Positions 1-64,000 of a DNA stretch of 64,000 nucleotides are shown piece after piece. Every line of letters begins with the position of its first letter. Positions within the stretch are counted from its first letter, which is position 1. The stretch comes from Bispira polyomma (taxonomy: Eukaryota): positions 4,216,001 to 4,280,000 of the forward strand of contig OZ287753.1 of assembly GCA_965649765.1 (NCBI GenBank). Direction: 5' to 3'. The notes beneath the pieces are model-generated. The model searched no databases. It saw nothing but the letters and a program-made list of their open reading frames with translations, and was not told where the DNA came from. Made by a program: the position numbers and the translations under genes.

Positions 1-241
1 AAAATATAGCTGTTAACATGTATGATGCTTATATGCTAATACCATATGTTGTACCTTAACAAAACTGGGATGCGGTAAACACAATTGAGCTAAAATCTCT
101 TTTTCCAAATATTTTTACCAATGTGTATCGAATGAAACTCCAAACTGTATCATTCACTGTCTATTAAGGTCAAATTCAAGGTCGTCTTACCTACTACCTC
201 CAATAAACTGCACTGCCCAACCACAAGTTTAGCAAATTGTC

Positions 242-441
242 NNNNNNNNNNNNNNNNNNNNNNNNNNNNNNNNNNNNNNNNNNNNNNNNNNNNNNNNNNN
301 NNNNNNNNNNNNNNNNNNNNNNNNNNNNNNNNNNNNNNNNNNNNNNNNNNNNNNNNNNNNNNNNNNNNNNNNNNNNNNNNNNNNNNNNNNNNNNNNNNNN
401 NNNNNNNNNNNNNNNNNNNNNNNNNNNNNNNNNNNNNNNNN
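242..441. other. Assembly gap (200 N)
   Basis: Run of N; the poly-X ORFs in the track are artefacts of it. Confidence 0.99.
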
Positions 442-969
442 TGATACATGACAAATATACTGAAAGTACTTCAAATGTTCAATGGCAGGCTGTATACAGT
501 ACTCACATTTAGGAAGTAGTAAAAATTATATTAATACACTACTATGTTGTATACTGTTCATACTTCTTATATCATTTACACTTTGTATGAACTATTTGTC
601 TGAAATATTACATAAAATTGGTGCTTTACTGATTTCTATACTTTGTCACAAGTGTCTAAGCATATGAAAAAAAATGTCCCCCGGTTCATTTTCTCTGCTG
701 TATGCTCTGTATACGGCCCAATTGTACAATGGAATGTATCAATGCCATATTTTCAAAAGATCATGTTGAAGTTTAAGGTGGCTTAAACATGGGTAAAAGT
801 CTATAAGCAGTAATAATTGCCACTTGAGATTTAGCAAAGACATTTTTTTGTAAAAACAGACCATGCTATAGTAAGAAACTAAAAATGTGTGTTACCGATA
901 TAAAAATTGGGACATTAAACAAAAAGAATTATTCAATACATTTTATATTTCATTCTATCTCTCTCTCAG

Positions 970-1083
970 ATTGCTCAAGTTATATTGATAATTGTCAGAT
1001 GTGTCACGTGGGAGCAACCAGCCAGGATGTCATATGTGACACTTGTGGAATAAGCTACAGCACAAGAGGGGAAAAGTGTGTAT
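970..1083 (+). CDS. Host exon, Cys-rich repeat 1 (CSSYIDNCQMCHVGATSQDVICDTCGISYSTRGEKCV)
   Basis: ctctctcag acceptor, GTAAGT donor, 114 nt. Confidence 0.9.
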
Positions 1084-4000
1084 GTAAGTAATGCATATAG
1101 TGGAAGTTCTGTATCTTTACAGGTAATGTTGGTGAAAATTACCCTACAGTCTATCTGACCTTGATGTGACCTTTACATGTACACTATGTATTGTATGCAC
1201 ATATTTTTAATACTACCACTTTATTTTATTTACAAAGCCAAGATAACATGGCGTCTTATAATTAGTAACTAATTATATTTGGCAACAAATATATCTTGTA
1301 TCTTGAAATAACAACATGATTACATTTTTATAGAATAAAAATGTTTTTACGAGCATTAATTTTCCAAAAGGTGAAAGATAGCATTTCGACCAATGAGTAA
1401 GGATATTTTTGGAGTGCAAAATAGCAATTTGAAGTTTTTCTGTATCAAATTGTGCAGATCTTCAACAAAAATTTGTCAAATAAATTGAACATGGCCTTGT
1501 TTAAGCACTTGTGCATATGAGTGTACCTGACCTGTGTTTCTGTATGTGTCTCTCCAATGACATGAATACCTAGTAACTCTGCTTGTAGGATAACTGTACA
1601 AAAGACACTTCTGTCACCATGTTTTTTATATACAATTTCAGTTTGCCTTTGTATTGAACCTGACTTTTCTGTACACAAATATAAATTTTGCCATAGTTGG
1701 TGGTATTCCTCGTTTGATAACTGAAAATTTTTGCTACTGCAGTCTATTTAGGTCAGAAACCTTTTAACGTGATTGTTAGCTGTGGCCGCGATGTTGGTTA
1801 ATGGGTCTAAGATGGACTATACAATGGGGTGTAAATTTATTGAAAATATATATCGACGTTAATATTATATTTTTGTCTCATATTTATGTTTCATATATTT
1901 CTGCATAGAAATCGACTAATAGAAACTTATTTCATAACAAAAATGAATTAATTGAAATATGTATACAATAATTATGTTGAAAAGCTAGCCCACGCTTTTT
2001 ACTTCTGAGTTTTTTCGTGTCCGGTAACTCATCAGAGGTGACCTTTTGAGAAAGTAGTTCAAATTGCTAAGCGAAATGGTTACTACTAAAGCCTGAAGAT
2101 GTCACTCAAAACCTGAAAATACCCATCAGTGTCCAAAAGTGTTAGTGCACAATAGACTAACAAGAAACAATCTTCATCTCCCTCTGACCTGCCTTTTTCA
2201 ATGTAGTTCTTGTTTAGGATGATTGTATAGCTTACCTGGTTCCCGGGCACTTCCTGGTTACTAACTCTTTATGGTTATTTATAATGATTGAAAACACTTT
2301 GTTAAGTACAGAAATGCCACTTGCTTAGTTTGTAACAAATAAAAGAGTAATTTAAAATGCCTTTTCATTAAAGTATAGCCATACACCCATATATATTAGG
2401 TGCTCTACTCCCAGCAGTAATCCTAGGAAGTTATGCAAGAATAATTTAGCTACATCAAACTAAGAAAATAAATTTGTTGACTTGTGTAAAAACTTAGAAG
2501 ACTGACAGTTTTAATGCATTAAAAAATAGAGATTTTTGAATGTTAACACCGAAACTATAAAAACCCAAAATGTAGTTGATGTATGTTTTCAATTTTAAGT
2601 TTAAAATTCATCACCTAACTTTGATTTTCATTTGTTGATTCACTAAATTGCAAACTCTATCATGGCAATATTTGTTATTGTTGCATATAACTATTAATGG
2701 AATGATGGTATATCTGCAGATTGTGGAGACTTGGTGGAGAATTGCTATGTGTGTAGCCCAAATATTAGAACCAACACACAAGTGTCGTGTTTTAATTGTC
2801 TCTATGGCTATGCTACAGAGAACAGTGGTACTGGATGTACAGGCAAGTGCAAACATGCATACAATGTTACCTATCCTGTTAAGGCATTTAATTCTTATTC
2901 TAAAATGATAAACCTTCAATTTGGATTAAATGGCACTATTATTACCTAAAATGTGTAAGTTTGGGTCCATGTTTAATCAGACCAACATACATATTAACAG
3001 GAGTTGCAAAACAAACTTTACATTCCTGTTATTTTTACAAAAATGTCACACCAAACATTTTCTCGTATTTTATTCTATCCCACACATGTTAGTGTAATAT
3101 GTTTAATGAAATCATCTAGATAAATTATTTTACTGTAATATTTTAAAAATATTGCATCACTAGTCTATTTTTAAAAAATGTGCACAATACACCAGTTCAC
3201 CGTTTTGCCATATAAGTGGTAAAAGTTTTTTAGCTCAGCCACTATGAGCAAATGCTCAATTGCTTCTCCCCAACAGGTGGCTCATATTCCTAATACAGTG
3301 CATTATAGGACGTACCACCGTATAAACATGTCTGACCTCCCCACTGATCCCAAAAATACTTCTTTCATTAAGTCACCTGCAAATTCTGTAGCCAAACTTT
3401 ATGAACAATACATGCATGGCTTGGGTGATGTACTAGATAAGCATGCACCACTTGTATCTAGAATGTCAAACAAAGATTCTGTGCATTGGCTTTCTGATTC
3501 ATACCGATGGGCAAAATCTCTCAGGCGCCAATATGAAAGAACTTGGCGAAGGGCCAAGAATTCATTAAATAGAAGTCAACTTCGTCGCCAGATTGCTCGG
3601 TGCAATGTACTTGTTAACGAGGATAAGTCAAAGTATTATAGCACACTTATCTCTGACAACAGCCACAACTCCAGGAAGCTATGGCACAAACTGCGCAAGA
3701 CCCTTAATATGGATACCAATGTGGCACTCCCGTCCTATGAATCAGATAAGTCACTAGCTGACAAGTTTACTTCCTTTTTTTCGGACAAAATTAAGAAAAT
3801 TAGAGACACTTTTGTTGTTTCTGGAACTAAAATTAATGTTCATCCTCTTTCTGATCCTCCTAAAATTAGTATCTTTTCCAGAGTCTCTGAAAACGATGTC
3901 AGTAAAATAATTAACTCGCCTACAAAATCCTGCATGTTGGATCCATGGCCAACATCTCTCATCAAAGAATGTGGGGATATATTACTCCCATCCATTACAA

Positions 4001-7000
4001 AGCTTGTAAACTGCTCACTTACTGAGGGACATGTACCTGATGGTTTCTTTTGATAAAACATATTGCATAAATATAAAGGCAGTTATTCAGATCACCTTAA
4101 CTTATGATGGAAAAATGTAAATAGCAAGGCTCATGAAATGGACCATTACAATGATTGAAATCAGAAAATTTCGGCTCTTTACAAACTCAGCATCCACAAA
4201 AGTCAGCCTATCACAACAAATCGGATATAGAGACTGTTTCAATATAAATACTGAAGTCTAAAGGTAATATTTCAAACAATTGCTTCAAATTATGCATACA
4301 ATGTAAAAATATTTACTTAGTATTAAAGCATGACCTTCTCATTAAACTTTTCTAAAATTACCCTATTATTCTCCATGTTTTGAGTGGATTTATTTTATAT
4401 TATCTGGAGGACTGATTATATCAAATTAATGATGTCCTATTACAGCATGCAGCGACCATATTGCTAACTGCACTGAATGCCAGAATCAAGACAGCACCAT
4501 TGTGTGTAGTGGATGTAATGCAGGATATTATTTAAAGGAAAAGGAATTCTGTGAAGGTTTGAGTTATTGTAATTTTCAGTTGTCAGATATCATTTATTTA
4601 TTTTCTATTAGTTTTAAAATACTTGATCATAACATCATTACTTTCAGTACAGATTGCAAATATTTTGCTCATTTAATCCTGATAACAGGACGTGAAAACT
4701 ATTGATTTAACTTATTTTGGCAGAAGCACAGTCCTTGTTACAAAACCATTTTGAAAAACCAGACTTTCTGTCACTGGTGTATCTGAACAGGGTTAATGTA
4801 GCAAATTAAACTTCTAAACCATAAAATATGTGCTTGCTAAACCAATCAAAGAGATAGAAATGTACTATCACACTAATAAAATTTGTTTGTGCTACTAGTA
4901 ATATTGCAAATTGGTATTATCTCAGTGCTAAACATTCCACAGAATGAAATGATTAGAAATATACAATTGTAAAAGTCAAATTGCACAAGTATAAAGCAGT
5001 AACACCATAATATTCATGCTCAGTCTGTTGGAATAGCAAAGTACAAACTGTTATAAGAAGCTTACAACCAGATAAATGGTTGTTTACACACACTTATAAC
5101 TGAACTACTATTGCTGTTATGACTCTAATTTCCTTCGGCAGGGAACTGCTCATCATAAAATGACACAAAAAATTTCACATTAATGAAAAACTTAAACTGT
5201 AGATGTTATGATTCTGAACAAACCAATGAGTTATAATGTACATTTAGCCTGTGACATAAAACTGAGCAACTGTAAATACTGCCAGTGGGATGATGGAAAT
5301 GATGACAACAAGCCACAGCTTGTCTGTACACAGTGTGATGAGGGCTACTTCTTTGATTTTTACCACAGATGTACACGTATGTTTAGTATTGATTTCAACT
5401 GTATTTAGCATATTAATGTGTTGGAGCTTTTGTCTAAGCTTTTATATACAGCCTATGATCAGAGCCCTTAATTATAATTTGGGCACTGGCAGCTAAAATA
5501 GATATTTTAGTTCATACTATTTAATGCTTGCTAGTACAGCAGACTTCTCTGCTCAGAAAAGTAATATGAAATTGTTATTGAATACTGCCAGTAGATATGT
5601 AGCCTGTTACCCTGTCCTAAAAGGGTTATCTTATTTTTAACCTGGAATCAATTTACAATAAATATTCATTGTTTAGGTATTAGACAACAACATATATGGT
5701 TTTGCAACCTAGCTGCTATTAAGAACAAATATGTAAACAATTATTATTATGAATTTTTAACGTGCTTTATTAATGCTAGGCATCTTCTAAAGTGCAACAG
5801 CAGAATCATTAATCCAACCATAAAGCCATAGGAATAGCAAAGTCGTAAGGAAAGAAGTGGGAGTGTGTATAAGGGAAGCTTAGGTGGGTAGGCACGGTTA
5901 AAAAGATAGGTTTTAAGCTTAGGTAGTTTTGAATGGACTGGAGCTTTTTGGTGTGTGATTTATTTACTCTGAACAGAAGAGAGTTACAGTAGTCAAGGTG
6001 GCTACTAACAAGGGCGCTAGCCACAGTTATCGCTGTGTCCATTGGCAGGTGGTTTCATATTTTTTTGATGCTGCATATATGGTAATAACAGAAGCAATAG
6101 ATGTTAGTAATATGAGTTTCAAACGAAAAGCTGAGGTTTTTGGCATTTTTGGAAGGTAGTATTTTCCCAGAAGGGAGATGGGGAACAAAGATTTTAAGTA
6201 TTCACTGTTTTTCTTGTTTCCAATGAGAATGAATTCTGTTTTGTCCGGGTTTAGTTTTAGTTTGGAGTAGTTCATCCACGCCTGGACATTGGACAGACAG
6301 TCTCCAAGTAGGTCAATATTTTATTTTGCGTTTTGAGGGTTGAGAGAGAAATAGACTTGAGTGTCATCTGCATACATGTGGTGTTTTATGTCATGATTTG
6401 GTGACAGTGCTGAGAGGATGTGTATAAAGGGTGAAAAGTAGAGGCCCAAGGACGGATCCCTGAGGTACTCCATATGGTGGGTTTATGGAAGAGGATAGGT
6501 GATCATCTAATTTCATTATTTGCGCTCTAAGATTAATGTAGGATCTGATCCATTTAAGGACACTGCCATTTAGTCCAAACCACTGCTTGAAAGTGCAGAG
6601 CCATGATGGTGTAGAATGCTGCTGAAAGATCCAGAAGAGTAAGGGCCACTGTTTTCGTTGCAGTCCAATTTAATATATTAGTTATGGGTGTGATTAGAAT
6701 GTCAAGGCATTGAATTAGAATAACTGCTGGGATAGGATCTAAATCACAAGATTTTATAGAGGAGGATTTTATGAGTTTAAAAACTTCCTGCTCGGACAGT
6801 GTACTGAATTGAGGTTGGAAACCTTATACTCTGGGGTTGGAGGACAAAAGTGATACATCTTTACAAAACCGTCACCAATGTTGCTGTTTTTTAATGAAAA
6901 ATTTTCAAAATTTATCCGCTAGAAATGTAAGACAATGATTTATGGGAAGAACTTTCTCGGATGTTCTGTGCAGAATTTTGTTAATAAAGGCCCATAGCCT

Positions 7001-10000
7001 TTTGGGATTGTCTTGATTATCAATGATGATGGAATCATAGTGCTACAATGCAGCATGGGTTCTATCTAAATGACTTTAGGAATGGATGTAGAAAATTTAG
7101 TAGTACCTTTCTTTTAAGGCCAATGGTTTACAGTCTTAGCATTTTGACCAAGTAACCTATACTGCTTTCCTCCCACAGAAAGCTTTTCGCTGTGATATTT
7201 TAAAAGGTGTTACACAAGCCATTAAACCATAATTAATTAACCAGAATATTCACGCAAAATGAAGTGAATGATGTTTGTAATTGTTGTGTATCAAAGGATA
7301 TACAAATCATCTATATTTGTGACCATTCATTTTAAATGACTTCCCATTGCTTATTTTCTTAAATTTAATTTTTAAAATTATGACAGACGGCTCAACTTAA
7401 GAAACATAGTGACAACTTCGGCCTCTCCAACAGGTACAATTCATCATACCATATTTCTTCACACTACTGAGAGTACTCTCCTCTTTTTTGTATATGGCCT
7501 CAACCCATATGGCCAAAGGACGGGAATCTGCAATCATCTCATGGGTTTTCACCAGCCTTTGATACCACTGATCATTGGATCTCATTGTCAAGGCTGAAAT
7601 CATTTGTCACAAACAGGTTCTTTACATCCCTGATCCAGGTAGTGAGGGACGTATCACACTTGTCTGGTCCTTTAGCTACTTCACCACAGCTACAGAGAGG
7701 ACACCTTAGGATTGAGTCTGAGTTACTACAGACCCTGGGATTTCCATGATAAACTCCCCATGTTACCATAACTAATATAAACAAGAACTCCTCTGCTGTG
7801 CTCTGCATACATAATGTTTAGAAAAACCTTTCCATTACAAAATCTACAGTGTCTTTTCAGCCTGTAAAGAAAGCATATCCAACTGCTTGACTTGTTCCAG
7901 TGTGGATTCATGTGCTGTGTTTGGACCTGTAATAAATCTGATTTGTCACAGTTGTGAGAAGCACTACTACTTAAATAACAAGAAAACAGCTTGCTCAGGT
8001 AACCTCAACTAGAATGACATGCAACATGTAGTATTCTGAGTAGTTGGTCTGCAAAATATTTGATATGTGTTTTAGTAAACAAGTTAATCTGTATAATGAG
8101 GTATTTCATTTGATCATACATATTTTTATATTTAAGCTAAAAAATATTATCCCCAAAAGTGTATCAAAATCAAGTATCCCTCCTTTCCAGTTGGATTGTT
8201 TTGTTTGATATACAATAATGTCATGTGAGATTAATTTCATCAGTGTGTACACATGCACCAACAAACTGTGCTTCGACAAAAATTACATGCAAAGAGAGAA
8301 AAAATAAACTATGCCAAAATATTCCTTTGTGATAATTCTCCGAAATAGTATTCAAGATAATCCAACCTCTTATGCACTCTGTTACACATGTTACCTGCTT
8401 AGGTAATACTGAGAGGCTGATTACATTTGTGAACTTGATGACTCTGTCAAAACTCTGGAGAACAGTTTTGTCAGTGCCAACTTATAGTTCTGACTTTAAA
8501 AAACAAAAAAGAAAAAAACTTGTTATTGACATTTGCACAATTTATTACCTCTACACAGTCCTTATTATGGCAATAATATGAAGTTTGCAATTTTAAAACC
8601 TTATAATTTTTGTGGCCTAGTAGTTGGGGTGCTTGATTTACAAACCCTGACCTCTTAACAATGTGGGTTCAAATTATGTTATTATAGAATGTTTGTCAGC
8701 TACTCACCACAGGTCATTAGTTTGAAGTGCTTCAGTACTAGTTTCTTTCACCATTGAATCTGGACTTTAAATTATGACCTACGCTGTTGAAAGTTACATA
8801 AACCCTAACTAAATTACAGTTCAAGGTAAAATAAAGTACATATTAAAAGCACCTTGCAGTGAAATTTTTGCATAGCTTTCCTTTTTCACATTGCAGTTGA
8901 TTGCAGGAACATCTCTAGCCTTTGTATCAATTGTTCTCATGGGGAAGGTAGCAAATGTTTGAAATGTACACCAGGCGCTTATCTCTCTTCTGACAACAAT
9001 TGCATGAGTAAGTTAAAGACAGGTCATGTTGAACATATTTTGAACACATAACTAAGGTTACACTACATAGATGTTGTCTCATTATTTAATACACTTGTGA
9101 AGAAATATTAAACAGTTTATAATTGTAACATTACACTGATGAGACTTTAAGTGTACACCGTTAAAATGCTTCACAATTTATATAGCGATTTGTAAGTCTT
9201 TAATTTTATGATAATCATTGTTTATAATGGAAAACTGCTTTTAGTATGAAACATTAAAATATCTGATACACTTTTCCAACAACAAATTATTTATGTTTTA
9301 TTACTTGATTATTTATAACAGTAGATTATAAATGGCATATTGTCATGGTATAAACTAGTTATTGCTCTGTTTTTAAGATTGTGCTGAAAACTGTAAAGAA
9401 TGCACTGATGAAACGGAAGAGAAGCCACAAACAGTGTGTGTCTCTTGCAGTAAAGGCTATGCACTTCACCCAAAGGACAATACCTGTCAAGGTTAACAAA
9501 TGGTTATCACAAGTTTTTTAAAGGCATTTTTTAAAATTTATGAATCATATATAAGTTTCAATTGGGAGACAGAGCCAAATAGATACTGAAAACTGCATGA
9601 TGTATCTCCTTTAGCTATGTTTAATGCATATTTGGTACATGTAAAAATATTGTTTATTCTGTATAATTGTATCCACCGATCAGGTGGATACTTTGGTTTA
9701 GCGTTGGCTACGCCGTCGCCGCCGTAGAGTGATTTTCGTCGTTAACACTCTCAGCGGAATACTAGATCAGCTAGCTTAGCCAAATTTGCAGGATATCTCA
9801 TTGGGAGGCAAGCTTCTCTGTGACTGAAATTAGCCTCATTCTAAAAAACAAGATGGTCGCCATCGGCATTTCTTTGAAAACTACCCACTTTTTTCTACTG
9901 GCTGGTTCTTGTAACTAGAAGGTTAAATCTCTTCATAGGTGATAAGTATAACAGATATATATGTCCTCTACAAGCATGCAGACACTTGACCTTGAAGCTC

Positions 10001-13000
10001 TTCATTGAAGGTCATTCACAGAGTGCCAAAGTACCCCACACAGCGAACTTTAAAAGTGCCTATATCTCCCTTATTATTGGTCCTAGAGGTTTGGTATGTG
10101 AAGCCTACCTATAGGAAATCATGGGCTAGGAATCTTCTGACGTGGTCAGATTTGACCTTGGATTCCTCATTCAAGGTCAAACAAGGTATCCAAACTTAAA
10201 AGTGCTTATAACTTGCTTATTATTGGTCCTAGAGGTTTAGCATGTGAAGTCTACCTATAGGAAATCATAGGCTGGGAATCTTCTGATGTGGTCATGTTTG
10301 ACCTTGGGCCCCTCAATCAAAGTCAAACATGGTATCCAAACTTAAAAGTCCTTATAACTCACTTATTATTGGTCCTAAAGGTTTGCATTGTGAAACCAAC
10401 TTATAGGTAATCATGGGGCAGATGCAAGGGTGCAGGAAGGGAATGGAATAACATAGAAGAGGTATGTTTAAAGTTTTCTCCTAAAATCAGACAAATTTTT
10501 ATTGATCTAAGCTCAAGTCAGACATTTTTCGTAAAATTGAGAAAGCTATAATAAAGCTTTAGACCGAGTCCTCTTGATGAATTTACAGAGAACAACAGTG
10601 TTTATTTCTTCTCTTAAGGTTACTGAAGTAAAGAAAAATAGCCAGGCAGTAAGTTTGTTGACACACAACAGCTGTGAAAGTGGTGACATCAATTTTATTC
10701 TATAATGAATGGACAGCCAAAGTAATTTTGTAGGTGTAGAGACATCCATGTGGATGCCCAAATGACAGGTGACCATGCATAGAGTTTAACAATACAACTG
10801 AGAGTGTATTAGAATTGTTACTGTATTTTGCAGATTGCAAAGCTATTGACAATTGCCAGAAATGCTCATTTTCCGCTAATACCAAGGATAACAAGCCTAA
10901 CTTTTGTGATGAATGCAGTTCTGGATTCCATTCAATGGGGTCTCATTGTATTGGTATGCTTTATTTATTTCAAAAGTTCATAACAATGAAAATATTGTTT
11001 CATTTTATTGTTGTTATTTACATGGTCAAGTTACATCATATTTCATCACACGTGTGCTATATATTGTTCGGTAATACAGAATAGATGTCCTAATACAAAA
11101 CTTATATTATATTCTGAAAATTTCAATTTTATAATTCAATCAATTTAACTCTTTAGTCTTGTAACTGTTCATTTCTTTGTTGACATTGTGACTGTTAAAT
11201 TACATCTGTGTGACACAGTATGGATTGCTTCAAAAGATTGCAACATGTGTGTGTTTTTCTAAGTTTTAGAGTAATAACACGAAAGGCTTTTGTAAAATAT
11301 AAGCACAAAATAATTACTAGCAACGATCATAACTTAACTGGTAGGACAGTAATGACGAAAAGACATGATAAAATGCTGGAATGTATCATATATCTTTTAA
11401 ACTTCAGACTGTAAAGCTGTGGTGGATAACTGTGGGGAGTGCAAGGAGGAAGACCCAAAGTCCTGTGTGGCTTGTATTCCTGGGTACAGATTGATTAATG
11501 ATGACCAATGCCAGGGTATTCTTTGATAGTATAAAAATGTAGAGCAGTTTTTTTTTATTATCATGTGCATATCAATTGGCATAAAATGTCAATATCAATA
11601 TATTAAAAACACTAGCTGGTAAAAGAGGATAAGGTACAATAAGTATTTCATTTATTTCTAAAGTAACCTTTCATACATGCAGAGACACAATTTCAATCAG
11701 AACATCATATCACTTCAGTATCTTAACCAGAGAAGAATTATTGTCAGAAACAAACTGAATAGAAGTGATGTTGATTATAAAATAGAAAAGTAATAATTAT
11801 TTTTAAGATGGAAATGTCCATCCTTGTGTAATGATAATCATCAGTGAGCATAAAGAATAAATAGATTCAAGTTCAACAACACAGATATATTACTAAAACT
11901 GTGTCCTATCTCTATAGTGAGTCCAATATAGATAGTATCAGCTTTGGCTTTGCGATGTATCATTTTCAGTCATATGATTTACCTCTGTAAATACATGAAC
12001 TCATAATTTGTCAACCAGTTTCTAACAACAGGAAATATGCAGGAAGAATTGCATCTATCTTATCCCTACCGTAGGGGATTAGTAAATAACAAGATTAATT
12101 ACTTCAATGCTTTATTTTTATACAGTACACACCCATTCCAAGATGCACTTTAATTGAGCATTTCACCTATCTGCCAAGCATGTGTGTGCGAACAGGAGCT
12201 TGGTATCCCAATTATTTATATGGAACACCTCTTTCCTGATAGACGTGTCCAATAATGATATATAGGTAACATGTAGGGGATTAACCTCCTTAATGATTAA
12301 TAATAGAAAATGTGGCCCAGTATTAGGATATTGGTTTAGTGCAAACTTTATTTTTAAAAGGGAGTGTGATAGCACATATTGTATATATTTGTGTTGATGT
12401 TTAGTGATAACCTGTGGTATTCCTCCTCCTCAACCAGAAAATGGAGGCTACGCATTCACAGGACTGTATTACCATGACCGTGTGACCTATGATTGTGAGT
12501 GTGGCTATGAAGTGGTAGGAAACCAGATCCTTACTTGTGATGAGGACGGGAACTGGGGAAAACCACCTGACTGTAAAATAAAAGGTATGTATTTAATCTT
12601 GATACAGCTGAGTAAGGCATACAGATTTTAATGGTCGTCAGTGGTGTAGTGGTAACACACTTATATCCCGCCTCTGCCATTGTGTGAGTTTAAATCTCAG
12701 CCCTGGTATGTATGTGTAAATATGCACAGTAGACTTGCTAAAGAAAGGTGGTTTGCAGAAGAGAATACCTTGACCAACTACCCTGTTTTAACTTTTTCGA
12801 CCAGTATAACAAAAGTCCCTCTGTGTGTTGGAACATTTCTAAATGTTTCAGAAACGTCTTGATAAGTGAGGATTAGTAGCTCCACTACAAATGTTTTGAA
12901 TTGTTTAAAAATAATGTCACGGATCTGCCATTCATGGCAGGTTTGAGGGTGGTTTCCCCAATTTGGGTAAAAGTAACGATTCATGTAATGAATGTGACTT

Positions 13001-14233
13001 AAGGGTTTGTTTCCTTTTGTTTAAAAACATGAGGATTTGTGACCAGAGGTAAATAGGTGCAATAATCATATACCAAATTATTTTAGTTGTATTAAGTATA
13101 TTTAGTTAAACTGAACAATAATGCTTTAATCGTTCACCAAAGTTTCCAGGACTTAAGCCAATAAATCACTTAACTGTTAACTTGTAGTCAGATGATTACA
13201 CAAAAAACAAGCAATAACAACCCTCATTTCTAGAATTTCTGAATGAACCTTGCACCTATATTGTTATTTGTGTTATACTAAATAGAAATAGGTTCTCAAA
13301 TACATTTTGTTATTGACAGAGACTTTAAACTAAACTATCAAATACTGAGCAAAATAGGTGGGCCTAGTGCATCAGGTACATGTTGATACATAGTAGCTCA
13401 GATGACCAATTAAAAGGGGGTTTTGTCATTGAGTTATATCCCTACTGGCAGGCTAAAAACCTTAGGGACATTGATCAATGGTTTCTCTCAGTTAAATTCA
13501 GAATTCAATTCACAATTGGTCAGGTTACATACAAAGCTCTGAGAAATAGTCAACTACTCCTTATAAAATAAACAATAATCTTTACCCTCAACTATTACAC
13601 ACCTGTCAGGAACAACATACTGAATTGCCTACAGCTTAAGGTTCTAAGTTTGACAGAAGCATTCACAATTCTCAAAAATTTTGTCTTTTAGGTACTATAA
13701 CCCATCTGTGGACGTGTTTGTTAGCTTGACATAATAGATCCAGTTCCTCTGTTACATTCTTCAGAAAGTTCCAAATAAGTACATTAGTCTCTCTTACATT
13801 ATCCTCCAGGCATCTTTGGTTACATTTACTTTGTATTATGGACATTTATGAGTCCATTTATAATCATTTTTTCATACGATTTTTCTCTCTTGAAGATAAT
13901 ATTGTATATGTTGCTGCACCACATCAATATTTATACCTGTATGTCTTGCTTTTTTTTCAAGTTTGTATCAAGGGCACAAAGTGTTCTTTCAAATTCATCA
14001 CGTGAAACCTATTATCCATTTTGTCAAATACAGCTGTTGTTGATTTTTGCTTTCAGTTTTTGGTTGTGGTGATCCTCCCCCTCCACCACAGAATGGAAAA
14101 ATCTTTGCTTCCACAGGCACTCAGTTTCAGGACACTGTGACATATAGCTGTAACCATGGATTTGAAATTATCGGGGAAAGATCTCTTAGTTGTGATGAAG
14201 CTGGTAACTGGGGAGAACCACCTACCTGTATCA
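970..14233 (+). CDS. Multi-exon host gene (partial): extracellular protein with 9 six-Cys furin-like/CXXC repeats plus 2 Sushi/CCP domains
   Basis: Eleven exons, all AG-bounded, all phase 1-1, all lengths multiples of 3: 970-1083, 2720-2842, 4446-4556, 5248-5376, 7861-7998, 8897-9007, 9378-9491, 10834-10953, 11408-11515, 12405-12584, 14057-14233. They join into one open frame. No start or signal-peptide exon seen in the window. Confidence 0.9.
2720..2842 (+). CDS. Host exon, Cys-rich repeat 2 (CGDLVENCYVCSPNIRTNTQVSCFNCLYGYATENSGTGCT), GC donor
   Basis: ctgcag acceptor; AG|GCAAGT donor gives 123 nt, phase 1. Confidence 0.85.
3244..4053 (+). mobile_element. L2/CR1-group LINE ORF2 fragment (EN-RT linker), intronic
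   Basis: LDKHAPL, RRQYERTWRR, LADKFTSFFSDKIKKIR, KSCMLDPWPT, ITKLVNCSL motifs typical of L2-clade ORF2. Confidence 0.85.
4446..4556 (+). CDS. Host exon, Cys-rich repeat 3 (CSDHIANCTECQNQDSTIVCSGCNAGYYLKEKEFCE)
   Basis: tacag acceptor, AG|GTTTGA donor, 111 nt. Confidence 0.88.
5248..5376 (+). CDS. Host exon, Cys-rich repeat 4 (CDIKLSNCKYCQWDDG...VCTQCDEGYFFDFYHRCT)
   Basis: catttag acceptor, GTATGT donor, 129 nt. Confidence 0.9.
5770..7140 (-). mobile_element. Degenerate L2-type LINE (RT region)
   Basis: Minus-strand GVPQGSVLGPLLF (~6440-6470), MYADDTQ (~6357-6378), LKLNPDKTEFILIG, LDYCNSLL; many frameshifts; ends approximate. Confidence 0.85.
7861..7998 (+). CDS. Host exon, Cys-rich repeat 5 (CKESISNCLTCSSVDSCAVFGPVINLICHSCEKHYYLNNKKTACS)
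   Basis: cttttcag acceptor, AG|GTAACC donor, 138 nt; not in the ORF track. Confidence 0.88.
8611..8810 (+). mobile_element. tRNA-derived SINE (degenerate)
   Basis: A-box-like TGGCCTAGTAG, B-box-like GGTTCAAAT, SINE-like tail GCTGTTGAAAG..TAAAC. Confidence 0.55.
8897..9007 (+). CDS. Host exon, Cys-rich repeat 6 (DCRNISSLCINCSHGEGSKCLKCTPGAYLSSDNNCM)
   Basis: ttgcag acceptor, GTAAGT donor, 111 nt. Confidence 0.88.
9378..9491 (+). CDS. Host exon, Cys-rich repeat 7 (CAENCKECTDETEEKPQTVCVSCSKGYALHPKDNTCQ)
   Basis: tttttaag acceptor, AG|GTTAAC donor, 114 nt. Confidence 0.88.
9665..10420. mobile_element. Non-autonomous Helentron-associated (HINE-like) element with internal 146-bp tandem repeats
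   Basis: Terminal palindrome TATCCACCGATCAGGTGGATA, (GCC)n-like tract, ~2.5 copies of a 146-bp unit (starts 10052, 10198, 10344) with TGACCTTG motifs; second copy at 41701. Confidence 0.7.
10834..10953 (+). CDS. Host exon, Cys-rich repeat 8 (CKAIDNCQKCSFSANTKDNKPNFCDECSSGFHSMGSHCI)
   Basis: ttttgcag acceptor, GTATGC donor, 120 nt. Confidence 0.9.
11408..11515 (+). CDS. Host exon, Cys-rich repeat 9 (CKAVVDNCGECKEEDPKSCVACIPGYRLINDDQCQ)
   Basis: cttcag acceptor, GTATTC donor, 108 nt. Confidence 0.88.
12405..12584 (+). CDS. Host exon, Sushi/CCP domain 1
   Basis: CGIPPPQPENG...VTYDCECGYEVVGNQILTCDEDGNWGKPPDC matches the CCP consensus; tttag acceptor, AG|GTATGT donor, 180 nt. Confidence 0.93.
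12633..12845 (+). mobile_element. tRNA-derived SINE (degenerate)
   Basis: TGGTGTAGTGG A-box, GAGTTTAAATC B-box-like; shares TGACCAACTAC core with the copy at ~50873. Confidence 0.55.
14057..14233 (+). CDS. Host exon, Sushi/CCP domain 2
   Basis: CGDPPPPPQNG...VTYSCNHGFEIIGERSLSCDEAGNWGEPPTC; tttcag acceptor, GTAAGT donor, 177 nt. Confidence 0.93.
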
Positions 14234-14699
14234 GTAAGTATCAAACAATTAAGTCAAATAATTTGCCATGACACTCAAGTACTGTTAGGATTTACACAGG
14301 TGTGGCCTATTGGTTCAAAATACACATCACCAGTACATGCAAAAGAATGGTTCCATATATTGTATGCATGTCTTTGGAATGTTCACATGCATACAGTATG
14401 GAAAGCAGTTTCATTTTTTATTTTGATCGATGCCCTTTTCTGGTTCTATATCGCTGTTTTTTGTTATTGTTTTACACAGCAAACTACATTCTGAACTCAT
14501 TATGCACAAAATTCTTCTCCTCTGCCTCACCTTAGTTATCTGCTTGCCAGCAACAGTACCCCACCCAAAATACAATATGTAGGTCTTTTATACCATCCTT
14601 CGACAACATTAATACTACTTTTCTAAGTTTTCAAATCCACCTTCACCATAGCCCCAACCCTCGACCCTTGGATTACTCTACTCACTGCTCTTAGTGGCG

Positions 14700-15314
14700 C
14701 TAAACATGTCCAAAAAACCCTAAAAAGCTGTCCTTTTAATGCCCGATGCATTCATAGCAAACTGTCCTCAGTCCCATGTCTAATTCAAATCCATGACATG
14801 AACGAGGGCTGCATCGCTGAGACCTGGCTAAGCAGGGAAGATACATCATCATTCCTGTCAGAAATGCAGTTTTCGGGCTACAAGCTGTTCCACCATCTTA
14901 GGCCTGATAGGCGTGGATTCGGGCCTGATATATTTTCTAAAAAATAGCCTTTCCTGTGAAACTATCACTACCAACCCTTTCTGTCTTTTAAAAACATAAC
15001 CTGCAAACATTCAAATGGCTTTAAATGATTCCTGGTTTTGTCCCTCGTCCAAGCCCCAAGTCGTTCTTTAAAAGCATTCCAACCAGGACTTCCTTGAAAC
15101 CATCAATCTCCACCTGTCAAAAGCTATTATACTTCAACATTAGAATTGATTTTGATAACACTGCCATCAGTAGCTTTACCTTGCCTTAGATTGTGATGAA
15201 ACTGTAGTCCTCACCCTTCCAAATCTCTCCCCAGCTTTTGATGCCATTGATCATGATCTTTTGATACCCTGAAACAGTCGTTTGGACTAAATGACATACT
15301 CTTAGATTGGGTAA
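14700..15314 (+). mobile_element. L2-type LINE remnant, left half (split by Harbinger)
   Basis: Degenerate EN (IAETWL) and RT (AFDAIDH, LKQSFGLNDILLDWV) motifs; the frame resumes at ~40542. Confidence 0.75.
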
Positions 15315-15575
15315 AGCCCTAGTCACACAGCCGTACTGACCGTACAGAGCTGTTACGAGCTGGAAATCGAAGAAAAACGGCCAATCACTGGCGATTGTCT
15401 GGGATCTTTTTAAGATTTTTTTGTAGCAGTTACATATAAATTCAGCTTGTTGGGGTTGTCAACCAGTCGCCTACCACTCTGGCGATGTCCAGCAATCTGT
15501 AGAGATCGGTTGTGCGATGATCTGCGACTTCCCAATACCTCCGTGCAATTGTCGGCGTCTAGTCTAAGGTCGTCA

Positions 15576-16326
15576 TGTTACATACAAGGACATTGTTGTA
15601 TGTATGTCTAGTCAGTACTGATGTTTCTTTCAATCTGCTGGAGTGATCTATTTATGGATAGTAGCTGGTTCTATTTTGTTTCTGTTTTTATTGGAGTTGT
15701 TTTGACCTTACATTTCTTTCCGGAGTCTTCTAGTAACATACTCTAGAGCCTTCTATAGCTGTAGTATATATAAGGGTTGAAAGCCTGGCCACAGACTAGA
15801 GTTTATTGAGTTGGTGTGCTATACAAACTGCTAAACTGTGAAACACTTTATTTTTGTGTCAAATGGATATAAACTGATTATTATATACGTTTTGTGGTGA
15901 ACTTATTGGAGTGAACTGGATATAAAATTGCGGATCACCAGAGAGTGGATTTGCTAGATATTGGATATTGTTTGCATCCTGGACTGGATAGCTTGTTGTG
16001 CAGACTCTCTGGATATGTACATTTTGTGTCCGTGGACCCCGAAAAGATAACAGGATACAGGCATTGTGTGTTAGTGGACACCGAGCGGATCTCAAGACAG
16101 ATTGCTGGATACAGTGGACAAACTTGTTTAACTGTTATTAACGTGGATAGGATTGTGGTCAGGTCAGATTGAATTCATTGTTGTATTGCTGTACTATTAT
16201 ATGAACTGTTAAGAGTATCTGGGTTGACTATAATTGTTATTTTAATTGTTGAATAAATTTGTTTTTCCTGTTGCAACTTTAAAGCAACCGGTAATTGCTA
16301 CCACGCTTGCTCCAGTGACCGTAACA
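15576..16326 (+). mobile_element. Solo LTR (probably Gypsy-type)
   Basis: TGTTAC...GTAACA termini, TATATATAAG at ~15765, AATAAA at ~16252; inverted partial second copy at 41963-42340; no TSD. Confidence 0.7.
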
Positions 16327-17260
16327 CTGGGTGAGGCCCTGGATCAGCAGACGGCTGCAGTTTGTTGACTATGACAACCTTACTGTGGAGCAGGAGATAG
16401 AATCACATAGTGATTTTCTGAACTACCTGAGGATGGAACCCGCGATGTTTCGAGAGTTGCTGGACACGATGACCCCCCGCCTGACCAAGAAGGACACCAA
16501 CTGGAGGCCTGCCCTACAGCCTGGTATGAAGTGGGCTATCATGTTGAGGTATCTAGCATTGGGTAACAGCTTCCACAGCCTGAGCCATACCTTCAGAATG
16601 CCCCACAACAGCATTTCTGTATTTGTGGAAGACATGGTGTGAGTTGGTGAATCTCCCCACAACTCCAGATGCCTGGCGTGCAGTGAGTGACAGATTTGCA
16701 ACCAAATGGAACTTTCCTCAGGCTGTGGGTGCAATCAACAGGAAACACATTGCAATCAATGTTCCTAAGATCTCTGGCGACAAGGGTTTCTTTTCCATCA
16801 TCCTACTTGGTGTGGTCGATGCAGAAAATCGGTTCATCTTTGTAAACGTCAGTGGCAGCGGTTTAACATCGGATTGTTCCATCTACAACAACTGCGACCT
16901 AAAAACTACAAGGGTTTCTCTTCCATCATCCTACTTGGTGTGGTCGATGCAGAAAAACGGTTCATCTTTGTAGACGTCAGTGGCAGCGGTTTAACATCGG
17001 ATTGTTCCATCTACAACAACTTTGACCTAAAAAAAACTGGATAATGACACACTGGGTACTACCACTGGCTGAGCCACTTCCAGATGATATTCAGGACCAT
17101 GAGGGAAACGATCACCTGGCACCTGGAGAGTTGAAGCAGTCTTCGCAGAGTGCCAGAATGTTAGGGGTCCCACACAGTTTTCACTTAAGGCCAAGAGACA
17201 GAGGATATACCTAAAGCACTATTTCAATAACTTTGGTGCTGTACCATGGCAGAGAGACTG
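16327..17260 (+). pseudogene. Harbinger (HARBI1-like) DDE transposase pseudogene
   Basis: WVRPWISRR, FLNYLRMEP, LRYLALG, WNFPQAVGAINRKHIAI (catalytic D appears mutated to N), SIILLGVVDA; frameshifts, 128-bp tandem duplication (16781/16909), central deletion. Confidence 0.88.
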
Positions 17261-17442
17261 TGTTATCTTGTGCGATTTTTACATTATTTATTTGAAATCA
17301 ATCCATCATTTCAGTTTAATTGTTTATAAAATAAAAGTGCCTTTGCACAGAAGGTTATTTCAGTGTTGACATTGCGTTTCTTATAACTGGAATAATCTTG
17401 AACTAGCAAGTGAACCACAGGAAACCACAGAAGACTCGGATC

Positions 17443-17785
17443 TTGACCTTTTGTAAATTTCAAATAATATATGTTGTGGTAAACCTTAAGCATGACACTT
17501 CATAAGATTTATTATTTGAAGTTGGGATTTGTGATGACCTTAAGGGTATGAGTTTGACCTTTTCTGATTTTCAAATAATAAATGTTGTGGTAAACCTTAA
17601 GCTTGACACTTCACAGCATTTATTATTTGAAGTCGACATTTGTGATGACCTTAAGAGTATGAGCTTGACCTTGTTTGATTTCCAAATAATAAATGTTGTG
17701 GTAAACCTTAAGATTGACACTTCACAACATTTATTTTTTGAAGTCGACATTTGTCATGACCTTAAGAGTTTGAGCTTGACCTTGT
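17443..17785. repeat. 111-bp tandem repeat x3 between the converging Harbinger genes
   Basis: TTGTGGTAAACCTTAAG recurs at 17474, 17585, 17696; it accounts for the repetitive part of ORF 17548-18039. Confidence 0.9.
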
Positions 17786-17799
17786 CTGTGAGACCTTCT

Positions 17800-18271
17800 G
17801 ACTCCAGCCCAATCCAGTGGCAGAAGGACAGTCTGGGGTTGTTGGCCACAGACATTGGCACCAAATCGTTGCATTCAGAGGTGGCAAAATGGTCTCCCAG
17901 CTGTATTATGGCATCATCCACCCTCCAGCCAGTAACCTTGGTCTTGAACCCTGGGCAGCGCTGCGCTGGCTTGGGCTGGCCTGACCAGCATGGCTGGAAT
18001 CAGAAAGGTTGGGGTGCGTGGGACTTGACTCTGCCCTGACATCAAAGAAGGAGCTGTGGCCAGATTTGAGATCTCGTCATCGTCCTCCAGGTCATCTATG
18101 TTTTAACTCTCCGAACGGGACACCAGATGCGCTTCTAGGAATTTGAGTGATGATAGTGTCCACCTCTTGCTAGCAGTTGTAGCCTTGGTTGCCTGGCCCG
18201 ACTTTGTTTTCTTTTTCAGCTTTCCACATATAGAGTCCTCATTGACTTGAAGCAGGTGTTGATCCAGTCAC
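17800..18271 (-). pseudogene. Harbinger MADF/Myb-SANT ORF, exon 2
   Basis: After acceptor ttttgcatcag: DWINTCFKSMRTLY/GKLKKKTKSGQA...WTLSSLKFLEAHL, the second half of a MADF-like domain. Confidence 0.7.
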
Positions 18272-21045
18272 CTGATGCAAAAGTACAAGTACAGCTGTTA
18301 AGTTTTGTTTTTTATATAAGTAACATTAAGCAACTTTGGGACGGCGAATGCTTTATTACAGGTTCAAAAACAAATGCACGTGGCGTAGCAATTCTTTTGA
18401 AAAATAATTTTGAATACAATATATTGTTATGTAAGAAGGACACAAATGGAAACTGTATATGTCTAACATTGAAAATAAGTACTATGACAATAAATTTAGT
18501 ATCAATTTATGCACCAAACAAGGACAATCCCAATTTTTTCACAAATATACAAGATATTTTGCAGAGCAACGATGCCGATTACCACATAATATGTAGAGAT
18601 TTTAACTTGGTAATGAATCCCACAAAGGAGACCAATAACTATAAACATATCAATAACCCTAGATGAAGAATGTCTGTGTTAAATATGCTAAATACATTAG
18701 ATTTGGTTGATATTTATAGACAATTGCATCCTGAAACCTGTCGGTATACCCGGAGAAAAAAAAATCCTATGAAACAAGCTAGACTTGATTATTTTTTGGT
18801 GTCAAATATCATGGCCGATATTGTAGACAAATGTGACATTAAGCCTGGATATAGATCAGACCACTCAGTTATACAGTTAGAAATAGTAATAAATAAATTT
18901 GAAAGGGGTAAAGGAATTTGGAAACTGAACAACAGCCTCTTGAAAAATCCAAATTATCTAGATAATAAACAAGGTCATAAATATAGAAATCCCTAAATAT
19001 GCAGTACCTGTATATGACCCGTCTTATTTGGAAAATACAAACAATAACATTTCACTAACAGTTGATCAGGACATGTTCCTGGAACTATTACTTCTGAGAA
19101 TAAGGGGAGAGACTGTAAAATTTGGCACTAGTTTGAAAAGAAAAAATCATAATAAAGAACAAGAATTGTTGAAGGACATAGAGTACCTGGAAATACATTC
19201 AAACACTCAATTTCCCAATTTGGAACTATTAAATGACAAAAAGATGGAATTAGAGGCCCTAAGAGGGCTTAAACTTAAAGGTCAACAAGTACGATCCAGA
19301 TTACAATGGCTCAGTGAAGGAGAAAAGCCCTCAAAATATTTTTGTAATCTAGAAAACAAAGGTTATGTTGAAAAAACCTTTAAAAAAATCAAACTAGAAA
19401 ATGGAGGTGTAGTATATGATCAAAAAGAATTGTTACAGCAAGCTAGAATGTACTATGTAAATTTATTTAAAAATAGAGACATTCAATTAAACAGTGTGAT
19501 CCTTGAAGACATTCCTAAAGTTGCAGAAATTGAGAAAGTTGATGATGACAGTTTGGGAGATGTCATCAAAGTTCATGAGCTAAGTTATGTCTTAAAAAAT
19601 GAAACCAAATAAAACTCCGGGTATAGATGGTTTTACGTCAGAATTTTTAAAAGTATTTTGGGGAAAGCTGAAGTATTTTATTGTTGATGCAATTAACTCC
19701 TGTTTAAAAAAGGTACTTTGTCTACAACCCTTCGTCAGTGTATTATAGTCTGTTTACCCAAAGGGAATAAGGATAGAAGTTTAATCAAAAACTGGAGACC
19801 TATCTCACTGTTATCTGTGATATATAGGCTTGCTTCGGGTGCAATAGCCGAGAGACTGAGGAAAACATTAGATAATATTATACAAACACACAGACGGGAT
19901 TCCTATCAGGTAGATTTATAAGTGATAACACCAGATTAATATATGATCTGATACATATTCCAGAAACTAAGAATATACCTGGACTATTGATGCTGATCGA
20001 TTTTGAAAAAGCTTTTGACTCTATTTCTTGGAAATTTTTATATAATTTTCTTCTTTTTTTTGGATTCAGTAGAACCTTTATTAATTGGATAAAATTATTT
20101 GATATAAACATCAAAGCTTCTATTCTTCAGTGTGGTTTTTTATCTGAAGAAATTCCAATCGAAAGAGGTCGTAGACAAGGTGACCCCATTTCTTCATATT
20201 TAGTTCTTGTAGGAGCTGAGATACTGTCATTAGTGGTAAAATTAAATCCAGATTTTGTAGGTTTTAAATTTAAGGAAAAAGAAATAAAGCTAACACAGTT
20301 TGCAGATGACACTACCTTAATTCTAGATGGATCCAAGCACTCTCTGGAAACAGCCTTAAATATTTTGGAGATATTTGGTAATTTTTCAGGTCTAAAAATG
20401 AATATGGAAAAAACAAAAGTTATATATATAGGTCGGAAACACTTCTCAAAAGTTAATCGAATCTCCAAAGCTTGATTGGGGCCAATCAGAATTTTCACTA
20501 CTAGGAATTGAATTCTCTACTGATCTAAATGCCATGCTAAATAAGAACTATTTGGTTGCCCTTGAGAAAATCAAAACGGATATTAAAAAATGGAAAAATA
20601 GATTCTTGACCCCTTTGGGCAAAATAACATTGATAAAAACAAAATTGTTATCAAAACTCATTCACCTTCTCACAGCTTTACCAACACCAAAGTGTTTCCT
20701 AAAATAAAGAAATGATGTAATGTATAAATTCCTATGGAGTGAAAAACCTGATAAAGTTAAAAGAAATACAATATGTGCTAATTACTTCGAAGGGGGTCTA
20801 AAAATGATAAATGTCTACCACTTTGAAAAGTCATTAAAAATAACTTGGCTGCGAAAAATATTGTTCCAAAAAGAATCTTTATGGAGTACTATACTGACTG
20901 AAGTATATGGTAATTTTAAAAAATTAGCAACACTAGGTGGCGATTGGTGTACCACAGTATCTAAAATTGGAACCAATGCTTTCTGGGCCCAAGTATTTTG
21001 ACACTGGGCATATTTATGTCAAATAAAAGCTGTTTCTTCAAATAC

Positions 21046-21262
21046 GGGGGCTAGAGCGTTGGCAGCACTAGATGTCAGTCCTGGGAGTGACACTGAATGA
21101 ACCAACCCCTCATTTCCCCTCTGGGGTCTTTATAAGTTAATGACTAATGTTCTCTTTTCAGGGGCTTATGCATGCCAACACCGGCTGCTGGCTATAAAAA
21201 CCCCTGTTTTCTGGTGTAAAATTATCAAAATTCATTTGCCACACAAAGTGCTGTTCAAAATT
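21046..21262 (+). repeat. Split direct repeat A1 (217 bp, matches 26641-26857), contains TATAAAA at 21194
   Basis: Direct sequence match. Confidence 0.95.
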
Positions 21263-21492
21263 GTGTCATCCAATTTTGGGGCCCTACTTCTGCTACTTCT
21301 CCAGCACATTGGCAAATGTCAAAACAACTTAACAAGATTGCAAATGGATTTTAAATTATTTTAGTCTTTTAATTATCTCATATCATTTACTTGTAAATAT
21401 TTTCATATGTAAATTCACTTGTTGGAGGTTTGGTGGCAGAAAGAGGATCCCTATGTGTTATTGTGTTTATAAGCTGTGATAAGTTATTTAAA

Positions 21493-22800
21493 ATGGCCAC
21501 GGCCTACTGTCGGAAATGTGGAATACATCACACTCGACCTGTAGGAAAAAACTGTACACGGGATATTCCTGACTTAAGTTGTCCCTCCACTCCACCAGGT
21601 GTTAGAGGACGACCTCGCAAGCGAGCTGAATACACAGAAGCGGAGGTAGTTTCGGATACTTCCCCTCGAGTCTCTCAAGGTGACTCCAATAAGCTTGATT
21701 TTATTATCAGTAAGCTCCAGAGTCTAGAAGAACGTGTCAATGAAGTACAGAGGGACCATAGGACCAAGAATGTCACTTTTCCAGACACTGGGCGTCACCC
21801 CAGACGTCCGTCTCCCGAGAGAGCCGGTTATGTGCCTGACAGGAGCAGCAGGGCCTCACAAAGCTCGCCTACCCGGGCAGGATATCATCCTGAGAGTTCT
21901 GAGGGCAATGAAGGCCCGATGGCTGACAAGGATTGGGAACGCCTGATGGATGATATCGATTCTGATCGCCGAGGGGGCCTGCCTGTTTCGACCAGAAGAT
22001 CCCGAGCTGCTGCCGCTGAGAGAGGACGACGGGAAGATGACAGAGGTGCTGATGCGGGACTATATGATCATTTGGACTCTGAGGATTACTTATTACCTAG
22101 CCAGCAATATTTACGCACGAGCGACTATATACAACGTCAAGTTGACGCGCGCCTTCAACGTCACAAAAATAGGCTGGCCTCCTCACCTGAGGAATTAGGT
22201 AAGAAGTTAAAGTCAGGGTTGCACCGTACTGGTGAACATACTATTAAAAAACATATTAACTGGCTCCATGAGCACTGTTATGTGAATTCGAGTCGGAAAT
22301 ATCCTGCTTATGAAGAACTGACTCCACTCATGTGGTTTCAGGGATTCTTGCAGTGCATGATCGAAGAGCCGGAAAATATTATTAAAGACCACATGATGCA
22401 GTATGGGGTACAATTAATGAGAGATGCCATGGAGACTTCCTGGTATACAGCGAAAAGTGCCCACTGCGTATTACTTTTGGAAATGGAAAAAGGTAAAGTT
22501 GATTGGCAAGATTTAAAAGCCGTGCATGACATTAGGGCTCGTCTCACCCAAAGAACCATAAAAGAAAGTGGTCGTGATTCAGCCCCCACTGTTTCAAAAA
22601 ATAAAGGCAAAATTGTTCCTTGTACCGCTTACAACAAAGGTACTTGCACCCAAACAGGTGACCACACTTTTGCGGGTATGACTTTAAAGCACGGTTGTTC
22701 AAAATGTTTTATATCAACAAAGAAATTCAGTGCTCATAGGGAAATAAATTGTAAGGGTCCGGAAAACGGGAAAGGCCTCCAGGCAGCCCCAAAAGTGTAA
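21493..22800 (+). CDS. Gag-like ORF1 of YR retrotransposon (435 aa)
   Basis: First ATG at 21493 in AAAATGG context; N-terminal CRKCGIHH...C and C-terminal CTAYNKGTC..H..HGCSKC...H..C Zn-binding-like motifs. Confidence 0.85.
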   Translation: MATAYCRKCGIHHTRPVGKNCTRDIPDLSCPSTPPGVRGRPRKRAEYTEAEVVSDTSPRVSQGDSNKLDFIISKLQSLEERVNEVQRDHRTKNVTFPDTGRHPRRPSPERAGYVPDRSSRASQSSPTRAGYHPESSEGNEGPMADKDWERLMDDIDSDRRGGLPVSTRRSRAAAAERGRREDDRGADAGLYDHLDSEDYLLPSQQYLRTSDYIQRQVDARLQRHKNRLASSPEELGKKLKSGLHRTGEHTIKKHINWLHEHCYVNSSRKYPAYEELTPLMWFQGFLQCMIEEPENIIKDHMMQYGVQLMRDAMETSWYTAKSAHCVLLLEMEKGKVDWQDLKAVHDIRARLTQRTIKESGRDSAPTVSKNKGKIVPCTAYNKGTCTQTGDHTFAGMTLKHGCSKCFISTKKFSAHREINCKGPENGKGLQAAPKV

Positions 22801-24983
22801 TTATTAAGTCAAAAACTTTTTGGAACACAGCTTGGCTGGAGGCATATACTGAAACAAAAAATTTAAACAAGAATAGAAAACTCAATTCTGAAAAAGTCAG
22901 GTTTTTAGGGTTTAAGAAAGGTAAACAAGGGGATGTCAAAAAATTAGAACAAAAAATCCCTCCCACCACTACCCTTACAATTGATTCAAAATCAGTAAAC
23001 AAAGTATCAAAATGTCAAAATGCCTGTGTTCAAAAAGTTTGTCATACTGTTCAGCAAATCTCGTCTTCCCCTCCAAAAAAGGGGAATATTGCTGTAGTAC
23101 AAATTTCTCCAAAGTCGCATTTGGTTCAAAACTCTACTGCTGTTCATTCAGTCAAAACTCGGGGGAACCCCCCTTCAAAATCAATCAAAAATGACATGTC
23201 TGCAGTAATGCAAACAACCCATGACAAACAAACGTTTGTAAAAACAAATGACAATTTTGGGTTTATGTGTTTATATAAAACAGTTTATAGTATTCCAAAC
23301 CATACCAATGACCTTAAGTATACAACTTTGGAACAATGGGCCATTCTTTCGAATGCCAGGGTTAATCGATATGGCTGCCCCAATTACTTGGGAGCTCGCT
23401 TGCCAGTCCCCTCAGAGTTAAATATTCCTCAATGGAGGAACTTGTTGCAAGGTGACCCGGACATATTACTACCAGAGTATTTAGAATTTGGGTTTCCTTT
23501 GTGTATACAAAAACAGGGTTTTGTGTTTAATACTATAACAAAAAATCATGACTCAGCGTTACAGCATCCACAAAGTGTAGATGAATATTTCATAACAGAA
23601 CGTTTGCACAAAGCCATAGCTGGTCCTTTTTTAAATGACCCATTTGAGAAATTACATTTTTCTCCAGTTATGACTCGACCAAAAAGTGATAACACCCGAA
23701 GAATCATAGTTGATTTGTCTTGGCCTCACAATAATTCTTCTGTCAACAATACAGTATTGAACGGAGTATATGACGACCACGAGTTTCGTCTCACCCTCCC
23801 AAATATAGACATGTTGGTTGACAAAATCAATGAACTGGGTCCTAATTGCCTATTATATAGAATCGATTTATCTAGGGCGTTTAGGAACCTCCGTATTGAC
23901 CCAGGAGATTATAATTATGCTGCCCTTAATTGGAAAAATAACACCTACATTGACCTCTCTGTAATGATGGGGTACAAGCACGGCACGGCATTATGTGAAA
24001 AGACCACTGATTCATTACGTAGGCTCATGAATACTAAAGACTATCAAATTTACAACTACATCGACGATGTATTTGCGGCTGACACCCCAGAAAAATCAAA
24101 ACAATCATTTGACACGTTATATGACCTTATTCAAAAGTTAGGCCTTCCAATAAATCCTAATAAAGTGGAAAAGCCAGCTGAGTCAATTACTTGTATGGGC
24201 ATTATAGTAAATGCACGCACGGGAATATTGGAAATCCCCCAACAGAAAATGACTGATATATGTGATATGTGTAATCAGTGGCAAGGCCGTTCTCTTTGTA
24301 CTAGACGCCAACTTCAGTCCCTATTAGGAAAATTGCTGTACATACACCGATGTCTCAAACCAGCTCGGTTGTTTTTAAACAGAATGTTGGCATTACTAAG
24401 AGATTCCTACCCAAGTGTGAACATCACATTGAATGATGACTTTAAAAGGGACCTTAATTGGTTTCACGTCTTTTTACAACACTTCAATGGTATTGTAGAA
24501 ATGCACACAAATGACACCCCTAACAATGAAATGTTTGTGGACGCTTCCCTCACTGGTGTAGGGGCTGTGTATAATAACAATGTATATGCCTCCACTTATC
24601 CTGAAAACAAACCAATTCACTTTAGTATTGTTCACTATGAAATGTGGAATGTCTTAGTTGCATTAAGAAAGTGGGGACACCTTTGTAAAAACACGGTGCT
24701 GAACATTCATTGTGACAACTTAGCAGTTGTTCAAACTCTCAATTCGGGAAAAATTAAAGATAAATCACTGGCATTGATTGCTAGAGCTATATGGTTACAG
24801 ATAGCCATATACAATATAAAATTGTTATTATCGCATGTACCGGGTGGAAATAATATAATTGCTGACTGTTTGTCTCGGATGTTTTCCCCTTTGCCTATAA
24901 AACTAAAAGTTTCAGCCGAATTAAAAGGAAAAACTTGGTGGCCTGTCACTAAACAGGATTTTACACTGAATTACAGCATTTAA
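22755..24983 (+). CDS. RT/RNase H ORF of YR retrotransposon
   Basis: Frame open from 22755, further upstream than the track shows; RIIVDLS, IDLSRAFR, YIDD, LQSLLGKL, FVDAS, HCDN, IADCLSR. Confidence 0.93.
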   Translation, partial: GSGKRERPPGSPKSVIIKSKTFWNTAWLEAYTETKNLNKNRKLNSEKVRFLGFKKGKQGDVKKLEQKIPPTTTLTIDSKSVNKVSKCQNACVQKVCHTVQQISSSPPKKGNIAVVQISPKSHLVQNSTAVHSVKTRGNPPSKSIKNDMSAVMQTTHDKQTFVKTNDNFGFMCLYKTVYSIPNHTNDLKYTTLEQWAILSNARVNRYGCPNYLGARLPVPSELNIPQWRNLLQGDPDILLPEYLEFGFPLCIQKQGFVFNTITKNHDSALQHPQSVDEYFITERLHKAIAGPFLNDPFEKLHFSPVMTRPKSDNTRRIIVDLSWPHNNSSVNNTVLNGVYDDHEFRLTLPNIDMLVDKINELGPNCLLYRIDLSRAFRNLRIDPGDYNYAALNWKNNTYIDLSVMMGYKHGTALCEKTTDSLRRLMNTKDYQIYNYIDDVFAADTPEKSKQSFDTLYDLIQKLGLPINPNKVEKPAESITCMGIIVNARTGILEIPQQKMTDICDMCNQWQGRSLCTRRQLQSLLGKLLYIHRCLKPARLFLNRMLALLRDSYPSVNITLNDDFKRDLNWFHVFLQHFNGIVEMHTNDTPNNEMFVDASLTGVGAVYNNNVYASTYPENKPIHFSIVHYEMWNVLVALRKWGHLCKNTVLNIHCDNLAVVQTLNSGKIKDKSLALIARAIWLQIAIYNIKLLLSHVPGGNNIIADCLSRMFSPLPIKLKVSAELKGKTWWPVTKQDFTLNYSI

Positions 24984-25970
24984 TATAGTTTCACATTTCC
25001 AGGTTCTCCTTCAGAAAACCTCCTGTATTCAGCTGCTTTAACAAGACTTCCCCATGCCTGCACAGAGAAGACTTCTCAATCTTATTTACAATGTATTAGG
25101 TTATATTTAGCCCTGGCAATAGCATTACCAGTGCACGATTATACAACTACGAAATACATCTTAGTGTTTTTGGAATACTTAACTCAACAAGGACTTAAGC
25201 CTCCTTCTATTCAAAATTACATTTCAGCTATAAAGTTTTACTTTAAATTATGGAATATTTCCACTCTCCCATTTAACCACCCCCAGATTAACTTGTTCAT
25301 GAAATCAATAACCCTTTTAACCCCTTATAACCCTCGTTTAAAATCCATTATCTCCATTCCCATACTAAAAGACATTATCAATCAATGTGAAAAATATCAT
25401 AATGCACACGTGTATCAAGCTATTTTCCTTACAGCGTTTTTTGGTTTCTTTCGTATTTCCAACCTTGTACCTTCATCCATGTCCACATTTGACCCGGTCA
25501 GACACCTCACAGTAAGTGACCTTGTTTGGGGTCACCCAGGAGTTCATATCATCCTGCGATGGGCAAAAAACCTGCAACGCTATAATCAGTTCCATGTGGT
25601 GCAGTTACCTTTCATAAGAAATTCATCTTTATGTCCGGTTACTGCCCTTCTTGTAATGTTGCACTTAAATAAGCCCAAACCTTCTTCCCCTTTGTTCACT
25701 GAAAGCAAACATCCACTTGTACCTATCACTCAATACAAAGTGAGAAAGGTCTTACGTCAAATTATATCGACATTAGGCTTGAACCCACAAGCCTTCACAT
25801 TTCACGCTTTCCGTCGCTCTGGTGCGACCTTTGCCTTTGAAAATAATGTCAACCTCCAATCCATTATGGTTCATGGGGGTTGGCGTTCTCAAGCCGTCTG
25901 GGCTTATCTAAATTCAACACCAAATGCTGCAGCGACTGTAGCTACCTCACTTCAACATATTCTACAATAA
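24984..25970 (+). CDS. Tyrosine recombinase ORF
   Basis: Catalytic set R (FFRISNL), K (WAKN), HxxR (HAFRRSGA), HGGWRS, Y (VWAYL); frame opens right after the RT stop and has no N-terminal ATG. Confidence 0.93.
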   Translation, partial: YSFTFPGSPSENLLYSAALTRLPHACTEKTSQSYLQCIRLYLALAIALPVHDYTTTKYILVFLEYLTQQGLKPPSIQNYISAIKFYFKLWNISTLPFNHPQINLFMKSITLLTPYNPRLKSIISIPILKDIINQCEKYHNAHVYQAIFLTAFFGFFRISNLVPSSMSTFDPVRHLTVSDLVWGHPGVHIILRWAKNLQRYNQFHVVQLPFIRNSSLCPVTALLVMLHLNKPKPSSPLFTESKHPLVPITQYKVRKVLRQIISTLGLNPQAFTFHAFRRSGATFAFENNVNLQSIMVHGGWRSQAVWAYLNSTPNAAATVATSLQHILQ

Positions 25971-25994
25971 ATTACTACACCAAGTCTGGGCTCT

Positions 25995-26640
25995 TTGGGG
26001 CAATCTTCCTTTACATATTTACCTTTTATATTGTCATTTTCTTATGTATATATGTTTTATAATGTTATGTCTTATCATTAATGCTTATTACCAGTAATGT
26101 TACTACACCCTTGAGAAAGGATGACTTTAAGGTAACCATACATTAGATAAGCGTAAACTTTTATGTCGCATGCTTTGATGTTAATTGATTAATTCAGTGT
26201 AAATATCAACCAATTTATAAATGCATGCTCTATACTGATTGTGAATTGCTTACAGCATAAATCACTTAGTTTTAATTAGTAAATGATTCATAGTTGCAAT
26301 GATGCACGATAAGTGCATATATGTAAAACTTAACTAGTCAGAAAATAATATGTCATATTAGTGTAAATGTCTATTAAGCTGTTATAACATTGTGAATGTC
26401 TATTAAGCACAGATAAGTGCATTAGTTATTAGATTATCTGTGTAACATATTATTTTCTATCAAAAAGTTGTATATATACTAGTGTTAGATGCTAATTTTA
26501 GTGTAGATGTGTAGAATTAATAAAGCCCAAAGAGTGCCTGTGTATGACTTGGTGTTTCCTTCCTTGTTTCTCAGATTACAGCATAAATTATCACAAAACA
26601 AATATTACATATCCATACTTCAATGGATTGACATGGACTG
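25995..26640 (+). repeat. Split direct repeat B1 (~646 bp, matches 27429-28074)
   Basis: Direct match at offset 1434; AATAAA at ~26519. Confidence 0.95.
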
Positions 26641-26857
26641 GGGGGCTAGAGCGTTGGCAGCACTAGATGTCAGTCCTGGGAGTGACACTGAATGAACCAA
26701 CCCCTCATTTCCCCTCTGGGGTCTTTATAAGTTAATGACTAATGTTCTCTTTTCAGGGGCTTATGCATGCCAACACCGGCTGCTGGCTATAAAAACCCCT
26801 GTTTTCTGGTGTAAAATTATCAAAATTCATTTGCCACACAAAGTGCTGTTCAAAATT
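26641..26857 (+). repeat. Split direct repeat A2
   Basis: Matches A1; abuts B1 to form the circle-junction sequence. Confidence 0.95.
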
Positions 26858-27428
26858 CCCGCCCTCCCAGTCCCTGTATTTGTAATTTATGTTAATTATA
26901 TATTATGTCTCATTATGTTTGTGACAAATACCAAACGCATACTGTTTTTTGTATTTGCGAGGTAAACTCATACCAGTGCTAGGGTGAATACCAGCAAAAT
27001 GGCATGACATCACTACAAAGACACTGAGCAAACCAACTGACAGTGAGATGCAATGAAAGGAACTGTTGTCCTCACATAACTTCCTACTGATATGTAATAT
27101 TGTCATGCCATGATGCTTATAATGTTCAATTATATATATTCATGTTAAGCGGTGACTGTTAAGTAAAAAAGGGGGGTTGCCGCGAGTTCGATAGGATAAA
27201 CATTAATAGTCCTCACCAACACCTGCCCAAGCAGGTTCAAAACACTATACCAATCGTCTCAGGACCATGCTCCTCCAGCAATAACTCTAACAATTTCCTA
27301 TCATATATCATTTCTTTTAGTAAACTTAATTACTCTGTACTAAACAGGTACAACCATTTTAATTAAATTTTAGTTGTAGTTAACCCATTTCGGTGGGCCA
27401 ATCTTCCTTTACATATTTACCTTTTATA

Positions 27429-28074
27429 TTGGGGCAATCTTCCTTTACATATTTACCTTTTATATTGTCATTTTCTTATGTATATATGTTTTATAATGTT
27501 ATGTCTTATCATTAATGCTTATTACCAGTAATGTTACTACACCCTTGAGAAAGGATGACTTTAAGGTAACCATACATTAGATAAGCGTAAACTTTTATGT
27601 CGCATGCTTTGATGTTAATTGATTAATTCAGTGTAAATATCAACCAATTTATAAATGCATGCTCTATACTGATTGTGAATTGCTTACAGCATAAATCACT
27701 TAGTTTTAATTAGTAAATGATTCATAGTTGCAATGATGCACGATAAGTGCATATATGTAAAACTTAACTAGTCAGAAAATAATATGTCATATTAGTGTAA
27801 ATGTCTATTAAGCTGTTATAACATTGTGAATGTCTATTAAGCACAGATAAGTGCATTAGTTATTAGATTATCTGTGTAACATATTATTTTCTATCAAAAA
27901 GTTGTATATATACTAGTGTTAGATGCTAATTTTAGTGTAGATGTGTAGAATTAATAAAGCCCAAAGAGTGCCTGTGTATGACTTGGTGTTTCCTTCCTTG
28001 TTTCTCAGATTACAGCATAAATTATCACAAAACAAATATTACATATCCATACTTCAATGGATTGACATGGACTG
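27429..28074 (+). repeat. Split direct repeat B2
   Basis: Matches B1. Confidence 0.95.
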
Positions 28075-29136
28075 GGACATTTCTGAGTCGTGCTTATGGT
28101 GCAATAGCCAAATTTCAAAAAATATTTTTTTTATTTTTCACAAACTGGTATAAAAAGGGAATAAATTTTGTTGGTGATGTAATAAATTCAAAAGGAATGA
28201 TCATTAGTCATGATGAAATAAATAGACAGTTTAATACTACTGTGAATATTCTAGACTACTATAGAGTAAAGTTATCAGTAAAAACTTTTATAAAAAAATT
28301 TAAAAATGATAGTAACTTCTCGTACTGTAGACCTACCTTACCATTTCACCTAAAAGTACTATCCAAATCCAGTAAACGTTGTAAAGATTTTTATACAGAC
28401 TTTTGTGAAACTGATAAACAACTTCCTCAGTGTAGATCAAAATGGTCAGGTAGGTTAAATATTTCCAATGAAGATAACATATGGATGAATATTTTCAAAG
28501 CCTGCTTCAAGGCTATACAGGAAAACACGATTATTTGGTTTTAATATAAAATCATCTTTAACATATTGGATACTAAAGAATATTTACACAAAATAACGGT
28601 TTCTGATACTGATACTTGTAGTTTCTGTAAACAGCACCAAGAAAGTATTCAGCATTTGTTTATTCATTGCCCATATGTGAATGATCTATGGAAAAATGTT
28701 CAACAGTGGATTCGTAACAAACTGGCCATAGATATAGAACTCAACAAAAAACTACTCAACAAAAACTTTAGGATATTATAATCTTGATGAAACTTTTTGG
28801 CCTTTAAATTTTATACTTATAATAACAAGGTTTTATTTATATACATTGGTGTTCCAAAAAAAAACTTTTAGCTTAAACATATATTATCTTCAAAAGTTGA
28901 TAATGAGAAAGTTTCAGAGATTAATTTTATGAATGCAAAGTTTATGAAAAGATGGGAAGTGTGGCAAAAGTTGTTTGAAAATGTTTAAATGATTTCAAAT
29001 AAGTTTAAAAAAATAATGTCATATTATATATTTAAATGGTTAATGTGTGTGCCTTTGTCAAAGAACATAGTGTGAATGTGATAATTATGTAAAATTGTTA
29101 TCTTTTAGAGCCAGTAATTACCGTCTTATGTATGGT

Positions 29137-29198
29137 GTATTGTATTGTATGTTGTATTGTGTATTGTATTGTGTATTGTGTTGTGCATTGTGTATTGT
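29137..29198. repeat. (TATTG)n-type microsatellite at the 3' end of the LINE
   Basis: tgtattgtattgtatgttgtattg... Confidence 0.85.
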
Positions 29199-29302
29199 AC
29201 TTTTTGACAACTTTTTTAAAACTACACACGTTATATTCTAAGCACAATATAAACCTGAAATATATGCAGTCACAATATTAATTAGATATTGATGCAACTT
29301 AC

Positions 29303-29809
29303 CAGTGAGCCCATAATATCTCCTTGTTTGGCCAGGACCCGGGACTTCTTGGCCCTGTTCTTAAAGTGCCGCAGCGACTGGTCATAGAACAAAGGCTGTG
29401 CTGCAAAGAACTCCACCAATTGCTGTTCTTGCTCTTCTGACATTTGGTTGGTGACCTTTGGCTTCTTGCTGGCCCACTCATATTTGTTGTCCTCCTCCTT
29501 ATCATCCCCTGGAGGGACGTGGGGAGGCCCAAGGTCCACACTCCCTGAGGCTAATGTCTCCTTCACCAGAGTGGTTTCAATATCTGTAGTGACAGTGGTG
29601 GCTCGTCTCTCAGATGTGACTGTCCTTGGAGCACCTTCTGGTTCAGTGGTGCCACTAGCCTCAGTTGTGATAATGGCTTATGGAATCTTTATCACGGCCC
29701 CAGCCAACTCTTCAGTTTCTTCCGGAAACATGGGCTCTTGAGACAGAAGAAATTCCTCAGTTCCATTCTTTTTTCCCTTCCCCTTTTGAGTAATCACTTT
29801 AGGAGGCAT
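29303..29809 (-). pseudogene. Harbinger MADF/Myb-SANT ORF, exon 1
   Basis: ATG at 29809 (MPPKVITQKGKGKK); MSEEQEQQLVEFFAAQPLFYDQSLRHFKNR; GTAAGT donor at 29302; frameshifted. Confidence 0.72.
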
Positions 29810-30474
29810 TATTACATCCAAATAAGAATTTTTAAACAGTTCAAGAACTGAAACTCTATATCATCCAGTAGTAGAAAACGTCTGCGTAGACCTAAAGACT
29901 TCATGAAACTGATCGCCGAATAGCAAAGCCCCCCTATTTATACCCTGTGAGACCTATTGCCGACCAGTCTTTTTCTGCTCTTTAGTTGATCTGCGAGAGG
30001 TTTCTAATTGGTCGCCGACCAGTGGGAGGAGTTTTTTAAATAATAGACGAGCGTTCTCCGATAATTTGATCGGTCGGCGATAGGTGAGTTTCTTTTTTTT
30101 AAATAGTAAAAAAAGTTTATTCCCTCTATTAAAATCATTTTTCAGATACCCTGTGCAGAGGAGAGGGATTGCAACCCTCTAACAGGGACTTTACAATAAA
30201 CTGCACCTCACAGGGTGGCTTAAGGTTACAAAAAGATTAAATATAACAGTATTACACAGTAACAAAAATTTTATTTTAATAAAATTTTATTTTATTTAAT
30301 TTTATTACACAGTAACAAAAATTTATTTTATAGTAGGAAGGGAAAATAAATATTTAGTATGTACATAAACCATTTCTTAATTAACTATGTACAAGACAAG
30401 AAAGAAAAACATTCACAAGCAAAAAAAATAAATTAAATGAAAGAAAAGAAAATTACATGATAGCTTTGTTAATT

Positions 30475-33400
30475 TCACTCGAACATTTTTTTTAATAAAT
30501 TCCAATTTTTATTGAATATTTCCTCATTCAAATCAAGTTTAGCAACTAGCTTTTGTTTGTCATACATATTTTCAATTTTTTTTTGAAATTCCATAATATT
30601 TAAAAAACGTGAGTTTCTTGAATTGGAATATATATAGCTTTTAGTGGATAGAAGAAGAATATTGACTGGAAGGAAGTTGTTATCCGTAGTTGAATATCCT
30701 AGAATGTGTTCCAAAAGATTCATCATTATATTAATACCTGTCTTGGTTTTGATCCATGCTTGTACCTGTTTCCAAAACTTAAGAGTAACAGGACAAACAG
30801 AGAAGAGAGGAATTATAGATTTTGGGGAGGATTTACGCAGTAAGCAATTCGGAGAAGATGCTATACCTATTTTATTAATGAGGTTTCTGGGTACCAAGAA
30901 TACAATGCAAAATTCTCTGCTGAAACCAAATAAGGTAGTTGTCCTGGATTGTTTTAAAACATGTTTTAAATGCCTGTTGCTATGTACCTTCATCGATATT
31001 TATGTCTAGCTCAGCTTTCCATATATCTTTAAAGTTCATGTCCAAGCAGGTCTTATTTAGCAGATTATAAAATTTCTTGGCTCCTTGCTTTTGACAGAAT
31101 AGGACTGACATTTAATTTGGTAGAAAAGGTTGTTTAAAGTGAAAAATGTCATCCTTGTTATATTTCCTGACAAAAGGTTGGCCACAAGATTTGACCTGTA
31201 GGTAGTCCAAAAAATTAGTGTTTAACAGGTTATATTTTTGTTCTAATTCTTTTTGGCTAATAACATTGCCATTACTGTTAATCAGATCTCTAACAAAGTT
31301 TAGTCCATACTTACTCCAATGAGGAAAGTTGAGAGTTGTTTCTGAAATTTTGGGATTATACCAAATTATTGAGGACAGATTATCATTGTTGTCCGTTAAA
31401 GGGTTTATTTCACAAACTGTAGCCCAGAAAGCCAACATTTCCTTCCAGAAATCATTGTGTAAAGTTTAATTTCACATCTTGATGAACCAGAAAGTACGAT
31501 TTTTGAAATTGGGAAAATTGTTTTTTCAAAAAGAATTAACCAGGGTGGTGTTTAAGTTTTGAAAAGGTGATTCATCCACGTCAGCTTCAGAGATTGGATA
31601 AACCACTCAAAGTTAACCATTTTTAAGCCACTGTTATAGTCTTGTGTAATGTATTCACGTTTGATTTTATCAGGTTTCTTATCCATTAAATACAAAAATA
31701 GACAAAAATTCATCTGTTTTAAGAAACTTTTGTCAGGTAAAGGAATGACCATAAACAGGTAGTTTCATTTTGACAGTATAAAGGTTTTTATAACAGTTAT
31801 TTTTCCAAATGGAGTCAAATTCTATTGTTTCCAATATGTCAACATTGCCTTAGCCTTTTCTAATGCATTAGCATAGTTTAAAGTAGTCATTCCTTTCAGG
31901 TCAACTAAAAACATAATTCCTCAAAAAATTAAAATGTGTGGTTTCTCAGTCTAGTTTGAAGGAAACTTTTAATTTATCCTTAAAATATTTTTTCCTTCCA
32001 ATCTATATTACTTTTGTTTTACTGGTATTCTTTTTTAGGCCTGATAAGGTTCCGAAGTCTTCAATTGCATTGAGGGCACCCTCTAGAGAGCTCTGTGAAC
32101 CATCAAGAATGAGAGTTGTGTCGTTGGCAAACTGTGTCATTTTAATCTTCTCAGAATCAATCATTATTCCTTTGATTTCAAAATTTATATGTATCAGATA
32201 ATGTAACATTTGACCACACAGAATCAATAAATATGGGGCAATATGATCTCCCTGTTCACATCCTCTTTTAATGTTAAAAAAATTTGACTTTACTCCTACT
32301 TGAAAAATTGCCGCTACAATATCTGTATTCATTAGTTTAATCCAACCAATAAAGCTTTCTCTAAAGCATAAGAAATTTAGGGTGTTATACATGAATTTCC
32401 ATGAGATTGAATCAAAGGCTTATCCATTAAGAAATTTAGGGTGTTATACATGAATTTCAATGAGATTGAATCAAAGGCTTTTTCAAAATCTATCAGCATC
32501 AGTAACCCATTCATATAATTTAGTTCAGTGTAACTCATGTTGTCATATATTAGTCGATTTGGGTTACCGATATAGTGACCTTTAAGAAAGCCTGTTTGTG
32601 TCTTTGAAATCAGCTGATCTAGTATGGTCTTCAGTCTTTCTTCTATGGCCGATGCAACCAATTTATGTAATACACTCAACAAAGAAATGGGGCACCAATT
32701 TTTCAATTCTTAACTTGGGCCAGAAGTCTTTAACGAATTCATAAGGAAAACCATCAATACCAGGGGTTTTATTGTTGCGCATTTTCTTCAAAGCATTACT
32801 TAGTTCACTCATAGTCAAGGGACCTTCAATTGACAGAACTCCAGATTTAGTTAGCTACGTGACAAAGTGATTTTTAAAAATATTTGGAAGGTCAATATCT
32901 GGTGTATTTTTATCTCTACTTCATTGATTGATTGATAATGGTCTCTTCATTTTGAAGACATACTTTTTAATTGTTTTATTTAGAAAGTTTTTACCTACTT
33001 TTTTAATTGTTTTATTTATAAAGTTTTTACGTTCCAGGCTACAGAAATACTTGAATGGTTTCTAGCCTAGTTGTAGCCACTTTACTCTGGATTGTACCAT
33101 ATGTCCTGTCATTTTTTCAACAATTCTTTTTTTTGGTTTCTAGAATTTGTGTGCAGATTCTAGTTTTCTAATTAAACTTTCAATGTTATCTATATCTTCC
33201 AGAGACATTTCGGCTTTTTTCTGGGAGGAAGCAAAATTAATAGTAATAGTTCTGATTTTTTTAGCATTTCTAAAAAAAGATCATCTTCAATAGTAAAATG
33301 CACATCAAAGTTGTTGTCTATGTTAAGATATTCAAAGCTGTTAACAGGGACTGCATATTGTGACTTTATGTCCTAAATGGCCTTGTTGACTATCTGTATA

Positions 33401-34167
33401 TAACTTTCATTTTTAAGTAGCCGGCAATTAAATTTCCACAGACCTTTACCTCACTGAAAATTGTTTATCGTTATACTAACTTCAAGTATTGAATGGTCAG
33501 ATATATAACCAGGGATTATTTTACAGCTTGTTACAAGGTCTTTAAAGGCACTTGATACAATAAAATAGTCTAGTCAGGCTTGTTTGATAGTTTTTTTGCC
33601 TTCAAGTATATCGTCGTTAATCAGAGTAAAAATATCTAAGGTGTTTAACATTTCTAATACTTCATTTCTTGACTTTGGGTTATTGATGCTGACATAATTA
33701 AAGCTATCCAATTTTGGGTCCAGAACTAGATTAAAATCTTCACAAATTATCAGGTAGTCTTGCTCATTTTTCTCAACTTGCTGAGCCATATTTTTGAAAA
33801 ATTCAGGAGTATCAGAATTTGGTGCATTAACAATAATTCATCTAACAGAGATTGATGTTATGTCAAGGTCGATCATAAGGAAATTACCAACTGAATCAGA
33901 TTCAGTATTATGGATCTTATATTCAAAATTATTTTTAATGAGTATAGCAACATCTTTTGAGTTAGTTCTTGCTCCGTATACAAAACATTCACAGCCCGAC
34001 AAAGACCTCAGTTTATTTTCTTCATTTTTGGACAAGTAGGTGTCCTGAAGACAGATTATACTGGGATTAAAATGATCAAAATAATTTATAACATCTAATG
34101 TTTTCGATTTATCTCTTAAGCCCTGACAATTTGCCGACATTATTCTGACTTCGTCACCTAATGACAT
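30475..34167 (-). pseudogene. LINE ORF2 (EN-RT) pseudogene
   Basis: Collinear fragments homologous to the + strand LINE; many stops and frameshifts, small local tandem duplications (e.g. 32369-32480). Confidence 0.9.
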
Positions 34168-35142
34168 TGTAGTATGGGTTAACAGGAGCTCCTCAAGGAC
34201 TGTGTATAGTATTCAAAGAAATTCTATCTCTTATGGAATTATGTTTAATGCTTCTTGGCATATAATATGAATATAAAAAACATGCTATTATAGGTGGAAA
34301 GCATATCAAGTATATTTTCTTCTGAAAGATTCAAACAAGTTAATGATAATATATTACTTACTTGTATAAAAAGACATATAAAGAACAAATATTTACACAG
34401 AAATAAAAAATTATTGTTAAACAACTGGTGTAAGTTCTTCTCTGAAACAATATTTACAAGATTACTCTATAAAGAACAAAGGGGATTGAGGAGAATAGAA
34501 TTACCTTGTAATTTATACATTACTAAACAATGACAAAAATCTTATATATTACAAAATGTTAAAACACAGCATTCAATTTAAACTATGTGGATAGTTATTT
34601 CTAATTTGAAAAAAATGTACTGGGATACAATACAGAACTTAATTTGAACCATTTAGTAGGCATTTCTAAATTTAATGATAATGTGCTTAGATACACAGAT
34701 AAAAATTTAAAAAAATCATAATATACCTGTATCACCATACAGTAAAAACAAGTGAAGATTTTTTAAAACTGGCTGTGATTAAATTATTTGTTGATTCATA
34801 TTATTTTGTTAGCTGTTAGTATGAACTATCTTTAATGTGATACTGAGATTATACTGAGATTCAAGGAAATATACTGTAGTCTGTTTATTATCTTACCCAT
34901 TGACAAAAATTCATTTACAATATTACATTCTTAATTTTTACTTTGTTCAAACATTTAGAACATTCTTATTATTTACATTGTTTAAACTTTTAAATTAGAC
35001 AAATGTCATGTGTTTCAGAGTTTTCATGAATGTTTAAAAAGAACCACTTATGTCTCTATAATTTTTTTTTACAGTACATGACTGCCTTTTGGGCTTTGAA
35101 GACACAAGGGAACACTAAGTTACGCCTATGTTCTAGTCTGTC

Positions 35143-36170
35143 TTAAAGGTAACACACACTTTTTCCAAAGCTTTGTCCAGAATGTTCTTTGATCCATAGA
35201 TTAGGATCTCTAAGACTAAGGCCGACACCAAACAATTTGTCATGTGGATTGGCTTCCATGATGTCGTTTTGTCCTGTGTTAATCAAAAACTGCGCTAAAG
35301 TGGGGTTTGGTTGGAACTTAGCATATAAACCTTTGTAGAGGATACTTTCAATCTCATTTTTCCATGTGTCACTTTTGAAACCCACCACTGCTTCCTCAAA
35401 CTTCGTCTGTTGTACAGGATCTTGGGTATGACTGATCTTCACTACACTCTGATGATCTCCATGCAGTTAAACCTTTCACCTTCCAGTTTAAAGTTAGACA
35501 TGTAGTGGTTGGACAGAGGGCTATTCCTGGTAAAAAAAGCTGTGATGCCATTTCTATCAGTAGCGAAGAGGGTCTCAGGTTTATACGCCAGAGGCAATAA
35601 ATGAAGACTGTCAGTGGCATATGACTTCCCATTTAACACAATTTTATCCATTTTAAGATGTACCCTGTGGTTTGAGTTGCCAGGCTCTGTCGACAGTTTC
35701 TTCGGTATAGCCTTGACTATGGGAAACAGTTGCTTGCGCATGTCATCAACATATTGAGAGAAATCATCACTGATACCTATGCTTTCATTTTGTTTGATCT
35801 GTTGCCTTGCCTTTAGTAAATGTTCTTTATCTTTGTAGTGGCTAAAACGAGCAATAACTACACGATTTTTATCCTTTTGTGGCTTTCCAATTCGGTGCAA
35901 TCTTTCAAAATTCCTGTCATTGAACTGGATATTGAAATGAGCAAGGTATTTATTGGCCATCCTTACAAGATGAACATTAACATTTTTATCCTTATTCTCT
36001 GTTACCCCATAAAGTCTTATGTTGTTTCTTCGACTGTAGCTCTGAAGCTTGTCCACTTTATCCCTTAGTTGTTGATTTTCAGTTCTCAAGACTTCTATGT
36101 GTTTCCTTAACTCGCCTACTTCTTTTGAGCTATCACTCACTTGATCAAATTTATCATGTAAAGGTTGCAA
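35143..36170 (-). pseudogene. L1-type ORF1p (coiled coil-RRM-CTD) fused to a C-terminal NADAR/YbiA-like domain; one deletion-frameshift at ~35455
   Basis: LQSYSRRNNIRLYGV..RLHRIG..VIARF..ISDDFS..RKQL (L1 ORF1p), then in frame FFTRNSPLSNHY..GERFNCME / DPVQQ..W..ILYKGLYAKFQPNPTLAQFLINTG..IMEANPHDKLFGVG (NADAR pattern). Confidence 0.85.
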
Positions 36171-39042
36171 CTTTTACTGCGACCACTTCTACACTCCAGT
36201 TCGGGTAAAAAAGTAATTTCTGTGGCTGACCATTTTGACACTGGTGTATTCAATCATTTTTCCACACTCATTTAAAAAATTTATAGTGTGCAGCTAAGTC
36301 TGTATGCATTGACATGAGCCTGGTTTCAATCAATTGACTCACTACTATTAGTTCTCCAATATACTACTTGAAAATAGCGTTAATTATCTAATACTGGATC
36401 ACTGTATCACCACAAGTTCCCAAATTGTTTATAAACAAAAACATTCACTAGAAGCACACAGCATAGAAAAAGTTATCAAATCATTCACAAACCCATATTG
36501 AAAAACAGTAGGAACACAAACACACAGTCAGAAATTATTCCCATTGATATCTATGCCAAGAGAGGCAACCTTTTTATCTAGATGAAATCTAGATTATACT
36601 ATACAGAGAATCCAATGTTTAGGACAGCACTTTTTACCATTTGCTTATATTATTTTCACTTCATTTTGTTGTAGTCAATACTGTTTGGTACTAAAGATAA
36701 GGACCATGTTAGAATATATGCATTTTTTATTTTATTTGTTTGTTAAATGCGTTTAGTACTTTGGTCTCGTAATTACTGTATTTTTCCTTATATCTTTCCA
36801 TGCTTGGACAGACAAGTAAACAAAGTTGTATATTCAAGGAAAAGTATAGGTTTAAAGATATTTTTATGACATATATACACCTATACCGATGGGATACCTG
36901 TAAATTCTATGTAACTTTCTTGCGAAAACACACGCTTCTTCACTTTGGTTTGCACTGCTAGATGGCGCCACACTACAGTGTTTTTTTTATTATAAGTATT
37001 TCAGATATTTGGTACTAGTATATAAATTTCAACTACGTGCGTAGTAAAAACTGAAAAATGCTTCATTATTAGTAGGAAAGCAAGATGGATGGAAATCTCA
37101 ATAGATGTACCCTTAAATGTATGTATATATATCTCACCCCATATGCACATATAGTTGCTTTAATCCATCACAATTTCTTTTGCAAGACTTCCTTAGCTTT
37201 GGGAACAGCCATTATTTGTTGTTAATCAATATACTTGCACACAAACAAATATGGCGACTGACCTACTTATATCACGCGAGACAGTGATTGGCTGAAAATC
37301 TGGGCTGTTTCCAATGCGTGTGCGCATTAACTCCAGTATATCGAGTCAAAGGTCAGTCCTCTCAGATGGCTTAATTGAAGCTTAACAAAAGTACCCTGCA
37401 CCAACTTCCATATAAGGAAATTAAACTGTACATATACACCAGCGATACATACAAATGGGCCATTTACAAAGACAGACTAATTTTACGTTAGAATTACGAG
37501 ACTCATCAACACGTGTTTATCTATCTGTGTACTTACTTCACAACTTCTGCTACTGCGAATATAAACAGATTTGAAGATATTTCCAAGGTATATAGATATA
37601 TGAAAGAATATATATATTGCCCATTTTATAACAATTATGAAAATAGAAGGATATATCAAGGGCAATATGCAGACAGCATCGTCATTCAAATATATATTGT
37701 TTTCTGGACATACTTCCTGTGAAGTACACAGATGGATATGCATGTATACTTGGGGTGAAGGTTGTTGCAGAATAGTAAACAACACATGTCATTGCATACC
37801 ATTTCTCGATTCAACATTTTCGTTTAAAACGAAAATTAAAGGAATTAATATACAGGTAAATACTTACTTTATATCCCCTTCATTTTATAATACACTGTTT
37901 AATATTATTATGCTGCACTGTATATATTTTTAAGCAATTCGCCATTTTTTTAAATCCCAAGTATATACATATCCATCTGTGTCCAAATACTGCAAGATTA
38001 GTTCAGGTGACGTCATTATGACGTTTCATAAACAGGTGCTTAACGTTTTTGACAAATAACAGCTTTAAGGGTATTTACAGAGCATTTACATATATGATGG
38101 AATATATACTACAATATTAGTGCCGAAATGCTTGAATAAATACAAGGAAGAAAAAGGCTATTAATAAGAAAAGAAGTACACAGATAGATATGCACGTGTT
38201 GTTTACTTGACAATGCTAATGGCGGAGTAGTTCTGGTGACGTCATTATGACGTTTCATATACAGTACATGTGCTTCACAACAAATGAAAATATATATATC
38301 AAAATAAAACGAGAGGAAATGGATAGAAATCTGAAAAGAAGTAAGAAACAATATTTTGCCTTACATCTTCATGTTATTTCCATAATATTTCCTTTTTCTG
38401 CAAATGTATAATATACTCGCAGTAACTCAAGTACATACACAGATTTTAACTGCTCAGAATATGTGCGTAGTGTAGAAAATATGGCTTGACAATTCAATTT
38501 TGTTAAATAACCTTTAATTTATTTTTAATTTCGAAGTAAAAAAGCAAGATTTCAGAACACAAGAAAGGGTAATAAAATAACATAATAATAGCCTCTTTAT
38601 TATGTCAGACAAATATACAATAACATTTCTAAAATTTCCCTTTCATCCATTATTCCCTTCAATTTGCTTTCCATATCCATGTGTTTCCAAAATGCCCAAT
38701 ATTTATTGTTATGAAACGTCACGTGACTGTGAACAGCTAATCAGAATCGCTGATACAGTAACTAATAAAATCGCTCCATACAAACAGACATTGACCATCA
38801 ACAACCAAGATGGAGTTGTAGGTAAACAAAGCAACTTCTGTGAGATACCAAGGGATAAAAAGTATGTTATTTCGCAGTTATTAATCTAAATAATGGCCTC
38901 ACATTTTGACAGAAGATGCAAAAGTATTTATTCTTTCCATTGAATTTATGTCCTAATTGTGACCAAAATATTGAAAAAAAATATAAAATGTTTTGTACAA
39001 ACTAGTGAGGCAATACAGCTCCATCTTCTCGACCAGTGACTA

Positions 39043-39602
39043 CACCCGTGAACATTGATTGTAACGAATTAGTTTTTCTTAGAATTTTATTATTTAAAAC
39101 TACTATTTATTTTGTATTTGTACTTCATAAAATAGGTTATTTGATACCACATTTAATAAATTATTTGATGATTATTCTAGAAATTAAATAGTTCTTTCAA
39201 ATTTTCAAAATCGAAAAAATGGACATTAATTGGAACACTTTTCTAATTTTTTTTACTGTGCTTCTTGATATTAACCAATAAATACCAATGAAATTATTCT
39301 TAATTACATAATTGGCCATGTCGTCTAATTTACTAAAGATTGTGACAGTAAATCTAAAATAAACCGCCCGAAAAACAAATAGGCATCAATATTGTCATAT
39401 TTCGGATTAGGAATAAATAAAATTGCTTTAAAAGATTTGTTATTCTTTAACAGGGATATTAATTGGACATTATTATTACGTCTTTTTATAAAATATATGC
39501 CAGTGTAATTTTATTTTTCATTTGTTTTATTTAAGCTATAACCTTGCAATTTACTGTATAATCATTCCAATTAATGTCCGTTCCAATCAATGTCCACGGG
39601 TG
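39043..39602. mobile_element. Tc1/mariner-type MITE (560 bp)
   Basis: TA|CACCCGTGAACATTGATTGTAACG ... CGTTCCAATCAATGTCCACGGGTG|TA; inner repeat GGACATTAATTGGAAC at 39221. Confidence 0.8.
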
Positions 39603-40539
39603 TAGTCTACTATTTTCTTACTTTTCACCAACTGGTCATCTAGATAGGTGGGGACATAACAATGTCGTCTTGTTTCTGTAGGTTGTCAGTAATCCATAAA
39701 AGGTGTCAAAAAACATCTACACTGTGTGCATCCTACAGTGTTCTGCTTCACTTAACATAGCAACATAGTAAACCATGCTATTTTCCTGTGTTCAAATTAT
39801 AATTAACTGATCTTCTATCAGGAAAAATACACTAATTCTGATGTTATTCCATTCCTGATATATTATATTTCATGTATATGTATAAATATTTTCCATGACA
39901 CGTTGATAAACAAGGTTAAGTCTTTAAAACCTCTCTCTCTTTAAATACGCACATTCACACATCATGTTGCATAAAAAACTCAGGGACTTGTCGCTAATTG
40001 GTTGGAGACTCAATAGAGGTCAGTAAATAGCCATCGGAAATTTTGTTTTGATGCTACATATGTAGGCGAGAGGTGGTGAGATTGCTCGGGGATTGTTTGC
40101 ACAGCCAATTAAAGATTAGTCGCTGTCTTGCTGAGATCACCAAATTTTGGCTTTTTGATCGGCGACTGATTTTCAGACTGGTCGGCGACACATTTAAGAT
40201 GGGTTACCAATTAAAAATATCAAAGACCAGTTAGAAACAAACAAAAACCTGTGAACAGTAGTGGCATGGAAATGGCACGTTCTAAAGAACCTATCGCAGA
40301 CCAGTGGGAGATCAAACAAAGACCTCCAGCTGGATTGTAGAGAGGAATCACTTGTAAACAAAGTAACCTCTCCACAAGCGGAACCTTTTTAAGATCAATA
40401 AGATCTAGCTCAAACTCCAGCAACCTCCACGGATCGAACACAAGAGAGTTTAAAGATAACGAAAGACCTCCAGCAACCTATCTCATTTTTAGCTCGCAGC
40501 AGCTCTTTAACCACTTGTGACTGCTGTGTGACTGGCTTT

Positions 40540-41040
40540 TTAGATCCTATCTGACTTCCAGAACCTCCAAAATCAAACTTATCCTCATTTAGCCTGCCTT
40601 TCAGAGTGCCCCAGAGGTCGGTGCTATGGCCTATGCTTTTTACACTCATACACATTTATCAGTACAGTTATCAATTATCACAATGTTAAACAACACATGT
40701 ATGCTAATGACACTAAAATCTATCTCTCTCAACCCCTAAAACGGCCACAAAAAATTTGGGTCTACTCGATTACTCACCTAAGTGCAGTCTTGGAAGAAAC
40801 ACAGTGAGTACCTCAGATCATTATTCCCATTACACTACTAAACAATATACATCCCTCTGATAACGTTAAGAACCTTGGTGTCACCATTGACTCCACTTTC
40901 TCAATTAATACACACATCAGTATCATTTGCCAATCTTGTTACTATCACATTCATGATATAAAAAGAAGTAGAATTCCCTTGCCACCGGATACAGCCATCA
41001 TTGTGGTGAAGTCCCTTGTTAGCAGCTGTTGCAGTCAATT
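40540..41040 (+). mobile_element. L2-type LINE remnant, right half
   Basis: RSYLTSRT directly continues LDWV from 15312; then VPQRSVLWPMLF, MYANDTKIY, VKNLGVTIDS. Confidence 0.78.
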
Positions 41041-41700
41041 TTTACTATCTGTGTTGAGTCATTTTGGAGTGGAAATCCGCACTGATGTCTCTAGATCCCT
41101 TAGAAAAATACAAATGGGTCGTATTCACAAAATATCTTTTGGTCTAAAATATTTAATACTGCCTACTCTTATTTTTAGTGTGAGGAGCAAAAGTTAACAC
41201 AAAGCAAAGATATTTTGCTACTGTCACTGACCAAAATCTTAATCTTATAAACGTTAAGCTGGATCCATGAGTCAGGTGATCTTGTTCATGATAATAGGTA
41301 TTGTCTGAAGTGTCACCTAATCCCTGAACAGTCAGGGCGGAGATGGGTGATGTGTGCTTCTTTCGGTTACATTCTGCCTAGTACTGGTGATTTTATTCAT
41401 CATTCTAAGAAGCAGCAAATGGTGATGCAAGCTAATTTGTTTTTACATTACAGTAATTTGTGTGACACATGACACACATAATCTGCATGTGCCATATAAA
41501 AGTTGCAGATAAATTTGCAAAGTATACTTTGCAGTTAGACTTTGCAGTAGAGTGGTAGCCGGTTTTTATTTTGAGAGGAAAGCAATAGAAGATAATAAAA
41601 AACTTCACAAGGTAGTTTGTGGGTTTAGGATTTATATTTTATGAAGCTGGCCTTATTTTGTTTGGGAAAAACCCTGGGGAGGTGTAAAGCAGTGTTTCAT

Positions 41701-41962
41701 AATTGTATCCACCGATCCGGTGGATACTTTGGTTAAGTGTTCGCTACGCCGCCGCCACATAGAGATTGTCGCTGTTAACACTCTCAGCGGAAAACTAGAC
41801 TAGCAAGCTTTACCAAATTTGCAGGATATCTTCATTGGGAGGTAAGCTTCTCTGCGACTGAAATAAACCTCATTCTGAAAAACAAGATGGCCGGCATTGG
41901 TATTTCTCGCTTATTATTGGTCCTACAGTTTTGAGATGTAAAGGCAACCTATAGGAAATCAT
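41701..41962. mobile_element. Second, truncated copy of the HINE-like element
   Basis: Matches 9665-9870 (palindrome TATCCACCGATCCGGTGGATA) plus part of the tandem unit. Confidence 0.75.
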
Positions 41963-42340
41963 ATCCAGTTCACACCAATGAGTTCACCACAAAACGTATA
42001 TAATAATCAGTTTATATCCACAGGAAAAGAAATAAAGTGTTTCACAGTATAGCAGTTCATACAGCACACCAACTCAATAAACTCTAGTCTGTGGTCAGGC
42101 TTTGAACCCTTATATATACTACAGCTAGAGAATGCAAACAACAATTGCTAGAACGTTCCAGAATGAAATGTAAACTGATTAACACAACTACAATAAAAAT
42201 AAAACCAAAATAGAACTAGCTTCTAGAAGCTTAGGGGTTCCCCAAATCTAAAAATAGATCACTCTAGCCGAGTGTAAGAAACATCAGTACTAACTAGACC
42301 GGTTCTGCTTTAACATAGCACAATGTTCTTATATGTAACA
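41963..42340 (-). mobile_element. Partial LTR, same family as 15576-16326
   Basis: Reverse-complement match to ~15576-15925, ending ATGTAACA at 42340. Confidence 0.75.
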
Positions 42341-44786
42341 TCTACGAGTGTACTGAAACATCTTTGCCTGTAACATTCTTCATGAACCATAACAATTAAA
42401 AAGACAGCATGTCGTTCAACAAAAGCCTTTCATTTAATAGTTTGATAAGGCCATACAGAATGTTGGTCGGATAAACATAATTGTTCTGTATTTACAGCAA
42501 CTTTATTTCATGCTAAATACATACAATTGGATCTATGTCCAATAATTCCAATAATTTCATTGAAACATTGAACTACAACTTAACTATTGTATATCAATAC
42601 TGTTCCATTTATATTCCATTTTTACATTATGTACTTTCCTCTTTCAATTCAGGTACTGGTATCAGTTATGGTTCCAGTCTGTGGTTCCAGTTTTGGTTCT
42701 AGTTATGAGGTCCAGTACCAAACAACCTGGCTCGAATATTGTCATTGTGTAATTTTTAAGATATAACGCCAGGCAGTAAGCATTTTTCTCAGTTCTTCTT
42801 TGAGTTTGAATGGCTATGTTAATTAAATCAGTAATGTGTGTCCCTTTAATTGGCTTATTATTTTTGTCAAAATTTCCATTGTAAAATGCCCTTTAATTTT
42901 TCTTATAAGCTTTAACCTTTTTCTGTGTAGCATTGTGGGTAGTGTTATTTTAGGTATTTCTGGATTTTACTTTTACCCAGAACTTCAAAAAGTGTTTTAC
43001 CAAGGGGATCCTAAAATAACACATATTATGACAATGAGAGCAAAAATGCAGGACGGTAAAGTATTGCACCGTTCCTCAGGAGCATTACCATCAGCTAACT
43101 ATTTAACAAAACCCAAGGAGGTTTCTCCCAACACAGGCTGTTAAGGATCATGGTGATTACCCCGTCCAGTACCACCTATATACCCAAAGGGGTTCAACCC
43201 TGTCGTGGAAACGTGGCGCTGGGCTGTTAATACTACCTGACTGCCCCTTTGTCAGGCTCATCCCATTGCCTATTTATTTAGGCCAAACAGTAAAGTGTAG
43301 GACTTTATAGTCAAGTAAGCTGCCACCAGCTTAACTTTTGGCTTAACTAACCATTAGAAAGATATGTCCTTATCACCTCATTGCCATATTATTTAATACC
43401 CCGGAATGACCAAACTTATTGCAACGTTATAGTTGGTGATTCCCTCTTATGTTCCAGACCAACAAACTATCCCCAACCACCTGGGAATCCTACCAACCAA
43501 GGCCAATTCTTATAGTTATACTATCTTACATTCCCCAACCTAGGTGCTGCCTAAATTATACTGAATCAGTATACTAGTTTGGATGTTCATGTAAAAATGT
43601 GGTAGGTTGATACATGAACATCCCCTGTTCTTAACACCTGCCAAGGTAAACTGTAGAGTAGGAAAAACATGGGCAATATGAGAATTTTGCAGCTTAGGTA
43701 CTGGGATCTAAGTTGCAGCATACAATGACATCTACTAAATAGGGATTTTAGCTTAAAGTGAAACTTTATTTAAACTAAAGGTCAATCAAGGTCACACTAA
43801 TTAACTGATTTAAATGAATGATACTAAAACACATGTCAAGTGAAACACAAGAGGTAATAAGAACAATAATTAACTTTTTAATAATAACAGGAAATAACCA
43901 GTTGTGTGTAACATTGCATATGGTGTGTAAAATGTATAGGTGTGAGTGAAATACAAGTTGCCAAAAGAGGTATCATAAAATATTATTTTAAATGCGAACA
44001 ACCACTGGTGGCTGCAACTAACTTACAAATGAACACTGACCAAAAACATAAGGAACAAAATTAATATAATGGAATTAAATTATTTACCCAAAATAGTGTA
44101 TGCAGAAAACAATATACTTCAAAGAAAGAAGAAGACAATTGATATTTACAAAAATTTATAACTAAAACTTGGTGGAAAATTTAAGCATTTAGGATTTGGA
44201 AAGAGGTCATATGATATCTCAGGTGACCACAGGAGAAAAATTTATATACCTAAAAAACCTAAATTTTAGAATAATTATAAGAAAATTATATAATTAAATA
44301 GGAAAACAGAGATTTGCGAGAACCACATTTAACATATAGAAATAACTTAAGTGGTGCAATACATTTAGTAAATAAAATACAAGTGGCAGAATTTAATTAA
44401 ATCAATAAAACAGAATAAAAAAATACATTCAACAACGGAAAATTATATGAATTTATGAAGGAAACAACAAATAAATGTGAGTGGTAAAACTTAATAAAAA
44501 ATTATTTGAATATGGAAAATCATATAAAGGCAATATCACATTATACTTTACATTACAGGAGAACTCATTTTATATACTTTATTAATATTCAGTATTTACC
44601 AATTACAATACAAAGGTGATTAAACTGATCATTCACACCAGGATGAATTAACATGAAATGTGTGCATCAAGTAAATCTTTGTGCTTAAATGTTACACTAT
44701 ACAATATATACAATAATTTCCCAAGAATAGCCCGCTGGTACCCCAACCTACCGTTACCATACCCCCACTCATCATAACTGCTAATG

Positions 44787-45476
44787 GATAAAGTAAAGCA
44801 ATGGATTTTAAACAAACTTTGCATAGATATTGAAATAAATGAAACATTAAAAGTACTTGGGTACAATAGATTTGATGAAAACTTTTGGCCACTAAATTTT
44901 ATACTTCTGACGACCAGATACTATATTTATTGGTTCTCAAAGAGGAGTTTCAATCTCAATATATTTCATCTTCAAAAAGTAATCAAGATAATAGTAAGTA
45001 ATAAAGGTTTAACGAACAGAAGCTTCTGTCAAAAGTAAATCAAACAATTGAAATATTTAATAAAAGATGAAATTGGTGACAAAGTTTATTTTTTAATATC
45101 TAAACCCTTTTTCTAGAAAAGATTTTTGCTATGGCAATATGGTGAATCTTTGTTTTAAATTTCACAATTTTCCATTAACCAATGTATTACACAGGTTATA
45201 TATGTATTTATCAGTATTACAACTTTGAAGATTGTATATCCTGTTTTCATTCTGTTTTCAAGTGAACGCATACAAGTATAAAGGGTAAATCTTTCTACCT
45301 TCTTCATGTATTTTAGTGTCAAATTATCAAGAGCATTTTGTTCTTATACCTTTATGTTTGAAATTAAATGTTGTCTGTGTCAAGTTGTTAAGTAAAATGT
45401 ATAATTCACAGTAGTTACTGTAACTCAAGTATGTGTGAGTTTTATGTCAGTTTAAAAAAAAATAAATAAAAAAAAA
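44787..45476 (+). mobile_element. 5'-truncated L1/Tx1 LINE copy with poly(A) tail and 13-bp TSD
   Basis: ORF2 C-terminus (VKQWI..LGYNRFDENFWPLNFILL) similar to 28700-28850; poly(A) at 45454-45477; TSD ATAACTGCTAATG at 44774-44786 and 45477-45489. Confidence 0.88.
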
Positions 45477-47827
45477 ATAACTGCTAATGTCACAAGCTGT
45501 AAATATTTCACTCTGAGTGGTAACAGTGAGGAGATCACAAGAAGCTGAATCATGGTCAAAACCGAGATGTAGCCGGCCGAAATCTACAAAACTGTCCCAA
45601 CTCAGAGGTACCCACCGTAAGCACCGTATCCCAACTGTGGATTTTAGAAGGAAGAGAGAAAGGAATAACTTAATGAAATGAATGTTGAATTAATGAATGA
45701 TGAATAACGATTGAATGGGTGCAGGGTTTTATCCTGGCTACCTGACTCAGAACCCTCATAGGAATTTCTTTTAAGCCAGGGCTATCTTGGGTGAACTACG
45801 TTAGCCCTGCGACTGTCCAGGTATATTCCCAAGCCAACTTCCAATGCACCTATCCTCCGCAATTTATTACCCAATTTGTGTGTTGTCACCTGTTCTCAAA
45901 TGAATAAAAAATACCAACTCTGTCCATCTGCACTCAAGACGTGAATCCCTCCCCTAGTCTCTACAGGGAAACTGACCAGCATAGGAAGGCCAATCCTAGA
46001 GTATTTTCGATGTAATTAATAGGAAATAAGAAAATGAATGAAGTCAAACAGTTTTCAGACATGTCGGTCTAGGATGAATGGCAATAGCCAATGGAAGTCA
46101 AGATCACAAAAAAGGCCTTTTACCTGAGAAATGTATTCCTCCCATATAAAAAGTCCAAACCGCTAATTTTATAAGCCCACATATTTTGCATGATTTTATT
46201 GTAATAAATTTAGAAACTAATAAGATGAATTTGTAGCCCATCTATCCCAATCAAACATGGTCCGAAATCACAAATTAAACTTATCAAAATCCATACCTAA
46301 TGGTGAAAACAGGTCCTTCCTCTCCAAAATCCCGCTGAAAAGAGACAGAAGCAAAGCTTGAGGCCCCACAGCTGCCCGCCAGCTCACCCCCTCACCCAAG
46401 ATACAAACTATCCCATTGGTTAATCTACCCAAGTTCTGATATTTAGGATGAAAGGGGGTTTCTCATAGATCAAGCACCCAGTCTATCTACAGATCCTTTG
46501 TCCACCGTCAGACTGTTGTTTTTAGTCTTGTTTAACAAGTCTGCCGTAACCTCTTACTAAACCCGAAAATGGGAGAGTACTAAAGCTCGCAAGCTGGCAA
46601 GGCATACAACCTATCCCGCAAATCACTGGGGATCTTGTTTACCACATTACCCCCTCCCAGGACCAGATGTCCATGTCTGTTGTATCCTTGGGAAACCTTG
46701 ACCTAGAGCAAACCAATCCCTTAACCAAAACTTGTTCTAGACATAACCACTTGGGTACCGAACTCACAAAATACACCTAACCGGTGCACAACAACTTAAT
46801 TAGCATGCAATTATTCCATCCAAACCCCCTGTCACACAACCTATTTGACAATTTACAACATAAAATAACTAACTATTTACTAGTTTTAGGTATATATCAT
46901 GTCCATATAAAAAAAAAAAAAACTATATAGTTACTAGTTTTTGGTATATTATGTCCATATAAAAAAAACACACAACCTGCAAATAACCCAAAAGATAATC
47001 AAAGATTTTAACTTAAAATGTCTCCAGGGACACTTAAACACCAGAATTTTTAATACAAATGTCACAACATGGCTTGTCCATCCCTTCAAAGTTTAGTCAA
47101 AGTCCGCTTCTCCTACTCCTTGCTTCTTCCTATTGTTCCTGGGTCTATATACACAGTTCTTATCAATATAGTGACTACATACTGCTCCGAGGATCAGCAC
47201 AAGCATCTAGTTCTACATCCGGGGAGACTACACTCACAGGACATCTTTCAGGCTTTGAAAAGGACATATAAAAACTATATTGATTCGTTCTAACATTCCA
47301 ATCACTATCTGTTAGGGATTGTTTGGCTTGCAAAACAATGACATTGTAAGGATGCAAAATCTCTCAGCCAGAGGTTTGACACATCTCAGCCACACCATGT
47401 ATATCGGAAAGTTGTTGCTTAGTGCATGAATGGGTTTTATAGTAGCACAAGTGATGCATAGATAGCCTATAACTGCACTTACCCTTTATGCAAAAAGGGA
47501 TTGACCAATAAACATTTTTTATACATGCACTAATTGTGTTTATATTTGCATGCATACATGTACTAATACAAAGATAGACTATATATATATATTCAGACCC
47601 ATGTAAAACTAACAGTGTGATGCTTAGGGTATTAAAGTAATGGTGCTGAATCTTTCCTCATTTCCCTAAGCTCAGAAGAAAGTGAAGAGACACAGGGATA
47701 AATATGGCTTCTAAAACTGTTAATTTTTTTTTATTTGATATAAATATATTTTTATTATGACAATTTTCATCATTCATAACATTATAATTTACTGACCAGT
47801 TTGCAACATTATATATGTTATCCCTAG

Positions 47828-47982
47828 ATTACACACTGAAAGATGATCCATTTACTATCTGGTTAGAACAAAATGAAGTGCTTATTGGACCAGTACTGGT
47901 TTTTCTTAATAACGCTGGTCTATTAACATTGCTAACACTAAAATTGTTCTTCGATGTTTTTACAGTATGGATTGAGCTGTGA
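47828..47982 (+). CDS. Candidate last coding exon of the host gene (hydrophobic TM/GPI-type C-terminus)
   Basis: tccctag acceptor; phase-1 reading (N)YTLKDDPFTIWLEQNEVLIGPVLVFLNNAGLLTLLTLKLFFDVFTVWIEL* is compatible with the exon ending at 14233. Confidence 0.5.
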
Positions 47983-48479
47983 ATGAGTAACAAAAGGAAA
48001 TGTATCAGTGATCAGTTGACCATGGGTCCCAGATGGAGGAGATACATTTGTAACCTGCAATCCACCTCTGGTATACTCCCTAGTAATTAGTTCATAAAAC
48101 AACTAAAGGTCATGTTATTAAATTACCTATTTTAAATACAGCAATGACGTTTTACCAACATTATCATCTGATCTTCTTGTGGTAGTGGACTATTTGAGGA
48201 AAAGTACATATAGGATCTATATTTATTAGTCTCAGAATTCAAATCTATTACTCAAAAACATCTTCCTCTCAAATTAAATTGGGCTTAAGTAAATTGTTAT
48301 AAAAATTACCTGTTACTGCTTACCTGCAAAGATATTCAAGTACATACATTTATCTTTAAAATCATTGCTTAAACTGTACCTGTTATACAGCATTATCGCA
48401 TTATGAGCACCAATGTATTGTTAGTTAAAATACCAGAGTTGAATTATTTGACAATATGAACAACAAGGTAAATACAATT

Positions 48480-49790
48480 AAATTTAGCTTTCAATTTAAA
48501 AGGTTTACAAGATAAAAAAGTGTAATGATATTTTTATTAGGTTATTTGATATTGATCCAAAAAATATATATAAATTAATTTGGAAAAGGGAATGAGATGG
48601 CCAGATAATAATTTTTCGTGGCTTCACTAACAGCAATGGAAAAACAATATTGATCCCTAAAAACATCAACGTGAATTTTTAGTATTATTTTAACTTTTAA
48701 TGACCAATTTGGCTGTATACTATGAGATGACTGTAATTTTAAAAACAATACTCTTGTAATAGTTAGTTTATCTGCCCCCAAAAGGATAAACATACAAATT
48801 AGCTCTATTATTGACTTCTTTAAAACAGTTATTGGACAATTCTAGTGATAAACTACTTCTAATTGGTGGTGATTTGAATACCTATTTGAATGATTACATA
48901 GATAAAAGAGGTGGTATCCCTGAAAACCAATCCGCTAATACTGAAAATAGCTTTGGACTCTATGATGACGTTTTACAAGCTGATTTGTGTGCAATTGAAC
49001 AAAGGACTCCAAGGTTGTAGTACCTCTGACCATATTTAAAAACAAGCAGAGCTAGGAGTAAGAGATAGTCAAAAAGGGAAAAATGACTGTGGAAATTCAA
49101 TAATGATATTGTCACTGATTTGGAATATGTTAATCTAATTAAAAGACTAAAATCAGATAAATTTAGAGAATCAACATACCCTTTGGGAATTTATTAAATT
49201 TAAAAATGGGAGTCACACAATAGTCTAAGCTGTTAAAAGAGCGAAGCAAAAAAAGAATGTGACATTAGGCCGGGTTGTCAAACACCGGCTTTACTTTTTC
49301 TACTGATTGCAGAAGTAAGAGCATTAAAAAGTCATATAGGTACTGACACTAAGCCTGGGCTTCCTTTCAGCATGTTTTTCTCGGCCATGACCTAAAATAC
49401 CAAGTGCTTCCATTCAACATATTTGCAGCAGATCAGACGTTGGCAGACGTCTGTTCACCCATCAGAATTTATCGGTCATGGAGCAAAAAAATCAGGAGGT
49501 TGGGCCGATTTTAAAATATAAAAATTAAGGGAAAAATGTTTAGTAAATGTTAGAAAAATGTTTCGTACATATCTAATGAAAGGAAGCGGCTGATGTTGTA
49601 TCGGCTCTGATTGTAAAAAAGGAAGCCCAGGCTCAAAGGAAATTTGAAATTTAAATGTTGGCTAAAAGGAAATTTAAATGTTGGCTGACGATACCAGTGT
49701 TATTTAAGAAAAACACGATATATCCATTGAAATCACAACTTATTAATTTAAACATTTTACAAAATGCTAGGGCCTAAAATCTAAAAATGG
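48480..49790 (+). mobile_element. Highly decayed L1-type LINE fragments
   Basis: LIGGDLN, WKFNN, LADDT remnants; boundaries approximate. Confidence 0.55.
49352..49633. mobile_element. MITE, probably PIF/Harbinger-type (~280 bp)
   Basis: TIR AGCCTGGGCTTCCTTT / AAAGGAAGCCCAGGCT; TSD not clean. Confidence 0.6.
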
Positions 49791-50872
49791 CAGAAATATT
49801 TCCAATTCCTAATCCCTCCATACTCTGAGCGCTAGGCACTTCAGGTCAGTGAAGACAGTTCCTTATTAGTTATGTTTTTTAATGCTGTCTGTTGGCACTA
49901 GGATCTAACACAGTACCTCGGTAATTGTCACATGTATTAGTTATGGTAATCAAGGTATTGTCACAGTGTGTGGTTAATACACAGTTTACTTATGTTTAAG
50001 TCACAGGTCTTATGTTAATTCAATATCACATGGTTTTACTCCATGTTTGGTCACAAGTATTTAATGGTGACACTAATTATTACTTGGGTAAAATGTGTTG
50101 TATTCTATTAGTGGATATGGGTTTTTTTCAGAACAACTGCAGTATTGTCAAATGGTATTCTTTCCTAATTTTTTCCTTGAAGTTGTCTCTATATAAAAGT
50201 ATTTTTTGTATCCAAAAGTATTTGTATTTAAAAGTAAGATTGACCATTTAAATGTACAGTGCATCAGATTTAAATTTTATCTTTGTTGGTAACATTAATG
50301 ATCTGCTTTATATCTGGGACAGCATATATTGCCAGTTCACTAATACAGAAGTATGAGTAGAAGTATGAGCTGACATGATGTTCATTTTTGTAGATATGCA
50401 ATTGCTGTTCTTTTTTCTTTTTTAAAAGTTTTATATTGTGTCATGATTCACTGTGTTCCTTGTTTAGTTGTCTTCTTTTATTTACCCATGAGCATATACT
50501 GTATATTTTAATTGGTTACCTTTGTGTATGAATGATTATGGCAATATCTGTGAAATACTGTCCTTTTTTATATTTCATTTTCCACTTTAACATTTAATTG
50601 AACATGTTATACAATGGTTCATTGTTATAATAGTTCTCTTTTTTATGTTACAAAGTATATAATATTAATTTAACAATTTAGACTAAACTACATAGACATA
50701 TAACTCTATTTGAAATATCTTTTTTATTGATTCTCCAACGAGATTACAGACCAACAATAAAGGTCACATAAATCTTTTACATTTTCCAAATAAAATTGAC
50801 AATATTCCTGTTGTTGATATACCATATTTTCTGATTGGGTGTGCATAACATCACAAATTTAGAGTGACATCC

Positions 50873-51070
50873 CGCGGCATTAGTGGTGCTCATCCCACCT
50901 CTACAGTAGTGGTTTTAAATCTCGACCCAGCATGTTGACAGTATATATGCTGAGGGCTCCAGCTTTACGGTTCAGAAATGTTGACCAACTACACATGTTC
51001 TGCTTTCCTCAATCTATAAACCAACTGTTACTATTTAATACATAGTTGATGACAGCAATGTTAAATAATG
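50873..51070 (+). mobile_element. Degenerate tRNA-derived SINE
   Basis: Weak A/B boxes; TGACCAACTAC core shared with the 12633 copy. Confidence 0.45.
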
Positions 51071-51202
51071 TAAAAATATCAATCATTTAGCCTGTGAGCT
51101 ACAGTGCAGTAAACAAATGATATGTAAATCTGCATAATATTTTAATATGCTAGGATATAAATACATAGTATGTGGGTATAATACTGCTGAAGATAATTCT
51201 AC

Positions 51203-51600
51203 GAGTTGAACAAGATACCCTCTGATCAGCAGATGAAACCCTTTACCACTGGACCATGTAATACCACGCATGGATATAATTAGACTTGAACCAGCCACCC
51301 CCTGAGGACTAGATTAAACTATTAGCGACTACGGGAGACCATCCATGGAAAATTGGGAGTTATACCAGATATCCTATGATCAACAGATCAACCCCTTAAC
51401 CACTCGAGCATGGCAGACCACACATGGATATAATTAGAGTTGAACCTGGGACCCTCTGATCAACAGATCAAACCCTTAACTAGTAGGCCATGAGAATACA
51501 CAGTCACTCCTCTGAGGACTAGGTTAACCCTAAATACTAGACCGTGGAAGACTACAGATGGAAATATAAGGAGTTGAACCAGAAACCCACTGATACCAAA
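51203..51600 (-). repeat. Tandem array of ~6 degenerate tRNA-like (A-box/B-box) units, ~75-80 bp
   Basis: GAGTTGAAC...CTGATCA.CAGAT..ACCC.T.ACCACT..CCAT units at 51203, 51283, 51357, 51437, ~51492, 51571. Confidence 0.6.
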
Positions 51601-53362
51601 AAAGTTTAGCTCAATAATCACACAGGTTTTAACTTTTAAAACAAGCATTGAATGAATTGGTAACACATCTTAGATATGACATAGGACAGAGTTTTAATCT
51701 CAACTAGAAAGCAAGCTACTGCACATGTACCAACAACACGTGGGCAGAGTTTGATGAAAACATAAAAACAGTGAATCACCTACAGTCGCCATGTAGTTCA
51801 AATGTCTTTTACTTTAGCACATGGAAGGTGATGGCTTTATAAAATATTACCTTCCACAGTACGTTTAAAAATTTTATTTTTATATTATCCTAATAAGTTT
51901 TTTTACATATATTACTGCATATAATTGGGCGAAAATAGATGCAATCGTTTACATTTTTGAGTCTGTTTACGATTTTGCCATTGTTATTAAGGTCTGTTAG
52001 TATGAAGCAATTTTATTGGTCAAGAAGAGTTCTATCCAGTCAGAAGCAAGATGACATGCTATGATACACATGAAAATGAAAAAGTCTTTATTTTATTATA
52101 TTGTATGGAAACAACACACTTTTCTGTGCTAATTTCTATTCTAAAGAGTTTAATTGTGTTATAAAAATAAATGTTAAGACACTTATTTATCAAGGCAGTA
52201 TTAGTATTTACCGTTAACCCAACAAATGTGACTCCAATGAGATGATTTTGGATTTTCGTCTAAAGTACCGATTTCAGATTACACTAATAAATAGCACCTT
52301 GAAGCAATGATAAGGGGTCACGTTCAGCACATATTCAAAACTACAATATATTTTATGTTTTAGATAAAATTTAAGCTTGTAATAATATTACCCATCCATA
52401 GATAGATATGGACATGTACGTGCATGTTTTTGCTGACAGTTTGTGACAGGTACTCGGGAAATTAGGCATACATATAAATCAGCATTGAAAAAAATGGCAG
52501 TAAAAATCATCTAGAAAAGCTGAGGTAGCAAAGCTTAATATTTTGGTTTGAGTAATCCTCGAAAAAACAGAGTACAAGTAGCAAATTTAAAACTAGAACT
52601 CGAAATACTCAAAACTAAAACTTTCTGCCATTTGCCTGTCGACACGTTATTAGGGCAGTTGTCATGGGCATACATAAAAAATTAAACATATCCTGCATAT
52701 ATCTTCCCACAGAGATACATTCCAAAAATCAATGAATTTGTCTTTGGCCTTATCCCTGTCCCTCCATCAAATTCATGCAATATGTTTGGCAGTTTTTGTA
52801 TTACATACACCAGAAAGAGATCATGGCTCAAACATGTCCTCTATGAAAGAGGTAATTATAGTATGAGGTATCTTTATGTCATCTTTATCTCATCTCTAAT
52901 AGCCAGCCTTCAAAAATAACACTTCTCTGTCAAACAACATAGAAAGCACTGCTGTGAAATGAAGGTTACATGTCCGAAAATATTTGGTCAGTAATTTAAT
53001 GATGTTTTAATTGTAATTTGTAGTTTATTCCCCACTCTCCAAACATGCTATAATTATGTCTATTATGTCCCTCCCGTTTTCATTTCTATTTGTTGCGTTT
53101 CGCACGCATTGAATATGTCTGGGAAGTTTCCCTGATGCACGATATGTTTTTGCAGCCGTTTCTGGGGGTATTTATATAGGAGGCAATTATTCATTCCTCA
53201 TTATTTAAATTTAATTTACTGGATTTTTCAACAACAGCTTACAACCAGCTATGATGATTCAAATACAAGCAATGCGGAATATTTTTAATGCCACTCAATA
53301 TTTGGAACAGGTAGGTATGAAAGAAGAGGTACGTATGGTCAGAAGAAGGAGAAGGCTAAAAG

Positions 53363-54250
53363 GTTCAAACCCAGAAGCAAAAAACTAGTCATTTGGCTTT
53401 CAAAACTTTGAATGGACATTTATCTCAACCACCATCAACTGTGTTCAAACCCAGAAGCAAAGAACTAGTCATTTGACTTTCAAAACTTTCAAAAGGACAT
53501 TTATCTCAACCACCATCAACTGTGTTCAAACCCAGGAGCAAAGAACTAGTCATTTGACTTTTAAAAGTTTCAAAGGATCATTTGTTTAAACCACCTTGAA
53601 CTGAAAACCACCTTAAACTGAAAAGAAAAGAACTAGTCATTTCATTTTCAAAACTCCTAAGTCTACATTTGTTTAAAGCACCAACAAGTGCTACTACTGG
53701 GTTCAAACCCAAGACCCAATAACTAGCCTGTTGGTTTGCAAAGGTAAAATTTTAATAAAAAGATAAGATGAAATCCAAGTAACTGAAATCCAAAATTCTT
53801 TTATTTTAATTTGAAAGAAAAAAAAACATAACAAGTACATCACCAATACATGTAGGTGCTACTCTGGATACTTTAAGAAAGTACATCCCAAGTACTTCAC
53901 CAATACATTATAGTGCTACTCTGGGTTCAAACCCAAGACCCAATAACTAGCCTGTTGGTTTGCAAAAGTAAAATTTTAATAAAAAGATAAGATCAAATCC
54001 AAGTAACTGAAATCCAAAATTTTTTTATTTTAAATTGTAAGAAAAAAAAAGATCACAAGTACATCAACAATACATGTAGGTGCTACTCTGGATACTTTAA
54101 CAAAGTACATCCCAAGTACTTCACCAATACATTATAGTGCTACTCTGGATACTGTAAGGAAGTACATCCCAAGTACATCACCAATCTATTACAGTGCTAC
54201 TCTGGATACTGTATGGAAGTACATCACTAGTACATCACCAATACATTACA
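53363..54250. repeat. Compound tandem repeats (~80-bp x3-4; 224-bp duplication; 57-bp subunits)
   Basis: GTTCAAACCCAG at 53363/53443/53524; GGGTTCAAACCCAAGACC at 53699/53923; GTGCTACTCTGG at a 57-bp period. Confidence 0.85.
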
Positions 54251-55790
54251 AAGTTTTATCTTTTCTAGAAAATTTCTGTCATGTCCGCCCCCCTTGGGGT
54301 TTATCCAGAGCACATATAATTCCATCGCAGTATTTCACCTCTATGGCACAGCAAACTTCCCTGATGTTGACCTTAATTTACTTTAATTTATTCGATTACT
54401 TGAATTTTTAATTGCACAAATTTATATTCATATTTTCAGAGATGGAGATTCATATTTTTCAAAGCTGAAGGTGGAGATGAAAAAAAAATCAACCTTTTCT
54501 TTGCTGTGTGCATGTGTATTTTGACTATTGAGGAAAGAAGAAGGTATTGGAAAGATAAATACTTTTCTTTCGAAAGAAGAGACACCTGAAGCATGGAAGA
54601 TCTTAATCCTGACTCAGTGAAAACGTCTAATGCTATACCAGCAATTACTATTGACCATGCAACGCTTCCACATTCTCAAATCCCCTGGTCAAGAGAAGAT
54701 GATGACAAGTGATTGCAATCCTATTATAAAGGACCCATTTATGACAAATTTGGGTCGTGTGCTTTGCTGATGCAAATTAAATTGTGGCACATTGTCCCCC
54801 CAAAAATGTAACAATTTTTAAATGACAACTAAGGAGTCTACTACATGGATTTTAAATGGCATCAAAGAAAACAATTACTAAACAACATAATTGAACAACA
54901 AGAAATTGAATAAAATTTAAGTGCATGTTGTGGTGATAATAAATATTTTTAGAGATGGAGATGTATGTTTATTCTGGCGATTGAGGCAAGTAGGCAAGAA
55001 GGAGGAATGATTTATAGTCAAATGACTAGTTCTTTGGTTTAAACCCAGTTGATAGTGGAAAGGCAAGAATGGAATGGAATTTTTAAAATTTTAATTGATA
55101 ATCTTTTAAAATGGAAAGTGTTATAAAGAGGTGAGAGAGAATGCCACTCTCAAGGGATGTGTGACTTAACAAATGACAAATGGTAGTGGGAGGTGAGACA
55201 ATACCACGGTCTAGTTTGGATTATTAAGGTGTAAGTAGAAGAGTAGAATATAATTGTAATTAACAATGTGTAATTTTAAGTTATTATTTTATTTATAATT
55301 GTTGTTTTATTTAGAATTTATTTTATTTATAATTTTATACTATTTTATGTTTATTTTATTTGACCAACCTCTAAAGATTAAGGGATGTTGGGCTTGACAA
55401 ATGTCAACAAGACGTGAGACAATACCACACTCACATGCACCTTATAAGATTGGAAAATGATGGAGAAAAGGCTCCAAATAAAAATATTAAGGTTAATAGA
55501 AAGAAACGCATACAGGAACAAAATGAACTCAAACTTGATTATGAGATGCAGGCTACAAATAAACTCAAACAATTCCGGGTAGAGTTCCTTCATATAACCG
55601 TACAGAATTGAAGGTGTAAGTGGAAGAGTAGAATTAGACAATGTGTAATTTTCAGTTATTATTTTATTTATAATTTTAGTTTATGTATAGTTTTATTTTA
55701 TTCATAATTTTATTTTATTTTATAAGTTTATAATATTTGACCAACCTTAATTTTATTTTATAAGTTTATAATATTTGACCAACCTCTTAA

Positions 55791-56666
55791 GGCTTTAGTA
55801 ACGTAAACACACAATTGCGCAGCCCGTTTATTATGCCGCACTTACGAAAATATTTTAACCAGAAGTACCCAATATAACAACCTTAAAATAGGTCTTTAGT
55901 GACAGTTTTAAGCAGTTTTATATGTAAATACCATTTAAAAGTTCACTATTTTGTTGAAAAGTGGTTAAAACACCCATATAATGATCCTTGTGTTGTATCG
56001 TCACACAATTTGAAAATCTATGTTAATTGTCATATTTGTAAACAAATCTCGGAGAGAGCCCTTTCTATTGTGACATAATATGGTTATTGATCCAGCATAT
56101 ATGATGACTTTATGTATTCTACCCCACGTTAGAGGACATGTATATTGTTTTTAGTGATTTATATTTTTAATATGTTTTCTTATTTTATAAAAACAAAGAA
56201 TACAAAATATATTTCTGTTTAGAAGACTGTAACTTTAATGTTTTTATAACATTATCCATGTTTTTGTGCTTTATTTGAAAAACGAATTTATTCAAAATAT
56301 GGCTGATGTTTTCCCTTTTCTTTTAATGTACAATACTTCATTATTGATCCCTTCTTGGTATATGAATTGTGTCACGTTTGTGAAGCATGTACGTTTAAAA
56401 TATTACCCATTTTAGTTACAATTTTACACACTGCTATATGTATTGTATGTCTCAAGATACCTATCAAAGTAATACGTAAAATATATGAATTGGTATATAA
56501 TTAAAATATATGTCATTCTTTATTATTTCTACTCAAGAAAATGTAAATATCTTATCCATAATTCGAGTTTAAGGCCACAAAGTAAAAGTTATGCAGTTTC
56601 TGAGAAGCTCAAGCAGGCATAACGTGGTTATCAGCGATGGTTTTTTGTGTTTACGTTACTAAAGCC
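55791..56666. mobile_element. Non-autonomous Kolobok-type element (876 bp)
   Basis: TTAA|GGCTTTAGTAACGTAAACACA ... TGTGTTTACGTTACTAAAGCC|TTAA; TTAA TSD with GG..CC ends. Confidence 0.8.
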
Positions 56667-57013
56667 TTAAATGTATGTCAACTTTTGTAGTGACCATATC
56701 AGTGACCGTTTGACCAACCTCTTAAAGGTATGCCAGCTTCTGTAGTGACAATAGCAACGACATCAGTTTTATTACCAAAGGCTATTTGTTGGAAGGGTTG
56801 TGTGACTTGACAATAGTCCAAAGAAGAAAGTTATGGATGCATGTGGAGGTCACCCATAAGAAAGGCTACGAGAAAAGTAGAGTTCAATCACAATGATTAG
56901 ATGAAAGTAGAGGTCACCTACCAAAAAAAGAAGCATGTAGATGCATGTGGAGTTCACACACGAGAAAGGATACAAAAAAAAGTAGAGGTCAACTGCAAAG
57001 AAGAAGTGGATGC

Positions 57014-59400
57014 GATATGAGTACATTATGTACTGTGTTATATAAGGTGACCTTATTTCCCCAAAACATTAATTCTTTATTTTATTTTTACTGCTGTATT
57101 TTTTACAAATTAGATATGTTTCAGATGTAATCTGTTAACCTATGTACTGACAAGATGGTTAGTCAGCCCACTGACCATTAACTGGGTACATATTGCTACA
57201 CAACAATACGTAAATCTTGTGAAGTCCATGTAGTGGTAAAGATGAAATATAAAGGCTAAATAAAGTAAAAGAATAAAATAAATGATACTGTTCAATTACA
57301 TGTAAATATACGTCTCATGCATAAATGCTCAAAATTAAACTATTGTAAAATTAACATTAAAAAGATTTAGTTTCATATCATCTAATGATATCGGCCATTT
57401 TGTGCCAATAAAACAGGGGAAAGGTGTGTGTCTCACCCAGCATTACTTCCCATCTAGCTCAGCATTTGTGTATTGTAATTGTAATTAGACTTTTATTGTG
57501 CTGAATCTCCCCTTAACAAAGGGGACTCTAAGGCGCACCAACACAAAAGACAGTTATCCAATTTCCAAAATCAAGGGACAGAAAAAGGGTCAGCAACATA
57601 GAGCTCGCCGGGGGATAATTGAGACTAAGGTGGATATGCTTTAGTGTACAAGTGGGTTTTAAGCTTCTTTTCTTACTGTGTATTCCTTACTGTACCGTGC
57701 ATTACGGCCCCTTAGACCTTGTTACAATCATATCTCAGAGAAGCAATGCTCAAACAGGGGACATTTTAGTGAAGACATATAAATTGACATAATGATTTTT
57801 TATTCAACGTCATCTGCCAGCACCAGTCCGACCTCTGACGATCTAGATATATAGCGATCATGAGAAACAAGTGCACAGATGATCCTGATATATTATAAGT
57901 CGCCCATCTAACTAAAACGTTCTCAGCCCAATCACCAATTGTTCATCATAGCTGCTCTCCACCAGCCTACCATGTTAAACGGATCCAGAGATCATAAATT
58001 TAAGACCCGAGGGGTCGGTCACCTAGGCCCCGCCCAGGGCTGTGACATCAATATATGATACCATTCTGAAACTAGAGAACACATTGTAATAAGGGGTCGA
58101 GGTGGGTGGGTATTTTTGGAACCTGTAAAAAGGCGGGAGAATTTTGAAGGGGCGAGGCTTTTATAACTTCACACAGCCCCCCCCCTCCCCCCACGAAAAC
58201 AGTCTGGTACCCTAGCACTAAATTCTCTTACCGCCGAGGCATTATTTCCAACAGTGCCCCAGGGTCTAATGACAAAGATTTCTATTTTTTAATTAAGAGA
58301 GATACAGAACAATGCGGTTCACTACTTTATTAAAATCTATGTTAAATATCAATATGCTTTATGTACAGTTAAGTAAGGAGAGGGAATAAGGTCACCTTAA
58401 AACAAGTTGTAAGTCCAGCTTAAAGTAAGTTGAGGTTAACTTAAGGTTACCTTAACCCAAGGTGTGAATCCACCTTAAAGTTAAGTTGAGATCACCCTAG
58501 CAATGAGTTTAAGACACATTGTTAGGTTGAGGTGACCTCAAATACAATTATGCTTTAAGATTGGCAACTTAAGTGTTTAAGTTGAATTTCAAGTTGACTT
58601 AAGTCTCAGAATTTTGAAACTTGAAAGGTAGACTTGAAGTCAAATAGCAGATATGAGTACATTATGTACTGTGTTATATAAGGTGACCTGATGCCCCCAA
58701 AACATTAATTCTTCATTTTATTTTTACTGCTGTATTTTATACAAATTAGATACGTTTCAGATTTAATTTGTTAACCCCTTACATGACAAGATGGTAAGTC
58801 AGCTCACCAAACACCAGATTGAAGTAGGAAGTCGTACTTTTCTAAAGCAGTCTGCCACATCAGAGCCAGCATGGGCCGAATCCGAAATGTAACGCCAGAT
58901 GCAGTCTGATGTCGAGGTGCCATGACGTTGTATATTTTGCAAACTGACGTCATTGTTAAACGCAAAAGTGGACCCTGAACGTTGGAAAATGTGGTAAGTC
59001 AATCTGGACTGGGCTAAGCCCAGACGTTAGAACACATTAATCAGGTAGCGCCTCACCCTGGTATCCGTCATGACAACCCTTAAGGTTCCCATCTTGTGTT
59101 GAAACAAGGGAACATTCTTGCTCCCAGGGATGAGGCTCAATACATTTTCGATGGCTTTAACTGGACATAAGTCAGAGCCAGCCAAGACGGGAAGGGTCAA
59201 TAATTTAACTACGTCATTGGGTCTGGAGTGTTTTCGTTCACTTGATGAACACGAGAGCATAGCCAGGTTTGAACATGATATCTGCTCGTGTTAAATGCTT
59301 GAAAGGAGAACATTTTGCAGCCGTGTGCGGGGACAGATTGGACAATCTTAAACAAGAAGAAAATGGCCTGGCGGCTATATCATGATAATGCCACTACAAA
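57014..59400 (-). mobile_element. Decayed second YR (Ngaro/PAT-like) retrotransposon: YR remnant plus partial split repeats
   Basis: FFSCLRLSNL, SDLCPVKA, TYHIFQRSGSTFAFNNDVSLQNIQRHG...IWRYI; ~158-bp direct repeat at 57014 and 58650. Confidence 0.8.
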
Positions 59401-60694
59401 GCAAGTTATTGACGAGTCTGAAAATTAAAGACTTTGTCACGATAAGATATACATTATTATAAGTTATTTTTTCTAACCAATTTTAAAAGCAAAGAGGGTA
59501 AACTATCGTCATTGAGAGCACCGAGAAGTTCCAACTTCCATATAAGGATATTTAACCTCTGATCTTTGCCTCGACAACAACCACCAACATATATTACCTT
59601 ATATTTACACCTTAAAAACCTTGGAAGGTAGCAATTAATGAAACTCTCAGAAAATAGCAACATTATACTTGCATTTCGTCTGTGTATGAATTTAAAGGAA
59701 GCCATTAACGGAACTTTATGGAAAATAACAATTATTAAAGCAAATATGTCTTCATACTACATATATGAAATAGGATGATGCTGTGAAAGGAGAATAAATT
59801 CTCTAAAAATAATGTTGGCCTATCATATGTAGTATCTCCAACATCTATCATTTTTAGCTACATCATAAAATTATACAACAGTACTGATCATATATTTCCG
59901 AATGATTTTTTAACCAAAAATATTATAACTATGGCCTAAGTATTTTATAATTACTTATCAGCTGGGTATAAAATATATTTACAAATAAAAGTGTCTTCAA
60001 TTAATACTCACCAGGAAGATGGTGTAGTACATCTATTACATCCATTCATTTTATTTGGATTATCCTCATTTTAAATGAATGGTAAGTGTCAAATAAATCA
60101 ATTGTACTTGAAGAACTGATTGCCTTAAGTCACAGCAAATAGATCTGGTATATATATATATATATATATATTCCAACCGGAGCTAAAAGTTTGACCAAAG
60201 TTAAATTGACACTTTTTCTGTATGTCTCTTTTATGTGTATTCGTAAATATATTATATATTTATATTCTTATATTTGGTATTTAATCTAAATATTGTATAT
60301 AAATATTACCCTACATAAAAACATTGAAATATTCAGTACCCCGTAGTGCAGATAAGTATATTATGGTTAATTTTCACGACATCACTGATCCATGTACCTA
60401 CAAGGCAACATAGGTATCAAATCAAAGCTTATCTTGAGCAGAATTTAATCACATGCAGCTTCATTTATTTTGGATATATTCCAGAAAGAAAGAAATTTAA
60501 CAAATTCCAACCCAAAACCAGAAAGTAAATAAAAAAGGTAAAAAAACACCATATAATATATAACACTTGCTGTCACCTATAACAAACTATCACATTATAT
60601 TTCCCATATCTAAAAGCCGCGATTTCATTGGCTGTCGCCCATGGTTTAATTGACAGCATGGAAAGGTCCATTTTGCTTGATCATAACTTATATA

Positions 60695-62596
60695 TGTTAC
60701 AGTCAATCTGTGAAACCAGTTATTATGTGTAATGACTGAAACTTTCAGTCATTTCGCGTTATAACTAAAACCACCAGTCATTACGCGTAATGACTAAAAT
60801 TTCCAGTCATTTCGCGTAATGACTGAAATTATGGTCCAGTCATTATGCGTAATGACTAAAAGTATATTGAGCAGACAATAATATTATATACCATGATCAT
60901 ATATTTGTAATAATAATTATGTGTGATAACAAATAAAACAAAATGAATAAATACAAGCTGTTGTTTGTTATACACTGACATAGACATACAATAAAGCATA
61001 AAACATGTAACAAAATATATAATTTGGTATGGAAAAACACTATCAGTAATAAGCACTACATATCTACTATTAGCACTACATATTATTTATATAAAATTGG
61101 TCAATTTACTAAGACTACCAAGATAACTAGTTAATTCTATTAGTTTCCCATTTAGTGTTTTTTACGCATATAGACTTTATTTATTTTCACATGAGAGGCT
61201 GCTATGGCAACGGCTGGAGCATTAAATTATATTTTTAAAGCACTTGCATTGGTTAGATTCACACTATTTATCGTTATAAATTGTTAATTATTTATTTCAC
61301 AAAGGGTCATTATTTATTTATTATATTTCTTATAATTACATATATAATGTACAATATTTTTTCATTCATACATTTAATAGGTTTACATCAGACATGCAAT
61401 AACAGATGTATACTCATTAACTCTATAATGTAAATTACAAAAGTATGGATGATTACCAAATTATACTGGATGTCTTGACTAAAGTTCATATACAAATATA
61501 AAAAAAAACAATCTTAAAGCTAAACTGTTTCTAAAACTCTTATAAACTTACTTGAAGAGTAAGTAGTATCCTTGTCTACTTTGTGTGTGACTGTTGCTTG
61601 CATTTAATTTTAGATCCGCTATCAAGTTGCAGTACTGTTCTTTAGAAAAAAAACCTCTTTTTACATTCATTATACTTTTTGCAAAGCTCTGCTTCTTCAA
61701 ATGCCATTATAACAATCAACACAAAATGGTGTGTAATTGATGTACAATTCCAAACAGTTATATTAGACAAGTCTTATTGAGCGGCTATTTATACTCAAAA
61801 ATGTACTCAGGGATGAGTTGGGGTTCAGCTAAATCCCTACTCAGGCTTCATAAAGATGAACATTTGTTGTTCAGCATTAAAGGGGTTATTAACTTTGATT
61901 AGGATGATCTTTGTGTAAAATATCCAACTAAATCCTTACACAGGTAGCAACACAAATAAGACAATTACAAAAGAAGGTATATGCTGAATTGCATTTAAAG
62001 CAATACCTGTGGACAAAATTAACTTTAAAGTATTCATCAACAACAGCAGGTTTCTTTGAACTTTAAAAAAATATTAATTTTATCTTTTCATTAACACAAT
62101 TTATAACCCCACTTTTAATGCATAAAATAATGTTAATTCAAACAACATAATTTACATCTGAGGTACTTATATTGCATGAAATAATTATGAATTTAAACAA
62201 TCCTTCAGTCCACCTGATGCTGTTGAAAAGAAATAAAAAAGTTACAGATAGAGGGTTTTGCATTAAAATATTCAAAGACATACTATATTGGTTTACTACA
62301 TCTTTTCACAGTAAACTATTACCAACACCAGTACACAGATTGACTGAAATCTTATAATACTAATAAGACAATCTATGTAAAACCTATTACCAACACCATA
62401 ACACAGATTGACTGAAATCAAATTATATTGATGAGTCAATCTGTGTAAAAATGAACCATCAATTTCAGTCATTACACGAAATGACTGGAAATTTTAGTCA
62501 TTATGCGTAATGACAGGTGGTTTCAGTCATTACGCAAAATGACTGAAAGTTTCAGTCATTACGTGTAATGACTGGTTTCACAGATTGACTGTAACA
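60695..62596 (-). mobile_element. Non-autonomous long-TIR DNA transposon (Ginger2/TDD-like, or pogo-like)
   Basis: ~135-bp TIRs TGTTACAGTCAATCTGTGAAACCAG... built from the palindrome AGTCATTACGCGTAATGACT; internal minus-strand exon remnant 61707-61552. Confidence 0.7.
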
Positions 62597-62974
62597 TTAA
62601 TATATATTACTATGTTACTACATACAACTATTTCATGTATATAGCATTCATAATATTATTAATATAAAGCCGCAACTATTAATATAACTTAATCTAAAAC
62701 AATTTATCAACTATTATGAAATGTAATGGAGCAACATCAAGCAATATTATCTAAAGTCCCATATACTATGTCCACAATGCACGCATGCAAATAATTTAAA
62801 TCCTAATACAGTGCAATGTGAAACCATGCTCCCGCTACAAGAAATTTAGAAAAACAATTTAGTTATATTTTAACATAGCTTATTATAAAAACAAGCCTAT
62901 ACTTGCTCAGTGCTAGTAAAATAAGGTAACATGTATGATATGATATAGTACATTTGTTATAGCACACTTATACA

Positions 62975-63212
62975 ACTCAGGGCCGTTTCAAATGCGCTTA
63001 CTCATGGGCAGCCACTATTGGCGCCGAGGCTTGCTTGAGGATGACTATTTATCAACATCCCAAAGGAACTTTATTCTGCCACTGGAGATATTACTTGTGT
63101 TCACATCTTGCCCAGGGATGTTATCCCGCCAAATGAAACTAGCGGCCGGTACCGGGAATAGAACGGGGGACCTTCTGATCATTAGACCAGCACCCTAACC
63201 ACTAGTCCACAG
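62975..63212 (-). mobile_element. tRNA-derived SINE
   Basis: Minus strand GTGGACTAGTGGTTAGGGTGCTGGTCTAATGATCAGAAGGTCCCCCGTTCTATTCCCGG head; AGTAAGCGCATTTGAAAC 3' motif. Confidence 0.7.
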
Positions 63213-63759
63213 GCATAGATGTAGCAAGATCTATACTAATTCAATTACCTGTACAAAAACAATATTTTTTTATAAAATAGAATTTATAAAATAGATGACA
63301 CATAATTTAAATGTAGAAGAGTAAAGTGTGGAGGCCACCCAAAATGTTGATGGGGAAAAGGCTAGTAAATGACTAGCCTAAAGATGCTGGGCGGTTTACC
63401 TCACACACAATTTGAGAATCTTGGTTCCCTGTGTCTGTGTTTGCTGCAGGAAGTTGTTGTGATCGGGGTGTGGTCAGGTCGGAGATATTAGAGGCACTAG
63501 AAAAGAATGTGGTTAAATATTTGATTACATTAAGACCTAAGACTAGCAATATTTATATACAGTTCAGATAACAAGGTATAGCACAAAGGCATATGGTCAC
63601 CTTAACTCAAATAAGTTTAAGAGTGTAAGTTTTGAAATTTATAAGTGAATTTTGAATTTAAGTTTAAGCTAAAGAAATTTAATATTTTAGGTATTTAAAG
63701 TTTGACATATTAGGGTTAAGGTGGAACTTTAAATGCAGGAGTACAATATGTAATGCTGT

Positions 63760-64000
63760 AGTGAAGGGGGACTTTATGTGTGATTAAATGTCCAGGCCCC
63801 TGAATGTCTTAATGTGTGGGAGGTATACAATTTGGAATCACATTGAACAGTTTGCAATATCTATTTTAACATTTTTCCTGACCATGGAATCCTTGAGTGA
63901 ACACAACGTGCCCAATCTTGGTGTTCTACACAAAGGTCATTTGGGAGGCCAAGATACAAGAGTAGCATGTTTCCAGAGAGGTAAAAGGGTATAGCTGAGA
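63760..64000 (-). pseudogene. Third tyrosine-recombinase remnant (runs off the window)
   Basis: Minus-strand DSKLYTSHTLRHSGA resembles YR box II (HAFRRSGA in the intact element). Confidence 0.5.

Follow-up and report, generated by a model that had tools for sequence, protein, structure and literature searches.

The Ngaro-type retrotransposon found in the window (the whole 64,000-nt stretch of Bispira polyomma DNA analysed here) very probably makes its reverse transcriptase (RT) as part of a 1163-aa Gag-Pol protein, through programmed -1 frameshifting on the heptamer G_GAA_AAC, which a predicted stem beginning 7 nt further on would assist. Ribosomes would pause at this stem while GAA occupies the P site and AAC the A site. 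A minority of them would re-pair on GGA and AAA and continue into pol, giving the 1163-aa product, and the majority would terminate at 22800 and release a 435-aa Gag. The junction itself would represent a recoding slot, which related clades appear to fill with UGA readthrough or with a +1 shift at GUU-stop.

Copy comparison delimited a whole tyrosine recombinase (YR) retrotransposon of about 7.03 kb on the forward strand (21046-28074) that belongs to a young family. Four of the six other fetched copies matched it over 7030-7035 nt at 99.3-99.8% identity, and the remaining two stopped after repeat B1 (5595-5600 nt). The split direct repeats A1 (21046-21262, 217 nt) and A2 (26641-26857) were 100% identical to each other, as were B1 (25995-26640, 646 nt) and B2 (27429-28074). 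Three ORFs were encoded on the same strand. The gag-like ORF (21493-22800, 435 aa from its ATG) carries a C-terminal Cys/His finger and is kept across clades; it had no match in the Pfam search, and its label rests on ORF position, as is the practice in the literature. The pol ORF (22755-24983), in the -1 frame, encodes the peptide FWNTAWLE, a variable linker, RT (RVT_1, E 2.8e-12) and RNase H (RT_RNaseH, E 0.0016, below the Pfam cut-off), and ends about 30 residues beyond the RNase H match, with no Pfam match to a methyltransferase domain at E 0.1. The YR ORF (24984-25970; Phage_integrase, E 9.5e-7) has its first Met only at codon 106.

Ngaro elements, within the order DIRS, are described with the ORF order gag, RT/RNase H, YR, with repeats arranged A1...B1-A2-B2 and without a methyltransferase (PMC4157794, PMC3783388, PMC9210276). 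The window element shares the ORF order and the split direct repeats, and lacks the methyltransferase, unlike DIRS1-like and most PAT elements; it differs by a 571-nt spacer between A2 and B2, which is also present in other copies. No terminal inverted repeat of at least 18 nt, as would characterize DIRS1-like elements, was found in 19000-30000. Among the 120 listed of 170 homologues from a protein search, the best relatives were 44-48% identical and none bore a name. By ORF order, repeats and missing methyltransferase the element is a Ngaro retrotransposon, an assignment from a comparison that contained no named reference.

At the gag-pol junction, the gag frame ends with TAA at 22798-22800 and the pol frame is open from 22755 to 24983 (742 aa), giving an overlap of 46 nt including the stop. 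An earlier note on this DNA had described this overlap, with a first pol ATG about 440 nt into the frame, and both hold in the sequence, the ATG lying at 23196, 441 nt in. Its heptamer was likewise found at 22761-22767 in gag phase, followed by a 7-nt spacer (22768-22774) and a predicted stimulatory stem-loop (22775-22843), in which GCCTCCAG (22775-22782) pairs perfectly with CTGGAGGC (22836-22843) to form an 8-bp outer stem, with further pairs and a weaker A/U inner helix. The tolerance of GGA as XXX that the note took as established is backed by PMC3542737, and in dsRNA viruses of fungi GGAAAAC has been listed among -1 site candidates (PMC4881467). A shift at this site would join 425 and 738 aa to a product free of stops, in agreement with the length of about 1163 aa given before. 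The suggested folding check recovered the long stem at -25.3 kcal/mol (z -2.2; 6 of 200 shuffles equally good), and the region 22755-22860 folded with z -2.0; the window copy's own fold is thus modest. The second enclosed helix of the earlier note (22789-22796/22815-22823) is present, but requires a bulge, and its two loop-side pairs are lost in 9 and 10 of the 26 copies. Another small hairpin, folded across the heptamer, was dropped since other subfamilies do not share the bases on which it depends.

On its own, a phased heptamer arises often by chance (1880 of 5000 dinucleotide shuffles of 22752-22900). Together with a perfect 8-bp stem at 5-9 nt it occurred in 17 of 5000 shuffles; requiring the stem to be GC-rich lowered this to 2 of 5000. 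Among the 712 heptamers on the forward and 710 on the reverse strand of the window, this was the only one with a GC-rich stem.

Conservation of the signal within its clade (clade A) was counted in alignments of 25 close copies and of 26 rows across six subfamilies; loci had been selected for long pol frames, which biases the sample towards tidy junctions. The heptamer was exact in all 25 close copies. Across the 26 rows it was exact in 19, read G_GAA_AAT in three, had its first G replaced by A in three (one of these also ending in T) and was lost once through a 9-nt deletion spanning site and spacer. All base changes were CpG transitions (C>T or G>A), as might be expected of decaying copies. 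Spacer length was kept in 25 of 26 rows, with base changes tolerated. The codon before GAA AAC was CCG, GCG, TCG or CAG, thus specifying four residues and ending in G in five of six subfamily rows, and the gag codons around the heptamer varied synonymously among these six. Each of the eight outer stem pairs was kept in 25-26 of 26 rows. In the 3' arm, which is coding for pol only, the codons GCT, CTG and GAG were invariant across the six subfamily rows, compared with invariance rates of 2/45, 6/42 and 21/68 for these codons in the RT core (product about 0.002), and the first wobble base past the stem did vary. The same outer stem was predicted in all six rows (z -2.2 to -6.0). The conservation expected by the earlier note was therefore seen for heptamer and outer stem; the covariation was not, as no compensatory change occurred among 13 outer-helix pairs and only one cell in the inner helix (26 rows), and the covariation score, from copies of this genome, was no better than shuffles (235 of 500 equally high). 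The frozen stem bases point to a constraint at the RNA level, which is not proof of pairing. Among 24 rows with a -1 arrangement, only 11, all five clade-A rows among them, showed a better fold in the segment after the heptamer than in any later linker segment; weak folds were seen in L146, L186, L189, L180 and L130. With phase, spacing, heptamer and outer stem kept across six subfamilies, the reading as a predicted -1 frameshift site is supported.

Other routes to RT were weighed against frameshifting. RT could be translated from a spliced RNA that joins a gag donor at 22198 to an AG near the pol start, the overlap being incidental. A conserved phase-1 donor does exist in the element, an AG in phase 1 of pol (22781-22782) is shared by all 26 rows, the sister clade B too has a phase-1 AG past its TGA, and the window copy has a further AG, at about 22908, with a score of 1.3. 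On a matrix derived from the acceptor contexts of 50 YR loci (which themselves score 2.3 to 12.6, median 8.8, inflated since they are the training set), however, the junction AGs score only -9 to -17 in seven clade-A rows and -9 to -22 in four clade-B rows, and purines dominate the tract upstream of them. The higher-scoring AG (about 22908) had no match among the remaining six clade-A rows and is located past the conserved FWN peptide, and splicing would leave the heptamer unexplained. We therefore regard this route as very improbable.

Equally improbable is that RT translation begins at its own AUG (23196), whether through reinitiation, leaky scanning or internal entry, with the stem serving that purpose. 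This ATG sits 48 codons ahead of the RT core used, and a conserved structure at the gag stop could help reinitiation. The position of the first Met shifts, however, from codon 145 to 12 and 51 past the site in three open clade-A rows, and ranges over 32-202 in clade C, 12-147 in clade D and 18-196 in clade B. Upstream of this ATG in the window copy lies the FWN peptide, which clade A encodes in the -1 frame and clade B (21 of 26 loci) in frame past the TGA; as it is conserved with synonymous codon changes, the stretch before the AUG is likely translated. Linker length in clade C ranges over 816-1356 nt, yet 33 of 36 loci preserve the frame between GTT-stop and RT. For clade A, the pol frame was open throughout the linker in 3 of 23 called rows; linker-wide conservation can be seen in few rows because most copies outside the young family have a broken pol. 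Highly unlikely as well is a -1 shift on C_CCA_AAA (22788-22794) or polymerase slippage, with the stem needed for packaging, priming or similar: this second canonical phased heptamer lies within the overlap and the stem lacks covariation, but the heptamer occurs in just two of six subfamily rows and lacks an 8-bp stem 5-9 nt further on, and the A run at G_GAA_AAC, only four long, is short for polymerase slippage. C_CCA_AAA had been overlooked in the earlier note, as had the readthrough- and +1-type replacements in related clades.

These replacements were found at the same junction in other Ngaro clades, the relations of which were taken from quick trees. In sister clade B, gag and pol are in frame and separated by TGA, with TGA-C in 23 of 26 loci, i.e. 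in all 23 called; the context is TGA CAG CCA in most families and TGA CTC CAA in one subgroup. Known readthrough types include UAG_CAR_YYA, UGA_CUA/CGG and leaky UGA-C, and CARYYA works on UGA too (PMC3542737). TGA CAG CCA fits CAR_YYA, and the subgroup matches neither motif exactly. In 36 of 41 clade-C loci, gag ends in GTT-stop and pol follows in the +1 frame. This arrangement, shared with further families and absent from the window element, resembles the +1 shift motif GUU_stop_C of closteroviruses (PMC3542737) and occurs with each of the three stops (18 TAG, 15 TGA and 3 TAA of 36). Clade C differs in being an animal retrotransposon, in having mostly T after the stop and in a conserved Gln-Arg-like codon pair ahead of it. 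Clade D has A_AAA_AAC (at most one mismatch; 17 exact) with a hairpin in 19 of 20 loci, whose closing pair shows a compensatory C-G/U-A change (15 vs 4 rows). A phased A_AAA_AA(C/T) directly past the finger was found in 26 of 40 further loci. Stems behind A_AAA_AAC in other clades were present in most loci and differ from the clade-A stem. The tree requires at least three changes of recoding mode, one of them between sister clades.

Single gag+pol frames in L095, L135, L165 and L179 were lone copies whose siblings have a normal junction, and were read as probable copy mutations. Recurrent frames of 1170-1240 aa proved to be long pol ORFs, and those for which a finger could be located have a separate junction further upstream (L187-L189, L191, L192; calls exclude L193 and L194). 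None of 35 pattern matches among viral contigs was a relative. Metagenome contigs yielded 12 distant loci, none near clade A, with a readable junction in four, and one metagenome element, L146, also has a phased A_AAA_AAC-type signal.

The recombinase may be made from a spliced RNA that bypasses the junction. Conserved splice sites predict a phase-1 intron of 2804 nt (22199-25002, forward strand), whose removal would eliminate gag finger, slip site and pol and fuse 235 codons of gag with YR to about 557 aa; the donor G|GT is kept in four clades and the YR acceptor YAG in 91 of 107 loci. When contigs of three runs were compared with 21000-26900, none of the 14 joints listed fell on the predicted intron or on a pol acceptor; the kind of contig is unrecorded, so they are uninformative on splicing.

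We consider it probable that these elements follow a retroviral expression logic without being retroviruses, with a recoded Gag-Pol from unspliced RNA and a recombinase from spliced RNA, and that, within one animal genome, families fill their modular slot with one of two -1 heptamers, with a +1 shift at GUU-stop resembling that of closteroviruses, or with UGA readthrough of the CAR-YYA type, with at least three mode changes, one between sister clades. The window element shares with -1 Gag-Pol expression of retroviruses and LTR elements a phased X_XXY_YYZ right past the gag finger, a structure 5-9 nt downstream and a start-less pol. It differs in that XXX is the tolerated GGA, in that the stimulator is a predicted long stem-loop with a wide loop, and in lacking a protease and a DDE integrase; as no protease is encoded, the fusion would not be cleaved by one of its own. 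Among animal retroelements, pol is in -1 in 28 of 51 and in +1 in only 2 of 51 (cited in PMC5009743).

The Ngaro descriptions in PMC4157794, PMC3783388 and PMC9210276 mention overlapping or frameshifted ORFs, in passages that give no translational mechanism, and PMC3266345 describes Ngaro as usually without ORF overlaps. Our literature search, which left out the original Ngaro description and the LTR gag-pol recoding survey, found no report of recoding in YR retrotransposons; look-ups showed no earlier -1 site or three-mode switch, and the literature examined gives no account of how such elements make RT. An exact, testable site and a defined fusion product can now be proposed. Related families in one host that would reach the same fusion by -1 shift, +1 shift or readthrough represent a natural experiment, in which host machinery is constant and efficiencies and Gag:Pol ratios are comparable. 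The GUU-stop motif, "something of a mystery" in closteroviruses (PMC3542737), would gain many divergent animal examples. For annotation, pol would begin at the gag finger rather than at its first ATG.

In the window element, a Ngaro-type YR retrotransposon, the gag ORF runs on the forward strand from the ATG at 21493 to the TAA at 22800, and the pol frame (RT/RNase H, same strand), which is in the -1 register relative to gag, opens at 22755 and has its first ATG at 23196. The slippery heptamer G_GAA_AAC lies in gag phase at 22761-22767 and is followed, after a 7-nt spacer, by a perfect 8-bp stem between 22775-22782 and 22836-22843; a shift into the pol frame at this heptamer is predicted to yield a product of 1163 aa. 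An earlier note had proposed a frameshift signal here, and its ORFs, overlap, heptamer, spacer, outer stem, ATG and product were all correct when the sequence was read again. Folding recovered the stem with a z of about -2. The helix inside the perfect outer stem is less strong than the note held, and the note had missed another phased heptamer, at 22788; the position and phase of G_GAA_AAC stood. A phased heptamer alone is unsurprising, being found in 1880 of 5000 shuffles; one followed 5-9 nt later by an 8-bp stem is surprising, occurring in 17 of 5000. The junction was the sole combination of heptamer and GC-rich stem of such kind within the window.

Clade A, to which the window element belongs, comprised 29 entries, of which 26 were aligned (L046, L050 and L075 were omitted, their junction being absent). 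The earlier note had named conservation across family copies as a check, and the heptamer held up, being exact in 25/25 close loci and in 19 of the 26 aligned rows; the remaining rows carried G_GAA_AAT (3), A_GAA_AAC (2), A_GAA_AAT (1) or a deletion (1). The codon preceding GAA AAC encodes Pro, Ala, Ser or Gln, yet ends in G in 5/6 subfamily rows. For the stem, pairing was retained, every outer-helix pair surviving in at least 25 of the 26 rows, but covariation was not found: none of the 26 rows showed a two-sided (compensatory) change in the outer helix, and the covariation score equalled that of shuffles. In the 3' stem arm, which codes for pol only, three synonymous-site codons were invariant across six subfamily rows, with corresponding RT-core rates of 2/45, 6/42 and 21/68 (product about 0.002, independence assumed), and the first wobble base beyond the stem was variable. 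This invariance shows constraint on RNA or DNA letters; that the arm is base-paired we infer from the sequence.

Five RT queries and a single gag query were run against the host genome (1.04 Gb, 75 contigs), which its size and repeat content suggest to be that of an animal. Junctions were studied in 155 fetched stretches, mainly picked for long pol frames; these sample the copies in the genome and do not exhaust them. A quick tree, built from 109 RT cores with 7 short ones left out, resolved four supported Ngaro clades and placed A and B together as sister groups (support 99). In clade B (loci L051-L063, L065-L068 and L077-L085) gag and pol are in frame across a single TGA-C, which by pattern match ends gag behind its C-terminal Cys/His finger in 23/26 loci, is followed in frame by the conserved start-of-pol FWN peptide in 21, and reads TGA CAG CCA in most families. 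Clade C gag is closed by GTT-stop in 36/41 loci, with all three stops occurring; across linkers 816-1356 nt long, the +1 frame stays in register up to RT in 33 of the 36. This junction type, any stop with pol in +1 (L064, L086-L125, L191, L192, L197 and L201), resembles the closterovirus +1 site. In clade D, A_AAA_AAC was exact in 17 and within one mismatch in 19 of 20 loci, with a perfect hairpin closed by C-G in 15 rows and by U-A in another 4. Such heptamers, behind the gag finger and followed by several different stems, were found at L126-L145 and at 26 of 40 more distant loci (L164-L203), the 26 being phased A_AAA_AA(C/T); the other distant loci comprised 4 with GTT-stop, 2 with the stop first and 8 uncalled. 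Among 24 rows of the -1 type, the predicted stem begins 5-9 nt downstream in 18, z was -2 or lower against simple shuffles in 19, and the post-heptamer fold was better than every later linker window in only 11. Metagenome contigs had a readable junction in 4/12 loci: one A_AAA_AAC with -1 and without a good stem, and three TGA-CT in frame, the latter at L149-L151 of a distant clade. Families represented by loci L187-L194 have very long pol frames of 1170-1240 aa, with ~600 additional residues between gag and RT.

A tree of 37 selected rows required three changes of recoding mode; this was a quick tree in which long branches join at the metagenome loci L146 and L149-L151. AU tests, with groups named once earlier trees had been seen, rejected a single clade both of readthrough rows (clade B with L149-L151; p 0.0013) and of -1 rows (p 3e-7), and support for the +1 rows as a single group was weak (67). 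The tree is unrooted and gives no order of events, and -1 as the oldest state, judged from its spread, is only a guess.

The YR ORF is without an early Met. At this ORF, 91/107 loci carry a YAG in phase 1 that follows a T-rich stretch (in six clade-B misses the site lay just beyond the search window), and a phase-1 donor was present ahead of the gag KS(G/Q) motif in 17/19 clade A, 22/26 clade B, 36/41 clade C and 17/20 clade D loci. Splicing therefore likely serves YR, with a predicted phase-1 intron at 22199-25002 that would join the N-terminal half of gag to the start-less YR ORF and whose donor and acceptor are conserved in four clades. Pol could in principle be expressed from spliced RNA using the same gag donor. 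Yet in the 11 rows scored, none of the AGs where pol begins reached a score above -9 (the YR median was 8.8), and splicing does not account for several distinct recoding motifs at one spot. Translation of pol from its own AUG fails to account for these motifs as well, and the first Met of pol is unconserved in every clade. The frames, the motifs and their conservation, and the absence of an acceptor or fixed AUG are direct observations, and we consider it highly probable that the junction of the window element uses a -1 frameshift at G_GAA_AAC. Ribosomes would pause at the slippery site through the stem, tRNA-Glu and tRNA-Asn would slip in tandem from GAA AAC to GGA AAA, and a minority of ribosomes would produce Gag-Pol; Gag(N)-YR would come from spliced RNA skipping the slip site.

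Judged from sequence, the -1 frameshift candidate at the junction is genuine and conserved, and the element carrying it is of a known kind. Full-text literature searches yielded no description of recoding in YR retrotransposons, and none was found in keyword passages of PMC8547959 (with preprint), PMC3783388, PMC6681497, PMC3266345, PMC9210276, PMC7192593, PMC2632668, PMC4157794, PMC3542737, PMC4881467 and PMC5009743, the last with no mention of DIRS or Ngaro in the text searched. ORFs are annotated in the supplements of PMC9210276 and PMC3266345, which might affect priority. The -1 shift itself is a well-established mechanism; neither its employment by Ngaro elements nor the exchange of three recoding modes between related clades turned up in the literature searched.

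The whole element spans 21046-28074 with repeats A1, B1, A2 and B2, both repeat pairs being 100% identical. It is classed as a Ngaro element by the structural features described in PMC4157794, PMC3783388 and PMC9210276. Pfam matches comprised RT, RNase H (weak) and tyrosine recombinase, with none for a methyltransferase in the window element. Among the 42 junction matches listed, 17 were 99-100% identical across the full 601 nt, which indicates a young family. The start of gag (21493-21625) encodes a Cys/His cluster without Pfam match, then an RGRPRK stretch, which we take to resemble an AT-hook. Repeat A contains a branch-point-like motif, pyrimidine tract and AG at 21141-21161 (also in the A2 copy) and a TATA-like box at 21193-21199. 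A 571-nt spacer (26858-27428), common to other copies, divides A2 from B2; this region holds an imperfect inverted repeat (26993-27017/27093-27117) and a 38-nt partial B copy (27394-27431). Two of six copies stop after B1, as though B1 and B2 had recombined (noted at L158, L159 and L161), and L158 runs on into another A and B repeat. The element lies within a broken non-LTR retrotransposon-like sequence, seen on its two sides at about 18960-21045, with a Pfam RT match at 19876-20472, and from 28075 onward.

Follow-up and report, generated by a model that had tools for sequence, protein, structure and literature searches.

Ngaro elements (order DIRS) carry a Gag-like gene, a reverse transcriptase/RNase H (RT/RH) gene and a tyrosine recombinase (YR) gene on one strand, arranged with split direct repeats as A1-ORFs-B1-A2-B2 (PMC4157794; PMC3783388; PMC8547959; PMC9210276; PMC3266345), and the parts of these papers available to us hold no account of how the YR is expressed. 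According to the available parts of the respective sources, the errantivirus gypsy makes gag-pol from its full RNA by frameshifting and env from a subgenomic RNA from which pol is spliced out (PMC4276936), and plant Ty1/Copia elements use conserved alternative splicing to produce a short GAG RNA, which sets the protein ratio (PMC5580714). The literature that we searched, with key reviews lying outside that search, contained no earlier description of Gag-YR splicing.

An element of this well-known class is inserted within a LINE in the window analyzed here, a 64,000-nt stretch of the Bispira polyomma genome (GCA_965649765.1, contig OZ287753.1, positions 4,216,001 to 4,280,000), and has the following parts:

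21046-21262, + strand: split direct repeat A1, left end, 217 nt, 100% identical to 26641-26857
21493-22800, + strand: ORF1, Gag-like, 435 aa from its ATG, relatives aligned
22755-24983, + strand: ORF2 of 742 codons (stop to stop), encoding RT and RNase H
25003-25970, + strand: predicted exon of the tyrosine recombinase, core-binding (SAM-like) and catalytic domains
25995-26642, + strand: split direct repeat B1, 648 nt, 100% identical to 27429-28076, with AATAAA at 26519
26641-26857, + strand: split direct repeat A2, copy of A1
27429-28076, + strand: split direct repeat B2, right end, copy of B1

By its domains and repeat layout, both read from sequence, the element is a Ngaro-like retrotransposon of the YR type; its family is young, with 16 copies at 99-100% identity. 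The A1 ... B1 A2 B2 layout is present with the internal repeats 3' of the YR and a distance of 571 nt from A2 to B2; in runs X1-X3 an empty-site joint following 21045 marks the left boundary, and the right one is marked by empty-site joints at 28075/28079. A Pfam search of ORF2 identified the RT (PF00078, E 2.8e-12, passing the cut-off) and RNase H (PF17917, E 0.0016, weaker than the cut-off demands). Pol gave no further Pfam match at E up to 0.1, hence no methyltransferase domain, and about 33 codons remain after the RNase H match. A PAT-like retrotransposon is ruled out by the lack of this domain from Pol, and a DIRS1-like one by the ends, which are direct repeats, inverted pairs being short and at chance level. 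No SGNH hydrolase ORF was seen in the ORF list, ORF1 matches no Pfam family, and no relatives were found in viral contigs. With the model of the entire 435-aa Gag as query, Foldseek returned nothing at E below 0.001, and the structural matches (best Z 5.3) were generic helical bundles. The YR lies 3' of RT/RH on the same strand and, numbered in its stop-to-stop frame, matches PF13495 (residues 25-88) and PF00589 (residues 175-304, passing the cut-off), with catalytic residues R157, K195, H274, R277, W300, and Y308 invariant across 31 sequences.

A sequence-only reading of this DNA had claimed that the YR lacks an ATG until well inside its domain, and the first Met is indeed codon 106 (25299); a start there would remove the core-binding domain. 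In our view the YR is probably made by splicing onto the N-terminal half of Gag, with the following predicted signals:

22196-22204, + strand: predicted donor TAG/GTAAGA, phase 1, in the Gly codon of G-K-K-L-K-S-G
22199-25002, + strand: predicted intron of 2804 nt, spanning the C-terminal half of Gag and the entire RT/RNase H
24980-24984, + strand: TTAAT, the RT stop codon fitting the branch-point pattern, 20 nt before the exon
24985-25003, + strand: predicted acceptor, T/C-rich tract and CAG/G, phase 1

The donor, acceptor, and in-frame join put forward in that reading hold in coordinates, phase, and stop-free reading: exon 1 runs from the ATG at 21493 to 22198 (706 nt, phase 1), and joining the 22198/22199 donor to the 25002/25003 acceptor gives a 557-aa GagN-YR protein in which the sole stop is the terminal one. 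A conserved GT donor and a pyrimidine tract-YAG acceptor stand in matching phase, as in a spliceosomal GT-AG intron. The donor scores highest among the 318 GT dinucleotides of the element with an approximate donor weight matrix, and in the Gag model it falls in a low-confidence linker (residues 228-250) ahead of a conserved helical domain. The acceptor (TTTCACATTTCCAG followed by G, the exon starting at 25003) had been called good; the signal is present, but its strength alone is moderate, ranking 4 of 101 YAG on a crude T/C score. Within the window the acceptor alone is not beyond chance, and it is the comparison with relatives that lifts it above chance. Branch points follow the consensus YTRAY, and a pattern of this type occurs 12-45 nt upstream in 16/21 family representatives, compared with 16/53 other YAG sites.

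Of 79 loci mapped in this genome, 73 carry a phase-1 YAG at the corresponding position, comprising 56/59 loci and 20/21 families of a first set (a count without L043 and L044, whose YR start was not mapped) and 17/20 loci of a further set. In all 10 metagenome loci whose sequence shows the start of the YR, a pyrimidine tract and a phase-1 YAG stand there as well, so that the conservation proposed earlier as a check extends, at the same phase, across families and to other organisms. The compared families are 41-83% identical in the YR, and of 692 codon positions in Pol scanned for comparison, the best reaches only 12/21 families. The codon bearing the A of the AG ends in A, be it for S, P, A, V, L, or T. 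Among 26 homologous proteins that are extended at the N terminus, 22 show the corresponding [SPTALVI]-[GD] footprint, compared with 1-7 in nine shifted windows. Judged from these alignments, the acceptor is under selection, because the YAG is fixed across changes in the amino acid that overlaps it, with the spacer between RT stop and AG taking all three frames.

The RT stop TAA (24981-24983) is the sole stop between RT and YR, which in this copy share a frame, as the sequence-only reading had noted and the ORF list confirms. Unspliced RNA could give Gag-Pol-YR by readthrough or frameshifting at this border, and such recoding would have a precedent in the Gag/Pol border of these elements and agree with the description, in the available part of PMC3783388, of a YR that may share the RT-RH frame or be shifted from it. 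Among 18 representatives, however, the frames coincide in 7 and take the other two offsets in 6 and 5, and the offset changes freely on a tree of loci of this genome only, without the 3 to 4 families lacking a locatable RT stop (9 changes; shuffled mean 8.8). Between RT stop and AG lie 6-19 nt (leaving out L068, at 23 with a premature stop) that encode unconserved amino acids; the border shows no evident signal for readthrough or slippage, yet the YAG is fixed. Readthrough, named earlier as the alternative that would overturn the splice, fails in most relatives because their RT/YR frame differs; the evidence argues against recoding as a general route to the YR, and we rate it as extremely improbable.

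The YR might also have a start of its own, by re-initiation, a near-cognate codon, or an internal pol promoter, with the AG kept for another reason. Seven of 21 families do have an upstream in-frame ATG, and the spliced RNA is itself deduced from sequence; but the upstream part of the open YR frame has no such ATG in the other 14, and in families that have one it lies at variable positions (4 to 49 codons, or within a fused RT frame). An independent start would also leave unexplained the fixed YAG, the wobble pattern, and the pyrimidine tracts of distant relatives, and appears very unlikely.

For the donor, 43 of the 45 loci with a located KSG motif have a phase-1 GT, as do 19/21 families, the region not being found in the other two. 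Its Gly codon is always GGT, whereas GGT makes up 30-31% of the codons at 23 further conserved Gly positions in Gag and Pol (maximum 12/19). Donor conservation is nevertheless weaker evidence than that of the acceptor, because the amino acids (G-K) partly force the GT: two Cys-Asp/Glu sites in Pol have a phase-1 GTGA in 16/19 and 17/21 families, and under the BLAST mapping used for those sites the donor reaches 15/18, no higher than they do. In distant relatives the best phase-1 donors lie at other codons, ranking 3 of 63, 2 of 83, 1 of 48, and 1 of 54 GT. Conservation of GGTAAG at G-K-K-L-K-S-G, suggested as a second check, is therefore seen across families but is partly imposed by the protein and does not extend to the same codon in distant relatives. 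This shift, the partial constraint by G-K, and the almost equal scores of several phase-1 donors would all be compatible with a real acceptor joined mainly to another phase-1 donor of this gag (21680, 22493, or 22658), giving a different Gag-YR fusion. Against this, only the residue-236 site is kept across families (the next phase-1 gag site reaches 8/20), and it ranks 1-4 of about 200 GT in 12 of 15 scored family representatives; we regard predominant use of another donor as unlikely. The comparative evidence thus strongly supports the splice behind the GagN-YR product from ATG 21493.

Three runs (contigs of unrecorded kind from one study) behave like DNA, because intron, exons, and flanking LINE are covered alike and the empty site is seen; the 22198-25003 joint is absent from the joints listed in them (15 of 23 and 15 of 20). 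Processed copies were sought among the best 150 candidates. None of the 33 and 40 close matches spanning both sites lacks exactly this intron, and 60 further gag-bearing loci, which match the pre-donor peptide and are missing from the donor-spanning list, are ordinary or deleted copies, with no intron-less one among them. Four junction-pattern scans were at chance (1, 1, 0, and 2 matches; controls 1, 0, 0, and 5), and the four matches were rejected as processed copies, having no Gag or YR homology. The long YR open frames of L034, L032, and L101 are RT-YR fusions through deletion or stop loss, and L123 and L178 are deletions or rearrangements off the two sites. A Gag profile matched none of 266 YR homologs, the longest of which is an RT-YR fusion, and a database search with a Gag query gave no matches.

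Three further features bear on the products that the element would make:

21508-21561, + strand: N-terminal CxxC-x3-H-x8-C motif, putative Zn site (from the pattern), kept in most relatives
21682-21759, + strand: coiled-coil helix, Gag residues 64-89 (model helix 65-91), within the predicted GagN-YR
22761-22767, + strand: G GAA AAC, a candidate slippery site for -1 frameshifting where Gag and Pol overlap, in phase, kept in closer families

Pol overlaps Gag in the -1 frame, and the in-phase heptamer supports, for this and the closer families, the frameshift earlier proposed for Gag-RT/RH. A frameshift hairpin was rejected, downstream folding being weak and different between families, as was production of Pol by splicing, no conserved phase-1 acceptor lying within Pol. 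The coiled coil has a predicted self-association of 0.46 (best control 0.04), with contact agreement of at least 92% and pLDDT of at least 62 in its runs; its three-copy prediction lies outside the tool's calibration. The self-association mark was passed by 21/30 proteins solved as pairs (eukaryotes 17/29, animals 7/16) and 0/23 single chains, and coiled coils may pass it through resemblance to solved structures (of seven eukaryotic cases lacking an older solved relative, only one passed). Since the Gag proteins of two distant relatives, L086 and L088, lack the CxxC-H-C motif, the modeled coiled coil is more likely to be the shared tag than the Zn motif, whose segment had been suggested earlier as a particle-targeting tag.

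Under the spliced scheme, unspliced RNA would be both the genome and the message from which Gag and, through the -1 frameshift at G GAA AAC, Gag-Pol are translated. A spliced subgenomic RNA would join the first 235 Gag codons to the recombinase exon, the Gag C-terminal half and the entire RT/RNase H leaving as a 2.8-kb intron. The fusion would retain the Cys/His motif and the coiled coil, and the latter may, as the least certain step, tether the recombinase to Gag so that it reaches the cDNA in the particle. We lean towards a wider interpretation, in which Ngaro-type elements across animals are three-product, splice-regulated elements whose YR would never be a free ORF but a second exon on the Gag N-terminus, with the coiled coil loading this YR into the particle and Gag-Pol recoding switching freely from frameshift to readthrough and back; the YR ORFs annotated in this group would then all be N-terminally incomplete. 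The conserved splice would correct the protein model from a 220-330-aa ORF to a 557-aa fusion and suggest how the integrating enzyme reaches the cDNA outside the Pol polyprotein. Splicing would also let the host splicing machinery and silencing pathways influence the ratio of genome RNA to recombinase. As the model rests on a single junction, it is cheaply and directly testable, and the young family is well suited to this.

Compared with the described systems, as far as the available parts of the sources go, split direct repeats and a YR are common to this element and PAT-like elements, but PAT has a methyltransferase domain after RNase H, which is absent here (PMC4157794). The element shares with Ngaro the gene order, the split direct repeats, the lack of a methyltransferase domain, and a YR in or out of the RT frame; the literature treats that YR as a separate ORF, whereas here it is apparently a second exon fused to the N-terminal half of Gag. 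The plant Ty1/Copia splice yields Gag alone with early termination, in contrast to the predicted Gag-recombinase fusion that skips RT. The scheme resembles gypsy in that a third gene would be expressed from a spliced RNA without pol; in gypsy, however, env takes this place and gag is missing from the spliced RNA, whereas here the third gene encodes the integrating enzyme and 235 Gag codons would be kept.

The element extends from 21046 to about 28076 on the plus strand of the window and encodes a Gag-like ORF, an RT/RNase H and a tyrosine recombinase (YR) with all catalytic residues, with no methyltransferase among its encoded proteins. It is of a known kind, assigned as Ngaro-like on structural marks, which are those given for Ngaro elements in the available portions of PMC4157794 and PMC8547959. 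Its split direct repeats are as follows:

21046-21262, plus strand, split direct repeat A1, 100% identical to A2
25995-26642, plus strand, split direct repeat B1, 100% identical to B2
26641-26857, plus strand, split direct repeat A2, 100% identical to A1
27429-28076, plus strand, split direct repeat B2, 100% identical to B1

The insertion target was a decayed LINE, the empty site is present in three public runs, and the 1.04 Gb genome holds 16 copies that are 99-100% identical in YR. Endonuclease- and RT-like pieces of the LINE, recognised by eye, surround the element (about 18100-21045 and 28076-28550), with short G runs at both element/LINE junctions and at the B1/A2 joint; a tandem repeat of about 111 nt (units 83-91% alike) lies at 17431-17788. 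The leader before the Gag start (21072-21455) contains ten ATGs. The A repeat includes an acceptor-like stretch (21137-21162 and 26732-26757) of a branch-like CTAAT, a T/C tract and CAG|G, for which a pattern search of A repeats retrieved from other families gave no match.

The sequence-only reading proposed a splice from gag into the YR, and its coordinates for donor, acceptor and join held on rechecking. Exon 1 would comprise 706 nt, from the ATG at 21493 through 22198, with the donor TAG|GTAAGA at 22198/22199 and the acceptor ...TTTCCAG|G at 25002/25003; the predicted GagN-YR join is indeed in frame, with 557 codons and no internal stop. Among the element's 318 GT sites the donor, which had been called strong, ranks first by an approximate weight matrix, and a crude score places the acceptor fourth among 101 YAG sites. 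The claimed lack of an early YR ATG is also correct: the first Met is codon 106, beyond the SAM-like core-binding domain (residues 25-88).

Sequence comparisons indicate that splicing very probably uses this YR acceptor. Eighty diverged copies were taken from the same genome; the first 60, together with the window copy, formed a first set in which 59 loci were mappable, representing 21 families at 85% nucleotide identity. The acceptor proved conserved, as had been proposed for checking, with a phase-1 YAG at the same place in 56/59 loci and 20/21 families (the misses among loci being two deletions and one point change) and in 17 of the 20 additional loci, whereas the best of 692 codon positions in Pol reached only 12/21 families. 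Although the codon that supplies the A of AG specifies any of S, P, A, V, L and T, its third base is always A, and protein similarity among copies begins at the split codon. In 16/21 representatives the acceptor is preceded, at 12-45 nt, by a branch-like YTRAY, compared with 16/53 other sites; that of the window copy is the RT stop itself.

Among 20 metagenome loci (YR identity 30-45%), the YR start is visible in 10, all with a pyrimidine tract and phase-1 YAG there, the independent cases being fewer than 10 because of near-duplicates such as L084/L085 and L093/L100. In a database set of 266 homologs, 26 combined an N-terminal extension with the anchor motif, and 22 of these 26 have the residue pair expected from an unspliced YAG|G, compared with 1-7 in nine shifted windows. 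In the metagenome locus L084, a second gag and RT directly follow the YR (945-3796), suggesting tandem elements.

Stop-codon readthrough at the RT stop (TAA, 24981-24983), previously named as an alternative, would, like frameshifting, fix the RT/YR offset, whereas a splice acceptor would not. The spacer from RT stop to AG is 6-19 nt, and in 18 representatives the YR shares the RT frame in 7 and occupies the two other frames in 6 and 5, with 9 frame changes on the tree versus 8.8 for shuffled labels. This free variation across all three frames argues against either as the general route. An in-frame upstream ATG for the YR is absent in 14/21 families and present, at varying positions, in 7/21.

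Splicing from the gag donor at 22198/22199 is probable, although donor conservation is weaker evidence than acceptor conservation, since two Cys-led Pol sites keep GTGA about as often (16/19 and 17/21, compared with 15/18 for the donor under the same mapping). The phase-1 GT itself is kept in 19/21 families (the donor region was not found in the other two), and lies 14 or 17 nt 5' of S-G in the Gag motif G-K-K-L-K-S-G (KSG motif) in 43 of the 45 loci in which this motif could be placed. The donor Gly codon is GGT in every case, whereas GGT makes up 30-31% at 23 further conserved Gly positions. The top phase-1 donors of four distant Gags rank 3, 2, 1 and 1 and lie at a different codon from that in the window. 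Five dispersed copies (L153, L155, L157, L163 and L164) share a short gag deletion directly 3' of the KSG motif, which suggests a non-autonomous subfamily.

Pol yielded no conserved acceptor in the compared families and is therefore likely made by recoding. The frameshift put forward for Gag-RT is supported by the closer families, in which Pol lies in the -1 frame and an in-phase G GAA AAC is conserved. At about 55% identity, most families place Pol in frame after a TGA, often TGA CAG CCA, which fits a readthrough context of plant viruses, and the most distant have A AAA AAC/T at the Gag/Pol border. Across L021-L080, L081, L083, L086 and L088, the recoding signal differs between families (GGAAAAC, in-frame TGA with CAG CCA or C-rich context, A AAA AAC/T).

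The donor position falls in a low-confidence linker joining the Gag N-terminal half to a conserved helical domain (residues about 258-362). The N-terminal half carries a modelled helix at 65-91 and a CxxC-H-C motif that L086 and L088 lack. Residues 55-100 in three copies gave a predicted association score of 0.46 versus 0.04 for the best control (contact agreement at least 92%, pLDDT at least 62); the association mark was reached by 21/30 solved pairs and 0/23 single chains, a calibration that does not extend to three-copy jobs, and a coiled coil may reach the mark through likeness to solved structures. The GagN-YR fusion would keep this coil, and a tether from recombinase to Gag through it is a reasonable but unproven possibility.

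Several, non-exhaustive searches of this genome found no already-spliced genomic copy. In L071, a copy in the same genome (G000:C10:5040370-5045270), a 219-nt deletion at base 4496 has its right end within one base of the YR acceptor and GG, not GT or GC, at its left end; it may derive from a non-canonical splice product that was copied back, or be due to chance.

Some fungal YR elements have been described as containing introns. A spliced Gag-YR product is not reported in the available portions of PMC7192593, PMC6681497, PMC4157794, PMC9341512, PMC8547959, PMC5633606, PMC3783388, PMC9210276, PMC4495291, PMC4276936, PMC3266345, PMC5890265, PMC5580714 and bioRxiv 10.64898/2026.05.21.726589. The Ngaro YR is described as in frame or frameshifted, with splicing not mentioned, in the available part of PMC3783388, and the way in which the present element expresses its integrating enzyme is likely one undescribed so far.
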